A stretch of 56,796 nucleotides of DNA, taken from IMG/VR virus record IMGVR_UViG_3300012940_000029, positions 1-56,796 of that record; one strand, 5' to 3'. The stretch's first letter is position 1. Every line of letters starts with the position of its first letter. The stretch comes from a virus (lineage: Duplodnaviria; Caudoviricetes). Below the pieces are notes generated by a model that worked only from the letters and a program-made list of their open reading frames with translations, was not told the DNA's origin and did no database searches. Of this stretch, positions 1 to 56,796 are shown in pieces. The translations under genes were made by a program, and so were the position numbers.

Positions 1-25
1 GAAGGGCTTCGAGGTCCTGGACGAG

Positions 26-2401
26 GTGCCGATGAGCCAGCACCAGGAGCACGAGTGGTCGCAGAACCCGTTCAACGACGAGGCCAGTGACGACTGGGAC
101 GAGGACGACCACCACTTCGCCTCGCTGCGCTCCCTGGCCGACTGGGAGCAGGGTGAGCTGTTCTCCACCAGGCCCTCCGCCCCGCCCCGCTCGCCCAAGG
201 CCGATTGGTACCAGCGGATGATCGACAAGTACTCCGAACCCGAGACCGACCCCGACGACGAGGTCAAGGACTGCGACGAGTGCGGCGAGGAGCACTCGGT
301 CAACGAGGGCCACCGGGAGTGCCGGGCCTGCGGTGAACGACACCAGGACTATGAGACGACCGAGGATCACGAGACCGGTTACACCGACTGGGACGAGCAC
401 TACGACAATGTCGGTGATGAGATCCACCGGGGTATGCCGATCAGCCTGCCGCACTGGGACCGCCTTCAGATACACGGCACGAACAACCGGGGCTCGTCCC
501 TTTCCCGTGAGGAGCAGGCCAAGCTCCTGATGAGCCACATCACCAGGCGCAACCTCGGCATGCACTGGACCGATCACCGCCCGGCCGCCGAAGAGTTCAC
601 CACCCGTACGGCTGGTCACGGCGACACTCAGGTGATCATCCACGCCCGCAAGCCGGACCGCGAGCACATCGAGACCGACTGGCGCAATCTCAAGCGCGGT
701 CAGGTGTTCGGCTACGACGATCACGAAGAGGCCGAGATTCCTCTCCAGGAGGGCGCTCCAGTGCACATCACGGGGATCTCCTGGCGGCCCAAGACTTACG
801 GCAGCGGGCACGGGACTTACCCGATCAACGACTGGATTCGACACGACTTCCCCGAGCCGCACCAGCACACCGCGAAGAAGGAGACGGCGATAGCCGAGCT
901 GCCGACCCTGCGCATGCTGGCGCACGACGCCACCGAGAACGAGGCGCTGCGGCACTGCTTCACCGGCGACACCCGCTACCTGACGGTCGAGGGGACCAAG
1001 ACCCTCGCTGAGACCGTGGGGACCGTCCAGCGGGTTCTCACCGGGACTCGTTCGGCCGTCCATTCGGGGCGGTGGGTGGAGGCGATGATCCACGAGTTCG
1101 GCGAGCAGCCGGTCCTGCGGGTCACGCTCAAGCGCAACAAGCAGACCAAGGTCATCCGGGCTACTCCCGAGCACCGCTGGCTGGTGCGGCGGCCGGACCG
1201 GATCGTGCTGACCCAGCACCTGCGGCCCGGCCACAGGCTGGCGCACCTGCGCGCCCCGCTCTTCGAGGGCGACCCGGACCGGGAGGGCATCCGGATGGGG
1301 GCCGTCTTCGGGGACGGCTACATCGCCCGGCAGGCGGGGCGCACCTACGGCGGCATCACGCTGTGGGGAGCCAAGCGGGATCTGGCGAAGTACTTCGATG
1401 ACGTCGCCGCCTCCGAGCCGCGCACGTACGTCACCGAGAGTGGCGTGCAGGGCCTGCGCTACCAGTCGGGCATGGCGGGCTACACCAAGCAGCTCCCGGA
1501 GCTGACCGAGTCGCTGAGCTACCTGCGCGGCTGGCTCATGGGGTACTTCGCTATGGACGGCCACGTCTCGGCACGGGGCCAGGTGACGCTCTCCAGCGCC
1601 TCCCTGGAGACGCTGCTGCACGTGCGAGACGTGGCGAACCTGCTGGGCATCGGGACCTACGCGCCGACCAGCAAGCTGCGCCGTGGATACGGTGCCGAGC
1701 CGACCCTGATCCACGAGATGGGGTTGTCGGCAGCCGATCTGTCGCCCTCGTTCTTCCTGCGCGACGACCAGCGCGCGGCCTGGAGGCTTCCGGCGCAGGA
1801 GCGCTTCGGCTGGACGGTGGTCTCGGTGGAGGACCACGGCGAGGTCGAGACGGTCTACTGCCCGCGCGTGCCGGAGACCGAGTCCTTCGTGCTGGAGGAC
1901 AACATCCACACGATGAACTGCCCGTTCTGCGGGGCGGGCAAGATCATCGGACGGGCGGACGGTTCGGTCGAGTGCGAGTTCTGCCACCACTACTTCACCG
2001 TCCAGGTGCAGCCGCAGTACCCCAACTTCCCGCAGACCATCAACGGCATGCCGCAGCAGATCCCCGGCATGCCCGGCCAGGTGGAGACCCCCATGGGGGA
2101 CCCCGCGATGGGCGCTGGCGGCTTCCCGCCCGCCCCGATGGACCCGGCCGCCGGGGCCGCCCCGCCGTGGGCCGACGACGGCGGAGAGGGCTTCCCCGAC
2201 GACGACGCCGAGGGCAAGCAGGCCGAGGAGGACGAGGAGGAGCCGCCCCCGTTCGCCAAGCAGTCCTCGTTGCCTCTCTTCCGCACCACCGCCGGGGCCC
2301 GGCTCACCGAGGACGATTACGTCCGGCATCTGGCCATTCGCTTCGCACCCGACCGTGATGCGATGATCGCCCGCATCCGAGAGGAGCGTGGGACCAGGTG
2401 A
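26..2401 (+). CDS. Multi-domain pre-portal protein: acidic/His-rich CxxC region, ADP-ribosyltransferase-like module, Zn-ribbon split by an intein, Pro/Gly-rich tail
   Basis: Long GC3-rich ORF overlapping the portal start (GTGA); IHRG..HWT..EAEI ART-like pattern; CPFCG..CEFC ribbon. The start may lie upstream of the window. Confidence 0.75.
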   Translation: MPMSQHQEHEWSQNPFNDEASDDWDEDDHHFASLRSLADWEQGELFSTRPSAPPRSPKADWYQRMIDKYSEPETDPDDEVKDCDECGEEHSVNEGHRECRACGERHQDYETTEDHETGYTDWDEHYDNVGDEIHRGMPISLPHWDRLQIHGTNNRGSSLSREEQAKLLMSHITRRNLGMHWTDHRPAAEEFTTRTAGHGDTQVIIHARKPDREHIETDWRNLKRGQVFGYDDHEEAEIPLQEGAPVHITGISWRPKTYGSGHGTYPINDWIRHDFPEPHQHTAKKETAIAELPTLRMLAHDATENEALRHCFTGDTRYLTVEGTKTLAETVGTVQRVLTGTRSAVHSGRWVEAMIHEFGEQPVLRVTLKRNKQTKVIRATPEHRWLVRRPDRIVLTQHLRPGHRLAHLRAPLFEGDPDREGIRMGAVFGDGYIARQAGRTYGGITLWGAKRDLAKYFDDVAASEPRTYVTESGVQGLRYQSGMAGYTKQLPELTESLSYLRGWLMGYFAMDGHVSARGQVTLSSASLETLLHVRDVANLLGIGTYAPTSKLRRGYGAEPTLIHEMGLSAADLSPSFFLRDDQRAAWRLPAQERFGWTVVSVEDHGEVETVYCPRVPETESFVLEDNIHTMNCPFCGAGKIIGRADGSVECEFCHHYFTVQVQPQYPNFPQTINGMPQQIPGMPGQVETPMGDPAMGAGGFPPAPMDPAAGAAPPWADDGGEGFPDDDAEGKQAEEDEEEPPPFAKQSSLPLFRTTAGARLTEDDYVRHLAIRFAPDRDAMIARIREERGTR
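956..1918 (+). mobile_element. Intein (321 aa) with LAGLIDADG homing endonuclease
   Basis: Begins CFTGDT, block B ATPEHRWLV, LAGLIDADG-like MGAVFGDGY and LMGYFAMDG, ends YCPRVPETESFVLEDNIHTMN followed by Cys. Confidence 0.93.
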
Positions 2402-4614
2402 GCGACGACAAGAAGAGCATGCTGGAGCGGCTGGACATGTTCCGCCGCTTCGGCAGCACCGGGAAGATCGACGAGAGCCTGACCGGCGAGGAGAAGACCC
2501 GGGCCGAGATGGCGCGCAACCGCGCCATCAACCGCAGGCAGGGGGCGCTGTCGTCGGGCGGCAACGCCGCTGGGCGGTCCGGAGCCGACATCAGCTTCGC
2601 CACCGGGCGGCCCAGGGATCCGCTGTTCTACTGGCGGCAGAACAACCTTCCCTACGACTTCGCCGACCCCGACGAGCTGCGCAAGATCAGACTCTATTCG
2701 CGGCTGCTGTATCTTACGCACCCGATGGTCGCGTCCTGTGTGGACATCTACTCCAAGTTCCCATTGCTGGGAATGGAGCTGCGGTGCAAGGACGACAAGC
2801 TCACGGAATTCTATTCCGACCTGTTCCTGGGCGAGGAGAACCTCAACTACGAGGAGTTCGTCCTGGACCTCGGCCGGGAGTACTGGACGGTCGGCGAGGC
2901 GTGGCCGTTCGCCACCTTCAACGAGAAGCTCGGCATCTGGGACTCTGAAGAACTGCTGAACGCTGACGACGTGGAAGTGCAGCGCAGTCCCTTCATGAAG
3001 GACCCGCGCTACTTCATCCGGCTGCCCGAGACCATTCGCCGGGTGCTGAACGAGCGTCAGCCCGCCTGGGAGTACACCAGGCTGATCGAGTCCTACCCCG
3101 AGCTGGTGCACTACGGGGCCGACGACGCCCGGATGCCGGTCTCCAACGTGCTGCTCCAGCAGCTCCGCTTCAAGGGCGACACCTTCAACGTGCGCGGCGT
3201 GCCGATCCTGACCCGCGCCATGCGCGCGGTGATCCAGGAGGAGATGCTGAACTCGGCCGTCGATGCCATCGCCGACCGGCTGTACACGCCGCTGATCCTG
3301 GCCCGGCTCGGAGCCAGTGCCACCGACCTGGGCACCGAGCAGCCCTGGATTCCCAGCCAGGATCAGCTCGCCGACTTCGAGGAGGCGCTGGACGCGGCGC
3401 TGGCCGCCGACTTCCGCGCACTGATCTACCACTTCGCGGTGCAGATCGAGCCGGTCTTCGGCCGCGAGCAGATGCCCGACCTGACCGGGGACTTCGAGCG
3501 GCTGGAGGACCGGATCCTCCAGACCTTCGGGCTGTCCAAGACGATGCTCACCGGCGCGGACGCGGGCGAGACCTACGCCGCCGACGCCCTCAACCGCGAC
3601 CTGATCGCCCAGCTCCTGACCACCTACCAGAAGATGATCGCCCGGCACTACCGCAAGCGGGCGCTGATCGTGGCCGAGGCCCAGGAGCACTACGACTACG
3701 AGGAGCGCAACGGCAAGCGCTACGTCATCACCGAGGAGATCCTCGAAGTCGACGAGGAGACCGGCGAGGAGTACATCGTCGAGCAGCCCAAGCTGCTGGT
3801 CCCCGAGATCAAGTTCCGCACCATGAACCTGCGCGACGAGGAGACCGAGCGGCAGTTCCTGGAGGGGCTGGCCGAGTCGGGGGTGCCGGTGTCGATCAAG
3901 ACGCGGCTCATCAACATCCCGATCGACTTCAACGAGGAGATCAAGCGCCGCCAGGACGAGCAGGTCGAGCTGGCCGTCGCCGAGCAGGAGACCCGCAAGC
4001 GGCAGTACCAGGCACTGCGCGACAACAACCTGCCGATCCCGCAGGACCTGCGCGCCGACTTCGAGCCCCGGCCGCAGCAGCTCCCGGCCCCCGACTCGAT
4101 GATGATGCGCACGCCGACGATGGGCATGGACCCCACCGGGATCTACCCCAACATCGCCCCCACCCCCGAGGACGCGACCATGGTGCCGCCCGGGCAGCCG
4201 GTGCCCTCCTTCCCCGAGCCGCAGATCCCCGGCACGCCGGTCATCCCGGCCCCCGAGCCGCAGGACAAGGACCCCGGCAAGAACCGCCCCGACGAATCTG
4301 ATGAGCAGCGTGCCGACATGCCCAAGTCCTCCTCCCTGGACCAGGCGGAGCTGTGGCGGCGGGCGCGGCGGATGCGCACCGTCGCCGCCGAGCACGCCCC
4401 GCGCCCCGATCACAAGGCCATCGCCGCCAAGGCCGCCGAGATCAACCGGATCGAGGACGAGGAGCGCCGCACGGCGGAGCTGCAAAAGCTCCTGGCGCAG
4501 GCCAACCCGAAGGGCGGCGACTTCGGTACGCCCACCCACATCGGCATGCGGCGGCACGTCCCGCTCGACCAGATCGAAGGGATGGAGTACGAGGCCGATG
4601 ATGAGCGCGGGTAG
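2398..4614 (+). CDS. Portal protein
   Basis: 738 aa; YLTHPMVASCVDIYSKFP, VGEAWP and RGVPILTRA resemble Bxz1-like portals; position upstream of head genes. Confidence 0.8.
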   Translation: MSDDKKSMLERLDMFRRFGSTGKIDESLTGEEKTRAEMARNRAINRRQGALSSGGNAAGRSGADISFATGRPRDPLFYWRQNNLPYDFADPDELRKIRLYSRLLYLTHPMVASCVDIYSKFPLLGMELRCKDDKLTEFYSDLFLGEENLNYEEFVLDLGREYWTVGEAWPFATFNEKLGIWDSEELLNADDVEVQRSPFMKDPRYFIRLPETIRRVLNERQPAWEYTRLIESYPELVHYGADDARMPVSNVLLQQLRFKGDTFNVRGVPILTRAMRAVIQEEMLNSAVDAIADRLYTPLILARLGASATDLGTEQPWIPSQDQLADFEEALDAALAADFRALIYHFAVQIEPVFGREQMPDLTGDFERLEDRILQTFGLSKTMLTGADAGETYAADALNRDLIAQLLTTYQKMIARHYRKRALIVAEAQEHYDYEERNGKRYVITEEILEVDEETGEEYIVEQPKLLVPEIKFRTMNLRDEETERQFLEGLAESGVPVSIKTRLINIPIDFNEEIKRRQDEQVELAVAEQETRKRQYQALRDNNLPIPQDLRADFEPRPQQLPAPDSMMMRTPTMGMDPTGIYPNIAPTPEDATMVPPGQPVPSFPEPQIPGTPVIPAPEPQDKDPGKNRPDESDEQRADMPKSSSLDQAELWRRARRMRTVAAEHAPRPDHKAIAAKAAEINRIEDEERRTAELQKLLAQANPKGGDFGTPTHIGMRRHVPLDQIEGMEYEADDERG

Positions 4615-4619
4615 GACGC

Positions 4620-4655
4620 CTGTGAGAGTCTTCCCTGCTCCGTGAGAAGGGCTGA
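4620..4655 (+). promoter_or_regulatory. Putative late promoter CTGTG-N21-GAAGGGCTGA
   Basis: Instance of an 11-copy CTG(T/C)N-N20-22-GAA(G/T)GG motif upstream of structural genes. Confidence 0.6.
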
Positions 4656-4665
4656 GGAGGCTCAT

Positions 4666-7600
4666 ATGGGAATGCGCCGTAACGCTCGCAGGCACGACAC
4701 CGTCGCCGTCCGCAGGCAGGCTGTGGTGTCAGAGGACTACGCCGAGTACCGGCAGGGTGACCGGGTGATCACGATCGACGGCCCCGGCCGGGTCGTCGCG
4801 GTGCACGACGGCCCCTTCCCGGGCGCTGAGGAGTACGAGATCCGGCTGGAGGGCGGCCTGGGCGGCGGTACCTACGACGCCGGTCAGATCACCGCGTCGG
4901 CTCCGGTGGAGGCTTCGGTGGGCCAGAGCGAGGCTGCCGGGATCCACCTGGCCTCCGACGACTACCCGGAGCTGGGCACGCTGCTGCACGATCGCCCTGA
5001 TCCCGCCTCGCTCACCTACACCGCATCCCTGGAGTACCAGGACGGACCGGACGGCGGCCTAAGCCTCACCCCGGCCGCGCCCATCGTCGATGACGACGGC
5101 GAGGGTCAGGTCATGCGGGACATGGGGGAGTATCACTCCGACCCCCTCGGCATCGACACCCGGCTGGCGGCGCGAGCCTTCGACGACTACCACGACGATC
5201 ACCCCGACGACGGGGCGCATGAGGACGGCGAGTTCGACGAGGGCGACTTGTGCGGCGTGGGCCACGAGGGGCCCTGCCCGGATCCCGACGACCTGCCCCC
5301 GCCCTCCAACCGGCACACGGCCATGCCGTCGAAGTACCACCCCCGGCCGGAGGGCTTTCACACCGAGGTCCACAACGAGTTCCACCCCGATGACCGCTTT
5401 CACTCCTGGCACCACCGCAAACTGGTGGGGTACCTGGGCGGCCAGCCGGTCGGCAGCATCGACTTCCACCTCCACCCCCGGGGGGAGGCGCTGAAGGTCA
5501 ACATGCTGCACACCTTCGGCGGCCCGGAGGTCAGGGGCAGGGGCGTCGCTTCGGCGATGATGGACGACCTGTACGTCAAGCACCCCAGCGCCTGGATCAA
5601 CCACGGCTGGCGGACCAATGACGGGCTGCGCTGGTGGAAGTCCTACGAGGAGCCCGAGGGGCACGAGCACCGCAACGTGCACAACGTGCACCCCGAGAAG
5701 GGCTGGAACAACTACTTCACCCCCAGTGAAGTGGCCGCCGACATCGACAGGAACGAGGGCAACGACCCCGGCCACCACTCCAGGGAGCACCCGGTGGTGG
5801 ACGAGTGGCGGCACCAGCCGTGGGAGTACCACGGCGAGGAGTACGACCACGATCTCCAGGAGAACCGCAGCGAGGACTCCGAGGGCGAGGACAAGGAGTA
5901 CTGCGACCACTGCGACGACTACACGAACCACTCCACCTACGAGCACGAGGAGATGGACCACCAGGACGACGATGAGGAGCCCGACCACGACCCTGATCCC
6001 CGGGGGGTCCCGCTCCACCACGGCACCTCGCTGTACCTGACCCCCGACGATCACGCCTTCGTGCACAACCCCACGCTGCCGGAGAAGGACCGGGCACACC
6101 GGCTGCTGGACATCATGGGACGCGGCAACATGCCCCACGGGCCTTGGCACCGCTTTCCCAGCGAGGCCACGGAGCGGGCGTGGAGGGTGGCGGACAACTT
6201 GCCCCCGGGCGGCACCCGGCGGCCCGCTACGCACGTGATCTTCCACGCCAGGCCCTTCGAGCACGACGAGGTGCATGAGTCCACCTCCGATGGCGATGAG
6301 GTGCCCCAGTTCGACACCGACGGCCGGTCCGCGCACTTCCAGACGCTCGACAGCCCGGTCAATTTCCATCTGTACGGACTGTCGTGGGGCGCATCCGGCG
6401 GGCGCAGGAGCAACCACACCTTCGCTGAGCCCGAGCCGGTCGGCATGCCGTTGACGCACGATCCGACCCGGGGCGGCATGAGCCTGCGCGAGGACCGCGC
6501 CGACATCCGGCGCGAGCACGAGGAGCGCTACCGCACCCCCGACCGGGGACCGCTGAACCCGCCCGGGACCGGCGAGCAGATGAAGCTCTTCACCAGCACC
6601 GGCCGGTTCCCGCACCAGCGCCAGTCCTCGCTGCCCCAGATCCACGCGGCCGACGCTGGGGACGCCTGGAGCAAGCGGCTCCGGGAACTGCACGAGCAGG
6701 CGGGCGGCGACCGGGCCAAGTTCCGCGCGCTGGCGCGGCAGGAGAGCGAGAAGGCCCGTCAGCGGGCGGAGCGGCGCAAGGAGTTCGAGAGAGGCTTCGG
6801 CGAGGAGCTGAAGGCCCCCGGCGGCTACCACCCGGCCTGGGGCGGCGCGGCGGCCCCCGATCCCTACGGGCGGCTGATGAGCAGCGAGGAGGCCGTCTCC
6901 CAGGATGTGGAGGACGCCCGCCACGACGAGCTGCCGATCCACCGGCTGAACATGCTGGTCACCGCCGCCACCGACAACGATTTTCGTTTCCACGTCACCG
7001 CCGCCTGGAAGGACGTGCAGGCCAAGGCCAAGCGGATCCGCTCCCAGGGCGGCGTGTCGATCAAGTACTCGGACGGCATGACGGTGGTGGCCGACGTCAA
7101 GGGCGACCACAACGTCTACGAGACGGCCCTCCAGCGCGCCCCAGGACGCCGCCAGAGCGTCGCGATGTACGCCTGCGGGTGCAAGTGGGGTGCCTACCAC
7201 TGGGGGGCGGCAGACGACCTCTCGCGCTTCGCCGGGCGCATGTGCAGCCACGCGCTGGCGCTCCAGTACGAGGCCGCCTCCCGGGGCATGTTCGGCCGGG
7301 ATGTGAAGGCTGACGACACCCGGCCGCGCTGGGTGCCCTCCAAGGTGGTGGTCAAGTACGACATCGACGAGGGTCGGCACATCCGGCGCAGCGCCAGCGT
7401 GCCCGAGCAGCCGCCGCTGCTGGTGGCGCTCGCCTCGCTCGACGACGGCGACCCGGCCGCCCACGTCGTCACCGCCGCCGTCAACGACCTGTTCGGCGAC
7501 ACCTCCGGCTACACCGAGCCGTCCCTGATGGACCCGGCCGGGCCGACCGCCCCGTGGAACCCCGACGAGTCCCCGGCCAGCGCGGGCCCGCTGTCGGGCG

Positions 7601-8262
7601 GCGAGCCGCACAACTGGGGCTCGATCACCGGGCCGCAGATGCTGCCCCGGCTCGCCCAGGCGCTGACCGCCGAGGCGTTCTGGCAGGCGATCGTCCCGCT
7701 GGTGCGGACGGTCGCGCCCAAGGTGATCGAGAAGGCCGTCACCGGCCGCCCGCCCGGCTCGCCGCCAGAGACGGTGGTCCCCGACGGCACCGAGAACGGC
7801 GCGCAGGCGCTCCTGCACGACGAGCCGGAGGGCGCGCTGCCCGAGACCGACGGCGAGGAGCACACCGCCTCGCTGGGGGACGTGGACCTGGTCAACGAGC
7901 ACAGCCTGTGGTCAGTCAACCCCGACGCCCTCAGCCCGGAGGACCCCTCGATGCAGACCCAGGGCACGGCGGATCAGGACGCGGCCGACGTGGTGGCCGA
8001 GTTCCAGCGCAGCGCGGCGGCCAAGTCGCTGATGGACGGCGGCCCGAAGAACAAGTCCGGCTCCGACATCGCGCGGGCGGCGCAGGAGTATCTGGCCAAG
8101 ACGGCGGCCAGCAGCTTCTCCCGCGCCGAGCAGGACGCCCTGATCCACGAGTCGCCGGGCGTGCAGGCGTCCAACACCGACCGGCTGGACATCGCCGGGA
8201 CGCACTATGCGGAGCTGGAGGCTCGCGACGATGAGGAGGACGACGCGCTGTGGCTGATGTGA
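4666..8262 (+). CDS. Large modular head-associated protein (GNAT-like, degenerate ART-like, SWIM Zn-finger)
   Basis: ATG 4666 after GAGGAGG; VRGRGVASAMM GNAT motif A; CGCKWG..MCSHALA SWIM; module paralogous to the ART-like module of the first ORF. Confidence 0.75.
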   Translation: MGMRRNARRHDTVAVRRQAVVSEDYAEYRQGDRVITIDGPGRVVAVHDGPFPGAEEYEIRLEGGLGGGTYDAGQITASAPVEASVGQSEAAGIHLASDDYPELGTLLHDRPDPASLTYTASLEYQDGPDGGLSLTPAAPIVDDDGEGQVMRDMGEYHSDPLGIDTRLAARAFDDYHDDHPDDGAHEDGEFDEGDLCGVGHEGPCPDPDDLPPPSNRHTAMPSKYHPRPEGFHTEVHNEFHPDDRFHSWHHRKLVGYLGGQPVGSIDFHLHPRGEALKVNMLHTFGGPEVRGRGVASAMMDDLYVKHPSAWINHGWRTNDGLRWWKSYEEPEGHEHRNVHNVHPEKGWNNYFTPSEVAADIDRNEGNDPGHHSREHPVVDEWRHQPWEYHGEEYDHDLQENRSEDSEGEDKEYCDHCDDYTNHSTYEHEEMDHQDDDEEPDHDPDPRGVPLHHGTSLYLTPDDHAFVHNPTLPEKDRAHRLLDIMGRGNMPHGPWHRFPSEATERAWRVADNLPPGGTRRPATHVIFHARPFEHDEVHESTSDGDEVPQFDTDGRSAHFQTLDSPVNFHLYGLSWGASGGRRSNHTFAEPEPVGMPLTHDPTRGGMSLREDRADIRREHEERYRTPDRGPLNPPGTGEQMKLFTSTGRFPHQRQSSLPQIHAADAGDAWSKRLRELHEQAGGDRAKFRALARQESEKARQRAERRKEFERGFGEELKAPGGYHPAWGGAAAPDPYGRLMSSEEAVSQDVEDARHDELPIHRLNMLVTAATDNDFRFHVTAAWKDVQAKAKRIRSQGGVSIKYSDGMTVVADVKGDHNVYETALQRAPGRRQSVAMYACGCKWGAYHWGAADDLSRFAGRMCSHALALQYEAASRGMFGRDVKADDTRPRWVPSKVVVKYDIDEGRHIRRSASVPEQPPLLVALASLDDGDPAAHVVTAAVNDLFGDTSGYTEPSLMDPAGPTAPWNPDESPASAGPLSGGEPHNWGSITGPQMLPRLAQALTAEAFWQAIVPLVRTVAPKVIEKAVTGRPPGSPPETVVPDGTENGAQALLHDEPEGALPETDGEEHTASLGDVDLVNEHSLWSVNPDALSPEDPSMQTQGTADQDAADVVAEFQRSAAAKSLMDGGPKNKSGSDIARAAQEYLAKTAASSFSRAEQDALIHESPGVQASNTDRLDIAGTHYAELEARDDEEDDALWLM

Positions 8263-8699
8263 GCACCCCCGACGCGCCGGTGCCCGTGACGTTCCCGCCG
8301 GGCGCGACGGCCTTCATAGCGGACCGGGAGCTGCTGGCGCAGGCCAACCCCTTCGGGGACAGGGAGTGCGTCTCGGTGGACGTGGCCAAGGAGGTCGGCC
8401 TGCCCCAGCTCGCCGACGAGATCGAGGCGGAGACGGGTGTCCAGGTGCAGCTCACGCTCTCCCGCTCCCGGACGGGGGCCGCGCCGACGCCGACGTACCC
8501 CAGCCGGTTGCACGTGTGCCCGCCTGTGCAGGAGGACGTGCTGCGCCGGGTGATCGCCGCGCACGAGGCCGACCCCGACTACGGGCTCACCTCCGAGCAG
8601 CGCGAGCGGGCCGGGCTGCTGGAAAAGCTGCGCCAGGGTAAGGCGCTCAGCGGAGAGGAGATGAACCTCGCGCTGAGGTTCGCGTTGGGCGAGAGTTAG
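8259..8699 (+). CDS. Hypothetical protein
   Basis: GTG overlapping the upstream stop; GC3-rich. Confidence 0.7.
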   Translation: MSTPDAPVPVTFPPGATAFIADRELLAQANPFGDRECVSVDVAKEVGLPQLADEIEAETGVQVQLTLSRSRTGAAPTPTYPSRLHVCPPVQEDVLRRVIAAHEADPDYGLTSEQRERAGLLEKLRQGKALSGEEMNLALRFALGES

Positions 8700-8835
8700 T
8701 TATTTTCCTATTCAACCACCTCCCTGTTCATCTCTCGATGGCGACGCCGGAAGAGGCGAGGAACGGGGGCAAAATGACCGAAGAAGCGGGTGAGAAGCCG
8801 GATCGGGATGCACGGCGTCAAGGGAGGTCGGGGCG

Positions 8836-9270
8836 TTGATGTGGCACGTCGCAGCGGCCGAGGGTTCGACCGGTGTCCTGAACACCCCGACGCTGGCTTC
8901 TTTGCTGGGTGCGGCCATTCTGGCGTTGACCGCCGTGTTCTATTCGATGCTGCGGGGGAAGCTCCGCCCTGAGTCGGCACTGAAGGAGGTGCGCGAGGAC
9001 CGGGACGCCCGCGTCCGGGAGGCGCGTGAGGACCGGGACGCCCGGCTGGCCGAGGCCAGCAGACAGATCGAGAGCTTGCAGAAAGCGTACGACCTGGCCG
9101 AGGAGGCTCGCCGCTCCCAAGAGGCTCTGCTTCGCGAGACGACCTTGGAGATAGGGAGAACGGTGCAGAATGTCCTCGGTGCCCTTCAAGAGGCCCGCTT
9201 GCAGGCCCAGGGATGGGAGCGTCCTGCTTGGGGGCCGGGAAACCAGGGGGAGTACTCCCAGGATGGGTAA
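8836..9270 (+). CDS. Membrane protein (N-terminal TM plus coiled coil), holin-cassette-like
   Basis: TM LASLLGAAILALTAVFYSML; RBS GGGAGG; late-promoter motif at 8724-8759. Confidence 0.65.
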   Translation: MMWHVAAAEGSTGVLNTPTLASLLGAAILALTAVFYSMLRGKLRPESALKEVREDRDARVREAREDRDARLAEASRQIESLQKAYDLAEEARRSQEALLRETTLEIGRTVQNVLGALQEARLQAQGWERPAWGPGNQGEYSQDG

Positions 9271-9523
9271 GTGGTGGAGGCCGAGACGGGAGGAGCCGCA
9301 CGCGACTCCGCCTGCGCCTCCACCGCCCGCCGAGTCCGAAATTTCTCTACCGGACCCCGAAGAGGCCCGTGAGACTTTGGCGCAGTCGCGGGAGAATAAG
9401 CGGCGTACCGACGAGCTGGTGACGGAGATCCGCGAGGTGCTCGACTCCATACGGGCGGCCCGCGAGGACAACCATTTCTCTGATGCGCTGACCAGCCTGA
9501 TCTGGGGAGGGCGGGAAGAGTGA
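9263..9523 (+). CDS. Hypothetical protein (middle gene of membrane trio)
   Basis: ATG after GGAG, overlapping both neighbours. Confidence 0.6.
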   Translation: MGKWWRPRREEPHATPPAPPPPAESEISLPDPEEARETLAQSRENKRRTDELVTEIREVLDSIRAAREDNHFSDALTSLIWGGREE

Positions 9524-9876
9524 TGACCTTCGATGACTTGTACCCGCTGCTGTACAAGACGATCGTCTACCTGACCGTCCCGGCGGCGGTCGGCTTCCCG
9601 ATCTGGTACCACCTGCGGCTGCGCTGGCGCAGCAGCGAGATCGGCCGCCACGTCATGGGCTACTCGGTGGTGGTGGCGCTGCTCTACCTGGTCTCCATCC
9701 TGCGGTTCACCTGGCCCGGCATCCCGCTCCAGCGGGTCATCACGCTGGTGATGGCGCTGGCGATGATGGTGGTGGTGTGGTGGCGGGTGGTGGTGTTCGT
9801 GCACCTGTACCGGAAGGGGCGGCGGACGCGCAACGGGTCGCGCCCGCAGGCCGAGGATCCCCCCGCAGATTCCTGA
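9520..9876 (+). CDS. Putative holin (3 TM helices)
   Basis: Three hydrophobic segments and a basic C-terminus. Confidence 0.6.
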   Translation: MMTFDDLYPLLYKTIVYLTVPAAVGFPIWYHLRLRWRSSEIGRHVMGYSVVVALLYLVSILRFTWPGIPLQRVITLVMALAMMVVVWWRVVVFVHLYRKGRRTRNGSRPQAEDPPADS

Positions 9877-9901
9877 GATTTTTTAATCAAAGTCCTTCCT
9901 C

Positions 9902-9920
9902 TTCCCCACCTAGCTTGGTA
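9902..9920. promoter_or_regulatory. Operator copy TTCCCCACCTAGCTTGGTA overlapping -10 TAACCT
   Basis: Matches the recurring TWCCCCAGGWWCCTGGGGWA-like palindrome. Confidence 0.65.
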
Positions 9921-9959
9921 ACCTTGGGGTACCCAAGAGAGACCAGCCAGGAGGCAGAG

Positions 9960-10670
9960 ATGCAGCTCGACACCGACCTTCGCGCCCGGTTCGCCAAGGT
10001 GATCGACTCCGCGCGTGAGGCCGAGGAGAGCCAGGCCCGGGCCGCCAAGCCCGCCGGGACCCCGCGCCGCCCCTACGTCACCCAGGGCCGCATCAAGCTG
10101 ATCCGCGACATGCTCTTCGAGCGCTTCGACGCGGCCGAGGCCCAGCGCCGCTTCGACTACTTCGAGTGGGAGAAGATGAGCAAGGCCCGGTTCGACGAGA
10201 TCTACACCTGGCTGCGCCAGGTTCCGCGCATCGACGGCCAGGCGGCCCCGGTGCAGGCCCCGGTCATCCAGACCACCACCCCGCTGATCGAGGGCAAGTT
10301 CACCGTCGTCTTCGCCGACGGCGGCCACAAGACCCTGCGAGTGCGCCGCCAGCGCGAGGACTCCAAGTTCAAGCCGGGCGAGCTGCTGGTCGGCCACCTG
10401 GTCGGCCCCGACAACGAGAGCGACTACATCAACGTCGGCCACGTCACCCCCAGCGGCAACGTCGTCATCTGGCGCAAGCACCAGGGCAACGAGCGACTGG
10501 CCGAGGCCGTCCGCGTCCTGGTGGGCGACCCCCGGGCCGCCGCCGCCGCCTACGCCGAGGCCAGCGGCTCCTGCTGCGCCTGCGGGCGCACCCTCACCGC
10601 CCCGGTGGAGGAGAACCCCTTCCGCGCGATGGGCCTGGGCCCCGAGTGCGGAAAGCGGTCTGGATGGTGA
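9960..10670 (+). CDS. DUF6011-like Zn-finger protein
   Basis: ATG 9960 after GGAGG; C-terminal CCACGRTLT..GLGPECG. Confidence 0.7.
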   Translation: MQLDTDLRARFAKVIDSAREAEESQARAAKPAGTPRRPYVTQGRIKLIRDMLFERFDAAEAQRRFDYFEWEKMSKARFDEIYTWLRQVPRIDGQAAPVQAPVIQTTTPLIEGKFTVVFADGGHKTLRVRRQREDSKFKPGELLVGHLVGPDNESDYINVGHVTPSGNVVIWRKHQGNERLAEAVRVLVGDPRAAAAAYAEASGSCCACGRTLTAPVEENPFRAMGLGPECGKRSGW

Positions 10671-10693
10671 GCCGCTGAGAAGCAGAGCATAAT

Positions 10694-10721
10694 GAGAGGG
10701 CCGGGTCTCCCCGGCCCTCTC
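10694..10721. terminator. Intrinsic terminator hairpin
   Basis: GAGAGGGCCGG/CCGGCCCTCTC inverted repeat after a stop codon. Confidence 0.6.
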
Positions 10722-10745
10722 TGCGTTTCGCCCAGGAGCCTCCCC

Positions 10746-11027
10746 ATGCCCTCCCGCCGCGTCATCGACTGGCAGATCCGGCCGAACGGCGACGACACCT
10801 ACGACCTGCTGCTGCGGCACCGGCCCGTGCTCACCGGCAGCAGCATGACCGAGATCGGCAAGCACCTGCGCAGGCACCGCCAGCCGGGCCAGAGCGTGCA
10901 CCAGGTGGCCGAGGACGGTTACATCACCGACATCACCCGGGCGGTCGAGCGCCGCCAGCCCGCCCGGCGGACCCCGCCCGCGCGCAGGCGGCACCGCCCC
11001 GTGCGGATGCCCCTCATGCGCTTTTGA
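10746..11027 (+). CDS. Hypothetical basic protein
   Basis: ATG after AGGAG; GC3-rich; followed by hairpin 11050-11088. Confidence 0.65.
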   Translation: MPSRRVIDWQIRPNGDDTYDLLLRHRPVLTGSSMTEIGKHLRRHRQPGQSVHQVAEDGYITDITRAVERRQPARRTPPARRRHRPVRMPLMRF

Positions 11028-11115
11028 GCGTGCTCCTGGCAGGTGCACAGAACGACCCCGGAGGGGGTGGAAGCCTCCGGGGCCGTTCGCCGTTCTGCGG
11101 GCCGCTCAGGGTCGC

Positions 11116-11214
11116 TCAGTCGTAGAGAATGTGCCTTTCGCACAGGTGCTTCCCGTTGCACCCGCTGCCCTTGGCGCACATCAGGTTGCACACTACGCAA
11201 GGTTTGGTGCACAT
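11116..11214 (-). CDS. Cys/His-rich microprotein MCTKPCVVCNLMCAKGSGCNGKHLCERHILYD
   Basis: Hand-translated; RBS GAGGAGG; Cys/His spacing shared with 35566..35754. Confidence 0.7.
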   Translation of the reverse strand: MCTKPCVVCNLMCAKGSGCNGKHLCERHILYD

Positions 11215-11340
11215 ATCAGCCGCTCCTCCTCTCAGGTGAACGGTTCGGCGAAGAAGTCGAGGACGGCGTCCCAGAAGCCGCTTCCCGACCTTCCTGTCTT
11301 GCTCGTCCCGGTCCTGGACCGGCGCTTGCGGCGGCGATCC

Positions 11341-11595
11341 TCATGTCCCGGCCATTCTCTCGATCCGGTAGAGCAGTTCGGTGCCCATGTGCTCGGGGTC
11401 CAGCTCGTAGCGCACCGTCTTGACGCCCTCGTAGGCCACCTCGGCATGGCCCTCCAGCAGCAGCGGGGGCAGCGCCCCCTGCGGCAGGGCGGGGACGACC
11501 ACGCAGCAGGGAGGCTCGCCGAGCATGGTGATCTCCACGTTGGCCCGCAGGCCGTCCAGGTGCCCTCCCCAGAGCTGCCCCCTGGCCGTGCGCAT
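11341..11595 (-). CDS. Hypothetical protein
   Basis: ATG overlapping the upstream stop; LWGGHLDG motif. Confidence 0.6.
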   Translation of the reverse strand: MRTARGQLWGGHLDGLRANVEITMLGEPPCCVVVPALPQGALPPLLLEGHAEVAYEGVKTVRYELDPEHMGTELLYRIERMAGT

Positions 11596-12122
11596 TATTT
11601 GATCCTCTCCGCCCATTCGATCAGCTTGTTGACGTGGTGCTCGGCCAGTCCTATCCGGGGGTCGATCCGCAGCAGCCGGGTCGGGGCTACCTCATCGTCG
11701 CGCCACGCGCTCCAGAGCAGGTCCCCCGGCCCGATGGTGTCGTCGATCCAGGCGAACGGCCGGTCCCTCAGATGCTCCTCGATCGGGGGCACCTTGCAGT
11801 GCAGGTCGAGCCCGTTCCAGCTCGGGAAGACGTCCTGGCTGTCCCAGCACGGCACGTACGGCAGGCTCGGCAGGTCCAGCTTGGGGGACAGCTCCAGGTT
11901 GGCCTCGTCGTCCCACATCGTGCACCAGGTCAGGTGGTAGTGGTCCGACAGCCGGTACAGCCAGTCGCCCAGCTCGTGCCGCATCCGGATCCAGTAGGGC
12001 CCCACCTGGAAGATGTCGTAGGTCTTGCGGCTCTGGCTGCCGTTGATCGCGTTGAGCACGCCGTCCACGTCGATGAGCAGGAACGGCTTGCTCTCGTCAA
12101 ACTGCGCGACGTCCAGGATCAC
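11595..12122 (-). CDS. HAD-superfamily hydrolase (HAD_SAK_2-like)
   Basis: LLIDVDGVLN motif I, WCTMW motif II, FAWIDD motif IV. Confidence 0.85.
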   Translation of the reverse strand: MILDVAQFDESKPFLLIDVDGVLNAINGSQSRKTYDIFQVGPYWIRMRHELGDWLYRLSDHYHLTWCTMWDDEANLELSPKLDLPSLPYVPCWDSQDVFPSWNGLDLHCKVPPIEEHLRDRPFAWIDDTIGPGDLLWSAWRDDEVAPTRLLRIDPRIGLAEHHVNKLIEWAERIK

Positions 12123-12161
12123 TTCCCCTCCCAGGGCAGAGTACGGGCGAAGCGCTCATCT

Positions 12162-12180
12162 TACCAAGAAACCTTAGGAA
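12162..12180. promoter_or_regulatory. Operator copy overlapping minus-strand -10 TAAGAT
   Basis: TACCAAGAAACCTTAGGAA. Confidence 0.6.
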
Positions 12181-12283
12181 TGGCGACGGGCTTGCGTCCG
12201 GGGCATGTCATTCTGCCGCCCGAGCCAGGGAAGGGGTGGACGGAGGGAGCCAGGGTGTACGAACACGTTGCGAAGACGGTCGG

Positions 12284-12841
12284 CTACGCCGTTCCCTTCT
12301 TGCGTGCCATGTACCGCTTCTGCGCCTCGTTCCGGCAGGCACGACAGTGGCGCACCCCTCCGTGCTCGTACGTGTTCTCGGGGGTGAACTCATGACCGCT
12401 GTTGCAGTGGGTCTTGGCGAGGTTCCAGGCCGAGGGCGCATCACCGCGCAGCGTGTTCTCCCGGCTGGTCGCCGGACGCATGTGGTCCGGCCGGACACAG
12501 GCCCGGTTGTCGCACCGGAAGTGGTCCAGCACGAGCCCCTCGGGCACCGGGCCGTTGGCGCGCTCCCAGTAGACCTTCATCGCCTTGACGGTGCGGTAGC
12601 CGTCGCCCGATCGATAGTCCTCGGGCCGGACGCCCATGAGACCGTAGCCGTCTTCGTTGAGGTACTTCGCCCACACCCAACAGCCGGTGACGGGGTCCAC
12701 GGTGTAGTCGGGCTTGCGGGTGTTGTGCCCGTGGACGAAGCGGCGCGGCTCGCCCTTGACCCAGCCGTAGCGGGTGTTGTTCCTAGTCCAGACGCCGGGA
12801 TCTTGGCCGCAACCGCATTCGCACGGGGGCGTGGCGTTCAT
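12284..12841 (-). CDS. Free-standing HNH homing endonuclease
   Basis: CWVW..GYG..LDHFRCDNRACVRPDHM; C-terminal KTHCNSGHEFTPENT..RHCRAC; start could extend to 12871. Confidence 0.9.
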   Translation of the reverse strand: MNATPPCECGCGQDPGVWTRNNTRYGWVKGEPRRFVHGHNTRKPDYTVDPVTGCWVWAKYLNEDGYGLMGVRPEDYRSGDGYRTVKAMKVYWERANGPVPEGLVLDHFRCDNRACVRPDHMRPATSRENTLRGDAPSAWNLAKTHCNSGHEFTPENTYEHGGVRHCRACRNEAQKRYMARKKGTA

Positions 12842-12869
12842 AAGACGATGATCCTTCCGGAGGTCGATC

Positions 12870-15554
12870 ATGCTGCGTAAATATGCCGTTGCGACGGTGA
12901 TCGACGCCTACGTGGCCACGAAGCGCTCCTCGGCGCAGAAGACCGCCCACCGAGCGGTCTTCAACTACGAGCCGAGGCCGGGATATCTTTACGTGCGCTC
13001 TCGGATGATATCATCAAGATGCAACGACAACCACGACGAGTTCCCCGCCGAGGAGATCCGCAAGGCGTGGAAGACCGCCATCGGCAAGCCGGTCTTCGTC
13101 AACCACCACAACGAGGACCACAAGAGGATGCGCGGCGTGATCATCGACGCCGCCCTGCATGAGGACACCCTCCCCGACGGCAGGCCGGACGTGTGGATCG
13201 AGGCCCTGCACGAGATCGACGCCCAGCGCTTCCCCAAGCTCGCCCAGGCGATCATCGAGGGCCGGGTCAACCGCACCTCGATGGGCACCGACGTCGGCTA
13301 CTCGATCTGTTCGGCGTGCGGCAACAAGGCCACCACCCCGGCCGAGTACTGCCAGCACATCCCGCAGATGAAGGGCAAGATCCTCTACCGGCACACCGCC
13401 TCCGGCCAGCGCGAGGGTCACCTGATCCGGGAGATCTGCTACAAGCTCGGCTTCTTCGAGAACTCCTTCCTGGTGGAGGACCCCGCAGATCCGACGGCTG
13501 TGGTCACGGGCGTGGACGACCGGGGGCTGAGGGCCACCGCGAGCCTGACCAAGGAGGCGGCCCCCGAGGGCATGCGCTTCCGCTTCACGCGTGCCGAACA
13601 CCACCCCAACCGCAAGCACTTCCTGAAAGCGACGTTGCCTGATGAAGAGGGCCGTCACCGTGAGGTTGGCTACCTCATGTGGGAGCCCCACGACGGTCAG
13701 GTCTCAATGGTCCAGACCGATTACGACAAACGCGGCCAGGGCATCGCCTCCGCGCTGTGGCACCGAGCCCACGAGGTCGCCGGGCAGCATGGTCTTACAC
13801 CGCCTCGGCACTCCGATGTGCAGACGCCGGACGGCATGGAATGGGCGCAGAAGGTCGATCAGCAGCCGATCCACGCGCCGGGTCACGGTCAGCAGAGCCT
13901 CTTCGAGGTCCCCCCGGAGCAGGGCGGCACCGAAGTGGCCGGAGTGCCCCGGCCCCGGCACGACGACCTCTTCGACCACCTTCTCCACGATCACGCCGAG
14001 TGGGGGCGCGAGAGTGTGGAGCAGATGCGCGACAGCGGCAGCCTGGAGTCCGCACACCAGCGGCTGCACGCCAATCCGGAGATGTTCCCGGGCAGGCACT
14101 TCCACATCCACGGCGTGAAGTCGTCCCTGCCCAAGGTCGCCGAGTACGACGTCCCCTGCGAGCGGCCCGGCTGCGGCACGCACTGGGGCCCGCATGGCGC
14201 GGCCGGGCTGCTGATCCACCACGACGACCCCGAGGACGGCCAGACCCGCTACCTGCTCCAGAAGCGCGCCCCCTGGGTGGACCACGGCGGCACCTGGGGC
14301 ATCCCCGGCGGGGCTCTGCACGAGGGTGAGAGTCCCGAGGAGGGTGCCCGGCGCGAGGCCGAGGAGGAGATGGGCGAGCTGCCCGACGGGCTCGTGCACC
14401 ACCGGACCCACTCCGACGACCACGGCGGCTGGGTCTACCACACCGTGAGGATGAGGGCCGACGAGCCGTTCCACCCGGGCGAGTGGGACGACGAGTCCAC
14501 CGGCCACGGATGGTTCACCAGGGCGGAGATGCGGAACATGGACCTGCACCCCGGCTTCGCCCAGAGCCTGCCGGAGGTCCTGGGGGAGCACCGCAAGGAG
14601 TCCTCGCTGCCCTCCATCGAGATCGAGGCCGCCCGCTACGACAAGCACCAGCACCCGGGCCTGATGAGAGACGAGGGCGACATCCACATGCGCAATCCGC
14701 ACCGCAGGCCCTCCAGCCTGCCGTCCCTGGCCTTCCGCAAGGGTGCGCCCTTCGCGGGCTATGAGGACTTCGAGGACTGCGAGGAGAAGAACGCCGACAA
14801 GGAGGACCCCGAGGCGTACTGCGGGGAGATCAAAAAGCGCACCGAGGGGCGGCGCTCCAGCCTGCCCACCCTGGCCTACGGCGAGACCAAGGCCCCGCAG
14901 GATGTCGATACCCTGCGGGCCGAGAGCTGCCCCGTGTGCGGCGAGGTCGATGCCTTCGACGGCGACCGCTGCCAGGTGTGCAACTTCCTCCAGCCGCCGA
15001 GCATGTTCACCGACCCGGACACCGGCGTCGCCCGGCAGATGGAGCTGCGCAAGGACGAGATGGGCCAGCAGGCCCAGGTCGGACCGGACGGCCAGCCGAT
15101 CCCCGGCCAGGAGGGCATGGACCTCAACGACCCGCTCGGCCAGGACCCGGTGATGCAGGGCCTGCCGGGGCAGGCCGAGGATGGCGTGGCCGACCTGTTC
15201 TGCCCGGCGTGCGGCTTCTCGGCCGACACCCAGGCCCCGATGACCAACAACGACCCGTCGCTGCCCAGCGGGCAGCAGGGCCTGCTGGCGGGCGACGTCT
15301 GCCCCAACTGCGGCGAGGCCACCATGCTGTCCCCCAACGACGTCGGCATGCTCGGCGGCGAGGTCCCCCAGGAGATCGCCGATGACGCCAACGCCAACGG
15401 CGTCCCCGACGACCAGGAGGGCGAGATGCCCGTGGAGGAGGGCGAGCTGGACGAGGAGGCCGACGCCGAAGCCGAGGCCGATGCTGTAGAGGACGAGGAC
15501 GAAGCTCCGAAGGGGCGGAAGGACAACACGCGCCGCGCAGCCAGGCGCGGATGA
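12870..15554 (+). CDS. Prohead (capsid maturation) protease fused to GNAT-like and NUDIX modules and Zn-ribbons
   Basis: GKPVFVNH..TSMG..CSACGN..CQH..FFENSFLVEDPADPTA protease pattern; KRGQGIASALW; GGALHEGESPEEGARREAEEEMG Nudix box. Confidence 0.85.
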   Translation: MLRKYAVATVIDAYVATKRSSAQKTAHRAVFNYEPRPGYLYVRSRMISSRCNDNHDEFPAEEIRKAWKTAIGKPVFVNHHNEDHKRMRGVIIDAALHEDTLPDGRPDVWIEALHEIDAQRFPKLAQAIIEGRVNRTSMGTDVGYSICSACGNKATTPAEYCQHIPQMKGKILYRHTASGQREGHLIREICYKLGFFENSFLVEDPADPTAVVTGVDDRGLRATASLTKEAAPEGMRFRFTRAEHHPNRKHFLKATLPDEEGRHREVGYLMWEPHDGQVSMVQTDYDKRGQGIASALWHRAHEVAGQHGLTPPRHSDVQTPDGMEWAQKVDQQPIHAPGHGQQSLFEVPPEQGGTEVAGVPRPRHDDLFDHLLHDHAEWGRESVEQMRDSGSLESAHQRLHANPEMFPGRHFHIHGVKSSLPKVAEYDVPCERPGCGTHWGPHGAAGLLIHHDDPEDGQTRYLLQKRAPWVDHGGTWGIPGGALHEGESPEEGARREAEEEMGELPDGLVHHRTHSDDHGGWVYHTVRMRADEPFHPGEWDDESTGHGWFTRAEMRNMDLHPGFAQSLPEVLGEHRKESSLPSIEIEAARYDKHQHPGLMRDEGDIHMRNPHRRPSSLPSLAFRKGAPFAGYEDFEDCEEKNADKEDPEAYCGEIKKRTEGRRSSLPTLAYGETKAPQDVDTLRAESCPVCGEVDAFDGDRCQVCNFLQPPSMFTDPDTGVARQMELRKDEMGQQAQVGPDGQPIPGQEGMDLNDPLGQDPVMQGLPGQAEDGVADLFCPACGFSADTQAPMTNNDPSLPSGQQGLLAGDVCPNCGEATMLSPNDVGMLGGEVPQEIADDANANGVPDDQEGEMPVEEGELDEEADAEAEADAVEDEDEAPKGRKDNTRRAARRG

Positions 15555-16528
15555 CCCGTATGAGGGAGAACATGGGTACCAAGCCGAACAACGCGGCGGC
15601 GGAGTCCTCCAAGGTCGCCGCACTGGAGACGAAGGTCGCCGCGCTGGACATGCACCTGCGGGCCGCCACTGCCGCCCTGGAGGTCGCGGGCCAGCAGCTC
15701 CACTACCTGGCCACCGTCGCCGGGGTGTCGAGCGAGTTCGAGGCCCTCAAGCGCGAGGGCGCGAAGAAGGTCGCCGACATCATGAACCCGGGGCAGCCGA
15801 TCCCCGACCCTCCGGGCGGCGCTCCGACCCAGTCCACCGAAGAGGCCGAGTTCCCCGAGGCGTTCGACGACCCGCGTAACCCGGGCATCACGCCGGGCTC
15901 GACCGGCCGCGTCCCGGCCCAGCAGGTGGACTCCCCGCTCGCGCCGGGCACGACCATGCCGGTCAACCCCTACACCCAGCTCGTGGACGTCACCCAGCCG
16001 GTGGCGGGCACCGAGACCCACGTGCCGTACGAGCAGACCAAGATCGAGACGGACGTGCGCGTCGGCGACCCGATGGTCAACGCCACCAGCCCGGAGGGCT
16101 ACGGTTTCCCGCTGACCGGTCCGTTCGCGGCTGACGGCGCGTCTTACGCGGGCACCACGACCTCGCCGGGTTTCCAGGACCAGGGCCGCACGATGGCCTC
16201 GATCCGGCTGGCCAAGCTGCGCAAGAGCGCGGGCCTGGTGCCCGCCGACCAGGACGAGCTGATGGTCGCCACCGGCATCGAGCGCACCGCCGCGCTCAGC
16301 GACGAGATGATCAACCACGAGATCCGCACCCTGGAGGCCACGCTCAAGGCGCAGGGGTCCCGGACACCCAAGCGCCGCCAGGGCGGCCCGCTGCCCAAGC
16401 AGGCCAGCCAGCGCCGGGCCCCGAGCCTGGCGGGCGTCTCGGAGATGGCCGTGACGGCGGCCGGGTCCTCCTTCGACGACGGCGACGCCTCCGACCTGTT
16501 CCTGTCCGAGTCGCTCACCTCGGACTGA
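15551..16528 (+). CDS. Putative scaffolding protein
   Basis: Between protease and capsid genes; coiled-coil N-terminus, acidic tail. Confidence 0.55.
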   Translation: MTRMRENMGTKPNNAAAESSKVAALETKVAALDMHLRAATAALEVAGQQLHYLATVAGVSSEFEALKREGAKKVADIMNPGQPIPDPPGGAPTQSTEEAEFPEAFDDPRNPGITPGSTGRVPAQQVDSPLAPGTTMPVNPYTQLVDVTQPVAGTETHVPYEQTKIETDVRVGDPMVNATSPEGYGFPLTGPFAADGASYAGTTTSPGFQDQGRTMASIRLAKLRKSAGLVPADQDELMVATGIERTAALSDEMINHEIRTLEATLKAQGSRTPKRRQGGPLPKQASQRRAPSLAGVSEMAVTAAGSSFDDGDASDLFLSESLTSD

Positions 16529-16531
16529 CCG

Positions 16532-16723
16532 GTGTACGCCGTGACGATCAAGACCGGCCTGGACAACGTCGTCCTCGGCGGCCGGGGACCGTTCACCGCC
16601 GGGGACGTCGTGCTGCTCACCGATCAGGAGTACGCCGCGATCCGGCCCGGCGCGCACGCGACGCTGTTCGAGGACACCCCCGCCGGGGTCGACACCACGA
16701 CGGGGGCCGGATACCCGACCTGA
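16532..16723 (+). CDS. Small hypothetical (head) protein
   Basis: GC3-rich 63 aa ORF followed by a terminator. Confidence 0.6.
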   Translation: MYAVTIKTGLDNVVLGGRGPFTAGDVVLLTDQEYAAIRPGAHATLFEDTPAGVDTTTGAGYPT

Positions 16724-16739
16724 GCCGCTCCGCCAGAGC

Positions 16740-16783
16740 GAAGCCCCGGTTCTTCCCTCCTGCACCGGAAGAACCGGGGCTTC
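16740..16783. terminator. Intrinsic terminator
   Basis: 17-bp inverted repeat GAAGCCCCGGTTCTTCC/GGAAGAACCGGGGCTTC. Confidence 0.75.
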
Positions 16784-16874
16784 TTGCTGTCCAAGTGACC
16801 TTCAGAGCACAGCGAATGGGTGAAGGGAGCCGTCCAGTCGGCTCTGGATCACGAGAGTCTGATTGGAGGGAACC

Positions 16875-17408
16875 TTGCTCCGGACGCGAATGAACAGCTC
16901 GTACATCAAGCGGACCTTCCGCCCGTTGTACGGCTGGACGCAGATGACGCCCAAGTCGGTCTTTCTGGACCCGTCTTGGGACCGCAGCACGCCGATCTGG
17001 CCAGGCATGGTCATGACCAAGGCGGTCGGCGAGAACGTTACGCTCTGCGGTGCAGGTTCGGGTGCGGGCGGCGTCGGCACGGCGGCCAACAACGTGCCCT
17101 ACGGCTTCGCCGCGCTGTACGTCGGCGGCGACGGCATCGACGAGCCGCTGGACGTCGGCATCAACGCCTTCGCCGTCTGGGTGATGAGCCCCGACGCCGA
17201 GGCCGAGGTCCTGGCCCCCGCATTCGCCACGTCGCTCACCTACACCGACACCGCCGGGTCCGAGACCCTGCTGCACGTCGGCACGGCGGGCCCCACCATC
17301 GGCAAGCTGGTCCCCTCGTCGGAGACCGACAAGACCACCGCGCCGGTCGCCCGGCTGCTGAAGGTCAACTCGCCGACGAAGATCACGATCGGAGGTCTGC
17401 GGCCGTGA
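16875..17408 (+). CDS. Capsid decoration/minor capsid protein
   Basis: TTG after GGAGGG; immediately upstream of the major capsid gene; IWPGMVM motif. Confidence 0.65.
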   Translation: MLRTRMNSSYIKRTFRPLYGWTQMTPKSVFLDPSWDRSTPIWPGMVMTKAVGENVTLCGAGSGAGGVGTAANNVPYGFAALYVGGDGIDEPLDVGINAFAVWVMSPDAEAEVLAPAFATSLTYTDTAGSETLLHVGTAGPTIGKLVPSSETDKTTAPVARLLKVNSPTKITIGGLRP

Positions 17409-18388
17409 CCCAGCTCACCGCCTCCGGCCTCGGCCGGACCGTCGCCCGCAAGAGCGACGACTACGTGGCCGAACTGACCGCTCGCCAGGCCAACGGCCGC
17501 ACCCTGTCCCACAAGGACAAGGTCAAGAAGCTGGCCCTCATCCTCAAGGACGAGGTCTCCGGCATCAAGCGGCTCGGCGTCGGCATGGTCGGCCCGATCC
17601 AGCTCAAGCTGCGCTACCAGGGCGTCACCCGCAACATGCTGATGGAGGACCCGGTCACCCCCGGGACCCCCGTCGAGTACGACGTGTGGGACGACCTGGG
17701 CCAGGCGTACATCATGTCCGGCACCGAGGGTGAAGTCCGCGTCACGCCCTTCGAGGGCAAGCGCGTCCCGGTCCGCTTCTTCCGCATCGCCAGCCAGCCT
17801 GCGATCCGGAAGGAAGACCTGTTCTACCTGCGCATCAACGCGGTCGAGCAGGTCCAGGACGAGACCAAGCAGGCGATCCTCAAGCAGGAGGACGCCCGGC
17901 TGCTCGTGCTGCTCCAGGCGGCGCTGACCGACTACGCCACCCGGCCCGACCACGTGGTCACCCCGAACCACGACATCACCGAGGCGTCCGGCTACCTGAC
18001 GCCGGGCTCGCTCTACTCGGCCGTGTCCATGACGGACATGCACGAGCTTCAGAGCGCGCGGATCCTGATCAACCCGATGGACTTCCGGGACATGTACCGG
18101 TGGGACATCAACCAGACGGGCTGGGCCTTCAAGGACCGCGTCGTCGCCGGTCAGCAGATCACCAGCTTCGGCGAGTTCCAGATCCAGCGGTCCATCGCGG
18201 TCCCGCAGAAGAAGATCTTCCTCACGCCGGAGCCGAACTTCCTCGGCGTCTTCCCGGTCCTGTACTCGCTGGACGTGGAGGAGAACCACAACGTCCCGGC
18301 GTTCTGGAAGGGCTGGGTATTCGACGAGATGGTGTCGATGGCCATCCTGAATCCTCGCGGTATCGCAACGATCACGAAGACGCCTTGA
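17405..18388 (+). CDS. Major capsid protein (Bxz1/cluster C-like)
   Basis: GPIQLKLRYQG..YDVWDDLGQAY..TPFEGKR recalled as similar to the Bxz1-type capsid; GTG start at 17405 rather than 16820. Confidence 0.88.
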   Translation: MTQLTASGLGRTVARKSDDYVAELTARQANGRTLSHKDKVKKLALILKDEVSGIKRLGVGMVGPIQLKLRYQGVTRNMLMEDPVTPGTPVEYDVWDDLGQAYIMSGTEGEVRVTPFEGKRVPVRFFRIASQPAIRKEDLFYLRINAVEQVQDETKQAILKQEDARLLVLLQAALTDYATRPDHVVTPNHDITEASGYLTPGSLYSAVSMTDMHELQSARILINPMDFRDMYRWDINQTGWAFKDRVVAGQQITSFGEFQIQRSIAVPQKKIFLTPEPNFLGVFPVLYSLDVEENHNVPAFWKGWVFDEMVSMAILNPRGIATITKTP

Positions 18389-18418
18389 TCCACTACCCTG
18401 CGTAGCGAAAAAGGCGTC

Positions 18419-18463
18419 AGGACCGCCCAAACCGGACACGGTGCGGGCGGTCTTTTCGTTTTG
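18419..18463 (+). terminator. Terminator after major capsid gene
   Basis: AGGACCGCCC/GGGCGGTCTT stem followed by TTCGTTTT. Confidence 0.7.
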
Positions 18464-18875
18464 TACCCGGTACAAGAACTACGGCAACGGCCACAACAAG
18501 TACTGCTCGAACGAGTGCGCCCAGAAGCACACCAAGATCAAGAAGCACATCGTGGTGGACGACGCCATCGTGCTCGACTCCGGTTACGAAGCTCTCTTCT
18601 GGGGCCTGTGCACCACCCTGAAGATCCCCATCGAGCGGTTCGACCGGCAGTACGGCGTCGCGTGGCGCGAGGGCTGCTGGTACGCGCCGGACTTCTGGCT
18701 GCCGACTCTGGGGACGGCCGTCGAGCTGAAGGGCCTGGAGGACGCTGAGGACGAGCTGAAGTGGGCGGCCTACCGGGAGCAGCGTAGTGCCCTGAAGGTC
18801 TTCCTGCATATGGACCTGGTGGATATGATTTCCGCCAAGGGCGATGTGATCGCGACGATCACGAAGACTCCGTAG
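18441..18875 (+). pseudogene. 5'-truncated PD-(D/E)XK endonuclease ending in a copy of the capsid C-terminus
   Basis: KYCSNEC half Zn motif, YAPDFWLP..VELKG catalytic motif; no RBS or start outside the terminator; ends IATITKTP. Confidence 0.7.
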
Positions 18876-18957
18876 GCCCCCACACCCTACGGACCCCCAG
18901 GGCCCGCCTCTCCTGTCGGAGGGGCGGGCCTCCCCGTGGAAGGGTGGAGGAGGCCCG

Positions 18958-20193
18958 ATGCCGTCGCGATACCTATGGACGCCCCCGAGGCGCAACACCG
19001 AGGACCCCAACCGGCCTCCGCTGCCGGGGATGGAGCGCGCGGCCCCGCGCATCCACCCGAGGCACCCCCACTATCACCACGCCGGAAACGATGAGATCTG
19101 GGGCCACCTGGCGCACCCCGACCTCCAGCGGCACAATCCCTTCCTGGTGCATCCCCAGGACGATGAAGTCCACGGCGGTGATGTGGACTACGAGGCGGGC
19201 CGGAGCTGGAACGAGGATCACGGCGGTTACGCCGACCGCTACGAGGACATGGACGAGGAGCCCGAGCACGGGCCCGAGCGCATCGAACGGCGTCTGCGCC
19301 ATGCGATCGGCAAGGCGCTGCCCGCCATATCGGTCAGCAAGCACGCCCTGCACTCGATCCTGGACAGCGGGCGGATCAAGAGCCAGTTCGAGACCGGCAC
19401 CTCCAGGGGCGCGCTGGCCCCGGAGACCCGGGCCGACGTCGAGCACCAGTTCTTCGGCTACCCCCACGACCTGCCCGCCAAGGCGCGGCCGATCTACGGG
19501 TATCTGACCCACAACCCCTCCGTCCAGCATCCGGGCGTGCGCGGCTACGGCGAGCACTCCCTGGTGCTGCACCGGCCCCGCATCTGGCACCGCACCAGCG
19601 CCTTCATCGGGGACACGCTCGACCACCGGGAGGAGGGCCGGATGGCCCATCCGGTGCAGGATTTTAAATTGTCAGGATTTCCCCGGTACACCGACCCCAA
19701 GGACTGGCGACTGGACCGCCCCAACCATGAAGAGGGGATCGACTACACCGAGGCCCACTTCCACGGCGGCGTCGGATTGCGGGACGTCCACTACGCCGTG
19801 CTGCACGAGGACCCCGGGTCCTTCCGTGACCACGAGCACATGCAGGAACTCAAGGAGCATCTGAACCGGCGGCGGATCCCCTGGGTGCACATGCTCAAGG
19901 GCAAGCCCCAGGAGTGGCAGCACCATCTGGCCCGGGTGAACCAGGCCGTGGCGAGAGGAGCCTTCGTGACCCCCGACGCCCAGGTGATCGGTCACCAGGG
20001 GCACGAGCGCTACCTGATCGACCTCGGTTACGACGACCACCGGGGGCACCGGCAGGCCCAGGTCGCCGACGTCAGGCTCGGCCAGCTCCACACGCCCAGG
20101 GCCAAGGACTCGATCCTGGCGCGCGGCTACTGGGAGGAACCCCCCTACCCGGTGGACCTGGACGACATCCTGCCGCACGTCCTGCCGGTGTGA
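18958..20193 (+). CDS. His-rich protein with DUF3626-like (ART-related) domain
   Basis: GRIKSQFETGTSRG..RPIYGYL..YGEHSLVL..YTEAHFHGGV; late promoter at 18913-18948. Confidence 0.75.
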   Translation: MPSRYLWTPPRRNTEDPNRPPLPGMERAAPRIHPRHPHYHHAGNDEIWGHLAHPDLQRHNPFLVHPQDDEVHGGDVDYEAGRSWNEDHGGYADRYEDMDEEPEHGPERIERRLRHAIGKALPAISVSKHALHSILDSGRIKSQFETGTSRGALAPETRADVEHQFFGYPHDLPAKARPIYGYLTHNPSVQHPGVRGYGEHSLVLHRPRIWHRTSAFIGDTLDHREEGRMAHPVQDFKLSGFPRYTDPKDWRLDRPNHEEGIDYTEAHFHGGVGLRDVHYAVLHEDPGSFRDHEHMQELKEHLNRRRIPWVHMLKGKPQEWQHHLARVNQAVARGAFVTPDAQVIGHQGHERYLIDLGYDDHRGHRQAQVADVRLGQLHTPRAKDSILARGYWEEPPYPVDLDDILPHVLPV

Positions 20194-20225
20194 CCTTCCC
20201 TCCTCCGAAGGGGTGAGGAGGCTCC

Positions 20226-21017
20226 ATGACGATCCCCAGCCACCACAGCGTCGGCGACCCCGGGCACACCGACGACCACAACTCCATGGTCGACGTGCTC
20301 ACCGCCCATGAGAACCGGGTCGCGGCGATCGAGGCCGCGCAGCCGACCTACATGGTCAAGACGGGCAACAACACCGTCACCGTGAGCAACCCCTCGGGCG
20401 TGGCGGACCAGGTGATCGTGCCCTCCGGCCCCCGCGAGACCAATGCGCTGGTGCGCACCGTGACGGTCGCCGGGAAGCAGGTCTGGTGGCTGGACGCCTA
20501 CGGCATGCAGCGGCTGGAGGCGGCCTCGGCCGACGCCACCCCGCTGGTGGTGGCCGGGTACGACAACAACCAGAGCGGCGACCTCCAGCAGTGGCGCAAG
20601 CACATCGGCGGGGACCTGCTGGCCCGGATCGACCGGGACGGCAACGTGCACGCCCCCAACGTCACCCCCAGCCCCTGGACGAACCTCACGCTGGCCTCGG
20701 GCATCGCCTGGAACTCTTCCCTCGGTGCGCGGCCCGCCTACCGCAAGGTCGGCGACACGGTGGAGCTGCGCGGCAACATTCGCAGGAGCAACAACGCCGA
20801 CTTCACCGTGAGCCCGCAGGAGGTGGGCACGCTCCCGACGGACTTCCGGCCGCCCCACTTCTCCTTCTCGATCCAGCCCGCCACCTTCCGGGGCGGGTTC
20901 TCCTGGGTGCGCATGGGGATCCACCCGGACGGCAAGGTCGAGTTCTACTTCTGGTTCTCCTCCTACAACCCGGACTGGGTCAGCCTGGACGGCTTCCGCT
21001 TCTCGGTCACGCCATGA
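20226..21017 (+). CDS. Minor structural/tail-fibre-like protein
   Basis: Beta-rich; YRKVGDTVELRG..TLPTDFRP is a common fibre C-terminal motif; late promoter. Confidence 0.65.
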   Translation: MTIPSHHSVGDPGHTDDHNSMVDVLTAHENRVAAIEAAQPTYMVKTGNNTVTVSNPSGVADQVIVPSGPRETNALVRTVTVAGKQVWWLDAYGMQRLEAASADATPLVVAGYDNNQSGDLQQWRKHIGGDLLARIDRDGNVHAPNVTPSPWTNLTLASGIAWNSSLGARPAYRKVGDTVELRGNIRRSNNADFTVSPQEVGTLPTDFRPPHFSFSIQPATFRGGFSWVRMGIHPDGKVEFYFWFSSYNPDWVSLDGFRFSVTP

Positions 21018-21061
21018 TCGTCGCCTTGCTTTGGGTGACACGGTCGCGCATACTGTGAGTA

Positions 21062-21160
21062 CGGTCGGGGGCCCGGATGTGCTGAACTCCACGGCGACGA
21101 CCTTTCTCTTGGGTAAGAGGGCCTCGGGCTCCGGACCTCGGTCCGGAGCCCGAGGTGTTT
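21062..21160 (+). ncRNA. Candidate small RNA
   Basis: TTGCTT-N19-TACTGT promoter-like signal, no credible ORF, ends in 15-bp hairpin 21122-21155 plus TGTTT. Confidence 0.35.
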
Positions 21161-21226
21161 CTGCTGTCGGGTGTCCGCCGAGCCCGGGGAATGGGTGGAC
21201 GCATCCATCCTCGGAAGGTGATTCAC

Positions 21227-21790
21227 ATGCCGGTCGGTCAGCTCGTCGCACTGCGCAACCTGAGGGACGGGGTGGTCGTGCTCACCCCCAATTTCAGCGA
21301 CCCGCGCAACTATCTGGAGTTCCAGGCCGCCGGAGACCCCGGCGGCGGCGACGTCCAATACGTCTCCGAGGAGCTGACCATCGCCCCGGCCGTCGTCAAG
21401 GCGCTCCAGCACCAGGTGCTGGCACTGGAGTCCGACACGATGTCGGAGAGCGTCCGCAACGCCTTCGAGCAGCAGATGAAGGCCGCCCGGGAGCAGCGCG
21501 AGCGCGCTCAGGCCCACATCGCCGAGACCATCGACCGGCCGGAGAACCGCGACATCATCGGCGAGACCTGCGTGGGTCCCGGCGAGCGGCCCGACGCGCC
21601 CTGCGGGGCCTCGATCGCCATCCGCGACCGCGCCCAGATGGACACCGCGCCGCTGTGCGCCCGGCATGTCCACTTGAGCATGGAGTACACCCGCGTCGAG
21701 GACAACTCCTACAACGCCGATGGCACCAGCAAGAAGGGGTACAAGTGGTTCCGGACCCGGATCACCCCCAGGGAGCGAGGCCAGGTGTGA
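21227..21790 (+). CDS. Hypothetical virion-module protein
   Basis: ATG after GGAAGGTG; late promoter at 21164-21198. Confidence 0.7.
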   Translation: MPVGQLVALRNLRDGVVVLTPNFSDPRNYLEFQAAGDPGGGDVQYVSEELTIAPAVVKALQHQVLALESDTMSESVRNAFEQQMKAAREQRERAQAHIAETIDRPENRDIIGETCVGPGERPDAPCGASIAIRDRAQMDTAPLCARHVHLSMEYTRVEDNSYNADGTSKKGYKWFRTRITPRERGQV

Positions 21791-22260
21791 ACGCAGACAA
21801 GGTCGAGGGCTTCGGCGAGTACCACCCCGAGGCGGCGCAGTACCGGCCCTACAACGACGCCATGGCGGCGTGGCGCAACGAGGTGATCGCCATGCAGGCG
21901 CAGGGCGTCCTGCCGGTCTCCCAGACGCCTCAGGACGCCCCTGAGCCCCTCCGGGAGGCGGAGGCGGCCCCGGACCCCGCCCCGGCCGTGCCGGAGCCCC
22001 AGGGGCCCGCTGAGGGCGTCGATGCCGCCCCCGAGGAGAAGGCCGCGTCCGACGAGCCCCGGGAGGTCTTCGACCCCGTCGAGCACACCGCGCCGGAGGT
22101 GCTGGAGTACCTCAAGGGCGTCGGCGAGGACGAGGCCGTCCGCGTGCTGGAGTCGGAGGAGCGGGGCAAGGCCCGCAAGGGCATCCTGAACCTCAAGGAC
22201 GACGTGCTGGCCAGGGCGCGCGAGAACGACGAGACGGGCTCGGGCTCCAAGAGCGCCTGA
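21787..22260 (+). CDS. Hypothetical protein
   Basis: GTG overlapping the upstream stop; VLESEERGKARKGIL motif. Confidence 0.7.
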   Translation: MNADKVEGFGEYHPEAAQYRPYNDAMAAWRNEVIAMQAQGVLPVSQTPQDAPEPLREAEAAPDPAPAVPEPQGPAEGVDAAPEEKAASDEPREVFDPVEHTAPEVLEYLKGVGEDEAVRVLESEERGKARKGILNLKDDVLARARENDETGSGSKSA

Positions 22261-22290
22261 GCGGGAAACGAGAGGTAGGGAGGCCCGGAG

Positions 22291-23652
22291 ATGCCCGACA
22301 CTCCAGCCACGAACGTCGAGACCGCCGGGGTGTACGGCCAGACCGGTGCCATCCCGGTGGGCAGCATGGCCACCTCCGGGGAGGTCAAGGACACCACCGA
22401 GATCGGCGGGGCGGGCTCGGTCACGGCCCGGCCCGAGAGCCCGGTGCTGAGCGCGACCCCCGACACTGAAGGGGTCTACGGCCCGAACGATCCGGGCGAC
22501 TTCAGCCCGGTCTCCACGCTGCTGACCGGCACCCAGGACACCACCATGGGGTACGCGGCCCCGGCGAACATGGCGGCCCCCGTCTACCGCGAGCCCAGCA
22601 TCGGAGTGCCGGTCACCCTGTACGAATCCGACCGCGCCTACGGGTACGCCGAACCGGTGCCGCAGGAGAACTACCCCTGGGTCACCGACGGCACGGTGGA
22701 GACCGCCAGCTTCGGCGCGATCGGCGGGCACATCATCACCCAGACCGACACGCTGACCATCGACGCGACCACGCCCGCGCTCACCCGCCCCGGCGTCATC
22801 GGCAACGCGGCCTCGCTGGTGGTGGTCAACACCGGCCAGGTCATCCAGGTGGAGGACGAGGAGCACGTCCTGACCGGCCTGGACCCCTTCGAGCTGGACA
22901 ACCTGGGAGTGCTGACGGCGGTCGCCGACCTGGTGGTCAAGAAGGACGACACCGTCTTGACGCCGACCACCGACTACACCGTGGCCGCCACCGGCACCGG
23001 GGCGGCGCGCAAGATCACCGTCACCCCGGTGGACAGCGACACCGTGGACGCCAACGACACCCTCACGGTGAGCTACGCCTACGGCAACGCGGCCTACTTC
23101 GCCGACGACCCGCTGGTGCTGGACACCGACTACACCGTCACCTTCACCGGCGGCATGGGCGAGCGCCGGGCGTCCATCCTGCGCGAGAGCGGCGGCTCGG
23201 CGGCCGACGGCGATCAGATCGAGGTCACCTACCAGGCCGGTGACCAGGTGTACTGGGGCACGCGGATCGCCGACGAGGAGCCGCCCGCCCCGACGCTGGT
23301 CTCGGTCACGGCGGGGGACCGCAAGGTCACCATTACCTGGACTAACCCGAACCTGGCCGATGACGACGACATCGACGGCTACCTGATCCAGTCCAACACC
23401 GACGGCACCCGGTACGCGCCGGGCGGGGTGACCAGCTTTGACTTCGAGCAGGTCGTGCCCAGCCAGGCGTACATCTTCCGGGTGGCGGCCTTCAACGAGC
23501 GCGGGCTGGGCGAGTTCTCCGACTGGTCGGCCCCGGTCTCGCCGCTGCACTACGACGAGGTCCCGCCGGTCGGGCTCGACCCGCGCAACACGATCAACCC
23601 GATCTACAACGCCGACGGCACCGTGGTCCCGGGAACCGGCCTGGGAGTCTGA
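22291..23652 (+). CDS. Structural protein with Ig-like repeats and C-terminal FN3 domain
   Basis: TDYTV repeats; VTITWT..YIFRVAAFNERGLGEFS FN3 signature. Confidence 0.75.
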   Translation: MPDTPATNVETAGVYGQTGAIPVGSMATSGEVKDTTEIGGAGSVTARPESPVLSATPDTEGVYGPNDPGDFSPVSTLLTGTQDTTMGYAAPANMAAPVYREPSIGVPVTLYESDRAYGYAEPVPQENYPWVTDGTVETASFGAIGGHIITQTDTLTIDATTPALTRPGVIGNAASLVVVNTGQVIQVEDEEHVLTGLDPFELDNLGVLTAVADLVVKKDDTVLTPTTDYTVAATGTGAARKITVTPVDSDTVDANDTLTVSYAYGNAAYFADDPLVLDTDYTVTFTGGMGERRASILRESGGSAADGDQIEVTYQAGDQVYWGTRIADEEPPAPTLVSVTAGDRKVTITWTNPNLADDDDIDGYLIQSNTDGTRYAPGGVTSFDFEQVVPSQAYIFRVAAFNERGLGEFSDWSAPVSPLHYDEVPPVGLDPRNTINPIYNADGTVVPGTGLGV

Positions 23653-23656
23653 TCAC

Positions 23657-23675
23657 TACCAAGGAACCTGGGGAA
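23657..23675. promoter_or_regulatory. Operator copy upstream of -10 TATGAT
   Basis: TACCAAGGAACCTGGGGAA. Confidence 0.7.
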
Positions 23676-23741
23676 TATGTATGATGGGGCGGCCCAGTAC
23701 CGCCCCATCTGCATTTTAAAAACCCAAGAGAAGGAGTGGGC

Positions 23742-23957
23742 ATGAGCGAACCGGCGAAGGAGCCTCCTGATGAGGCGATGACGCAGATCCCCGACGAGGC
23801 CGACCTGGAGGAGTTCTACACCCTGATGGCCGAGGAGGTCCCCGCCATGGACGACCTCACGCTGGCCGCGCTGGGCGACCCGCTCGACCTGGCCCGGCGC
23901 TACTACCGCGAGGACAACCGGCCGGTGCTCTACGACGCCGAACGGGCCCGCCGCTGA
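23742..23957 (+). CDS. Small acidic hypothetical protein
   Basis: RBS AAGGAG; leader contains ACCCAAGAGA. Confidence 0.65.
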   Translation: MSEPAKEPPDEAMTQIPDEADLEEFYTLMAEEVPAMDDLTLAALGDPLDLARRYYREDNRPVLYDAERARR

Positions 23958-24033
23958 CCCTCCTGCTGTACACGGACACCTCTCACCCCTGAAGGAGTGA
24001 GAGGTGTCCGTTTGCGTTCCCAGGAGATTGTCC

Positions 24034-24687
24034 ATGAGCACCCTGACCCCACGGCTCGGCCTGAAGCGTCCGGACGGGACCGACCCGTTCCTGACCCAGG
24101 ATTTCGTGGACAACTACAACAAGCTCGACGCCGCGCCGGGCGTGCACGTGTGCACCTCCTCCACCCGGCCGAGCTGGGGCGCGGCCCAGGCGGGCCGCAC
24201 GATCTTTCTCACCGACTACAAGTGCTTCCAGTGGTGGGACGGCTCGGCCTGGCAATTCGAGCGCGCTGCGGCGGGCATGTTCGCGGGCGGCGCGCTGTTC
24301 GAGGCCACGCTGTCCAAGAACGCGGTGGTCACCTACAACCTGCTGAACTTCACCACTCCCAGGCCCTGCAACCTGGCCGTCTGGCTCAACATGACCTTCG
24401 GCTGCGACTCGCGTTTCTCCCAGTCGATCTTCGGCCGGATCGTCTACGACGGCGGAGACTCGCTGCTGGGCGGCTACTCCGACTCGCTGCGCTTCACCGG
24501 CAACTCCGCCGACACCAGCGCCAACGCCTACATGACCATGACGCTGCTCGGCATGGTCTCGGTCTCGGCGGGGTCGCACACCCTCGGCGGCAAGGTCACC
24601 GTCGGGGCCTACAACACCTCGGTGATCCTGCGGGGCATGAAGGTCGTCGCGTCGATGGCCACCTACGCCTCCAACCAGATCCTGTGA
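24034..24687 (+). CDS. Minor tail/structural protein
   Basis: TPRLGLKRP N-terminus typical of actinophage minor tail proteins; late promoter at 23966-24000. Confidence 0.65.
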   Translation: MSTLTPRLGLKRPDGTDPFLTQDFVDNYNKLDAAPGVHVCTSSTRPSWGAAQAGRTIFLTDYKCFQWWDGSAWQFERAAAGMFAGGALFEATLSKNAVVTYNLLNFTTPRPCNLAVWLNMTFGCDSRFSQSIFGRIVYDGGDSLLGGYSDSLRFTGNSADTSANAYMTMTLLGMVSVSAGSHTLGGKVTVGAYNTSVILRGMKVVASMATYASNQIL

Positions 24688-24699
24688 CGGGCGGGCGCG

Positions 24700-24966
24700 A
24701 TGACGCTGGACGAGCTGACCGGGCGGGCCTGTGCCATCGGCCTGCCCAGCGCCTCCGGCGACATCGCCCAGGCCCTGCTGCGCGTCGGCGGCGACCTGGT
24801 GCGCGCCCTGCGGGACGGCTCCCGGGAGGATCTGCGACGTGAGATCGGCAACCTGGTGGTCTCAGCGCCCCGCTGGGCGGCTGCCCACGACCTGACCCTG
24901 GAAGAGTGCGTCCACGCCGCGCTGGAGGCCCAGCGCGCCTATGAGAGCCGGGAAGGAGCCCTGTGA
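24700..24966 (+). CDS. MazG-like helical protein, possibly degenerate
   Basis: GDLVRALR..LRREIGNLV..DLTLEECV; catalytic acidic residues partly missing. Confidence 0.45.
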   Translation: MTLDELTGRACAIGLPSASGDIAQALLRVGGDLVRALRDGSREDLRREIGNLVVSAPRWAAAHDLTLEECVHAALEAQRAYESREGAL

Positions 24967-25898
24967 TGGAGGGCTACAATGCCGACCCCACCGATCTGGT
25001 CAACCCGGACCTGATCGACTGGCGCGAGCGCCGGTACTTCGGTCGCAACACCGTCCAGACGGTTGGGCTGTCGCTGATCGGCCCGGACGGCACCTCCCCC
25101 ATCGACGCGGACGGCGACGTCACGCTGACCTACTACTTCATGGACACCCCGGACGGGGTCGGCACGCAGGTCTTCCAGCGGGTCGCCGAGCACCCCTCCA
25201 CGGGCCTGTACGAGGTGCGGCTGACCGCCGAGGACACCGGTCAGATCGGCAACTACCACGGCATCTGGTCGTACGAGATGGACGGCCACCCCGAGACGTA
25301 CACGATCTACACCGTGGTGGGCGAGGCCAACCCCGCCTACGACCAGCTCCCCACGGCCTTCAAGGAGGTCGTGGACAACGTCTGGATCCGCTTCGCCGAC
25401 CTGTTTGACTCGCCCGCCGGGGGCCCGCACCTTCAGACCTATTACCAGACGCACTGGTCCCGGGGCCGGATGGCGCAGCTCATGGGGATGGGCCTGCGCA
25501 GGCTGAACGTGATCAGCCAGCCGTACCAGACGCACACCATCGACGGCAACGGCGGCCCGGTCTTCCCCATCCACCAGTGGGGCGGCCTGCTGGAGCTGGT
25601 GACCTACATCGAGGCGCTCAAGCACCTGCGGCGCAGCTACCTGGAGCAGCCCGAGGCGATGCTAGCGGGCGGGGTGTCCCGGCTGGACCGGCGCGACTAC
25701 TTCGACCGCTGGGGCCAGCTCCTCGCCGAGGCCGAGGAGGACCTGAAGAGCGCCCAGGACACCTTTAAGTTGAGCTTCATGTTCCTTGGCACGCCTCAGG
25801 TATTGGTAAGCGGCGGTGTCTATGGCAAATACGGTCCGACTCGGATAGCTGGAAGCGTTGCCGCACGTCCGAGGTACTGGGTCCGTTTCTACTCCTGA
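24966..25898 (+). CDS. Head-tail adaptor/neck protein
   Basis: Position and size; Ig-like N-terminal half, helical C-terminal half. Confidence 0.55.
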   Translation: MEGYNADPTDLVNPDLIDWRERRYFGRNTVQTVGLSLIGPDGTSPIDADGDVTLTYYFMDTPDGVGTQVFQRVAEHPSTGLYEVRLTAEDTGQIGNYHGIWSYEMDGHPETYTIYTVVGEANPAYDQLPTAFKEVVDNVWIRFADLFDSPAGGPHLQTYYQTHWSRGRMAQLMGMGLRRLNVISQPYQTHTIDGNGGPVFPIHQWGGLLELVTYIEALKHLRRSYLEQPEAMLAGGVSRLDRRDYFDRWGQLLAEAEEDLKSAQDTFKLSFMFLGTPQVLVSGGVYGKYGPTRIAGSVAARPRYWVRFYS

Positions 25899-25952
25899 CC
25901 TGCGAAAACAGGATTTGTGTCTAGCTAGACCCCTGGTGTAGTGTCTCGGCCT

Positions 25953-26648
25953 ATGTCCAGTCCTGCGCCGATCGAGCGCATCATGAAGATCTTGAGTGAG
26001 GCGTACCCAGACGGCCTCCCGACCGATGGCTGCTGGACGTGGCCCCGCCCTCCCACGGGCGGCGGCTACGGTCAGCTCAGCGTCGGAGGCCGCCCCTATC
26101 TCGTCCACCGACTGATCTACGAGGCCGAGCACGGGGTCATCCCGGACGGCTACGAGATCGATCACGTCTGCCACAACGGTGATGTCTCCTGTGCGGGCGG
26201 GAAGACGTGCGTGCACCGCCGCTGCTGCCGCCCAGAGCATCTCCAGGCCAGGCCGCCCAAGGAGAACGCGGCGGCGGCGAACAAGCCGCGCCAGCGCAAC
26301 CAGTTCAAGACGCACTGCCCGAAGGGCCACCCGTACGACGACGCGAACACCATGTGGGTGACGATCCGTCGCAACGGCAAGGAGTACACCGCCCGGCACT
26401 GCAAGGCGTGCAACCGCGAGCGGGTCTACAAGGCCAAGACGGGCTCTGAGAGGCCCGCTGACGGGATGGAGAGCCTCTCCCGGGCCGGGACGCCGACCTG
26501 CCGCCGGGGGCACGCCTACGACGAGCAGAACACCAAGCACGACACGACCACGGGCAAGCGCCGCTGCCGGAAGTGCGAGCGGCTGAACGGCATCAACGCC
26601 AAGCGGCGCAAGAAGGGCCTGGAGCCGCTGAAGGAGCTGCCAGAGTAG
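25953..26648 (+). CDS. Free-standing HNH homing endonuclease
   Basis: CWTW..GYG..HRLIY..IDHVC..CCRPEHL; two THCxxGH..NT..CxxC repeats; extended -10 TGTAGTGT just before ATG (leaderless). Confidence 0.9.
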   Translation: MSSPAPIERIMKILSEAYPDGLPTDGCWTWPRPPTGGGYGQLSVGGRPYLVHRLIYEAEHGVIPDGYEIDHVCHNGDVSCAGGKTCVHRRCCRPEHLQARPPKENAAAANKPRQRNQFKTHCPKGHPYDDANTMWVTIRRNGKEYTARHCKACNRERVYKAKTGSERPADGMESLSRAGTPTCRRGHAYDEQNTKHDTTTGKRRCRKCERLNGINAKRRKKGLEPLKELPE

Positions 26649-26658
26649 GCTTCCCTAC

Positions 26659-26970
26659 ATGCCTACTGAATGGGAACGTCAGCAGAGCCAGATCAACCGA
26701 GCGGCTGCCCAGATGAGCGGAGAGTCCGCGATCAAGGCGCTGTTCAATCCGGAACTCATCGAGCAGGCCATCCGATGCAGTGATCCCATCCACGAGGGGT
26801 ATGAGGCAGCCCTTCGGGCCCTGCTTCGCTACGTCTCCGAGGCTCAGGCCACGATCGACGGTCTGGTCAACATGATCGAGGAGCCGGAGAAGAAGGGTTT
26901 CGTCCAGCGCTCGGACGGATCCTGGTACTACATCGGAGTGCAGGACATCACCGATCAGACGGGCTTCTGA
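26659..26970 (+). CDS. Hypothetical protein
   Basis: 103 aa ORF followed by bidirectional hairpin 26970-27024. Confidence 0.6.
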   Translation: MPTEWERQQSQINRAAAQMSGESAIKALFNPELIEQAIRCSDPIHEGYEAALRALLRYVSEAQATIDGLVNMIEEPEKKGFVQRSDGSWYYIGVQDITDQTGF

Positions 26971-27049
26971 GACACACGAAGGCCCGCCGGGGGAGCATCA
27001 TTCCCGGCGGGCCTCGGTGTGTCTGGTGTCTACGCCAAGACGGGGTACC

Positions 27050-27526
27050 CTACCGCGCCTGGGCGACCGGAGCGGAGTAGACGGTGCCGAAGCCGTTCAG
27101 GGTGAAGGTGACCTTCGTCGGGACGAACCGCCCCTTCACCGCAACGGTGCCGGTGGCGTGCTCACCGGGAGCGAGCTTGGTCAGGTCGAACTCGTTCTTG
27201 TCGATTCCGGTGGTGTCGGACGCCTCGTGCTTGCCACCCTTGCTGTCCACCACGGCGAAGTAGAAGGGATCGACCTCCAGCAGGCCGCTCTTGCGGCGGT
27301 TGGTGATCGTCACCTTGACGGCCGTGTAGGTGCCTTCGGCGAACACGCCGGGGTCGTGCTCGGTCTCGACGGCCTTCAGGGCGACCGGCGGAGTCTTCTT
27401 GGCCGCCTTCGCGGTGGTCTTGCCCGGCTTGCTGTGACCGGCGGAGACCTCGTTCTCGACGGGGACGGCGCAGGCTCCGGCCGTCAGGGTGATCGCCAGC
27501 GCGGCGAGGATGATGCGGACCTTCAT
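27050..27526 (-). CDS. DUF4352-like lipoprotein
   Basis: Signal peptide with LTAGAC lipobox; VKVTITN..VDPFYF..LAPGEHATGTV. Confidence 0.75.
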   Translation of the reverse strand: MKVRIILAALAITLTAGACAVPVENEVSAGHSKPGKTTAKAAKKTPPVALKAVETEHDPGVFAEGTYTAVKVTITNRRKSGLLEVDPFYFAVVDSKGGKHEASDTTGIDKNEFDLTKLAPGEHATGTVAVKGRFVPTKVTFTLNGFGTVYSAPVAQAR

Positions 27527-27558
27527 GGGTGATCCCTCCCAGATCTTTGGCTCGACTA

Positions 27559-27578
27559 TACCCTAGAAACCTGGGGAA
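27559..27578. promoter_or_regulatory. Operator copy overlapping minus-strand -10 TATAGT
   Basis: TACCCTAGAAACCTGGGGAA. Confidence 0.7.
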
Positions 27579-27976
27579 GCACCGAGGGACGGAACTTTGT
27601 CCTGGGCACCGAGTCCTGACACAACGAGGCCCGGCGTCCCCCTGCGGGCCGCCGGGCCTCGTGCCGTCCAAGATGTCCAGTCGAAGACGGGCACCACCAC
27701 TCTACCTCGTCTCAATCCCTGCTCGGCTGATGGGAAAGGCGACGACTCCTCCGCTGGTATTCAGGTCCCCAATGAAAGGCGTGACGAGACCTCGCTTAAA
27801 AGGCGAGTTCTTAGCTGGCGTTCCCCTTTCGAGGCATGGACTTCCGGGCACGACAAAGGCCCCACCCTGCTGTAGGGTGGGGCCCCGTCAGTATCAACCA
27901 GCGTTGCTACTGTACCACTGGCGTACGGTCTGTGCACCCGGGGCAGTATGCGACGCCTCCGTACAGGAGGACGCCT

Positions 27977-28816
27977 GTGCTCAACCTCCCCGAGACGATC
28001 TTCGTGGACTCCTCGGGCCTCCGCGCCAACTACGCCGACCGCGACCACCTGCTCGACAAGGTCAAGAAGCTCTCCCTCCTGCCGGACAACCTGCACGCCA
28101 CCACCGAACTGGTGGCCCGGTACTACGAGGTGTCGACCGACACGATTAAGAAGCTCGTCGAGCGCCACCGTGAGGAGCTGGAGGGCAACGGCTACCGCGT
28201 ACTGGAGGGCGAGGAACTGAGTGACATGAAGTCACTCTGTCGGATCGAATCTCGCGTCCGGTCCCTGGCGATCTTCTCCCGCCGCGCCGTCCTGAACGTC
28301 GGCATGCTCCTGCGGGACTCCCAGGTCGCCCGAGCCCTCCGGACCTACCTCCTCAACGTCGAGCAGCTCGCGCCGCAGGACCAGCGGGCTCAGGCCCTGC
28401 GGGTGCGCTACGACGAGAAGTTCGACTACAGCAGGCTGCGGGACGTCGTCACCACGGCGGTGGACTACCAGCCGGGCACCGAGTACTCCGACCTGTTCTT
28501 CGCGCGGATGCAGAACTACTTCTACCTCTGCGTCACGGGCATGAAGGCGGCTCAGCTCAAGCGGGTCCGCCCGGTGAACCCCGCTCTGTGCACACGGTTC
28601 CGGAAGGACGGCGTCACCCCGCTGGCCGTGGAGAAGCAGAGCGCCAAGAACCGGCTGTCCATGGACGAGTTGGCCGACATCAACTCTCTGGTGCTCGGGG
28701 CCATCGCCCGGTTGTCCTACCGGTCCCGGCAGGCCGTCCGGGAGGGGCGCGGATGGACTCTGGCAGAGGTCGAGCAGAACGTCTGCTGGGCTGTCGAAGA
28801 GCTGGTGAAAGGATGA
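27977..28816 (+). CDS. Antirepressor-like DNA-binding protein
   Basis: GTG after AGGAGG; VARYYEV..RHREELEGNG..RAVLNVGMLLRDSQVARALRTYLL phage antirepressor-type N-domain. Confidence 0.6.
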   Translation: MLNLPETIFVDSSGLRANYADRDHLLDKVKKLSLLPDNLHATTELVARYYEVSTDTIKKLVERHREELEGNGYRVLEGEELSDMKSLCRIESRVRSLAIFSRRAVLNVGMLLRDSQVARALRTYLLNVEQLAPQDQRAQALRVRYDEKFDYSRLRDVVTTAVDYQPGTEYSDLFFARMQNYFYLCVTGMKAAQLKRVRPVNPALCTRFRKDGVTPLAVEKQSAKNRLSMDELADINSLVLGAIARLSYRSRQAVREGRGWTLAEVEQNVCWAVEELVKG

Positions 28817-28985
28817 TCATGCGCGACGATCACAGCCCGCGCCGGAAGCGCCTGGAGGACCAGGGCCTGCTGGGGGCGCGGGTCGTCACGCCCGAGGAGG
28901 AGACTGAGGACGCCGCCTGGTGACGCGACGAGGCCCGGGTCCCACGATCGGGACCCGGGCCTCTGCCGTTCGGGGAGCAGGCGAG

Positions 28986-29189
28986 TCAGCGCTTCATGCG
29001 CATCGCGACCACCGTGAGGATGGTGGCGACGTAGACCAGCAGGGCGACGGTCGCGATCTGGGAATACAGGACCATGACCGCCCAGTCGCCGATCGCCTCG
29101 GCGGCGTCGGACAGGCCGCTGAAGGGGTCGTCGCCGGTCGGCTCGGCGGGGAGGACCGGCTCGTCGATGGGCAGCTCGTAGTCGTCCAT
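28986..29189 (-). CDS. Small membrane protein
   Basis: RBS AAGGAGG; C-terminal TM helix. Confidence 0.65.
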   Translation of the reverse strand: MDDYELPIDEPVLPAEPTGDDPFSGLSDAAEAIGDWAVMVLYSQIATVALLVYVATILTVVAMRMKR

Positions 29190-29246
29190 AAAAGTACCTC
29201 CTTGGCGTTCGCCATCTCTTGGGTGAGTACGCGTTATATTAGCACG

Positions 29247-29266
29247 TTCCCCAGGTTCCTGGGGTA
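29247..29266. promoter_or_regulatory. Operator copy (consensus) TTCCCCAGGTTCCTGGGGTA
   Basis: Near-perfect palindrome upstream of minus-strand extended -10 TGCTAATAT. Confidence 0.75.
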
Positions 29267-29427
29267 TCAGCGGCCGATGCTCTCGCGCACGGCGCGCTCG
29301 GTGCGGGTGCGCCGGGGTGGAGGACGAGGTCTCCTGGGCGCTCAGTGGCCTGGAGGAGGCGATGAGGGACGCCGGGGAGCGCTACATCGAGCAGCACGCC
29401 GACCTGTTCCGGAGTAGCCTGACCTGA
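29267..29427. pseudogene. Fused 3' remnants of two divergent genes
   Basis: Minus strand ..RRTRTERAVRESIGR* (29267-29316); plus strand VEDEVSW..LFRSSLT* (29317-29427); no RBS for either. Confidence 0.5.
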
Positions 29428-29603
29428 TGGCCAGAATGCTCGGACGGTACGAGAGCCCCGGCTGCTGCCCCGGGACGCGCCAGGGGTGGTACCGGGGCCG
29501 CAGGCGGCACGCTCCGGACTGCTCGGGAGCCCTCACCGACTCCCGCAGGCGCAAGCGCGCTGAGCAGCGCGAGGTCCGCAGGGAGATCCTGAGCGAGGTC
29601 TGA
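29427..29603 (+). CDS. Small Arg-rich protein (58 aa)
   Basis: Hand-translated MARMLGRYESPGCCPG..REILSEV; GC3-rich; TGATG overlap. Confidence 0.6.
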   Translation: MARMLGRYESPGCCPGTRQGWYRGRRRHAPDCSGALTDSRRRKRAEQREVRREILSEV

Positions 29604-29630
29604 GGCGGTGTACTGCGCTCTGGTGGCCGG

Positions 29631-29813
29631 TCAGCCGTCCCTGCGGATGAGCCGGGCGATGCGGCACCAGCGGCACGAGCACCGACACCAGGGCGCGGGC
29701 GGGGTGGTGCAGTGCATCCAGCAGCGGGCCTGCCCGTTGCAGTGCGGGAAGGCCCGCCAGTTCTCGTGCCACTCGGGGATGACCTGATAGATCCAGAAGG
29801 TGATCCAGTACAT
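29631..29813 (-). CDS. Small Trp/Cys-rich protein
   Basis: MYWITFW..CNGQARCWMHC..CRCSCRWC; ATG overlapping the upstream stop. Confidence 0.55.
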   Translation of the reverse strand: MYWITFWIYQVIPEWHENWRAFPHCNGQARCWMHCTTPPAPWCRCSCRWCRIARLIRRDG

Positions 29814-29962
29814 CAGCTCTGCCCCCGGCTCTCGCGGATGGCGCGGTCGGTGCGGGTACGCCGGGACTGGCGGCGGCCGTCCCGCCTCACGCGGTGGCGT
29901 CCGGCGGCGTTGGAGCGGCGGCGCTCGGCGAGCATCCGGCCCCGGTCTTCCTGGGTCTGCAT
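29813..29962 (-). CDS. Small Arg-rich protein
   Basis: ATG after GGAGGAG; operator-promoter upstream. Confidence 0.65.
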   Translation of the reverse strand: MQTQEDRGRMLAERRRSNAAGRHRVRRDGRRQSRRTRTDRAIRESRGQS

Positions 29963-29997
29963 GGCTCCTCCAGGCTCTCTCGGGTAGGCTCCCACTG

Positions 29998-30017
29998 TAC
30001 CCAAGAGATCTGGGGAA
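29998..30017. promoter_or_regulatory. Operator copy overlapping minus-strand -10 TACAGT
   Basis: TACCCAAGAGATCTGGGGAA. Confidence 0.65.
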
Positions 30018-30055
30018 TGGAAGAGATTTTAAAATCTCGGAGAGGAAAGGTGCGC

Positions 30056-30160
30056 ATGGCTGACTCCTGGGGTCCCTGCACGAACTGCGGCCAGGCCAAG
30101 GCGATCTGCGACGCGGGCAGCGGCTCGTGCTGCGGTAGCTGCGACCACCCCCGCAACTGA
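30056..30160 (+). CDS. Cys-rich microprotein MADSWGPCTNCGQAKAICDAGSGSCCGSCDHPRN
   Basis: RBS GGAAAGG; terminator 30167-30214; paralog at 32958..33095. Confidence 0.7.
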   Translation: MADSWGPCTNCGQAKAICDAGSGSCCGSCDHPRN

Positions 30161-30215
30161 CCCCGAGCACGACGAAGGCCCGGCACCCCGTGGAGGGTGC
30201 CGGGCCTTCGTGCTG

Positions 30216-30257
30216 TCACTTCACCAGGGTCTCGATGATCCGGCCGGTGAGGGTCAT
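30216..30257 (-). CDS. 13-aa peptide MTLTGRIIETLVK
   Basis: RBS GAAGGGAAG, late-promoter-like CTCTC-N20-GAAGGG upstream, terminator immediately downstream. Confidence 0.4.
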   Translation of the reverse strand: MTLTGRIIETLVK

Positions 30258-30330
30258 GGCGGTGCTTCCCTTCGGCAGGAGGGAAGGGGCGAGGAGAGCC
30301 CCCTCCGCGCGGGGCGGAGGGGGCGGGACG

Positions 30331-30513
30331 TCAGGTGAGAACGCGCTCCAGGCGGACCGGGCGGGCCGCCAGCGGCTCGAAGCCCTCGGCCAGGTCCAGG
30401 CGGGCCCGGCGGCGCTCGGCGCGGTTGAGGTCGCGGCGGACACCCGCCTTGCCGACCCGGCCCTTCACCCGGCTGCGGCGGCCCCGGATCTGGTTGCGAA
30501 CGCCGATCGTCAT
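30331..30513 (-). CDS. Small Arg-rich protein
   Basis: RBS GAGG; operator-promoter upstream. Confidence 0.65.
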   Translation of the reverse strand: MTIGVRNQIRGRRSRVKGRVGKAGVRRDLNRAERRRARLDLAEGFEPLAARPVRLERVLT

Positions 30514-30546
30514 GTCCTCGTCCTCTCTCTTGGGTGATACCCACTC

Positions 30547-30566
30547 TACCCCAGGAACCTGGGGAA
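30547..30566. promoter_or_regulatory. Operator copy (consensus) overlapping minus-strand -10 TAGAGT
   Basis: TACCCCAGGAACCTGGGGAA. Confidence 0.75.
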
Positions 30567-30702
30567 GGGAAGAGATTTTAAAAACTTCCGGAGAAAGAGT
30601 GCCTCGGCATGGCGATCACCAAATGTCGCCCAAGCGTCACTAAGAGTCGATTCCTTCCGCTAAGCTCTTCCCGTTCCCAAGGAGAGCCGGGAAGGAGTGA
30701 TC

Positions 30703-30744
30703 ATGTCCGACGCGCAGACGCCCGGAGGTGTGTCCTGGGTCTGA
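30703..30744 (+). CDS. 13-aa peptide MSDAQTPGGVSWV
   Basis: -10-like TAAGCT at 30661, RBS GGAAGGAGTG, terminator 30751-30797. Confidence 0.45.
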   Translation: MSDAQTPGGVSWV

Positions 30745-30813
30745 CCCCAGGCACGACGAAGCCCGGACCCCCGTTGGTGGGTCCGGGCTTCGTGCTGTAC
30801 GGGTGGCGAGGAG

Positions 30814-31746
30814 CTACTTCTTGGTCTTGCCCTTCACCGAGCCCGCGACACCGAGGCCCCCGTCCTTGCCGACCGCCCGGACGGTGAAGGTGTGGGTGGT
30901 GTTCCGCTTCAGGCCCCGGAAGCGGAAGGCGTGGCCGTAGATCGTGCCGAACCGCTTCCCGTTGGCGAAGACGGCGAAGGCCACCGCGCCCTCGGGCGTC
31001 GCGCTCCACCGGACCCGCACCGTGGTGGCCGTGGCGTCCTTGACGCTCACCGTGCCGGGTCCGCCGAGCGTGTCCCCGGGCGGGTAGGTCGGCGTCGGGC
31101 AGGGCTTCTGGGTCGGCGGCGCGGTCGGCTCCGGCTCGGGCTCGGCGCACTTCTTGCCGGTGATGTTGCCCTGCACCTTGTTGACGTTGTCCTGCGTCAT
31201 GGACTCGCAGGGCGTCGTGTACTTCCACTCGTAGGAGGTGAGGGTGACCTGCGCGCCCTCCTTGAAGTAGCGCGCGGCCCACTTGCCGCTCTGCCGCGAG
31301 GCCGGGACGTCCTGCTTGGTGGCGAAGCGCTTGTGGTTGTAGCCCAGGTCGTCCTTGGCCTGGAGCGCCGCCAGGGCGCGCTCGCCCTTCAGCGTGCCGG
31401 TGACCTCGAAGGTCATCACGCCGTTCAGGTCACCGGTGACCCGGCGCTTGATCGTCTGGCTGGCATCGCCCGGCGTCTTGGCTCCGTCGGCCTTGCGCGC
31501 CGTGGTGAAGGTGCCGGTGTCGGTCACCTTCGCCTCGTAGGTGCCTTCGCCGGTCTTGGTGATCGTGGTGACCCGGTTCAGGCTGTCGCGGGCCCACGGC
31601 GGATTGCCGTCGTCAGGGGTGTGCTTGATGGTCGTGGTGGACGAGACGACCTCGTCCGCGTTCGTGGGGCCCACCAGCAGGCCGGTGATCAGGAGCCCGG
31701 AGGCCCCCAGCACCGCCAGCAGGCGAGTGGGGATGGACTTCGGCAT
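30814..31746 (-). CDS. Secreted protein with C-terminal FN3 domain
   Basis: Signal peptide MPKSIPTRLLAVLGASGLL..TNA; VRVRWS..GLKRNTTHTFTVRAV. Confidence 0.75.
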   Translation of the reverse strand: MPKSIPTRLLAVLGASGLLITGLLVGPTNADEVVSSTTTIKHTPDDGNPPWARDSLNRVTTITKTGEGTYEAKVTDTGTFTTARKADGAKTPGDASQTIKRRVTGDLNGVMTFEVTGTLKGERALAALQAKDDLGYNHKRFATKQDVPASRQSGKWAARYFKEGAQVTLTSYEWKYTTPCESMTQDNVNKVQGNITGKKCAEPEPEPTAPPTQKPCPTPTYPPGDTLGGPGTVSVKDATATTVRVRWSATPEGAVAFAVFANGKRFGTIYGHAFRFRGLKRNTTHTFTVRAVGKDGGLGVAGSVKGKTKK

Positions 31747-31789
31747 GTGCCTCATCTCCTCGGTAAAAGTCCTGGGAACGGGAGGACGG

Positions 31790-31809
31790 TACCACAGCTT
31801 GCTGGGGAA
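31790..31809. promoter_or_regulatory. Operator copy overlapping minus-strand -10 TACCGT
   Basis: TACCACAGCTTGCTGGGGAA. Confidence 0.55.
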
Positions 31810-31858
31810 CGCAGAAGGCCCCGGCAACCTCGCAGGTCACCGGGGCCCTCAGGGGTGG

Positions 31859-32155
31859 CTACAGGAACGCGTCGGGCGGGATGCCCACGTCCGGGACGCG
31901 CCCCGACCGGTTGGGGCGGGTGTCCCACGGGCCGTTGCTCATGCTGGCGTTGTACGCCCGGATGGCCTCCTCGCGCCTCTCCCGCTTGAGCCGGGCCGCC
32001 TCCTGCTCGTCGAACTTGGTCTTCAGCAGGTCGTAGACGGCCTTCAGGCCGGTGTGGCGGCTGCCGCCGCTGGTGGCCTCGGCGGGGGCCGTCTGGTAGG
32101 CCGTGCGCAGCTCGGCCTCCAGCTCGGACGTCCACTCGGGGAACGGGGTGCTCAC
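31859..32155 (-). CDS. Hypothetical protein
   Basis: GTG overlapping the upstream stop; RBS AAGGAG. Confidence 0.65.
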   Translation of the reverse strand: MSTPFPEWTSELEAELRTAYQTAPAEATSGGSRHTGLKAVYDLLKTKFDEQEAARLKRERREEAIRAYNASMSNGPWDTRPNRSGRVPDVGIPPDAFL

Positions 32156-32619
32156 TTCATGCTCTCCTTCCGGCGAGCCCGCGCCCGCGCGTCCTGGATC
32201 TTGGTCAGGTGCTTGATCTCGTTCCGGACCTCCTCCAGCTCGTAGCAGCACTGCTCGCAGAGGAAGGACTGCGTCTTGGCCCTGCTGGTCACCGGGCACA
32301 CGCTCTCGTCCAGGCCGTAGTGGCAGCCGTGCCGGTCGCAGCAGTGCTCGGTGTGAGCGTCGGTCGTGCCGCCGGACTCGGCGCGGTCGTGCCTTCCCAG
32401 GGAGATGTTGCGGCTGCGGGCCAGCATCGCCGCCTCGATCAGGGCGAGGCCGATGCTCTCGGCGTGATCGGGGTCGGTGTAGGGCACCTCCACCGTCTGG
32501 CCGGGCTCGTCTTCCAGCTCAATCATGAGCTTCACCCCGTGGGTGAAGTTCTCCCGGCCGAACATGTGGACACCGTGCGAGGTGATGCGGCCGATCCAGT
32601 GCTTCAGGGGGCGTCCCAT
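32152..32619 (-). CDS. Hypothetical protein with Cys/His cluster
   Basis: HTEHCCDRHGCHYG..CPV..CEQC. Confidence 0.7.
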   Translation of the reverse strand: MGRPLKHWIGRITSHGVHMFGRENFTHGVKLMIELEDEPGQTVEVPYTDPDHAESIGLALIEAAMLARSRNISLGRHDRAESGGTTDAHTEHCCDRHGCHYGLDESVCPVTSRAKTQSFLCEQCCYELEEVRNEIKHLTKIQDARARARRKESMK

Positions 32620-32649
32620 GACACTCCTCTCTCTCGGGTGGCCCCACCG

Positions 32650-32669
32650 TACCCCACTTAGGTGGGGAA
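32650..32669. promoter_or_regulatory. Operator copy inside TTGCCG-N18-TACGGT promoter (minus strand)
   Basis: TACCCCACTTAGGTGGGGAA. Confidence 0.7.
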
Positions 32670-32725
32670 CGGCAAGAGATCAAAAAATCCCTCCGAGTCC
32701 ACGCCAGGTGGGTTAGCCTCCCGGC

Positions 32726-32902
32726 ATGACGACGAACTGGCGCACGGCGCGCTCGTGTGGTGCGAATGGAACCTGTGTGGAGGTCGGAAGCACCTCCGGG
32801 GCCGTCCTGATCCGCGACACCAAGCAGCGGGGTCGCGGCCCGATCCTTCAGCTCACCCGGCAGGACGCGCGTATCCTTTTTGACCGGATCAAGGCCCTCT
32901 GA
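32726..32902 (+). CDS. DUF397 family protein (orphan)
   Basis: Hand-translated WRTARSCGANGTCVEV..VLIRDTK..GPILQL; -10 TAGCCT 6 nt before ATG. Confidence 0.85.
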   Translation: MTTNWRTARSCGANGTCVEVGSTSGAVLIRDTKQRGRGPILQLTRQDARILFDRIKAL

Positions 32903-32957
32903 GTCCTGAGACGACGAGACCCCGGCACCTGCATCGGTGCCGGGGTCTTGGCATGTT

Positions 32958-33095
32958 TCAGTGTGAGCAGTTGTAGCAGCAGGCTCCTAAGCCGCCGGAT
33001 TTGCCCAGGTCACAGGCGGATCTGGACGTTCCGCAGTTGGAGCAGGCGTCGCTGCCGCTCACGATGAGGCACAACCGGATCGGAACGCTCTTCAT
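32958..33095 (-). CDS. Cys-rich microprotein MKSVPIRLCLIVSGSDACSNCGTSRSACDLGKSGGLGACCYNCSH
   Basis: RBS AAAGGG; same CxxC-x6-CD..CCxxCxH pattern as 30056..30160. Confidence 0.65.
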   Translation of the reverse strand: MKSVPIRLCLIVSGSDACSNCGTSRSACDLGKSGGLGACCYNCSH

Positions 33096-33175
33096 TCGAC
33101 CCTTTCTTTCTGGGGTGCATGGACTGTCCGGAAGGTTAGTGTCAGCCTCTGTTGGAGCGGACTAGCATCCGCGAA

Positions 33176-33463
33176 ATGACGATGACCTTCGGAGAGGCGC
33201 TCGACGCACTGAAGAACGGCTATCGGGTCGTTCGCCGGTCCTGGCAGCTCTACGACCCGGGCAGCTTCATCTGCCGCCAGAAGGGCTACCCGACCGGTAT
33301 CCCCATCAACGAGAACACCGCCGAGGCGACCGGCCTGGAGGAGGGCACCACGATGCGCTTCCGGCCCTACCTGATGGTGGTGCTCACCGACGGCTCGGCG
33401 ATGCCGTGGACCCCCAGCCAGCTCGACCTGTTCGCCGAGGACTGGCAGATCCTGAAGGACTGA
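33176..33463 (+). CDS. tad2: DUF2829 / Tad2-like anti-defence sponge protein
   Basis: MTFGEALDALKNGYRVVRRSW..PWTPSQLDLFAEDW family signature; leaderless -10 TAGCAT. Confidence 0.8.
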   Translation: MTMTFGEALDALKNGYRVVRRSWQLYDPGSFICRQKGYPTGIPINENTAEATGLEEGTTMRFRPYLMVVLTDGSAMPWTPSQLDLFAEDWQILKD

Positions 33464-33565
33464 GGAGACACTGCGGGCCCGGTCCCTCCCCCCGGAGGAC
33501 CGGGCCCGCTCTCTCGACCCCCGAACGGCGCATAAAGGCCGCACTCCCGTGCATCATACAGTCTC

Positions 33566-33829
33566 ATGGACTTGAATTACGCCCTTCACAAAATTGCCGA
33601 GGCCCCCGACCCGGACGCCCCCGAGTCCGACGTCATCGAGGCCGTCGAGATCGTGCTGAAGACGATCCAGGGCCTCGGCCAGCAGGTGGACACCCTCACC
33701 AAGGAGAACGAGGCGATGAAGCGGGTCATGTACCTGCTCGTCCAGGACACCGCGAACGAGGAGCTGCGCGACGAGATGCACGCCACCTACACCCGGATCT
33801 CCGCCGGGCTGGGGACGCCCGAGGAGTAG
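33566..33829 (+). CDS. Hypothetical coiled-coil protein
   Basis: GC3-rich 87 aa ORF. Confidence 0.65.
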   Translation: MDLNYALHKIAEAPDPDAPESDVIEAVEIVLKTIQGLGQQVDTLTKENEAMKRVMYLLVQDTANEELRDEMHATYTRISAGLGTPEE

Positions 33830-33880
33830 GACCGCCTGTTCTGGGCACCATGGCCGGGCATCTCTACGGAAGGATGAGGC

Positions 33881-34204
33881 ATGGCGCGGATCAAGCTCTC
33901 CGGCGGCCCTCTGGACGGCCAGGAGCGCGAACTCGACAGCACCGGCGCGCTGCCCGCCGAGTACCCCGGCTACGCGGCGGTGGAGCAGGTGATGGACCCC
34001 GGGCGGGGCCAGCTCCTGCGCGCGGAGTGGCACGGCGGCGAGGCGGACGAGGCCAGCTACCCCGGCTCCGCCCAGGAGCGCGAGCGGTACGGCAACCAGA
34101 CTGGCGTCCGCGACACCGACGCCCAGGACCGCACCCGGGGCGAGACCACCGGGGCGCACAAGCGCGAGGTCAAGGGCGGGGCCTCGGACGCCAAGCGCAA
34201 GTAG
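33881..34204 (+). CDS. Hypothetical protein
   Basis: RBS GAGG; LSGGPLDG motif. Confidence 0.65.
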   Translation: MARIKLSGGPLDGQERELDSTGALPAEYPGYAAVEQVMDPGRGQLLRAEWHGGEADEASYPGSAQERERYGNQTGVRDTDAQDRTRGETTGAHKREVKGGASDAKRK

Positions 34205-34270
34205 TTGCAGGTCGTCGGCGGTGAGGGCCGGATCGGAGCGCCAGGGTCCAGCCTTCGTCGAAAAAGGGGC

Positions 34271-34289
34271 TACCAAGAAAGCCGGGGAA
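34271..34289. promoter_or_regulatory. Operator copy upstream of extended -10 TGCTACTGT (tRNA operon promoter)
   Basis: TACCAAGAAAGCCGGGGAA. Confidence 0.6.
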
Positions 34290-34364
34290 CGTGCTACTGT
34301 CTACGACATGAGCCCGAGGGGATGACGATCCCTTCCGGACTCTCACCGGGGTAGCTCCCTGGTG

Positions 34365-34443
34365 GTCGTACTCCCCCGGGAAGGGGGCCTCACCCCTCGG
34401 GAGACGAGGAGCGGGTCTCTGATCTCGGATCAGGAGTACGGCG
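34365..34443 (+). ncRNA. Cloverleaf-like structured element without tRNA consensus
   Basis: 9-bp closing stem GTCGTACTC/GAGTACGGC enclosing three hairpins; abuts tRNA-Trp. Confidence 0.4.
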
Positions 34444-34444
34444 A

Positions 34445-34517
34445 GCCCAGCTAGCTCAATCGGTAGAGCGCCGGTTTCCAAAACCGGAGGTTCCAGGTTC
34501 GAATCCTGGGCGGGGTG
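34445..34517 (+). tRNA. trnW: tRNA-Trp (CCA)
   Basis: Full cloverleaf; anticodon loop TTCCAAA; TTCGAAT T-loop. Confidence 0.93.
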
Positions 34518-34521
34518 CGTA

Positions 34522-34680
34522 GGACCCGGATCCGGCTCTGGCCGCTCGCTGAGAGCGTCCATCCGCCCGGCGGCGGCCCAACGGGCAGCGGGAGGCGTTC
34601 CCGCGCTAAGTCCCGGTCAAGCCACCGGCCTCTGGCTCCGGAGGCGTCAGATGGGTCCAGGTCGTCCGGAGCGGCGACCC
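34522..34680 (+). ncRNA. Multi-hairpin structured RNA candidate
   Basis: GGACCC/GGGTCC closing stem enclosing about 6 short hairpins. Confidence 0.35.
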
Positions 34681-34690
34681 TCCGCCACCC

Positions 34691-34764
34691 GCCTCACAGG
34701 CGCTCGCGGGAGCGCACCCGGTTGAAGCCCGGGAGCAGGCCAGGTTCGAGTCCTGGGTGGGGAG
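34691..34764 (+). tRNA. trnF: Atypical tRNA-Phe (GAA)
   Basis: CCCGG-TTGAAGC-CCGGG arm and normal T arm; D arm replaced by a GCGCTC/GAGCGC hairpin; no U8. Confidence 0.6.
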
Positions 34765-34765
34765 C

Positions 34766-34836
34766 TGGAGCGGGGCTGTAGAGCCGGTCGCATCGCCCTC
34801 GGGCGGTGTCCTCTCTTGGGTAGCGGCCCCGCTCCA
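34766..34836 (+). ncRNA. 71-nt stem-loop RNA candidate between tRNA-Phe and tRNA-Val
   Basis: 13-bp terminal stem TGGAGCGGGGCTG/CGGCCCCGCTCCA, internal hairpin, unpaired CCTCTCTTGGGT. Confidence 0.45.
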
Positions 34837-34839
34837 TCC

Positions 34840-34911
34840 GGTCCGGTAGCTCAGCGGAAGAGCGCCGCCTTCACACGGCGGACGTCGCAGGTTCGATCCC
34901 TGCCCGGACTA
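34840..34911 (+). tRNA. trnV: tRNA-Val (CAC)
   Basis: Full cloverleaf; loop TTCACAC. Confidence 0.93.
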
Positions 34912-35002
34912 CAAGCCAGGACGGCCGCCGCCGATCCTGGACAGGGCGAGGGGGGATCACCGGTACGTCGCGGCGGCGACCCGTCCGGTCCCCCGCCCGC
35001 AC

Positions 35003-35074
35003 GCCGCGTTGGTCGAATGGCAAGACGCCGGGTCCTCACCCCGGAGATCGCGGGTTCGATCCCCGCACGCGGTA
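35003..35074 (+). tRNA. trnE: tRNA-Glu (CTC) with C33
   Basis: Full cloverleaf; loop TCCTCAC lacks U33. Confidence 0.8.
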
Positions 35075-35210
35075 CAGGGGCGACGCACAACGCCCCAGAT
35101 GAGGCCCTAAACCGGTTCGACTCCGGTCCTGAATTGGTTAGCCTCACCGTGTGCGCGGACGAGGCGCAGGGGTTCGATTCCCTCGCGGGTTGCGCAGGGT
35201 CTCATCGCAT

Positions 35211-35283
35211 GGTGGCTGAAGTGTTGCTGGCGGCACACCGGGTTGTGATCCCGGTAGGGAGGGTTCGAGCCCCTCCAGTCACC
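35211..35283 (+). tRNA. trnH: tRNA-His (GTG)
   Basis: G-1:C73; loop TTGTGAT; T arm GAGGG-TTCGAGC-CCCTC. Confidence 0.85.
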
Positions 35284-35321
35284 CTCCGGTTCAATCAGCT
35301 CGATCACAAGGGAGTGCGGGC

Positions 35322-35450
35322 ATGGGTGAGTCCGATGAGGACGTGAAGCGGCGTCAGCGGGCCGCCGTGGAGGCCGACAGGAAGCGGCAGCAGGAGAACC
35401 TCAAGGCCGCGCAGGAGGCCGCGAAGAAGGCCGCCGAGAAGAAGAAGTAA
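35322..35450 (+). CDS. Small Lys/Ala-rich helical protein (42 aa)
   Basis: RBS AAGGGAG; MGESDEDVKRRQRAAVEADRKRQQENLKAAQEAAKKAAEKKK. Confidence 0.6.
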   Translation: MGESDEDVKRRQRAAVEADRKRQQENLKAAQEAAKKAAEKKK

Positions 35451-35463
35451 GACTGAACGGCAG

Positions 35464-35536
35464 TGCTCATTCGTCCAATTGGGCAGGACGCCGGACTCTG
35501 AATCCGGAGATCCAGGTTCGAATCCCGATGGAGCCG
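35464..35536 (+). tRNA. trnQ: Degenerate tRNA-Gln (CTG)
   Basis: Good D and anticodon arms (CTCTGAA); T stem and acceptor stem mismatched, possible pseudogene. Confidence 0.65.
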
Positions 35537-35565
35537 CGCCTCTCCTCGCACGAAGGGAAGACCTC

Positions 35566-35754
35566 ATGATTCCTGGAAGCGTCCTGGAGCGTCCTGAGAC
35601 GGCCGCAGAGCGCTTGCCGCTCCCGATCGAGGCCGGGCCCTCCGGGGGCGACCCGAACGCCTGGTGCACGTCTACGTGCTCCACCAGCGGGTGCAGCAAC
35701 CAGTGCTCGGGCAACCGGGGGCACAGCGGAAGCCACGCCTGCTTCGAGCACTGA
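35566..35754 (+). CDS. Cys/His-rich small protein
   Basis: RBS GAAGGGAAG; CTSTCSTSGCSNQCSGNRGHSGSHACFEH. Confidence 0.65.
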   Translation: MIPGSVLERPETAAERLPLPIEAGPSGGDPNAWCTSTCSTSGCSNQCSGNRGHSGSHACFEH

Positions 35755-35836
35755 TCTGCTAATCTGCTCCCATGCACAAGCCGCGCATCCCTGGTAGCCC
35801 TCGCCGACCGTAGTGGTCGCGAGGGGTTTTCTGTAC

Positions 35837-35910
35837 CGGGATGTGGCCCAGTTTGGTAGGGCGGCGGCTTCGGGAGCCGATGGTCGCAGGTTCGAATCCT
35901 GCCATCCCGA
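35837..35910 (+). tRNA. trnP: tRNA-Pro (CGG)
   Basis: C1-G72, A73; loop TTCGGGA. Confidence 0.93.
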
Positions 35911-35913
35911 CAC

Positions 35914-36000
35914 GCCGGGCGTAGCTCAGTCAGGAAGAGCACGGGGCAGTGTGCGCACGCTGGATCCCCGGGGTCGCGGGTTCGAGCCCCGCCGCCTGGC
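35914..36000 (+). ncRNA. tRNA-like RNA with anticodon loop replaced by a 19-nt extended hairpin
   Basis: Canonical acceptor, D (TAGCTCAGTCAGGAAGAGC) and T arms; CGGGG/CCCCG stem encloses CAGTGTGCGCACGCTGGAT. Confidence 0.7.
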
Positions 36001-36007
36001 CCTGATG

Positions 36008-36043
36008 AGGCCCGTTCCCTTGATTCATGGGGAACGGGCCTTT
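36008..36043. terminator. Terminator
   Basis: AGGCCCGTTCCC/GGGAACGGGCCT followed by TT. Confidence 0.7.
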
Positions 36044-36228
36044 ATCATTGTCCGGCGACTTCTTATGAAGGGCTGGGTGGAGCGGAGGTGCGCAACACAA
36101 TCCGCTCCGATCTGTACTGACGAACGCCGGGCCCCAAAACCGTAGATCGGTGGCGGGGTCCGGCGTTACGATGCGACCATGATGGCGGCGTCATTTAATG
36201 AGGTCGGCGTCTAAGGAATAAAAAATCT

Positions 36229-36303
36229 GGTCTCGTGGAGCAGCCGGGAGTGCTCGCCACCCTGTCAAGGTGGAGGCCGAGGGTTCGAATCCCTTCGAGA
36301 CCG
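36229..36303 (+). tRNA. trnD: tRNA-Asp (GTC)
   Basis: Full cloverleaf; loop CTGTCAA. Confidence 0.94.
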
Positions 36304-36304
36304 C

Positions 36305-36378
36305 AGCGGGGTAGGACAGTTCGGTAGTCCGCCGGGCTCATAATCCGGAGATCGCGGGTTCGAATCCCGCCCCCGCCA
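36305..36378 (+). tRNA. trnM: tRNA-Met (CAT), initiator-like
   Basis: 1:72 mismatch; GGG in anticodon stem; loop CTCATAA. Confidence 0.92.
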
Positions 36379-36502
36379 CAAGGGCCCTCCCCGGGTCGGT
36401 GCTCACACCCGGGGAGGGCTCAGCCATGTGTTCGGTGCCCGCTCGATCGGGCATGGCCCTCCCAGGCCCTCAGATCCCCCTGAGCGGCCCGGAGGGAGAG
36501 AC

Positions 36503-36613
36503 ATGCTCGCAACACTGCTGCACCGGCTCCGCAGGCTCCTGTGGGGCGCTGGAGGACGGAGAGGGACGCTCCCGCCCGACGACCGGGTCCGACCGCGCCG
36601 CCGGGTGCTGTAG
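36503..36613 (+). CDS. Small basic peptide (36 aa)
   Basis: RBS GGAGGGAG. Confidence 0.4.
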   Translation: MLATLLHRLRRLLWGAGGRRGTLPPDDRVRPRRRVL

Positions 36614-36656
36614 ACGCCGCGCGCCGACCTCCTGAAGGGGCGAGAGGAGGTCGGCG

Positions 36657-37604
36657 ATGGCGCACCGGGTCCAGCCCTACTACATCCGCGAGCCCCAGCC
36701 GTGGGCGATCGAACAGGAGCGGCGCAGGCACAACCAGGCGCTGTGGTACTTCGGTGAGCCCGCGATGTTCGCGCTGATGTGGCACCTGGAGGACCACCAG
36801 AAGGGCCTGGTGGGGCGCTGCCCGACCTGCTACGAGGCCCAGGGGCAGATCGCCGAGGTCTACGGCCAGGCCAGCCACGCCAAGTGCCTGGACTGCTTCG
36901 GCACCAGCTTCGAGGGCGGCTTCAAGGCGCTGATCGTGCGGCCCGCGATCTTCAGCGACTCCGACGACAACGAGACCAAGCACTCACGCGGCGTGGTCAC
37001 CCCGCAGGACCTGACGATCGAGTCCACCCCCGACTTCCGCGTCCGCACCGGTGACTTCGCGCTGCGCATCAACGGCGACCGGTTCTTCCTGCGCGTCCCC
37101 GAACGGGTCACCCTGCGCACCGGCTTCGCCCCGCCGACTCAGACCGACACCGCGATCGGCTACAACCACGCCAACGCCGTGCAGGAGGACCCCACTTCGG
37201 CGGCCTACCTGATCCCCCCGGCGAACGACGAGCTGGCGGTCATCCTGGGTCACATCTCGCGGATCCCCCGGGACTGGGGCACCTTCGAGATCATCCGCGC
37301 CCCGCTCATCCCGGAGGAGGAGACCCCGGCCTCGCTGAGATGGTTCCCGTCCACCAACACCAGGGGAGACAACGTGCCCGGTCCTCCCGGCCCGCCCGGC
37401 ACCAGCGGCGGGTCCTTCACCCACGCGCAGATGACACCGGCCCTGGTGTGGATGATCACCCACGACCTGGACTACCGGCCTGCGGGCGTCATCACGGTGG
37501 ACTCGGCCGGGAGCGAGGTCGAGGGAGCCGTCTCCTACCCGGCCGACAACATCGTCCGCATCGACTTCGCAGTGCCCTTCTCCGGCACCGCCTACCTGAG
37601 CTGA
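36657..37604 (+). CDS. Neck/head-closure protein with fused C-terminal beta domain
   Basis: CPTC..CLDC Zn motifs; GPPGPPG linker; late promoter at 36608-36643. Confidence 0.6.
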   Translation: MAHRVQPYYIREPQPWAIEQERRRHNQALWYFGEPAMFALMWHLEDHQKGLVGRCPTCYEAQGQIAEVYGQASHAKCLDCFGTSFEGGFKALIVRPAIFSDSDDNETKHSRGVVTPQDLTIESTPDFRVRTGDFALRINGDRFFLRVPERVTLRTGFAPPTQTDTAIGYNHANAVQEDPTSAAYLIPPANDELAVILGHISRIPRDWGTFEIIRAPLIPEEETPASLRWFPSTNTRGDNVPGPPGPPGTSGGSFTHAQMTPALVWMITHDLDYRPAGVITVDSAGSEVEGAVSYPADNIVRIDFAVPFSGTAYLS

Positions 37605-37617
37605 GGAGCAACGCGCC

Positions 37618-38556
37618 GTGGCCAAGAAATTCCTTGTCCCGATCGACCTGAACCAGCAGGAGATCCAGAACGCGGTCATCCAGCTCCTGGGGTCGGACCC
37701 GGGCACGCCGGTCAACGGCCAGGTGTGGATCAACTCCACGACCTGGCACCTGAAGATCCGCCTCAACGACACCACGGTCACCCTCGGCAGGCTCGACCAG
37801 ATCTCCGCGCCGACCGCCAATGTGGCCTTCGGCGGCAACCGGATCACCAACCTGGCCGACGGCATCGCCAGCACTGACGCCGCCACGGTCGGTCAGCTCA
37901 GCGCACTCCAGACCGGAATGACCTGGAAGGAACCGGTGCGCGCGGCCACCACCGCGCCCGGCACGCTGGCCAGCTCGTTCGAGAACGGCGACACCATCGA
38001 CGGCATCACGCTGGCCACCGGCGACCGGATCCTGATCAAGGACCAGGCCGACGCCAGCCAGAACGGCATCTACGTCGTCAACGCCACCGGCGGGCCGACC
38101 CGGGCGACCGACGCCGACACCTCCGCCGAGGTGCCCCCGGCCATGGTGGTCGCGGTGGAGGAGGGCGACACCCACGCCGACACCCTGTGGATCCTCACCA
38201 CCAACGGCCCCATCGACCTGGGCACCACCAACCTGACGTTCGCCAAGATCCCGATCAGCGTGGCCAGCTACGAGGCCGGGACCGGGCTCACCGAGAGCCC
38301 GGCGGGCACCTTCAACATCGACACCTCGGTGGTGGTGCGCAAGACCGCGCCGACCACCATCGGGGACGGCTCGACCACCCAGTTCGACATCGCGCACAAC
38401 TTCGGCACCCGGGCCGCCCAGGTGGTCGTGTGGCGCAACACCTCCCCCTGGGAGGAGGTCGAGGTCGAGGTGCAGCGGCCCGACCCCGACACCATCCGGC
38501 TGATCTTCGCCAACGCGCCCACCTCGGCGCAGTTCCAGGCGATGGTGTGGGCCTGA
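37618..38556 (+). CDS. Minor tail/fibre protein
   Basis: RITNLADG..DAAT; WKEPVRAATT; GDRILIKDQ..QNGIY motifs of phage fibre proteins. Confidence 0.7.
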   Translation: MAKKFLVPIDLNQQEIQNAVIQLLGSDPGTPVNGQVWINSTTWHLKIRLNDTTVTLGRLDQISAPTANVAFGGNRITNLADGIASTDAATVGQLSALQTGMTWKEPVRAATTAPGTLASSFENGDTIDGITLATGDRILIKDQADASQNGIYVVNATGGPTRATDADTSAEVPPAMVVAVEEGDTHADTLWILTTNGPIDLGTTNLTFAKIPISVASYEAGTGLTESPAGTFNIDTSVVVRKTAPTTIGDGSTTQFDIAHNFGTRAAQVVVWRNTSPWEEVEVEVQRPDPDTIRLIFANAPTSAQFQAMVWA

Positions 38557-38557
38557 G

Positions 38558-39049
38558 ATGGGCAAGGTCTTCCTGACGCCGCTGGTGCTGGCGCAGCAGG
38601 CCACCCCCGCCGCGCCCGGCGCGGGGTACCTGGCCCTCTACGCCAAGGCCGACGGGCAGGTCTACGTCCGGGGGTCTTCGGGCGGTGAGCGCTCGCTGGG
38701 GTCGGGGATCGTTTTCCCGTTCTCCTACACCGGGACGCTCACCGCGATGACCGGCGTGCACCGGATCTATAACGACACCGGGCTGACCCTGCCGATCCGG
38801 TCGGTGCGGGCCTCGGTGGGCACCGCCCCCACCGGTGCGGCCGTCATCTGCGACGTGCTGGTGGACGGGACGACGATCTTCTCCGGCGGGGCGGGCCGCC
38901 CGCAGATCGCCGTCTCCACCAACACCAACAAGACCGTTGGCATGTCTACCACCGAGATCGCCGACGGCAGTTACTTCACCGTAGACATCGACCAGGTGGG
39001 GTCGACTGTTCCCGGAGCCGACCTCACCGTCCAGATCCTGTGCGGGTAG
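38558..39049 (+). CDS. Minor structural protein
   Basis: Beta-rich; VGTAPTG..VDIDQVGST motif. Confidence 0.65.
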   Translation: MGKVFLTPLVLAQQATPAAPGAGYLALYAKADGQVYVRGSSGGERSLGSGIVFPFSYTGTLTAMTGVHRIYNDTGLTLPIRSVRASVGTAPTGAAVICDVLVDGTTIFSGGAGRPQIAVSTNTNKTVGMSTTEIADGSYFTVDIDQVGSTVPGADLTVQILCG

Positions 39050-39055
39050 GCCGAC

Positions 39056-39742
39056 ATGCGCATCTTCTACGTGGGAGGGGACGACGGCACTGGAAACTAC
39101 GGCGACCTGTCCCATAACGCCAATCCCAACCCGGTCATCTGGCCCGCCGGGATCCGGCCGGGGGACTTCGCCCTGGTCGCGTGGGCATTCTCGGCCACAG
39201 TGGGATCGACCGACCCGTCCGGCTTCGATCAGCTCGACGCCGCGACCAACGGCAGCCAGCAGGCCAAGCTGCTGGGCCGGGTGTGCGACGGATCCGAGAA
39301 CGGCGTGATCCCTTTCGTCAATACCGAGCTGAACAAGCAGGCCGTCACGCTCGGGATCTACCGAGGGACGCACAAGGTCGCCCCGGTGCTGAGCGCCGAC
39401 ATCACCTTGGCGCTGGAGGACTCTCCGGGCACCACCCACACTGCGCCGAGCGAGACGCTGAACGTCGCCGACTGCGGCGTGGTCACCGTGATGACCGAGC
39501 GGGGTTCCCCGGTGACGCAGGGTTTCACCGTCCCCAGTGGCTATGTCAAGCGCCTGGAGGCGGTCAACACCGGCAGCGGGGCGACCATCGTGACTTTGGC
39601 CGACGACGGCCTGACGACCGGCCGCCCGCCCGGGGCCGTGGTCAGCCCCGGCACCTGGACGGGGGACTCCTCCCAGAACAACATCATGTGGACGGTGCTG
39701 CTGCGCCCGCGCCAGTACGAGGGATGGGGAGTGGATCTATGA
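39056..39742 (+). CDS. Minor structural protein
   Basis: Thr/Gly-rich ORF within the operon. Confidence 0.65.
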   Translation: MRIFYVGGDDGTGNYGDLSHNANPNPVIWPAGIRPGDFALVAWAFSATVGSTDPSGFDQLDAATNGSQQAKLLGRVCDGSENGVIPFVNTELNKQAVTLGIYRGTHKVAPVLSADITLALEDSPGTTHTAPSETLNVADCGVVTVMTERGSPVTQGFTVPSGYVKRLEAVNTGSGATIVTLADDGLTTGRPPGAVVSPGTWTGDSSQNNIMWTVLLRPRQYEGWGVDL

Positions 39743-40383
39743 CCCTGCTGTGGACGCGGGCGGTGCGCCACCACGCGATGCCGTGGAACCAGCATCCCGA
39801 CGAGCCGCCCTACACCCCCATCTCGGTTCGGCACGCGGGCTTCGCCGGGTTCGTCGGGGCCGGGGACGACGAGCACCTCAGGGAGATGGCGCTGCCGGAG
39901 CCGACCCGCTCGGACATGCGCTACCTGATGCACAACGAGGACTGGCCGGAGGGCTACAAGAGGCGGCACCAGGAGGCCGTCGAGAAGCTCAAGGCGGGCC
40001 TCACCCATGAGGACATCCCCGACATCGAGGATCCCCGGCTGCACCACTTCCTGCGCCACCACTTCAACGAGCACTGGCTGTGGAAGCCCGGCACGGTCGA
40101 CCTCACCAAACCGCTGTACGCCACCCAGAGCCATGTGGCCAAGGAGCACCTGGATCGCTATCGCAAGAATCCCGGGGCCCCGGTGCACAACGCCGAGTAC
40201 CGCAGTGTGGACGCCGAGGCCCCCATGATCGTCACCCATGAGGGCCGCCAGCACGCCATCGAGGGGCATCACCGGCTGGCCGCCGGGATCGAGCGCGGGG
40301 AGACCCAGATGCCGGTCTGGCACTTCGACCTGGACAACCACTACATGCCCTCCTACGACGGCCGAGACGAAGACGACCGATGA
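39739..40383 (+). CDS. His-rich ParB/Srx-like protein
   Basis: ATG 39739 overlapping the upstream stop; PMIVTHEGRQHAIEGHHRLAA. Confidence 0.75.
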   Translation: MTLLWTRAVRHHAMPWNQHPDEPPYTPISVRHAGFAGFVGAGDDEHLREMALPEPTRSDMRYLMHNEDWPEGYKRRHQEAVEKLKAGLTHEDIPDIEDPRLHHFLRHHFNEHWLWKPGTVDLTKPLYATQSHVAKEHLDRYRKNPGAPVHNAEYRSVDAEAPMIVTHEGRQHAIEGHHRLAAGIERGETQMPVWHFDLDNHYMPSYDGRDEDDR

Positions 40384-40449
40384 GCCTCCTGCGGACGCAG
40401 GCGGTGCGGCACGAGGCGAGGATGACCATGAGCATTACGGGAGCGGCTG

Positions 40450-41157
40450 ATGGTCGCCTCGCTCACTGAGACCGCCGAGATGAGCTTGTCCGCCCGCCCC
40501 GACCGGCTCATCGTGGTGATCCCGGACATGCGCCCCGGGCAGGCCCGCCGGATCGCCCTGGACGCGGTCCGGATCGCCCGGCGCAACTCCCCCAAGCTGA
40601 CCGGCGGCAGCGCCCGGCGGATGCAGCCGCTGTACGGCCGGGGGTACTGCGGGATCTTCTTCGGCAACACTCCGCTGTGGTTCCAGGAGCACGGCATCAG
40701 GTCGTTCACCATGAACAGCCTCCAGGGCAAGACGATCCCGATGTGGATCGACGACCCCACCGGCCAAGAGCGGGCGCGCAATCCCAAGGCCAAGACCCGG
40801 CGCACCGAGTCCGGCAAGATCCAGGTGCTGATCTTCCGGAAGGCCGCGATGAAGGGCCAGCGCAAGACGGTCCGGCGGCGCAACCGGGCCACCGGGCAGA
40901 TCGAAAGCGTCTCGGTACCGATGAGCTACCCCGGTGCCCCGGGGCGGATCGGGCTGCGCGAGGCGGCCAGTCCTCGCACCCGGCCCGGCAAGCTCGGCGG
41001 CCAGATCGCCCGGGGCAACGTGGGCGTGCGCTGGCGGCATCCGGGCATCGCGTCGCGCCGGTTCATGAATAATGCGCTCACCATCGCGCTGGGGGCCCAG
41101 GGCATTCTCCCGACCCGGATCTACGCGGCCGACGCGAAATGGAGGGCGCGTTTCTGA
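40450..41157 (+). CDS. Tail completion/neck protein (basic)
   Basis: WRHPGIASRRFM C-terminal motif; position before the tail genes. Confidence 0.55.
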   Translation: MVASLTETAEMSLSARPDRLIVVIPDMRPGQARRIALDAVRIARRNSPKLTGGSARRMQPLYGRGYCGIFFGNTPLWFQEHGIRSFTMNSLQGKTIPMWIDDPTGQERARNPKAKTRRTESGKIQVLIFRKAAMKGQRKTVRRRNRATGQIESVSVPMSYPGAPGRIGLREAASPRTRPGKLGGQIARGNVGVRWRHPGIASRRFMNNALTIALGAQGILPTRIYAADAKWRARF

Positions 41158-41807
41158 TGAGCTACCGCACGAAATTGAAGACCGGTCTGGTCACTGCGCT
41201 GAAGAAGACCTTCGATTCGGGCTATCCGGTGGAGCGGGTCCGTGACATTCACGTCTCGATCGAATACCCGGTCAAGCCCCAGCACTACCCGGGGATCTGG
41301 GTCCGCTTCGACGAGGGCACCCTCCAGAACGCCGGGATCGACCACACCGAGACCGATGAGGACGGCAACCTGGTGCTGCGCTGGCGGTACGAGGGTCACG
41401 CCAGCTACACCATCGCCTCGCTGACCTCGCTGGAACTCGACACGATCTACGACGAGCTGATCAAGGTGATGGCGTTCGGCCGGTCCTCGGAGTCGCTGGG
41501 CGCGTTCCGCGAGTTCGTGGAGAACAACGACTTCATCGCGATGAACTTCAACTTCGACGAGATCGAGGTCACCGGGAACGACGCCGCGCCGGGCACCCCG
41601 TGGGGCAGCGACGAGATCATCTATGAGTCCACCGTGACCATGGAGGTGATCGGCGAGTTCGTCACCGACATCGACACCGGGAACCTGGTGCCGCTGAGCA
41701 AGATCGTGATCGACGGCCGGATCGCCCCCTCCACCGAGCAGAACCCCGATGGCCCGCTGCACTGGGAGATCCCCCCGGAGGGGCTCGGGACCGGCGCGTG
41801 GCACTGA
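41157..41807 (+). CDS. Tail terminator-like protein
   Basis: EYPVKPQHYPGIWV; directly upstream of the sheath. Confidence 0.55.
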   Translation: MSYRTKLKTGLVTALKKTFDSGYPVERVRDIHVSIEYPVKPQHYPGIWVRFDEGTLQNAGIDHTETDEDGNLVLRWRYEGHASYTIASLTSLELDTIYDELIKVMAFGRSSESLGAFREFVENNDFIAMNFNFDEIEVTGNDAAPGTPWGSDEIIYESTVTMEVIGEFVTDIDTGNLVPLSKIVIDGRIAPSTEQNPDGPLHWEIPPEGLGTGAWH

Positions 41808-41904
41808 GGTCGCTGTCCCCCCTCCGATGAGCGCCCCGAAGGGCTGAGCAGGGAATGCCTGCCGGTCCGTCAGTGCGTCCGTCGGAGGGGGGTGCGGAGT
41901 GGCG

Positions 41905-42510
41905 CTACGAGGCGGCTTGACGACGCGCAGCCTTACGAGCTTCGTATCGAGCCTTGTCTTTGGCACGACGGCAGGTTCGGCACTTGCGCCAGCCGTTCTC
42001 CCAGATCGTGTTCTCCGGCGTGTACTCATGCCCATGGATGCAGTGCGTCTTCCTCGCGTTCACAGCCGCGAAGCCAGTGCCACGGAGGATGTTGTCCCGC
42101 CGGGTGACGGGTTCCAGATGATCGGGGATGTCAGGGTCGGAGGAGGCTCTGACGCACAGCGGGTTCCCGCAAAGATGATCGATGTGGAGACCCGCCCCGA
42201 TGGGACCGTGTGCCCAAATCCATGCAGCACGATGCGCGTAACCCGAGGTTCCCTCGGGGGCTCCCTTGTGACGGAACTGGCCGTAACCGGAGTGGAAGGT
42301 CGAGGCCGTCCACTCCCAGCAAGGCCCAAGCTCAGGACGCTTGGGAGGTATGGGTCCGTCCTTGGACACCTTCTCCCAGAAAGCCTCCTGCGCGGTAGGC
42401 CGGGGCGCGAGATCGTACGATCCGGTGCGACGTTTCCGCTGATAGTGCATCGAACAGACCGGCAAGTTTCCGTATCTATCCCGGGCGCAACCGGGAAGGG
42501 TGCAACTCAT
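41905..42510 (-). CDS. Free-standing HNH homing endonuclease
   Basis: CWEW..GYG..AHRAAW..IDHLCGNPLCV..DHL; KTHCIHGHEYTPENT..RKCRTC; extended -10 TGTATATT 7 nt before ATG. Confidence 0.9.
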   Translation of the reverse strand: MSCTLPGCARDRYGNLPVCSMHYQRKRRTGSYDLAPRPTAQEAFWEKVSKDGPIPPKRPELGPCWEWTASTFHSGYGQFRHKGAPEGTSGYAHRAAWIWAHGPIGAGLHIDHLCGNPLCVRASSDPDIPDHLEPVTRRDNILRGTGFAAVNARKTHCIHGHEYTPENTIWENGWRKCRTCRRAKDKARYEARKAARRQAAS

Positions 42511-42575
42511 GCTGAGCAATATACACCCAGGGCGGGTGTAGTTGATGTTCTGGATTCCACCTCTGGGAGGATGTA

Positions 42576-44099
42576 ATGCCTGACTTTACCCGGTATCTTC
42601 CCCCGGGTGTGTACGTCGAGGACAGCAGCGACCCGATCGTCACATCGACTGGCCTGCCGCCGTCGGTGGTGGCCATCATCGGGCCCGCGCTCGGCTACCA
42701 GACGGCCACCGAGACGCTCCAGATCCACTCCTCCACCGGCACGGTGCTGGCCAACCAGGGCATCTTCGTCACGGCGGTCACCGGCCCCCCGGCCATCGCC
42801 GCCCCGGTGGTCCGCAAGCTCGACGGCACCCTGCTGAGCGAGGGCATCGACTACACCTTCACGGTGGACTCCAGCGGGACCGGCGGTTCGCAGGGCTCGG
42901 TGACCACGATCCAGCGGATCTCCAACTCCCCCAACGTCGATGACGGCGACACCGTCACCATCGCTTACGCCTACGCCGACACCGGCTACTACCAGCCGCA
43001 GCAGCACACCGACTACGACACCGTGCTGAGCATGTACGGGCTGCCGATGGTGACGGTGGCCCCGGCCAACCCGAACGCCTCCCAGGTGGCCTCGCCGCTC
43101 AGCCTCGCCGCGAAGGTGGCGATCGAGAACGGGGCGGCCACCGTCCTGACGGTGGCGACCAACCCCTCCGACGGCGACCTGCGGTCCCAGCTCCAGAAGG
43201 CGTACGCCAAGATCGCCACGAACTACTCGGCCACCCTGGTGTGCCCGGTGCTGCCCGACGACCTGGTGGTCTCCTCGGGCACCGTGGCGGCCTTCGTGCA
43301 GCAGCTCGCGCAGGACCTGCGCAGCCACGTAGAGAACGCCTCGAACGCCGGGTACGCGCGCATCGGCTTCTTCGGCACCCCGCGCAACTACTCCGAGACC
43401 GACCTGTCCCAGGAGGCGCTGGCGGGCTCGATCAACTCCCGGCGGGTGGTGCTGGTCTACCCGCACAACCTGCTGATGTTCAACAGCGCCACCAACCAGA
43501 TGGCGGAGGTCTCGGGGTCCTACCTGGCGGCGGCGGCGGTCGCCCGGTTGTCGGCGCTGCCCACCGCGCAGGGCCTCACCAAGCAGGCGGTCAGCTCCTT
43601 CCAGGGCCTGCCGGACGTCATCAGGCAGACGATGACCAAGGCGTACAAGGATCTGCTCTCGGGCTCGGGCGTCGCGGTCGCCGAGATCGACCGGCTCAAC
43701 CGGTTGAGCATCCGGCACGGCGTGTCCACCGACATGAGCGCGCTGAACACCCGCGAGATCTCGATGACCCGGGTCGCCGACACCCTGTACGCGCTGGTGC
43801 AGCTCGGGATGGAGGCCGCCGATCTGATCGGTCAGCCGATCGACGCGGAGATGACCAGCCGGGTGAAGGCCGCGCTGACCTCGATCCTGGAGCAGGCCAA
43901 GCTCTCGGAGGTCATCGTGGACTACATCGATCTGAAGGTGCGCCAGCAGGTCCCGCCGTCCGGCGATCCCTCGGTCATCGAGTGCAAGTTCGCCTACCGG
44001 CCCGCCGTGCCCCTCAACTACATCGTCGTGCAATTCCAGCTCAATCTCACCACCGGTGAGGTGAATGACAGCCCGACCGACATTCCGCTTACGGCCTGA
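42576..44099 (+). CDS. Tail sheath protein
   Basis: YLPPGVYVE N-terminus; PAVPLNYIVVQF C-terminus. Confidence 0.92.
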   Translation: MPDFTRYLPPGVYVEDSSDPIVTSTGLPPSVVAIIGPALGYQTATETLQIHSSTGTVLANQGIFVTAVTGPPAIAAPVVRKLDGTLLSEGIDYTFTVDSSGTGGSQGSVTTIQRISNSPNVDDGDTVTIAYAYADTGYYQPQQHTDYDTVLSMYGLPMVTVAPANPNASQVASPLSLAAKVAIENGAATVLTVATNPSDGDLRSQLQKAYAKIATNYSATLVCPVLPDDLVVSSGTVAAFVQQLAQDLRSHVENASNAGYARIGFFGTPRNYSETDLSQEALAGSINSRRVVLVYPHNLLMFNSATNQMAEVSGSYLAAAAVARLSALPTAQGLTKQAVSSFQGLPDVIRQTMTKAYKDLLSGSGVAVAEIDRLNRLSIRHGVSTDMSALNTREISMTRVADTLYALVQLGMEAADLIGQPIDAEMTSRVKAALTSILEQAKLSEVIVDYIDLKVRQQVPPSGDPSVIECKFAYRPAVPLNYIVVQFQLNLTTGEVNDSPTDIPLTA

Positions 44100-44130
44100 T
44101 CGGGGCTCGGAAAGGATCTAGGGAGACAAG

Positions 44131-44631
44131 ATGCCTCAGACCAAGGTTAGGGTAGTCGGTAGCGGCTTTACGACCTTCGCCTACAACAATCGGCCCATTG
44201 CTTTCGGGGAGGGCGTGGAGGATTCCGGCCAGCGGGCCTTCTCCGACCTGGGGCAGCCATTTCAGTTCATTCACCCGCTGGGTGCCCGGCACCCGGTGGA
44301 GATCGCCACGTCCCGGGTGCTCCAGGGCGGCACGCTGGTGCTGACGATCCGTGAGCTGTGGAACGGCCCGGTCTGGCAGCAGCTCGCCGGGCTCGCGCGC
44401 TCCAACAACATCGTCGACATTTACGAGGCGCTGGCGCGGGACCCCAGCTACGTCACCTGCACCATGATCATCAAGCCCCCGGGGACCGAGGGCAATCCGG
44501 GCGCGTGGCGTGGGAAGATCTTCCACAACTGCGTTGTCGTGGACATCAACGACGGCGACACGGTCACGGTGGGCTCGCTGGCGGTGACCAAGGGCATCAC
44601 GGTGGCCTATACCCACACCTCCCCGCTCTGA
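44131..44631 (+). CDS. Tail tube protein
   Basis: 166 aa directly after the sheath; GGTLVLTIRELWNG..FHNC. Confidence 0.8.
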   Translation: MPQTKVRVVGSGFTTFAYNNRPIAFGEGVEDSGQRAFSDLGQPFQFIHPLGARHPVEIATSRVLQGGTLVLTIRELWNGPVWQQLAGLARSNNIVDIYEALARDPSYVTCTMIIKPPGTEGNPGAWRGKIFHNCVVVDINDGDTVTVGSLAVTKGITVAYTHTSPL

Positions 44632-44659
44632 CCTACGACGATCCTGGAGGGCCCCGTCA

Positions 44660-45250
44660 ATGACCGACCAGCCACCGGAGCTGCCCGGCGAGGACAGCGC
44701 TGAGTACATCGACCCGTACGAGGGGATGGAGATCCACTCCTACGACCCGGGCGAGGTGACTCAGATCCCCCAGGGCACCCCGCTGGGCACCGGGAAGGAC
44801 ACCGAGGGCGAGTCCGGTCCGTTCGACCAGCGCTACAAGGAGGATTTCGAGGGCCTGGCCTTCCTGGGTGCGCTGGAGGCCCACTTCTCCTACATCGGGC
44901 ACAAGTTCGTCATCCGCACGCTGACCGTCAATGAGCTGCTGGCCGTGAGCCAGATCATGAAGGAGCACGTCGGTACGGTCGGCGAGATGCGGGCGCACGC
45001 CACCGCGATGGTGGCGCTCAGCGTGCAGTCGGTGGACGGCATCGGCCTGCCCGTCCCCTTCGAGGAGGGCGGCAGCGACTACGCCTGGGCGCAGCAGCGC
45101 TTCGACTACGTCAAGGCCCGGTGGTTCCCCTTCACCGTGGACTACGTGTACGAGCGCTACCTGCTGCTGGAGTCGCGGGTCAACCAGGTCCTGGCGGAGA
45201 TGGCGGACCAGATAAAAAAATCCCCAAGCCAGGACTCGACCCCTGGCTAG
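44660..45250 (+). CDS. Tail assembly chaperone
   Basis: Between tube and tape measure; ends just after the slippery site. Confidence 0.75.
   Translation: MTDQPPELPGEDSAEYIDPYEGMEIHSYDPGEVTQIPQGTPLGTGKDTEGESGPFDQRYKEDFEGLAFLGALEAHFSYIGHKFVIRTLTVNELLAVSQIMKEHVGTVGEMRAHATAMVALSVQSVDGIGLPVPFEEGGSDYAWAQQRFDYVKARWFPFTVDYVYERYLLLESRVNQVLAEMADQIKKSPSQDSTPG
45214..45220 (+). other. Programmed -1 frameshift site A AAA AAA
   Basis: In-frame ATA AAA AAA (rare codons here); the -1 frame stays open to 45678. Confidence 0.85.
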
Positions 45251-45678
45251 AGCGCAGACTCCGGCTGGCCGAACGCCGGGGCCTGCTGACCGCCCGGCGG
45301 ATCTCGGAGGTGCAGCAGCTTGGCCTGGAGATCCTGATGCTCCTGGACGAGGTCGCCCAGGAGCAGGAGCAGGCCGAGCGGATGCGGCTGGCGCTGCTGA
45401 CCGCCAACCCCGCGCTGGCGCGCGGGCTGTACCCGGAATACTTCGAGCCCGAGGAGATCCAGGACGACGGCACGGTGGACCTGCACCAGGAGGACGTCAG
45501 CTACGACTTCCGCGAGGTGCGCTGGGAGTCGCCCAGCGAGATGCCCGACGAGGAGTTCGAGGCGATCAAGCAGATGCTCGGCTCCAAGGGGATCACGGTC
45601 GGGACTCCCGTAGGACCGCAGGAAGGGTTGGAGGACGCACCCGGGCTGATGGAGCCCGACGAGCCGGAGTGGACGTGA
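45220..45678 (+). CDS. Frameshifted extension of the tail assembly chaperone
   Basis: GC3-rich -1 frame without its own RBS or start near the slippery site. Confidence 0.75.
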   Translation: MPKPGLDPWLERRLRLAERRGLLTARRISEVQQLGLEILMLLDEVAQEQEQAERMRLALLTANPALARGLYPEYFEPEEIQDDGTVDLHQEDVSYDFREVRWESPSEMPDEEFEAIKQMLGSKGITVGTPVGPQEGLEDAPGLMEPDEPEWT

Positions 45679-45682
45679 GTCG

Positions 45683-47881
45683 ATGGCACAGCCCGCCAGC
45701 AGGGGGATGTCTGAGAGCTTTGACGTGCTGGTCCGCTCGGTGGACGCCCTCAACGCCTCCATGCGGATGCTGTCGCAGGACCTCCAGCGCGCCTTCAACG
45801 CGCAGCAGACCTTCACTCCCGGGGGCACCCAGCAGAACCGGCCGACCCCGCCGCCGGGGCAGCCCTCGGGGCAGCCGCCCAGCCAGCCGCGCCAGGTCAA
45901 CCCGCAGGCGGGGCAGACCAACCGGTTCTCGCTGGCCCGCAGCGCGCAGTCGGTCTGGCAGACGTTCACCGCCGGGCAGACCCAGAGCCAACCGCAGCAG
46001 CCGGGGCAGCCCGCCCCTGTGCCGCCCCCAGCTCAACCAGGAGGGCCTGCGGGCCCGATGGGGCCCCACGGCCCCTGGGGCGGCGGTCCGGGCGGTCCTG
46101 GGGGACCTCACGGCCCCGGAGGACCCGCGCACGGCGGGGGGATGCCGTGGTGGGGCGGCGGCCACTACTACGGCCACCAGGGAGGCCAGGGCGGCGGCTG
46201 GACGAACATGGCGATCTCGCAGGCCCGCCGGGTGCCCTACGTCGGGGCCGCCATCACCGGTGCCGCCTCGGTCAGCAACCTCTACCTGTCCGAGCGCGAG
46301 AAGAACCGCTTCTACCAGGGCATGGAGGGCGGCTCCAACGTCGCGGGCTTCGCCGAGCGTGCCCACGAGGAGATCTACCGCTGGTCGCTGGGCCCGGCCA
46401 TGTCCGGCGACATGGCCCGGCGGTCCTTCAAGGGCGTCACGTCGATGGGCTACACCGGCAAGTCGCAGACGCTCCAGGGTCGCCAGGAGGCGCTGGACTT
46501 CGTCTACCACAACTACAACGCGCGGGGCATGGACGTCGAGGAGAGCCTCAGCATGCTCCAGACCGCCAGCCACGACGCCACCGTCAACTTCACCGAGCTG
46601 TCCGAGGCGCTGAGGGAGGTCTCCGACACCGCCGGGAAGGCGGGCGTTAACGCCAAGTTCATGCGGCAGCAGTACCAAGGCATGCTCCAGGCGTCCATCG
46701 GCCAGGGGGCGGGCCCGGGGGCGGCGGAGATCGCCGGGGCGCTGACCTCCGCGCAGGCGTCCTACGGCCGCGAGTTCCAGGGGCAGGACTTTCGGGGGCA
46801 GCTCTCCCGGCAGTACCAGTACATGCTGGGCGCGCAGTACGGCATCTCGCCCGGCCAGCTCCAGGGCATCATGCGCAACCAGCCGCAGCAGTACACCCGG
46901 ATGGTGGCGGGCTCGCAGCGCGAGTGGATCAACACCGTCTTCAGCCCGCAGCAGATCGCCACCATCCAGGCGCTGATCAAGAAGTACGGCTCCTCCCAGT
47001 CGGCGGTCAGCCAGATCGAGCAGGAGTTCCTCAACGCCCACCCCGAGATCGACCTGCACGTCATCGCCGACACCCTGTCCGGCGATCTGACCGGCGTGCA
47101 GCTCGACGAGTCCAACGTGATCGACTGGGTCATCCAGCAGCTCGCGGGCAACACCGCCGCCGCGCACGGGCAGCAGCAGCGCACCCGCAAGCCGGTGGAC
47201 ATCCAGGGCAGCCCCGAGCTGGGCCGGGTCAAGCCCGGCCAGGACGCGCCCCGGGGCAAGTACGGGCTCGTCGACCCCGAGACGATGATCAAGTCCGGGA
47301 CCACGTCGCCGGGCGAATTCCTCAGTCACGTCAACGCGGGCAAGGAGTTCCTCGGGCTGTTCGGCCAGGAGGAGAACAAGGCGGGCGAGGCGTACGCCAA
47401 GTGGATGGAGAAGACCAAGAAGCGTGACCCGGTGCTGGAGGCCATTCTCCAGAACGTCAAGGACCCCAACTCCACCAAGGTCCGCGTCTCCACCGCCTCG
47501 GGCGACCGCATCGTCTCCTTCGAGGAGGCGATGAAGTACTTCCCCAACGAACTGGCGGCCGGGAAGGTGCAGATCGTCACCGGCGACCAGGCGGGCAAGA
47601 CCATGTCCCAGGTCATCGGGGGCAACGCCGACCCCGAGCGCGACGTGCGGGGCGAACTGACCGGCAAGACCCAGCAGCGGCTCGGGCAGAGCGTCGAGGA
47701 GTACGAGAAGAAGCACGGCAGGCTCAAGGGCAGCGAGAGCCCGGCGGCCGGGAAGGTCACCGTGGACCTCACCGAGGAGGCCAAGCGGCTGCTCCAGCTC
47801 CTGCCCTCCACCAACAACCAGGCCAACTCGACCGGCTATCCCGCGTTCAATCCCCACGCGCAGCAGGGATCGAGGCCGTAA
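45683..47881 (+). CDS. Tape measure protein (putative)
   Basis: Follows the chaperones; Ala/Gly/Gln-rich helical; low-complexity P/Q/G N-terminus. Confidence 0.7.
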   Translation: MAQPASRGMSESFDVLVRSVDALNASMRMLSQDLQRAFNAQQTFTPGGTQQNRPTPPPGQPSGQPPSQPRQVNPQAGQTNRFSLARSAQSVWQTFTAGQTQSQPQQPGQPAPVPPPAQPGGPAGPMGPHGPWGGGPGGPGGPHGPGGPAHGGGMPWWGGGHYYGHQGGQGGGWTNMAISQARRVPYVGAAITGAASVSNLYLSEREKNRFYQGMEGGSNVAGFAERAHEEIYRWSLGPAMSGDMARRSFKGVTSMGYTGKSQTLQGRQEALDFVYHNYNARGMDVEESLSMLQTASHDATVNFTELSEALREVSDTAGKAGVNAKFMRQQYQGMLQASIGQGAGPGAAEIAGALTSAQASYGREFQGQDFRGQLSRQYQYMLGAQYGISPGQLQGIMRNQPQQYTRMVAGSQREWINTVFSPQQIATIQALIKKYGSSQSAVSQIEQEFLNAHPEIDLHVIADTLSGDLTGVQLDESNVIDWVIQQLAGNTAAAHGQQQRTRKPVDIQGSPELGRVKPGQDAPRGKYGLVDPETMIKSGTTSPGEFLSHVNAGKEFLGLFGQEENKAGEAYAKWMEKTKKRDPVLEAILQNVKDPNSTKVRVSTASGDRIVSFEEAMKYFPNELAAGKVQIVTGDQAGKTMSQVIGGNADPERDVRGELTGKTQQRLGQSVEEYEKKHGRLKGSESPAAGKVTVDLTEEAKRLLQLLPSTNNQANSTGYPAFNPHAQQGSRP

Positions 47882-48561
47882 TGGGGTTCGCCTCGCTGGG
47901 CTTCGACGACGGCCCCTCGATCACCTTCCGGATCGACCCCAGTGCCATCGAGTGGAAGTACAAGGTGGACACCACCGTGATCGACACGGTGGGCGGCCGG
48001 GTCGTCCAGGTGCTCGGGGCCACGCTGGAGGACATGACGGTGATGGGGTACTACGGCCAGCACCGCCGCGCCGGACCCGACGGCGAGTCCTGGAAGCTGG
48101 CCGAGGCGTTCGCCGACCGCATCCGGCAGATCCAGGAGCACCAGTCCCGCGACGCCACCGAGCACGGCCGGATGCACGTCCCGGCCACCTTCAACTACTC
48201 TCCCAAGGGCTGGCGGTTCCTGGTCTACGTCAAGGCGCTGGCCGACAGCCAGGGCGGCTCGGTGGCGCACCGCATCGGCCGGTTCAGCTACGACTACGCG
48301 CTGACGCTGTTCATCGTGGACGTCATCTCCGACGACCTGCATGTGCTCAGCGGGGCGAAGAAGAATGCGGTGGACGCCTACATCGCCCGCATCTCCGACG
48401 GCATCGGCTGGCACTTCAGCCAGTACAACGGACAGGTCCCGGCCGCGCCCACCGGCGGCCTGTACGGACGCAAGAGGTTCACCGACGAGCAGGGGGCCGG
48501 TCAGCAGGTGCCGACCACGCGCGGCGGTGAGGGCGGCGAGCCGCTCGTCGGCGGGAACTAG
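47881..48561 (+). CDS. Baseplate/tube-initiator protein
   Basis: FRIDPSAIEW..DTVGGRVVQ; position. Confidence 0.6.
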   Translation: MGFASLGFDDGPSITFRIDPSAIEWKYKVDTTVIDTVGGRVVQVLGATLEDMTVMGYYGQHRRAGPDGESWKLAEAFADRIRQIQEHQSRDATEHGRMHVPATFNYSPKGWRFLVYVKALADSQGGSVAHRIGRFSYDYALTLFIVDVISDDLHVLSGAKKNAVDAYIARISDGIGWHFSQYNGQVPAAPTGGLYGRKRFTDEQGAGQQVPTTRGGEGGEPLVGGN

Positions 48562-48570
48562 GAGGACCCC

Positions 48571-48789
48571 ATGGCCAACGCTCAGCCTCCGGTGTGGAGC
48601 AGCGACGTACCGATCTCGATCCCGCAGGCACCCGCAGACCAGGTGCTGATCCCGATGTTCGGGTTCGGCTTCACCCGGTTCGGCCTGGTGCACGACCTGA
48701 CTGAGGTGGAGCAGGAGTACCTGCGCACGCCCAGCTACTCGCCCGAGCGCCCCGGTGACGTCGTCTACGAGGACGGGGACGTGGACTGA
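48571..48789 (+). CDS. Hypothetical protein
   Basis: RBS AGGAGG. Confidence 0.65.
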   Translation: MANAQPPVWSSDVPISIPQAPADQVLIPMFGFGFTRFGLVHDLTEVEQEYLRTPSYSPERPGDVVYEDGDVD

Positions 48790-48790
48790 G

Positions 48791-49471
48791 ATGGCACCAC
48801 GGCAGGGGCTGAACGCCACCCTCAGCTACCAGCGTGGCGGTACCACGGCGGCCTACCGGGTGCGCTGCTCGGGCATCCAGCACGGCACCCAGATGATCGC
48901 CGAGGAGTCCAAGTCGCGGTTGCGCAGGGCCTACTACCCGCACCGGCTCTCCACCCAGCAGTTCATGATCACGGTGGAGCTGAAGGGGTACCCCGAGCAC
49001 CGCAGCCTGTCCACCTGGCTGGCGGGCTACAGCTCCTATGCGCTGGACCCGGACATCAACTCCGGCACCAATTATCCGACGATGTCGGTCAGCGTGCCCA
49101 GCTACGACTTTGTGCACCGGGGCGTGCCGCTGACCGGCTACGAGTGGGGTGACCACGTCGGGTCGATGGTGTGGCAGATCGGGATCATCTTCGAGGCGGC
49201 CTACGAGCCGTGGGCCAAGGCCAAGCCCGCCGTCACCCGGGTGGTGAACGCCTGGCACGCCTTTTCCAAGGATGAGGCGATCAAGTACTTCTACCCGTTC
49301 GGCACCCAGCTCTCCGGTGAGCAGGCCCCCTCGGGCGGGTACGACAAGCCGATCTACCCCGGCGACTTCGAGCCCGCGCCCTCTCCGTCCCCGCCGCCCC
49401 CGGGCCACCCGGCGGGACCCCCGGCCATCGGTCCGCCCCCGGGTCACCCGGCTGGGCCGCCAGCGAACTGA
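48791..49471 (+). CDS. Baseplate-region protein with PPPGHPAGPPA repeat
   Basis: ATG 48791; GC3-rich. Confidence 0.65.
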   Translation: MAPRQGLNATLSYQRGGTTAAYRVRCSGIQHGTQMIAEESKSRLRRAYYPHRLSTQQFMITVELKGYPEHRSLSTWLAGYSSYALDPDINSGTNYPTMSVSVPSYDFVHRGVPLTGYEWGDHVGSMVWQIGIIFEAAYEPWAKAKPAVTRVVNAWHAFSKDEAIKYFYPFGTQLSGEQAPSGGYDKPIYPGDFEPAPSPSPPPPGHPAGPPAIGPPPGHPAGPPAN

Positions 49472-49541
49472 GGTGCACTGATGAGCACGCTTATGGCGCA
49501 ATACACCCGGTGCGTTAGCTGCTCTGAGATGGGATGATTCC

Positions 49542-52145
49542 GTGGGTACATTGCTATACAGCCCCGCCGTCAAGGTCTATATCTCGACCGAAAAGCACGG
49601 CACCATCGAGGTCTCCGACGACCTGGTGGACGGCACCATGGTGCGCCGGTCCGACGGAGTGAGTTCTTTTAATTTCACCCTCCAGAATGCCCGGCGCAAG
49701 TACGACGGCATTTTCGCGCCCAATGACCGCATCGTGGTGATGATGCGGCGGATCACCTGGATGCGGGTGTTCACCGGCTACCTGAACTCGGTGCCGCTGC
49801 TGACCGCCTGGCCCCGGGTCGTTCCGCTGGCGGCCTCCTGCTCGCTCAAGCGGCTCCAGTACTGGTACTGGGACTCGGGCCTGCCCGCCACCCAGACGAT
49901 GATCGCCAAGGCGCTCCAGGTGGCGCGCGACGACGACAACCGCGACGGCGGCATCGCCAACGCCATCCTGACGATCATGAAGGAGGTGGTCGGCTGGCCG
50001 CCGGAGAAGGTGCACATCGCCGGGATCCCCGAGGACTGGTTCGATTTCGCCTACAAGATCGCCCAGGACATCGACGCGCGAGCCGAAGAGGCCGACGAGA
50101 TCGCCCAGCAGTTCTACAGCGCGCTCCAGGGGCAGGGGATGATCGCCGGAGGCGGAGACGTCGCCGAGGGCGGGGACACCGTCTGGGCGGGCTCGCTGAA
50201 GCCGGGCACGTACGGCGGCACCAGCCTCAACGCCACCATGTGCAAGTACGCCGAGAAGATCTACAACAATGGCAAGCACATGAAGGCCACCAACCGCGAC
50301 ATCGTCATCGGGATCATGACGGCGATGCAGGAGTCCACGCTGGGGGCCAACAAGACGGCGATGACCACCCCCAACCGGTACGGCTGCATCGGGCTGTTCC
50401 AGCAGACGATTAAGGGGTTCCGGCCCGGCTGGGGGCCCAACGAGGGCTGGGGCACCAAGGCGCAGCTCCTGGACGCCGACTTCCAGTGCAAGAACTTCTT
50501 CAGCCGCCTGCTGAAGATCAAGAACCGCACCAAGATGTCGCTCGCGCAGGCGGCCGAGAGGGTGCAGGTCTCCGGCGAGGGCTGGCGTTTCGCCAAGCAC
50601 GAGCCCATGGCCAGGGCTGTGGTGACCGCCCTCAACAACGCCTCCAGGCGCAAGACCGGCGGCGGCGGTGCGCCCTCCCAGGGCAACGACCCCAACTGGC
50701 AGGGCGGCACCGGCTCGTGGGGCTCGGGCCGGGCCACCGGGCAGAAGCTCGTGGACGTCGCGGTCAAGCTGGTCACCGACAACCCCAACATCCGCTACCA
50801 GCTCGGCGGCGACGACCCGCCCCACACCCCGGCGCACAAGGTCCGCAAGCTGGACTGCTCCAGCTTCATCCAGTGGGTGGTGTACCACACCCTGGGCAGC
50901 CTGAAGGGGCTGCCGCGCGTTACCTGGGACCAGATCGCCTACCTCAAGCGGCACGGGAGGAAGATCTCGGCCATTCAGGGGGCGAAGACCGCCGGGGCGA
51001 TCATGTTCACCTCCAGCGGCGGGCACGTCGAGATGAGCGTGGGCGACGGCAAGCACATGGTGGGCGCGCACAACAAGGCGGACGGCGTCAACGTCAAGAA
51101 GTGGGGCAGCGCGCAGGCCATCGCCGGGTACTTCACCCAGGCGTACCTGCTGCCCAACATCGAGTATTCGATCGGCTCGGGCGGCACCTACAACCCCGAC
51201 GAGCCCGGGGCCGGAGGGGAGATGGGCGGGGCCCCGCAGATCCCCATCGAGCGGGCCCAGGACCAGCCCTGGTACAACCCCAACGACCCCTACGACAAGC
51301 TGTTCGGCAACAATCCGTGGACGCCGATCATGAACTCGCAGGAGGCGCTGTACTCCTCCACGTTCACCGGCATCCGGGCGCTGCTGAACGACCAGCCGCT
51401 GCTGCCGTATCTGAAGAATCTGTTCAACGCCACCATGCGGAGTTTCTCCTCGGCCCCCAATGGCGATCTGATCGGCTGGTTTCCTGACTATTACGGAATC
51501 TGGGGAACGGCCGCCAAAATGGTCGTCGAGCCGATCGAGATCCGCGACTTCAACGTGGAGTGGTCGGACGACTTCTTCGTCACCCACCAGTACACCACGG
51601 CGGCGGCGGCCACCAACCAGATCGACTTGGCGTCGGGGATGACCACCCCCGCCGACATCCTGAACGCCGCACTGACGGTCGGCATCGCCACCATCGACGT
51701 GCCCTCGATCATGTACGCGCTGTTCGGCCTGGAGGCCACCAAGGACGACGCGCAGAGTTTCATCAGCTACATCTACAAGCGGTTCGGGGCCCGGCCCGAC
51801 TTCCAGCAGCTCCCCGGGGTGGTCGGCACCAAGGGGCAGTTCTTCAGCGCGCTGTTCCTGTTCATGCGGCAGTGGGCCTACCAGTACAACGCCGACATTC
51901 CGCTGACGTTCATGCCGGAATTGTGGCCGGGCATGCTCATTCAGATCCCCGCCTTCGATTTCCAGGCGTACGTCACCACGGTGACGCACAGCTTCAGCTT
52001 CGGCGAGAACGGCGGATTCTCCACGGCGGTGAACATCGCGGCCCCGGCGCGGCTGCCCAAGAGCCTGAACGACCGCAGCCACGCGCTCATCGGCCTGCCG
52101 GTGGCGGGCGGCCTCCAGCCGGTGCCCGGCAAGAGGGGAGAGTAG
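49542..52145 (+). CDS. Baseplate hub with inserted lysozyme-like and NlpC/P60 domains
   Basis: TAMQES..GLFQQ; LDCSSF..GHV; ELWPGMLI..YVTTVTHSF hub C-terminus. Confidence 0.85.
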   Translation: MGTLLYSPAVKVYISTEKHGTIEVSDDLVDGTMVRRSDGVSSFNFTLQNARRKYDGIFAPNDRIVVMMRRITWMRVFTGYLNSVPLLTAWPRVVPLAASCSLKRLQYWYWDSGLPATQTMIAKALQVARDDDNRDGGIANAILTIMKEVVGWPPEKVHIAGIPEDWFDFAYKIAQDIDARAEEADEIAQQFYSALQGQGMIAGGGDVAEGGDTVWAGSLKPGTYGGTSLNATMCKYAEKIYNNGKHMKATNRDIVIGIMTAMQESTLGANKTAMTTPNRYGCIGLFQQTIKGFRPGWGPNEGWGTKAQLLDADFQCKNFFSRLLKIKNRTKMSLAQAAERVQVSGEGWRFAKHEPMARAVVTALNNASRRKTGGGGAPSQGNDPNWQGGTGSWGSGRATGQKLVDVAVKLVTDNPNIRYQLGGDDPPHTPAHKVRKLDCSSFIQWVVYHTLGSLKGLPRVTWDQIAYLKRHGRKISAIQGAKTAGAIMFTSSGGHVEMSVGDGKHMVGAHNKADGVNVKKWGSAQAIAGYFTQAYLLPNIEYSIGSGGTYNPDEPGAGGEMGGAPQIPIERAQDQPWYNPNDPYDKLFGNNPWTPIMNSQEALYSSTFTGIRALLNDQPLLPYLKNLFNATMRSFSSAPNGDLIGWFPDYYGIWGTAAKMVVEPIEIRDFNVEWSDDFFVTHQYTTAAAATNQIDLASGMTTPADILNAALTVGIATIDVPSIMYALFGLEATKDDAQSFISYIYKRFGARPDFQQLPGVVGTKGQFFSALFLFMRQWAYQYNADIPLTFMPELWPGMLIQIPAFDFQAYVTTVTHSFSFGENGGFSTAVNIAAPARLPKSLNDRSHALIGLPVAGGLQPVPGKRGE

Positions 52146-52147
52146 CC

Positions 52148-52876
52148 ATGCCTCCTGCCGCTCAGCCGGTCAACGGCGCGACCAACGCGCTCGGCATGAT
52201 GTACCGCCGGGTGCGCGTCGAGCAGGTCGTGCCCGAGCGCGGCGTGGCCATCGTGATCGACGCGCAGGGCTTCACCACCGAGATCCCCTACCGCGTCCAG
52301 GCCGGGCGGGGGCGGCTGCCCGGCGTCGGCGAGTACTGGTACGTGGATCGCTCGATGGGCCCCTGGATCTTCTCGGCCCACATCGCCACCGACGACGACG
52401 ATCTCAACCGCATCACGGGCAACGTGACGATCGAGGGCAGCACGCACGCGGTGGGGCCGCTGCACTCGGTCGCCGGGATCTCCACCGACGGGCCGATCAC
52501 GGCCAAGGGCGGCATCACCATGCCGCAGGGGAAATACATCATCCGGGGCGCGGCGGTGGCGGTCGCCTTCCAGAACGGCTGGGGAAACTTCGGCAACGGA
52601 TACCAGGACGTCCGCTTCATCGAGTACGCCGACGGCACCGCCGGGCTCATCGGGGTGGCCGACGGCGGCACCATCGACGCCGGGACCGTGCTGTTCAATC
52701 TGCCCGCCCAGGTGCGGCCCGACGCGCACCACACCTTCCTGTGCCCGTCGGCCGGGGGTACCACGGTGCAGATCAGGGTCGCCAGCAACGGGAACGTCTC
52801 CACCCAGAATCCCGACCCGGGGGCCACCTGGATCGCCCTGTCGGGCTGCCGGTGGCCGATCGGGGAGGCTTACTAG
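52148..52876 (+). CDS. Baseplate spike (gpV-like) with C-terminal fibre-type domain
   Basis: OB-like N-terminus LPGVGEYW; beta-helix-like middle; LPAQVRP. Confidence 0.6.
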   Translation: MPPAAQPVNGATNALGMMYRRVRVEQVVPERGVAIVIDAQGFTTEIPYRVQAGRGRLPGVGEYWYVDRSMGPWIFSAHIATDDDDLNRITGNVTIEGSTHAVGPLHSVAGISTDGPITAKGGITMPQGKYIIRGAAVAVAFQNGWGNFGNGYQDVRFIEYADGTAGLIGVADGGTIDAGTVLFNLPAQVRPDAHHTFLCPSAGGTTVQIRVASNGNVSTQNPDPGATWIALSGCRWPIGEAY

Positions 52877-52931
52877 CGCTGGCGTCGCACTGCCCGCCTC
52901 CCGCCTGGGCCTCCGAAGGGGTGGACGGGAG

Positions 52932-53369
52932 GTGGCCGTGAAAACGCTCATGCTTCAGGGCGGGGACCTGGTGGTGGGTCCGCAGGGGCATCGTACGATC
53001 ACCGGCAGCTCGAAGATCAGGCAGGACCTGGCGCTGGCGCTCGGAGAGGAGTACGGGACCGACCGCTTCCACCCGAACTGGGGCTCGGTGCTGCCGTCCT
53101 ACGCGGGGCGGCCGATCACCGCCGACACCGAGCTGCTGGTGCGCTCGGAGACGGCCCGGGTGGTGCAGGTCTACATCGACATCCAGCGCGCCGAGATCGT
53201 CAACGACACGCTGGCTGGCAGGCGCTCGCGCTACACCACGGCCGACGTGGTGTCCCGGCTGGACGACATCGACACCCAGATCGCCTTCGACTCCATCCGG
53301 GTGAAGCTCAAGCTGACCACCCAGAGCATGGAGCTGCTGACGATCGCCCGGACGGTGACCACCGTATGA
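52932..53369 (+). CDS. gp25-like baseplate wedge protein
   Basis: IRQDL..GTDRFHPNWGSVL signature. Confidence 0.85.
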   Translation: MAVKTLMLQGGDLVVGPQGHRTITGSSKIRQDLALALGEEYGTDRFHPNWGSVLPSYAGRPITADTELLVRSETARVVQVYIDIQRAEIVNDTLAGRRSRYTTADVVSRLDDIDTQIAFDSIRVKLKLTTQSMELLTIARTVTTV

Positions 53370-53391
53370 CCGAGACGACGAGGGAGGGCTG

Positions 53392-55206
53392 ATGGCGTCC
53401 CAGGCCGAGATCGTCAGTGCGATGCGCAAGAATCTGGCGATCACCGAGCCAGACCTGGACACCTCCACCGGGTCGGTGACGCGCAAGATCCTGGACGCGG
53501 TCGGGGAGGCGATCTCCGAGGCGTACGTGGATCAGCACCTGCTGACCTACTCCTACGACATCGACTCCAAGACCGAGGGCGACCTGGACGCTTTCGTGGC
53601 GCTGTTCGGGCTGTCGCGGATCCCGGCCAAGCGCGCCACCGGCACGGTGACCTTCAGCCGCTCGGGCGCGGCCGACAAGATCATCGCGATCCCGGTGAAC
53701 TTCCAGCTCAACAACGCCGGGGACCCGAGCGTGGCCGTGCAGACCATCACCGCCGCCGTGATGGACGTCGGGGACCTGAGCGTGAACGTGCCCGTGCAGG
53801 CGGTCTCGGCCGGTCCGGACGGCAACATCCCGCCGGGCACGTTGTATCCGCTCCAGCCGCTGGAGAACATCGCCACCGTCATCAACGCCGAGGCGCTCAC
53901 CGGCGGGGCGGCCCAGGAGACCGACTCCGAGCTGCGTGAGCGCTGGAAGAAGACGGTCTTCCGCAACATGGCGGGCACTGAAAGCATGTATCTCGGGATT
54001 GCCCTCAACGATCCCGATTGCTCGGCCGCCAACGTGGTGGGGGCCTCCCGGCGGCGCAGGGAGCAGCTCCAGATCGTCTCCGGCGAGGCGGTCTCGACGG
54101 TCACTCAGAGCCAGTACAACTACAACGGCTCGCAGATCGTCGGCCGGAACCTGGAGCTGGGCGACATCGCCATCCCGGGGGTGGACTACGTCTGGAACAC
54201 CAGCGTCAACCCGCCCAAGGTGGATGTGCTCAGCGCGACCGCGCTGCCGGACGGCACGCTGATCGACGTGGAGTTCGAGTACGTCCCCTCGGCGTCCCGC
54301 AACGACCTGGCCAACAATATCAACAACAGGATCGACGTGTGGTGCGCGGGCACCCGCCCGATGGAGGCCACCCAGACGGTGGTCTTCCGCAACACGCTCA
54401 CCTTCAACAACACCAGCTCCAGCCAGTACTACCGGCTGGACTACCTGCGGCCGGACGGCACCAACCCGGCCAACGCCAACATCTTCATCCCGCTGGCGTG
54501 GGGGCCGATCATCACGGTGCCCGCCTCGGTGGTGGTCGGCGGGACCACCTACGGCTTGGCCACGGCCGACCACCCGCTTGGCACGTCCTCCGGCGGCGTC
54601 ACCTACGCCTACCAGATCGTCCACCACAACACGCCCTTCGGCTGGGGGCCGCGCTCGCTGTTCGGGCTGGAATGGCACGCCGGGTCGGCCCCGGCTAACG
54701 ACACGGTGTTCTCGCTGGACTACACCTTCAACAGCGTCCCGCACGCGGTGCAGCAGGAGATCGACCGCTGGCGGCTGGTGGGCACCGACGCGATGGCGCA
54801 CCAGGCCAAGAGCATCTTTTTGAAGTTCAACATCGCGCTGATCTACGACTTCAATGTGGATCAGAACGTGGTCAACACTGCGATCAACACCGCGCTGGCG
54901 GACTACCTGTCCAACCTGGGGCTGGCCACCGTGGTGCAGGCGTCCGACGTCCTCCAGACGATCCACAACGTGCCCGGCGTGGACGCGGTGCGCTTCCTGC
55001 ACGCCGACGACGTCACGAGCTGGAACCCGGCCACCCCCAACGCCTTCACGGTCGGCATCCAGCGGGTGATCGGCACCACCGTGGTGGACAGCTACGTGGA
55101 CGCCAACGGGCGGGTCGAGGACATCGTCTTCGCCGACGACGAGGCCCCCACCTTCGGCCTGACGCACATCTCGGTGCGAGCCCAGAACAGCTTCGGGGTG
55201 ACGTGA
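53392..55206 (+). CDS. Baseplate J-like protein
   Basis: ATGTVTFSR..GPDGNIPPG..GGAAQETDSELRER. Confidence 0.92.
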   Translation: MASQAEIVSAMRKNLAITEPDLDTSTGSVTRKILDAVGEAISEAYVDQHLLTYSYDIDSKTEGDLDAFVALFGLSRIPAKRATGTVTFSRSGAADKIIAIPVNFQLNNAGDPSVAVQTITAAVMDVGDLSVNVPVQAVSAGPDGNIPPGTLYPLQPLENIATVINAEALTGGAAQETDSELRERWKKTVFRNMAGTESMYLGIALNDPDCSAANVVGASRRRREQLQIVSGEAVSTVTQSQYNYNGSQIVGRNLELGDIAIPGVDYVWNTSVNPPKVDVLSATALPDGTLIDVEFEYVPSASRNDLANNINNRIDVWCAGTRPMEATQTVVFRNTLTFNNTSSSQYYRLDYLRPDGTNPANANIFIPLAWGPIITVPASVVVGGTTYGLATADHPLGTSSGGVTYAYQIVHHNTPFGWGPRSLFGLEWHAGSAPANDTVFSLDYTFNSVPHAVQQEIDRWRLVGTDAMAHQAKSIFLKFNIALIYDFNVDQNVVNTAINTALADYLSNLGLATVVQASDVLQTIHNVPGVDAVRFLHADDVTSWNPATPNAFTVGIQRVIGTTVVDSYVDANGRVEDIVFADDEAPTFGLTHISVRAQNSFGVT

Positions 55207-56522
55207 TGACCGAGAACTTCACCGGCATCGTCGTCCAGAGCCCGTCGATCTTCGACCAGCAGGCCACGGTCGCCACCAGCCTGCTCCAGCTCCAGACGGT
55301 CACCTCCAGCCCGCTGGCGGTCGAGCTGCCCACTGCCACCGGCATGGTGCTGCCGGACGTGGCCACCTACGACCGGCTGGCGCACTTCCCCGAGGACCTG
55401 TACGACCTGCGGCCCACCTCGCACCTGATGCGGCTGATGAAGGCGCTGCTGGGCGAGGGTGGCGTCGGGCAGCTCCGCAAGCGGTACCTGCTGTGCCAGC
55501 TTGAGCAGGCCCTGGACGGCACGCACTTCTACGACCTGGACAGGTTCTACGGCTCCTTGTTCGGGGCCCGCAGAGGCGTCCTGGGGGCGCTGCCGGTGGA
55601 TCCCATGGAGGAGGTGTGCACTCCCGACGGCTGGGACGAGATCGCCCAGTACGACGCGATCTTCCGGGAGCGGATCATCAAGCTGGCCAAGGCGATCACC
55701 CTGGGCGGCACCCCGATGGGCATGCAGGCGCTGGCCGAGGCGCTGACCGGGGTGGAGTGCGACCTGTACGAGGTCTGGTCGATCCTGGACAGCCACGGCG
55801 AGGCCGGGATCGCCCGCTCCTACAACGAGGTGGAGACCGACTTCAGCAGCTACGAGGCGATGGGCGCATACACCTGGGCGCAGATCTCCAACGCCTTCCA
55901 GGTGGGCAACCTGGGCCTGGACGCCCGCAACGAGTTCGTGGTGCGGCCCAAGACCACCTACGACGTCTCCGACCCGGACAGCGCCCGCAAGCGCGCCGAG
56001 GACCTGTACGGCATCGCCCGGGTGATCAACGTGCTCAAGCCCGCTTTCACGCTGGCGACGGTGGACGACCGGGGCGTGGCGGTGCACGACGAGGCCCCCA
56101 TCGCGGGGGTGTGGGCCGACAGCGAGTTCTGGGAGGTGGTGGCCCGGGTCATCCCGCAGGACGAGCAGGATCCGATCTACCGGCTGCTGTACACCGCCTA
56201 CGACAAGCGGGCCAACCCCAAGGGGATCGAGAAGGTGATCCCCCGGCCGCCGTTCTCGGCTAGCCAGGGCCAGCAGTGGAGCTACGTCAACGAGGTCACC
56301 AAGGTGGAGAGCTATAACGCCCTCACCTATGACGGCGGGCCCGAGCGGGGCAAGACCAACTACGACCGGGTGAAGTTCTACGACGGCAGCACCATCAGCT
56401 ACCGCCCCGAGTACGCGCTGATCGACCCCCGGCAAGCGCTGGTGTCCCAGACGGCCGGGGACGGCTCGATCGTCTCGCATCCCTACAGCGGAGCCCGCCG
56501 GGTCGTGCCGACCCATGGATAG
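55206..56522 (+). CDS. Baseplate wedge (gpI-like) protein
   Basis: Follows J; DAIFRERI..GGTPMGM..LKPAFT. Confidence 0.7.
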   Translation: MTENFTGIVVQSPSIFDQQATVATSLLQLQTVTSSPLAVELPTATGMVLPDVATYDRLAHFPEDLYDLRPTSHLMRLMKALLGEGGVGQLRKRYLLCQLEQALDGTHFYDLDRFYGSLFGARRGVLGALPVDPMEEVCTPDGWDEIAQYDAIFRERIIKLAKAITLGGTPMGMQALAEALTGVECDLYEVWSILDSHGEAGIARSYNEVETDFSSYEAMGAYTWAQISNAFQVGNLGLDARNEFVVRPKTTYDVSDPDSARKRAEDLYGIARVINVLKPAFTLATVDDRGVAVHDEAPIAGVWADSEFWEVVARVIPQDEQDPIYRLLYTAYDKRANPKGIEKVIPRPPFSASQGQQWSYVNEVTKVESYNALTYDGGPERGKTNYDRVKFYDGSTISYRPEYALIDPRQALVSQTAGDGSIVSHPYSGARRVVPTHG

Positions 56523-56537
56523 GAGGAGCAGCCGCCC

Positions 56538-56795
56538 GTGACCGAGACCCCCGACTTCCAGCTCCCGGGTGATTTCGGGCTGCCTGCGGTGTCCCAGCTC
56601 TATGTGGGCGGGATGAAGATCGAGGACGTGATCGCCGCGTCGCAGAAGACCTCCCCGCCGAAGGTCGCCGATTCCCAGCGGTTCTGGGCTTCGCCGCCGC
56701 TGCCGCTGAACCACAAGAGCCTGGACGGCATCGTCATCAATCTGGCGAAGCCGAAGAAGATCAACTACCTGTCGCTGGATCTGCCGCATTTCCCT
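56538..56795 (+). CDS. Partial tail/baseplate protein, runs off the window
   Basis: GTG after AGGAGGAG; open to the window end. Confidence 0.65.
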   Translation, partial: MTETPDFQLPGDFGLPAVSQLYVGGMKIEDVIAASQKTSPPKVADSQRFWASPPLPLNHKSLDGIVINLAKPKKINYLSLDLPHFP

Positions 56796-56796
56796 C

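Follow-up and report, generated by a model that had tools for sequence, protein, structure and literature searches.

Putative remnant of a free-standing homing-endonuclease cassette with a replacement capsid gene end in an uncultivated actinophage

Introduction

SegF, SegB, and MobE are free-standing homing endonucleases of T-even phages and act in intronless homing. To our knowledge, free-standing homing-endonuclease genes (HEGs) of T-even phages sit between genes, without a spare copy of the end of the target gene. The locus described here resembles them in that a stand-alone modular nuclease adjoins a conserved essential gene, occurs sporadically among close relatives, and has polymorphism at its flanks. 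Free-standing T-even homing endonucleases and intronless homing are treated in portions of PMC2988022, PMC2790892, and PMC2330249, and phage HEGs are known to gather beside essential genes, those for capsids included: a portion of PMC10448857 places T5orf172 HEGs in capsid neighborhoods in 31% of cases. The families concerned there are GIY-YIG, HNH, and T5orf172, unlike the family found here.

Gene hybrids are made by the mobile endonuclease open reading frames (mORFs) of fungal mitochondria. Sections of PMC3630166 and PMC4019555 report such hybrids in Allomyces macrogynus (atp6), Glomus (atp6, atp9, cox2, and nad3), Phlebia radiata (atp6 and cox2), and Ophiostoma (rps3). According to the same sections, the native C-terminus of a hybrid resembles an insertion-free relative more than the inserted copy does, and the differences between the two copies are largely synonymous. 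As far as those sections describe it, the mORF layout is the one seen here, with an endonuclease open reading frame (ORF) in the 3' part of a gene, a replacement C-terminus in frame upstream, and the native C-terminus stranded downstream. The present locus differs from the mORFs in that (i) the host gene is an actinophage capsid gene rather than a mitochondrial respiratory gene; (ii) the nuclease is T7-endonuclease-I-like, of the PD-(D/E)XK type with helix-turn-helix (HTH) domains and zinc fingers, rather than LAGLIDADG or GIY-YIG; and (iii) the duplicated piece is just 8 to 11 codons long, and the copy studied here is doubly truncated.

I-Ssp6803I is a homing endonuclease with a restriction-endonuclease (PD-(D/E)XK-like) fold. 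The structural model of the nuclease studied here shares its fold with I-Bth0305I, so this fold serves homing enzymes; I-Bth0305I and I-Ssp6803I are intron encoded, unlike our nuclease, whose relation in sequence is to T7 endonuclease I. Synthetic home-and-rescue gene drives, as outlined in part of PMC7968924, target an essential gene for cutting and supply a rescue version of it in recoded form. By analogy only, an essential target combined with a respelled functional replacement may here, too, avoid self-cutting and gene loss; the drives differ in being CRISPR based and in operating in insects. A search of openly accessible article text found no phage homing endonuclease that brings a spare gene end, nor any description of the present nuclease family as a homing enzyme. 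Here, we analyze a capsid locus in which a free-standing homing-endonuclease cassette with a replacement capsid end has probably decayed to a remnant.

Results

The capsid terminus is present twice

The DNA analyzed (the window) is a 56,796-nucleotide uncultivated viral contig, assembled from a metagenome and with an estimated completeness of 38%. The capsid protein that it encodes is 60% identical to those of Rhodococcus phage Finch and Mycobacterium phage DTDevon, and a scan of viral contigs identified 80 related viral loci (L004 to L083) whose capsids are 81 to 94% identical to it. The features of the locus are listed in Table 1 with those of a sister contig, L106.

Table 1. Features of the capsid-nuclease locus in the window and in contig L106
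Sequence	Feature	Coordinates	Strand	Remarks
Window	Major capsid protein gene	17405..18388	+	327 codons plus stop; phrog_2522, E = 2e-99
Window	Variable, synonymously respelled functional capsid terminus	18355..18388	+	Third base of codon 317 to stop
Window	Repeat copy 1 (IATITKTP-stop)	18362..18388	+	In use as capsid end
Window	76-base spacer with hairpin and U-tract (18411-18462)	18389..18464	+	Abuts 5' breakpoint of nuclease remnant
Window	Putative homing-endonuclease gene remnant	18465..18848	+	Half of last zinc finger and complete PD-(D/E)XK domain
Window	Repeat copy 2: stranded original capsid terminus	18849..18875	+	88/89 identical to L106 1416-1504
Window	Native capsid terminator region, hairpin 18900-18931	18876..18957	+	Fold -53.3 kcal/mol, z = -3.35
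L106	Full nuclease, 331 aa, own stop	237-1232
L106	Membrane-like ORF, 54 aa	1229-1393
L106	Non-coding RGIATITKTP-stop copy	1410-1442		The hairpin of the window follows here, too

The initial annotation had proposed that two segments of the locus encode the same capsid terminus with synonymous differences, and a check of the sequence bore this out. Both copies encode IATITKTP and a stop; they are identical at 22 of 27 bases and differ by three synonymous third-position changes and by the stop codon (TGA versus TAG). Copy 2 now provides the last eight codons and the stop of the nuclease remnant ORF. A 20-base probe from copy 1, with up to two mismatches allowed, matched exactly two sites in the 56,796 bases, and two matches arose in 0 of 100 dinucleotide shuffles. 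The window alone does not prove recoding, because three synonymous sites and a stop lie within the 6 to 15% nucleotide divergence among the capsid genes of this group. Within the 24 coding bases of the repeat in the window, the two copies are about equally close to L004, the closest insertion-free relative. No donor was found for the functional terminus of the window, the best relative being 79% identical over the last 42 bases.

The flanks of the two copies were compared with the region that follows the capsid stop in the insertion-free loci L004, L083, and L028. The similarity score of the 82 bases after copy 2 was reached by only 2, 14, and 26 of 1,000 shuffles, respectively, versus 609, 961, and 378 of 1,000 for the 77 bases after copy 1. 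Copy 2 is thus followed by the homologue of the capsid terminator of insertion-free loci and copy 1 is not; the copy 2 side is native. The hairpin of the spacer after copy 1 folds at -35.8 kcal/mol (z = -3.1). Only the first ∼25 bases of this spacer resemble L106, and a search for relatives of the whole 76 bases found none in the window or in any locus compared. A promoter and terminator scan reported no plus-strand site at the locus, because the hairpin loop is larger than the limit of the scan; RNA folding was used instead.

Contig L106 carries an intact sister cassette

L106 is a 1,504-base contig from a single metagenome scan, in a collection other than that of the window, and the protein sequence of its capsid 3' end is identical to that of the window. 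Its left flank matches the window at 122 of 122 bases (window 18233-18354) and its right flank at 88 of 89 (window 18849-18937). Between these flanks, the last 34 bases of the capsid gene differ at 10 positions, all of them synonymous (Fisher P = 7e-8 versus the flank). This comparison therefore places the start of the variable cassette at capsid codon 317/318, and the respelled segment is best read as a replacement end that would belong to the cassette. The initial proposal that an element invaded an essential gene without splicing, by supplying a synonymous replacement end, gains support for its core from L106 and from the native flank of copy 2. The cleavage resistance proposed along with it is putative, its evidence being the purely synonymous variation of the functional terminus.

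Downstream of the capsid gene, window 18465-18808 and L106 810-1153 share 85% nucleotide identity. Two segments of L106 are absent from the window: 166-809, which includes 191 codons with the HTH and most zinc fingers, and approximately 1196-1415, which comprises the end of the nuclease gene (∼12 codons), the small ORF, and six bases at the start of the stranded copy. The stranded copy in L106 accordingly reaches six bases further upstream than copy 2. Since L106 has its own nuclease stop, a small ORF, and a non-coding old terminus, the in-frame fusion in the window is most likely the product of a secondary 3' deletion.

These data divide two earlier proposals. Of the statement that the old terminus is stranded at the end of the nuclease, the stranding stands, and L106 argues against in-frame fusion as the original design. 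Of the statement that a terminator truncated the nuclease, the truncation stands and the cause does not: the first 191 of 331 codons were deleted, and the spacer with the hairpin now abuts the breakpoint.

The remnant retains a PD-(D/E)XK domain

The mechanically called ORF around the remnant spans 18441-18875. Its homology to relatives starts only at 18465, equivalent to L106 codon 192, and the window therefore keeps just the final part of the nuclease, without the 191 N-terminal codons (of 331 in L106) and without ∼12 C-terminal codons. Over 75 bases, the remnant is 96% identical in nucleotide sequence to L014. In an alignment of 12 homologues, E50, P83-D84, and K97 were invariant and E95 was kept in at least 90%; all of these residues are present in the window ORF.

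A profile built from the 12 homologues matched the T7 endonuclease I structures 1m0d, 3cae, 1fzr, and 2pfj (E = 3e-6 to 9e-5 over ∼43 residues), and this profile-level relation spans the catalytic core (Y-PDF ... VE-KG). The window ORF also matched phrog_9019 (E = 6e-7). Scores against the Pfam family Phage_endo_I (PF05367) were 16.7 bits for the window ORF and 13.7 bits for the L106 protein, both below the gathering threshold of 29.1, and NCBIfam yielded nothing useful. An AlphaFold model of the window ORF (pLDDT, 78) matched proteins of the restriction-endonuclease fold. Foldseek against the PDB returned nothing at an E value of ≤0.001; the best match was the catalytic domain of I-Bth0305I (E = 5.6e-3, probability 1.0), with which VIA-align gave a Z score of 7.9 and a root mean square deviation of 3.5 over 86 residues. 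Z scores of ∼8 were obtained with Vsr, VRR-NUC, and TnsA as well, so these comparisons establish the fold alone.

No second copy of the nuclease family was found elsewhere in the window. Fusion of capsid and nuclease by frameshifting was considered, because the nuclease frame is open from 18351, and set aside as less likely, as inspection showed no slippery site.

The nuclease family occurs sporadically behind the capsid gene

A homologue of the nuclease lies within 3 kb downstream of the capsid stop in 16 of the 80 related viral loci. Complete homologue ORFs start 0 to 250 bases after the capsid stop and encode ∼260 to 400 amino acids. The full-length relatives consist of one to four HTH domains, repeated Cys zinc fingers, and the C-terminal nuclease, of which the window copy has lost the DNA-binding modules. 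These HTH and finger modules match PHROG families labeled HNH endonuclease (including phrog_1271), mainly over the HTH/finger region, and a search of eight full-length proteins found no Pfam HNH domain at an E value of ≤0.05. A scan with the nuclease profile identified 22 loci, 18 of which belong to this family; the other four are unrelated, stand-alone endonuclease-I-like genes. In L106 and in the members on new contigs (L085, L086, L087, L094, and L100), the nuclease gene directly follows the capsid gene. All family members that could be placed immediately follow the capsid gene in Bxz1-like actinophages, and most relatives lack the nuclease. L067, like the window, has a truncated copy.

Homologues natively ending in IATITKTP would have counted against the initial proposal; this is not how they end. 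Unrelated residues were found at this end in 10 lineages. The only exception is the group L059/L061/L063, whose nuclease ends in its own capsid terminus, LASITKS, and which represents a parallel case.

Stranded capsid ends recur in five lineages

A six-frame motif search covered 83 loci, and the capsid terminus was present twice in 8 of them, once in 71, and not at all in 4. The eight two-copy loci represent five lineages (the window, L009, L058/62, L059/61/63, and L065), and the nuclease is present in all eight, while a second copy occurs in 0 of 64 viral loci without a nuclease hit. Shuffled 21-base probes gave 1 match in 1,660. All direct stranded copies have their left end within codons 317 to 320.

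The arrangements differ in detail. In L059/61/63, the capsid ends in LASITKSL-stop and the full-length nuclease ends in TLASITKS-stop, so that the old terminus is fused to the nuclease; the last 25 bases of the L059 nuclease together with 81 downstream bases share 94% identity with the insertion-free locus L072 over its capsid end and terminator. The stranded copy of L058/62 is non-coding and lies past a small ORF, that of L065 lies ∼600 bases past the nuclease and beyond further ORFs, and L009 has an inverted copy bracketing the terminator. A stranded terminus was found in none of about nine further nuclease-bearing lineages. The L080 nuclease runs into sequence normally found after the terminator.

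Two alternatives can be weighed here. The window is an assembled contig of an incomplete, uncultivated virus, so the repeat could be imagined to be fortuitous or an assembly artifact. We consider this extremely improbable given the shuffles, the independent contig L106 with the same right junction, and the parallel arrangements in four other lineages. A second possibility is that the nuclease was built to read into and end with the old capsid terminus, and that the sole later damage was done by a terminator that removed its start. The window ORF and the full-length nuclease of L059/61/63 do end in frame with the old terminus. An in-frame junction is expected by chance one time in three on each occasion, however, and L106 shares both flanks with the window yet has its own nuclease stop, the 54-amino-acid ORF, and a non-coding old terminus that is six bases longer; in L058 and L065, the old terminus likewise lies past further ORFs. 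This version of events is thus very unlikely, and the window fusion is better attributed to later deletion in a cassette organized like that of L106.

The capsid 3' end is spelled atypically

In the window capsid gene, A/T-ending codons are few (14 of 327), and five of them fall among the last 12 (codons 316 to 327). Among 315 stretches of 13 codons, the terminal one is alone in having at least five such codons (binomial P = 1.4e-4). The suggestion that the functional terminus uses atypical A/T-ending codons was thereby confirmed. L004, which has no nuclease and ends in VATITKTP, has three A/T-ending codons among its last 13, versus five in the window; the AT-rich terminus of the window is in this respect not a feature shared with its closest insertion-free relative.

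Across the group, the frequency of A/T-ending codons in the last 55 capsid codons was 0.21 in 15 nuclease-bearing representatives versus 0.11 in 35 without the nuclease, and in the gene body it was 0.04 versus 0.07. After thinning at 95% identity, carriers and non-carriers differed with a Mann-Whitney P value of 5e-4, with relatedness only roughly corrected and with A/T-ending codons somewhat enriched at the capsid end in nuclease-less loci too. These counts leave out nuclease-less loci with <1,200 bases downstream, L087 (which has an extended capsid end), L001, and L002; in the unthinned count, L009 was classed as nuclease-less, its nuclease hit being cut by the contig end.

Sliding-window identity of the capsid genes (the window against L004, L014, L026, and others; L059 against L071, L072, and others) revealed a mosaic pattern, and no clean co-conversion tract was found in these comparisons.

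Cultured Cluster C mycobacteriophages vary synonymously at the same place

Among 223 phage records that matched the capsid, 148 carry a nuclease homologue immediately downstream of the capsid gene, 146 of them from Mycobacterium phages. GenBank labels these homologues hypothetical, HNH endonuclease, or Holliday junction resolvase. The Cluster C locus carries a DTDevon-type allele, other alleles, or no gene (Phusco, NoodleTree, and Breeniome). The capsid genes of DTDevon, Norm, and Phusco show at most one difference in 711 bases. In their last 60 bases, there are 13, 12, and 5 differences, corresponding to 10, 9, and 5 codon changes, all synonymous. In Cluster C, the nuclease gene sits after the capsid terminator, and a search of DTDevon, Norm, and Phusco at up to six mismatches in 24 bases found no duplicated capsid end. 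In nuclease-less Phusco, the final 44 bases of the nuclease ORF are still there, so this phage may represent a loss rather than a naive site.

A further alternative is an ordinary, non-selfish accessory nuclease with a junction-resolving or regulatory role, acquired by illegitimate recombination and frequently lost, with the duplicated ends as insertion scars and the synonymous variation as a product of recombination between phages. The nuclease domain has a relative in T7 endonuclease I, a junction resolvase whose specificity is for structure and not for site; some annotators have used the resolvase label, the homologue is at the same place in 148 of the 223 records, and the capsid genes of the group are mosaic. 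Several observations run against such an accessory gene. The HTH and zinc-finger arrays are those common to phage HNH endonuclease families. Phages with otherwise identical capsid genes differ in whether they have the nuclease gene and in which allele they carry, and the variation is limited to synonymous changes in the last 12 to 15 codons. Five lineages share stranded ends at almost the same codon, the copies of the window and L067 are truncated, and a housekeeping resolvase would have no need of a spare capsid end. We regard the accessory-gene explanation as unlikely, and a homing cassette remains the reading that we favor.

Discussion

The comparisons with L106 and the other relatives suggest the following path for the locus. 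A cassette would have entered the capsid gene ∼10 codons before its stop. The intact element, as represented by L106, would bring (i) its own last capsid codons and stop; (ii) a spacer; (iii) the 331-amino-acid nuclease; and (iv) the small membrane-like ORF, and would leave the original last codons of the recipient and its terminator stranded downstream. During coinfection, the nuclease would cut cassette-free genomes at their conserved capsid 3' end, and repair would copy the cassette from the carrier genome. The capsid end of the carrier would escape cutting because it encodes the same protein in a different spelling. From this arrangement of sequences we infer homing, cleavage and where it takes place, the protection of the respelled end from it, and the loss of function of the stump.

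In the window lineage, a later deletion would have removed the DNA-binding two-thirds of the nuclease. Another would have removed the last nuclease codons and the small ORF, so that the stump came to continue in frame into the stranded capsid end. This remnant is most likely a dead pseudogene, because its DNA-binding part is lost, a terminator hairpin lies upstream, and there is no evident start signal. For annotation, the ORF at 18441-18875 is best described as a remnant whose last eight codons derive from the capsid gene. Public labels of the family as HNH endonuclease or resolvase would, on the homing reading, be mislabels.

Presence of the nuclease is sporadic at one fixed locus: the 16 carriers among the 80 related loci always have it behind the capsid gene, and the Cluster C alleles vary. 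The synonymous-only variation in the last 60 bases of otherwise identical mycobacteriophage capsid genes is an odd pattern that the cassette reading would explain. Cluster C phages grow on the laboratory strain Mycobacterium smegmatis mc2155, which makes cleavage, biased inheritance, and the protection of the respelled end accessible to direct tests.

If the locus is read correctly, a selfish nuclease can inhabit an essential structural gene by carrying a spare gene end and needs neither intron nor intein, a design known in fungal mitochondria and reinvented in synthetic gene drives. In a broader form, for and against which we see the balance as even, the last dozen codons of the capsid gene in Bxz1-like actinophages may be a standing battlefield, repeatedly cut by a previously unrecognized family of homing endonucleases whose cassettes carry a respelled, cut-proof end in the manner of a home-and-rescue drive. 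Such cutting would drive synonymous hypervariation at the capsid 3' end from soil phages to Cluster C.

Nuclease homologues and the capsid 3' end in related viruses

The nuclease encoded 3' of the capsid gene belongs to a family that is labeled HNH endonuclease or Holliday junction resolvase in phrog_1271 and in the GenBank records of Cluster C phages. No HNH domain was detectable in this family, and its nuclease domain is T7-endonuclease-I-like. In L080, a related viral locus, the nuclease ORF terminates within sequence that is found directly 3' of the capsid terminator in three other relatives (L072, L059, and L053); L080 is the same kind of cassette with another right junction. A further homologue, in L067, is 5' truncated, lies ∼650 bases 3' of the capsid stop, and retains only the nuclease domain in a 182-aa open frame. 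In the sister contig L106, as well as in L058 and L065, the nuclease is accompanied within the cassette by a small ORF.

The capsid genes of the cultured Mycobacterium phages DTDevon, Phusco, and Norm showed at most 1 difference across 711 bases, and their final 60 bases showed 13, 12, and 5 differing positions, all of them synonymous. This variable end adjoins the nuclease locus, which is present, different, or absent; Phusco retains the final 44 bases of the nuclease ORF. In another relative, L009, a perfect inverted copy of the final ∼25 capsid bases occurs 3' of the terminator, with weaker similarity extending about 70 bases further to give a long hairpin. The L009 nuclease gene, with four HTH domains, begins downstream of the inverted copy, at 4189.

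Features of the window and of related loci
Locus	Position	Feature	Details
L080	5040-5077	Nuclease ORF terminus	
L067	4602-5150	Truncated nuclease homologue	
L106	1229-1393	Small cassette ORF	Between nuclease and stranded capsid end; membrane-like by eye
L058	5056-5227	Small cassette ORF	Between nuclease and stranded capsid end
L065	4958-5090	Small cassette ORF	Between nuclease and stranded capsid end; membrane-like by eye
L009	3962-4135	Region with inverted capsid-end copy	
Window	12870-15554	894-aa ORF	NUDIX domain, residues 456-563, E = 8e-14
Window	18958-20193	DUF3626-family gene	E = 4e-9

Other genes near the capsid gene

Upstream of the capsid gene and the putative cement and scaffold genes of the window, the NUDIX ORF, whose tail carries several Cys-pair motifs (by eye), is an unusual fusion for a head-gene block. 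The DUF3626-family gene is flanked by the capsid terminator on one side and the next conserved gene on the other. Because, among the 80 relatives, only L028 and L083 carry this gene and L027 gives a single match that is both weak and partial, the gene represents a second variable insert at the capsid-terminator spot.
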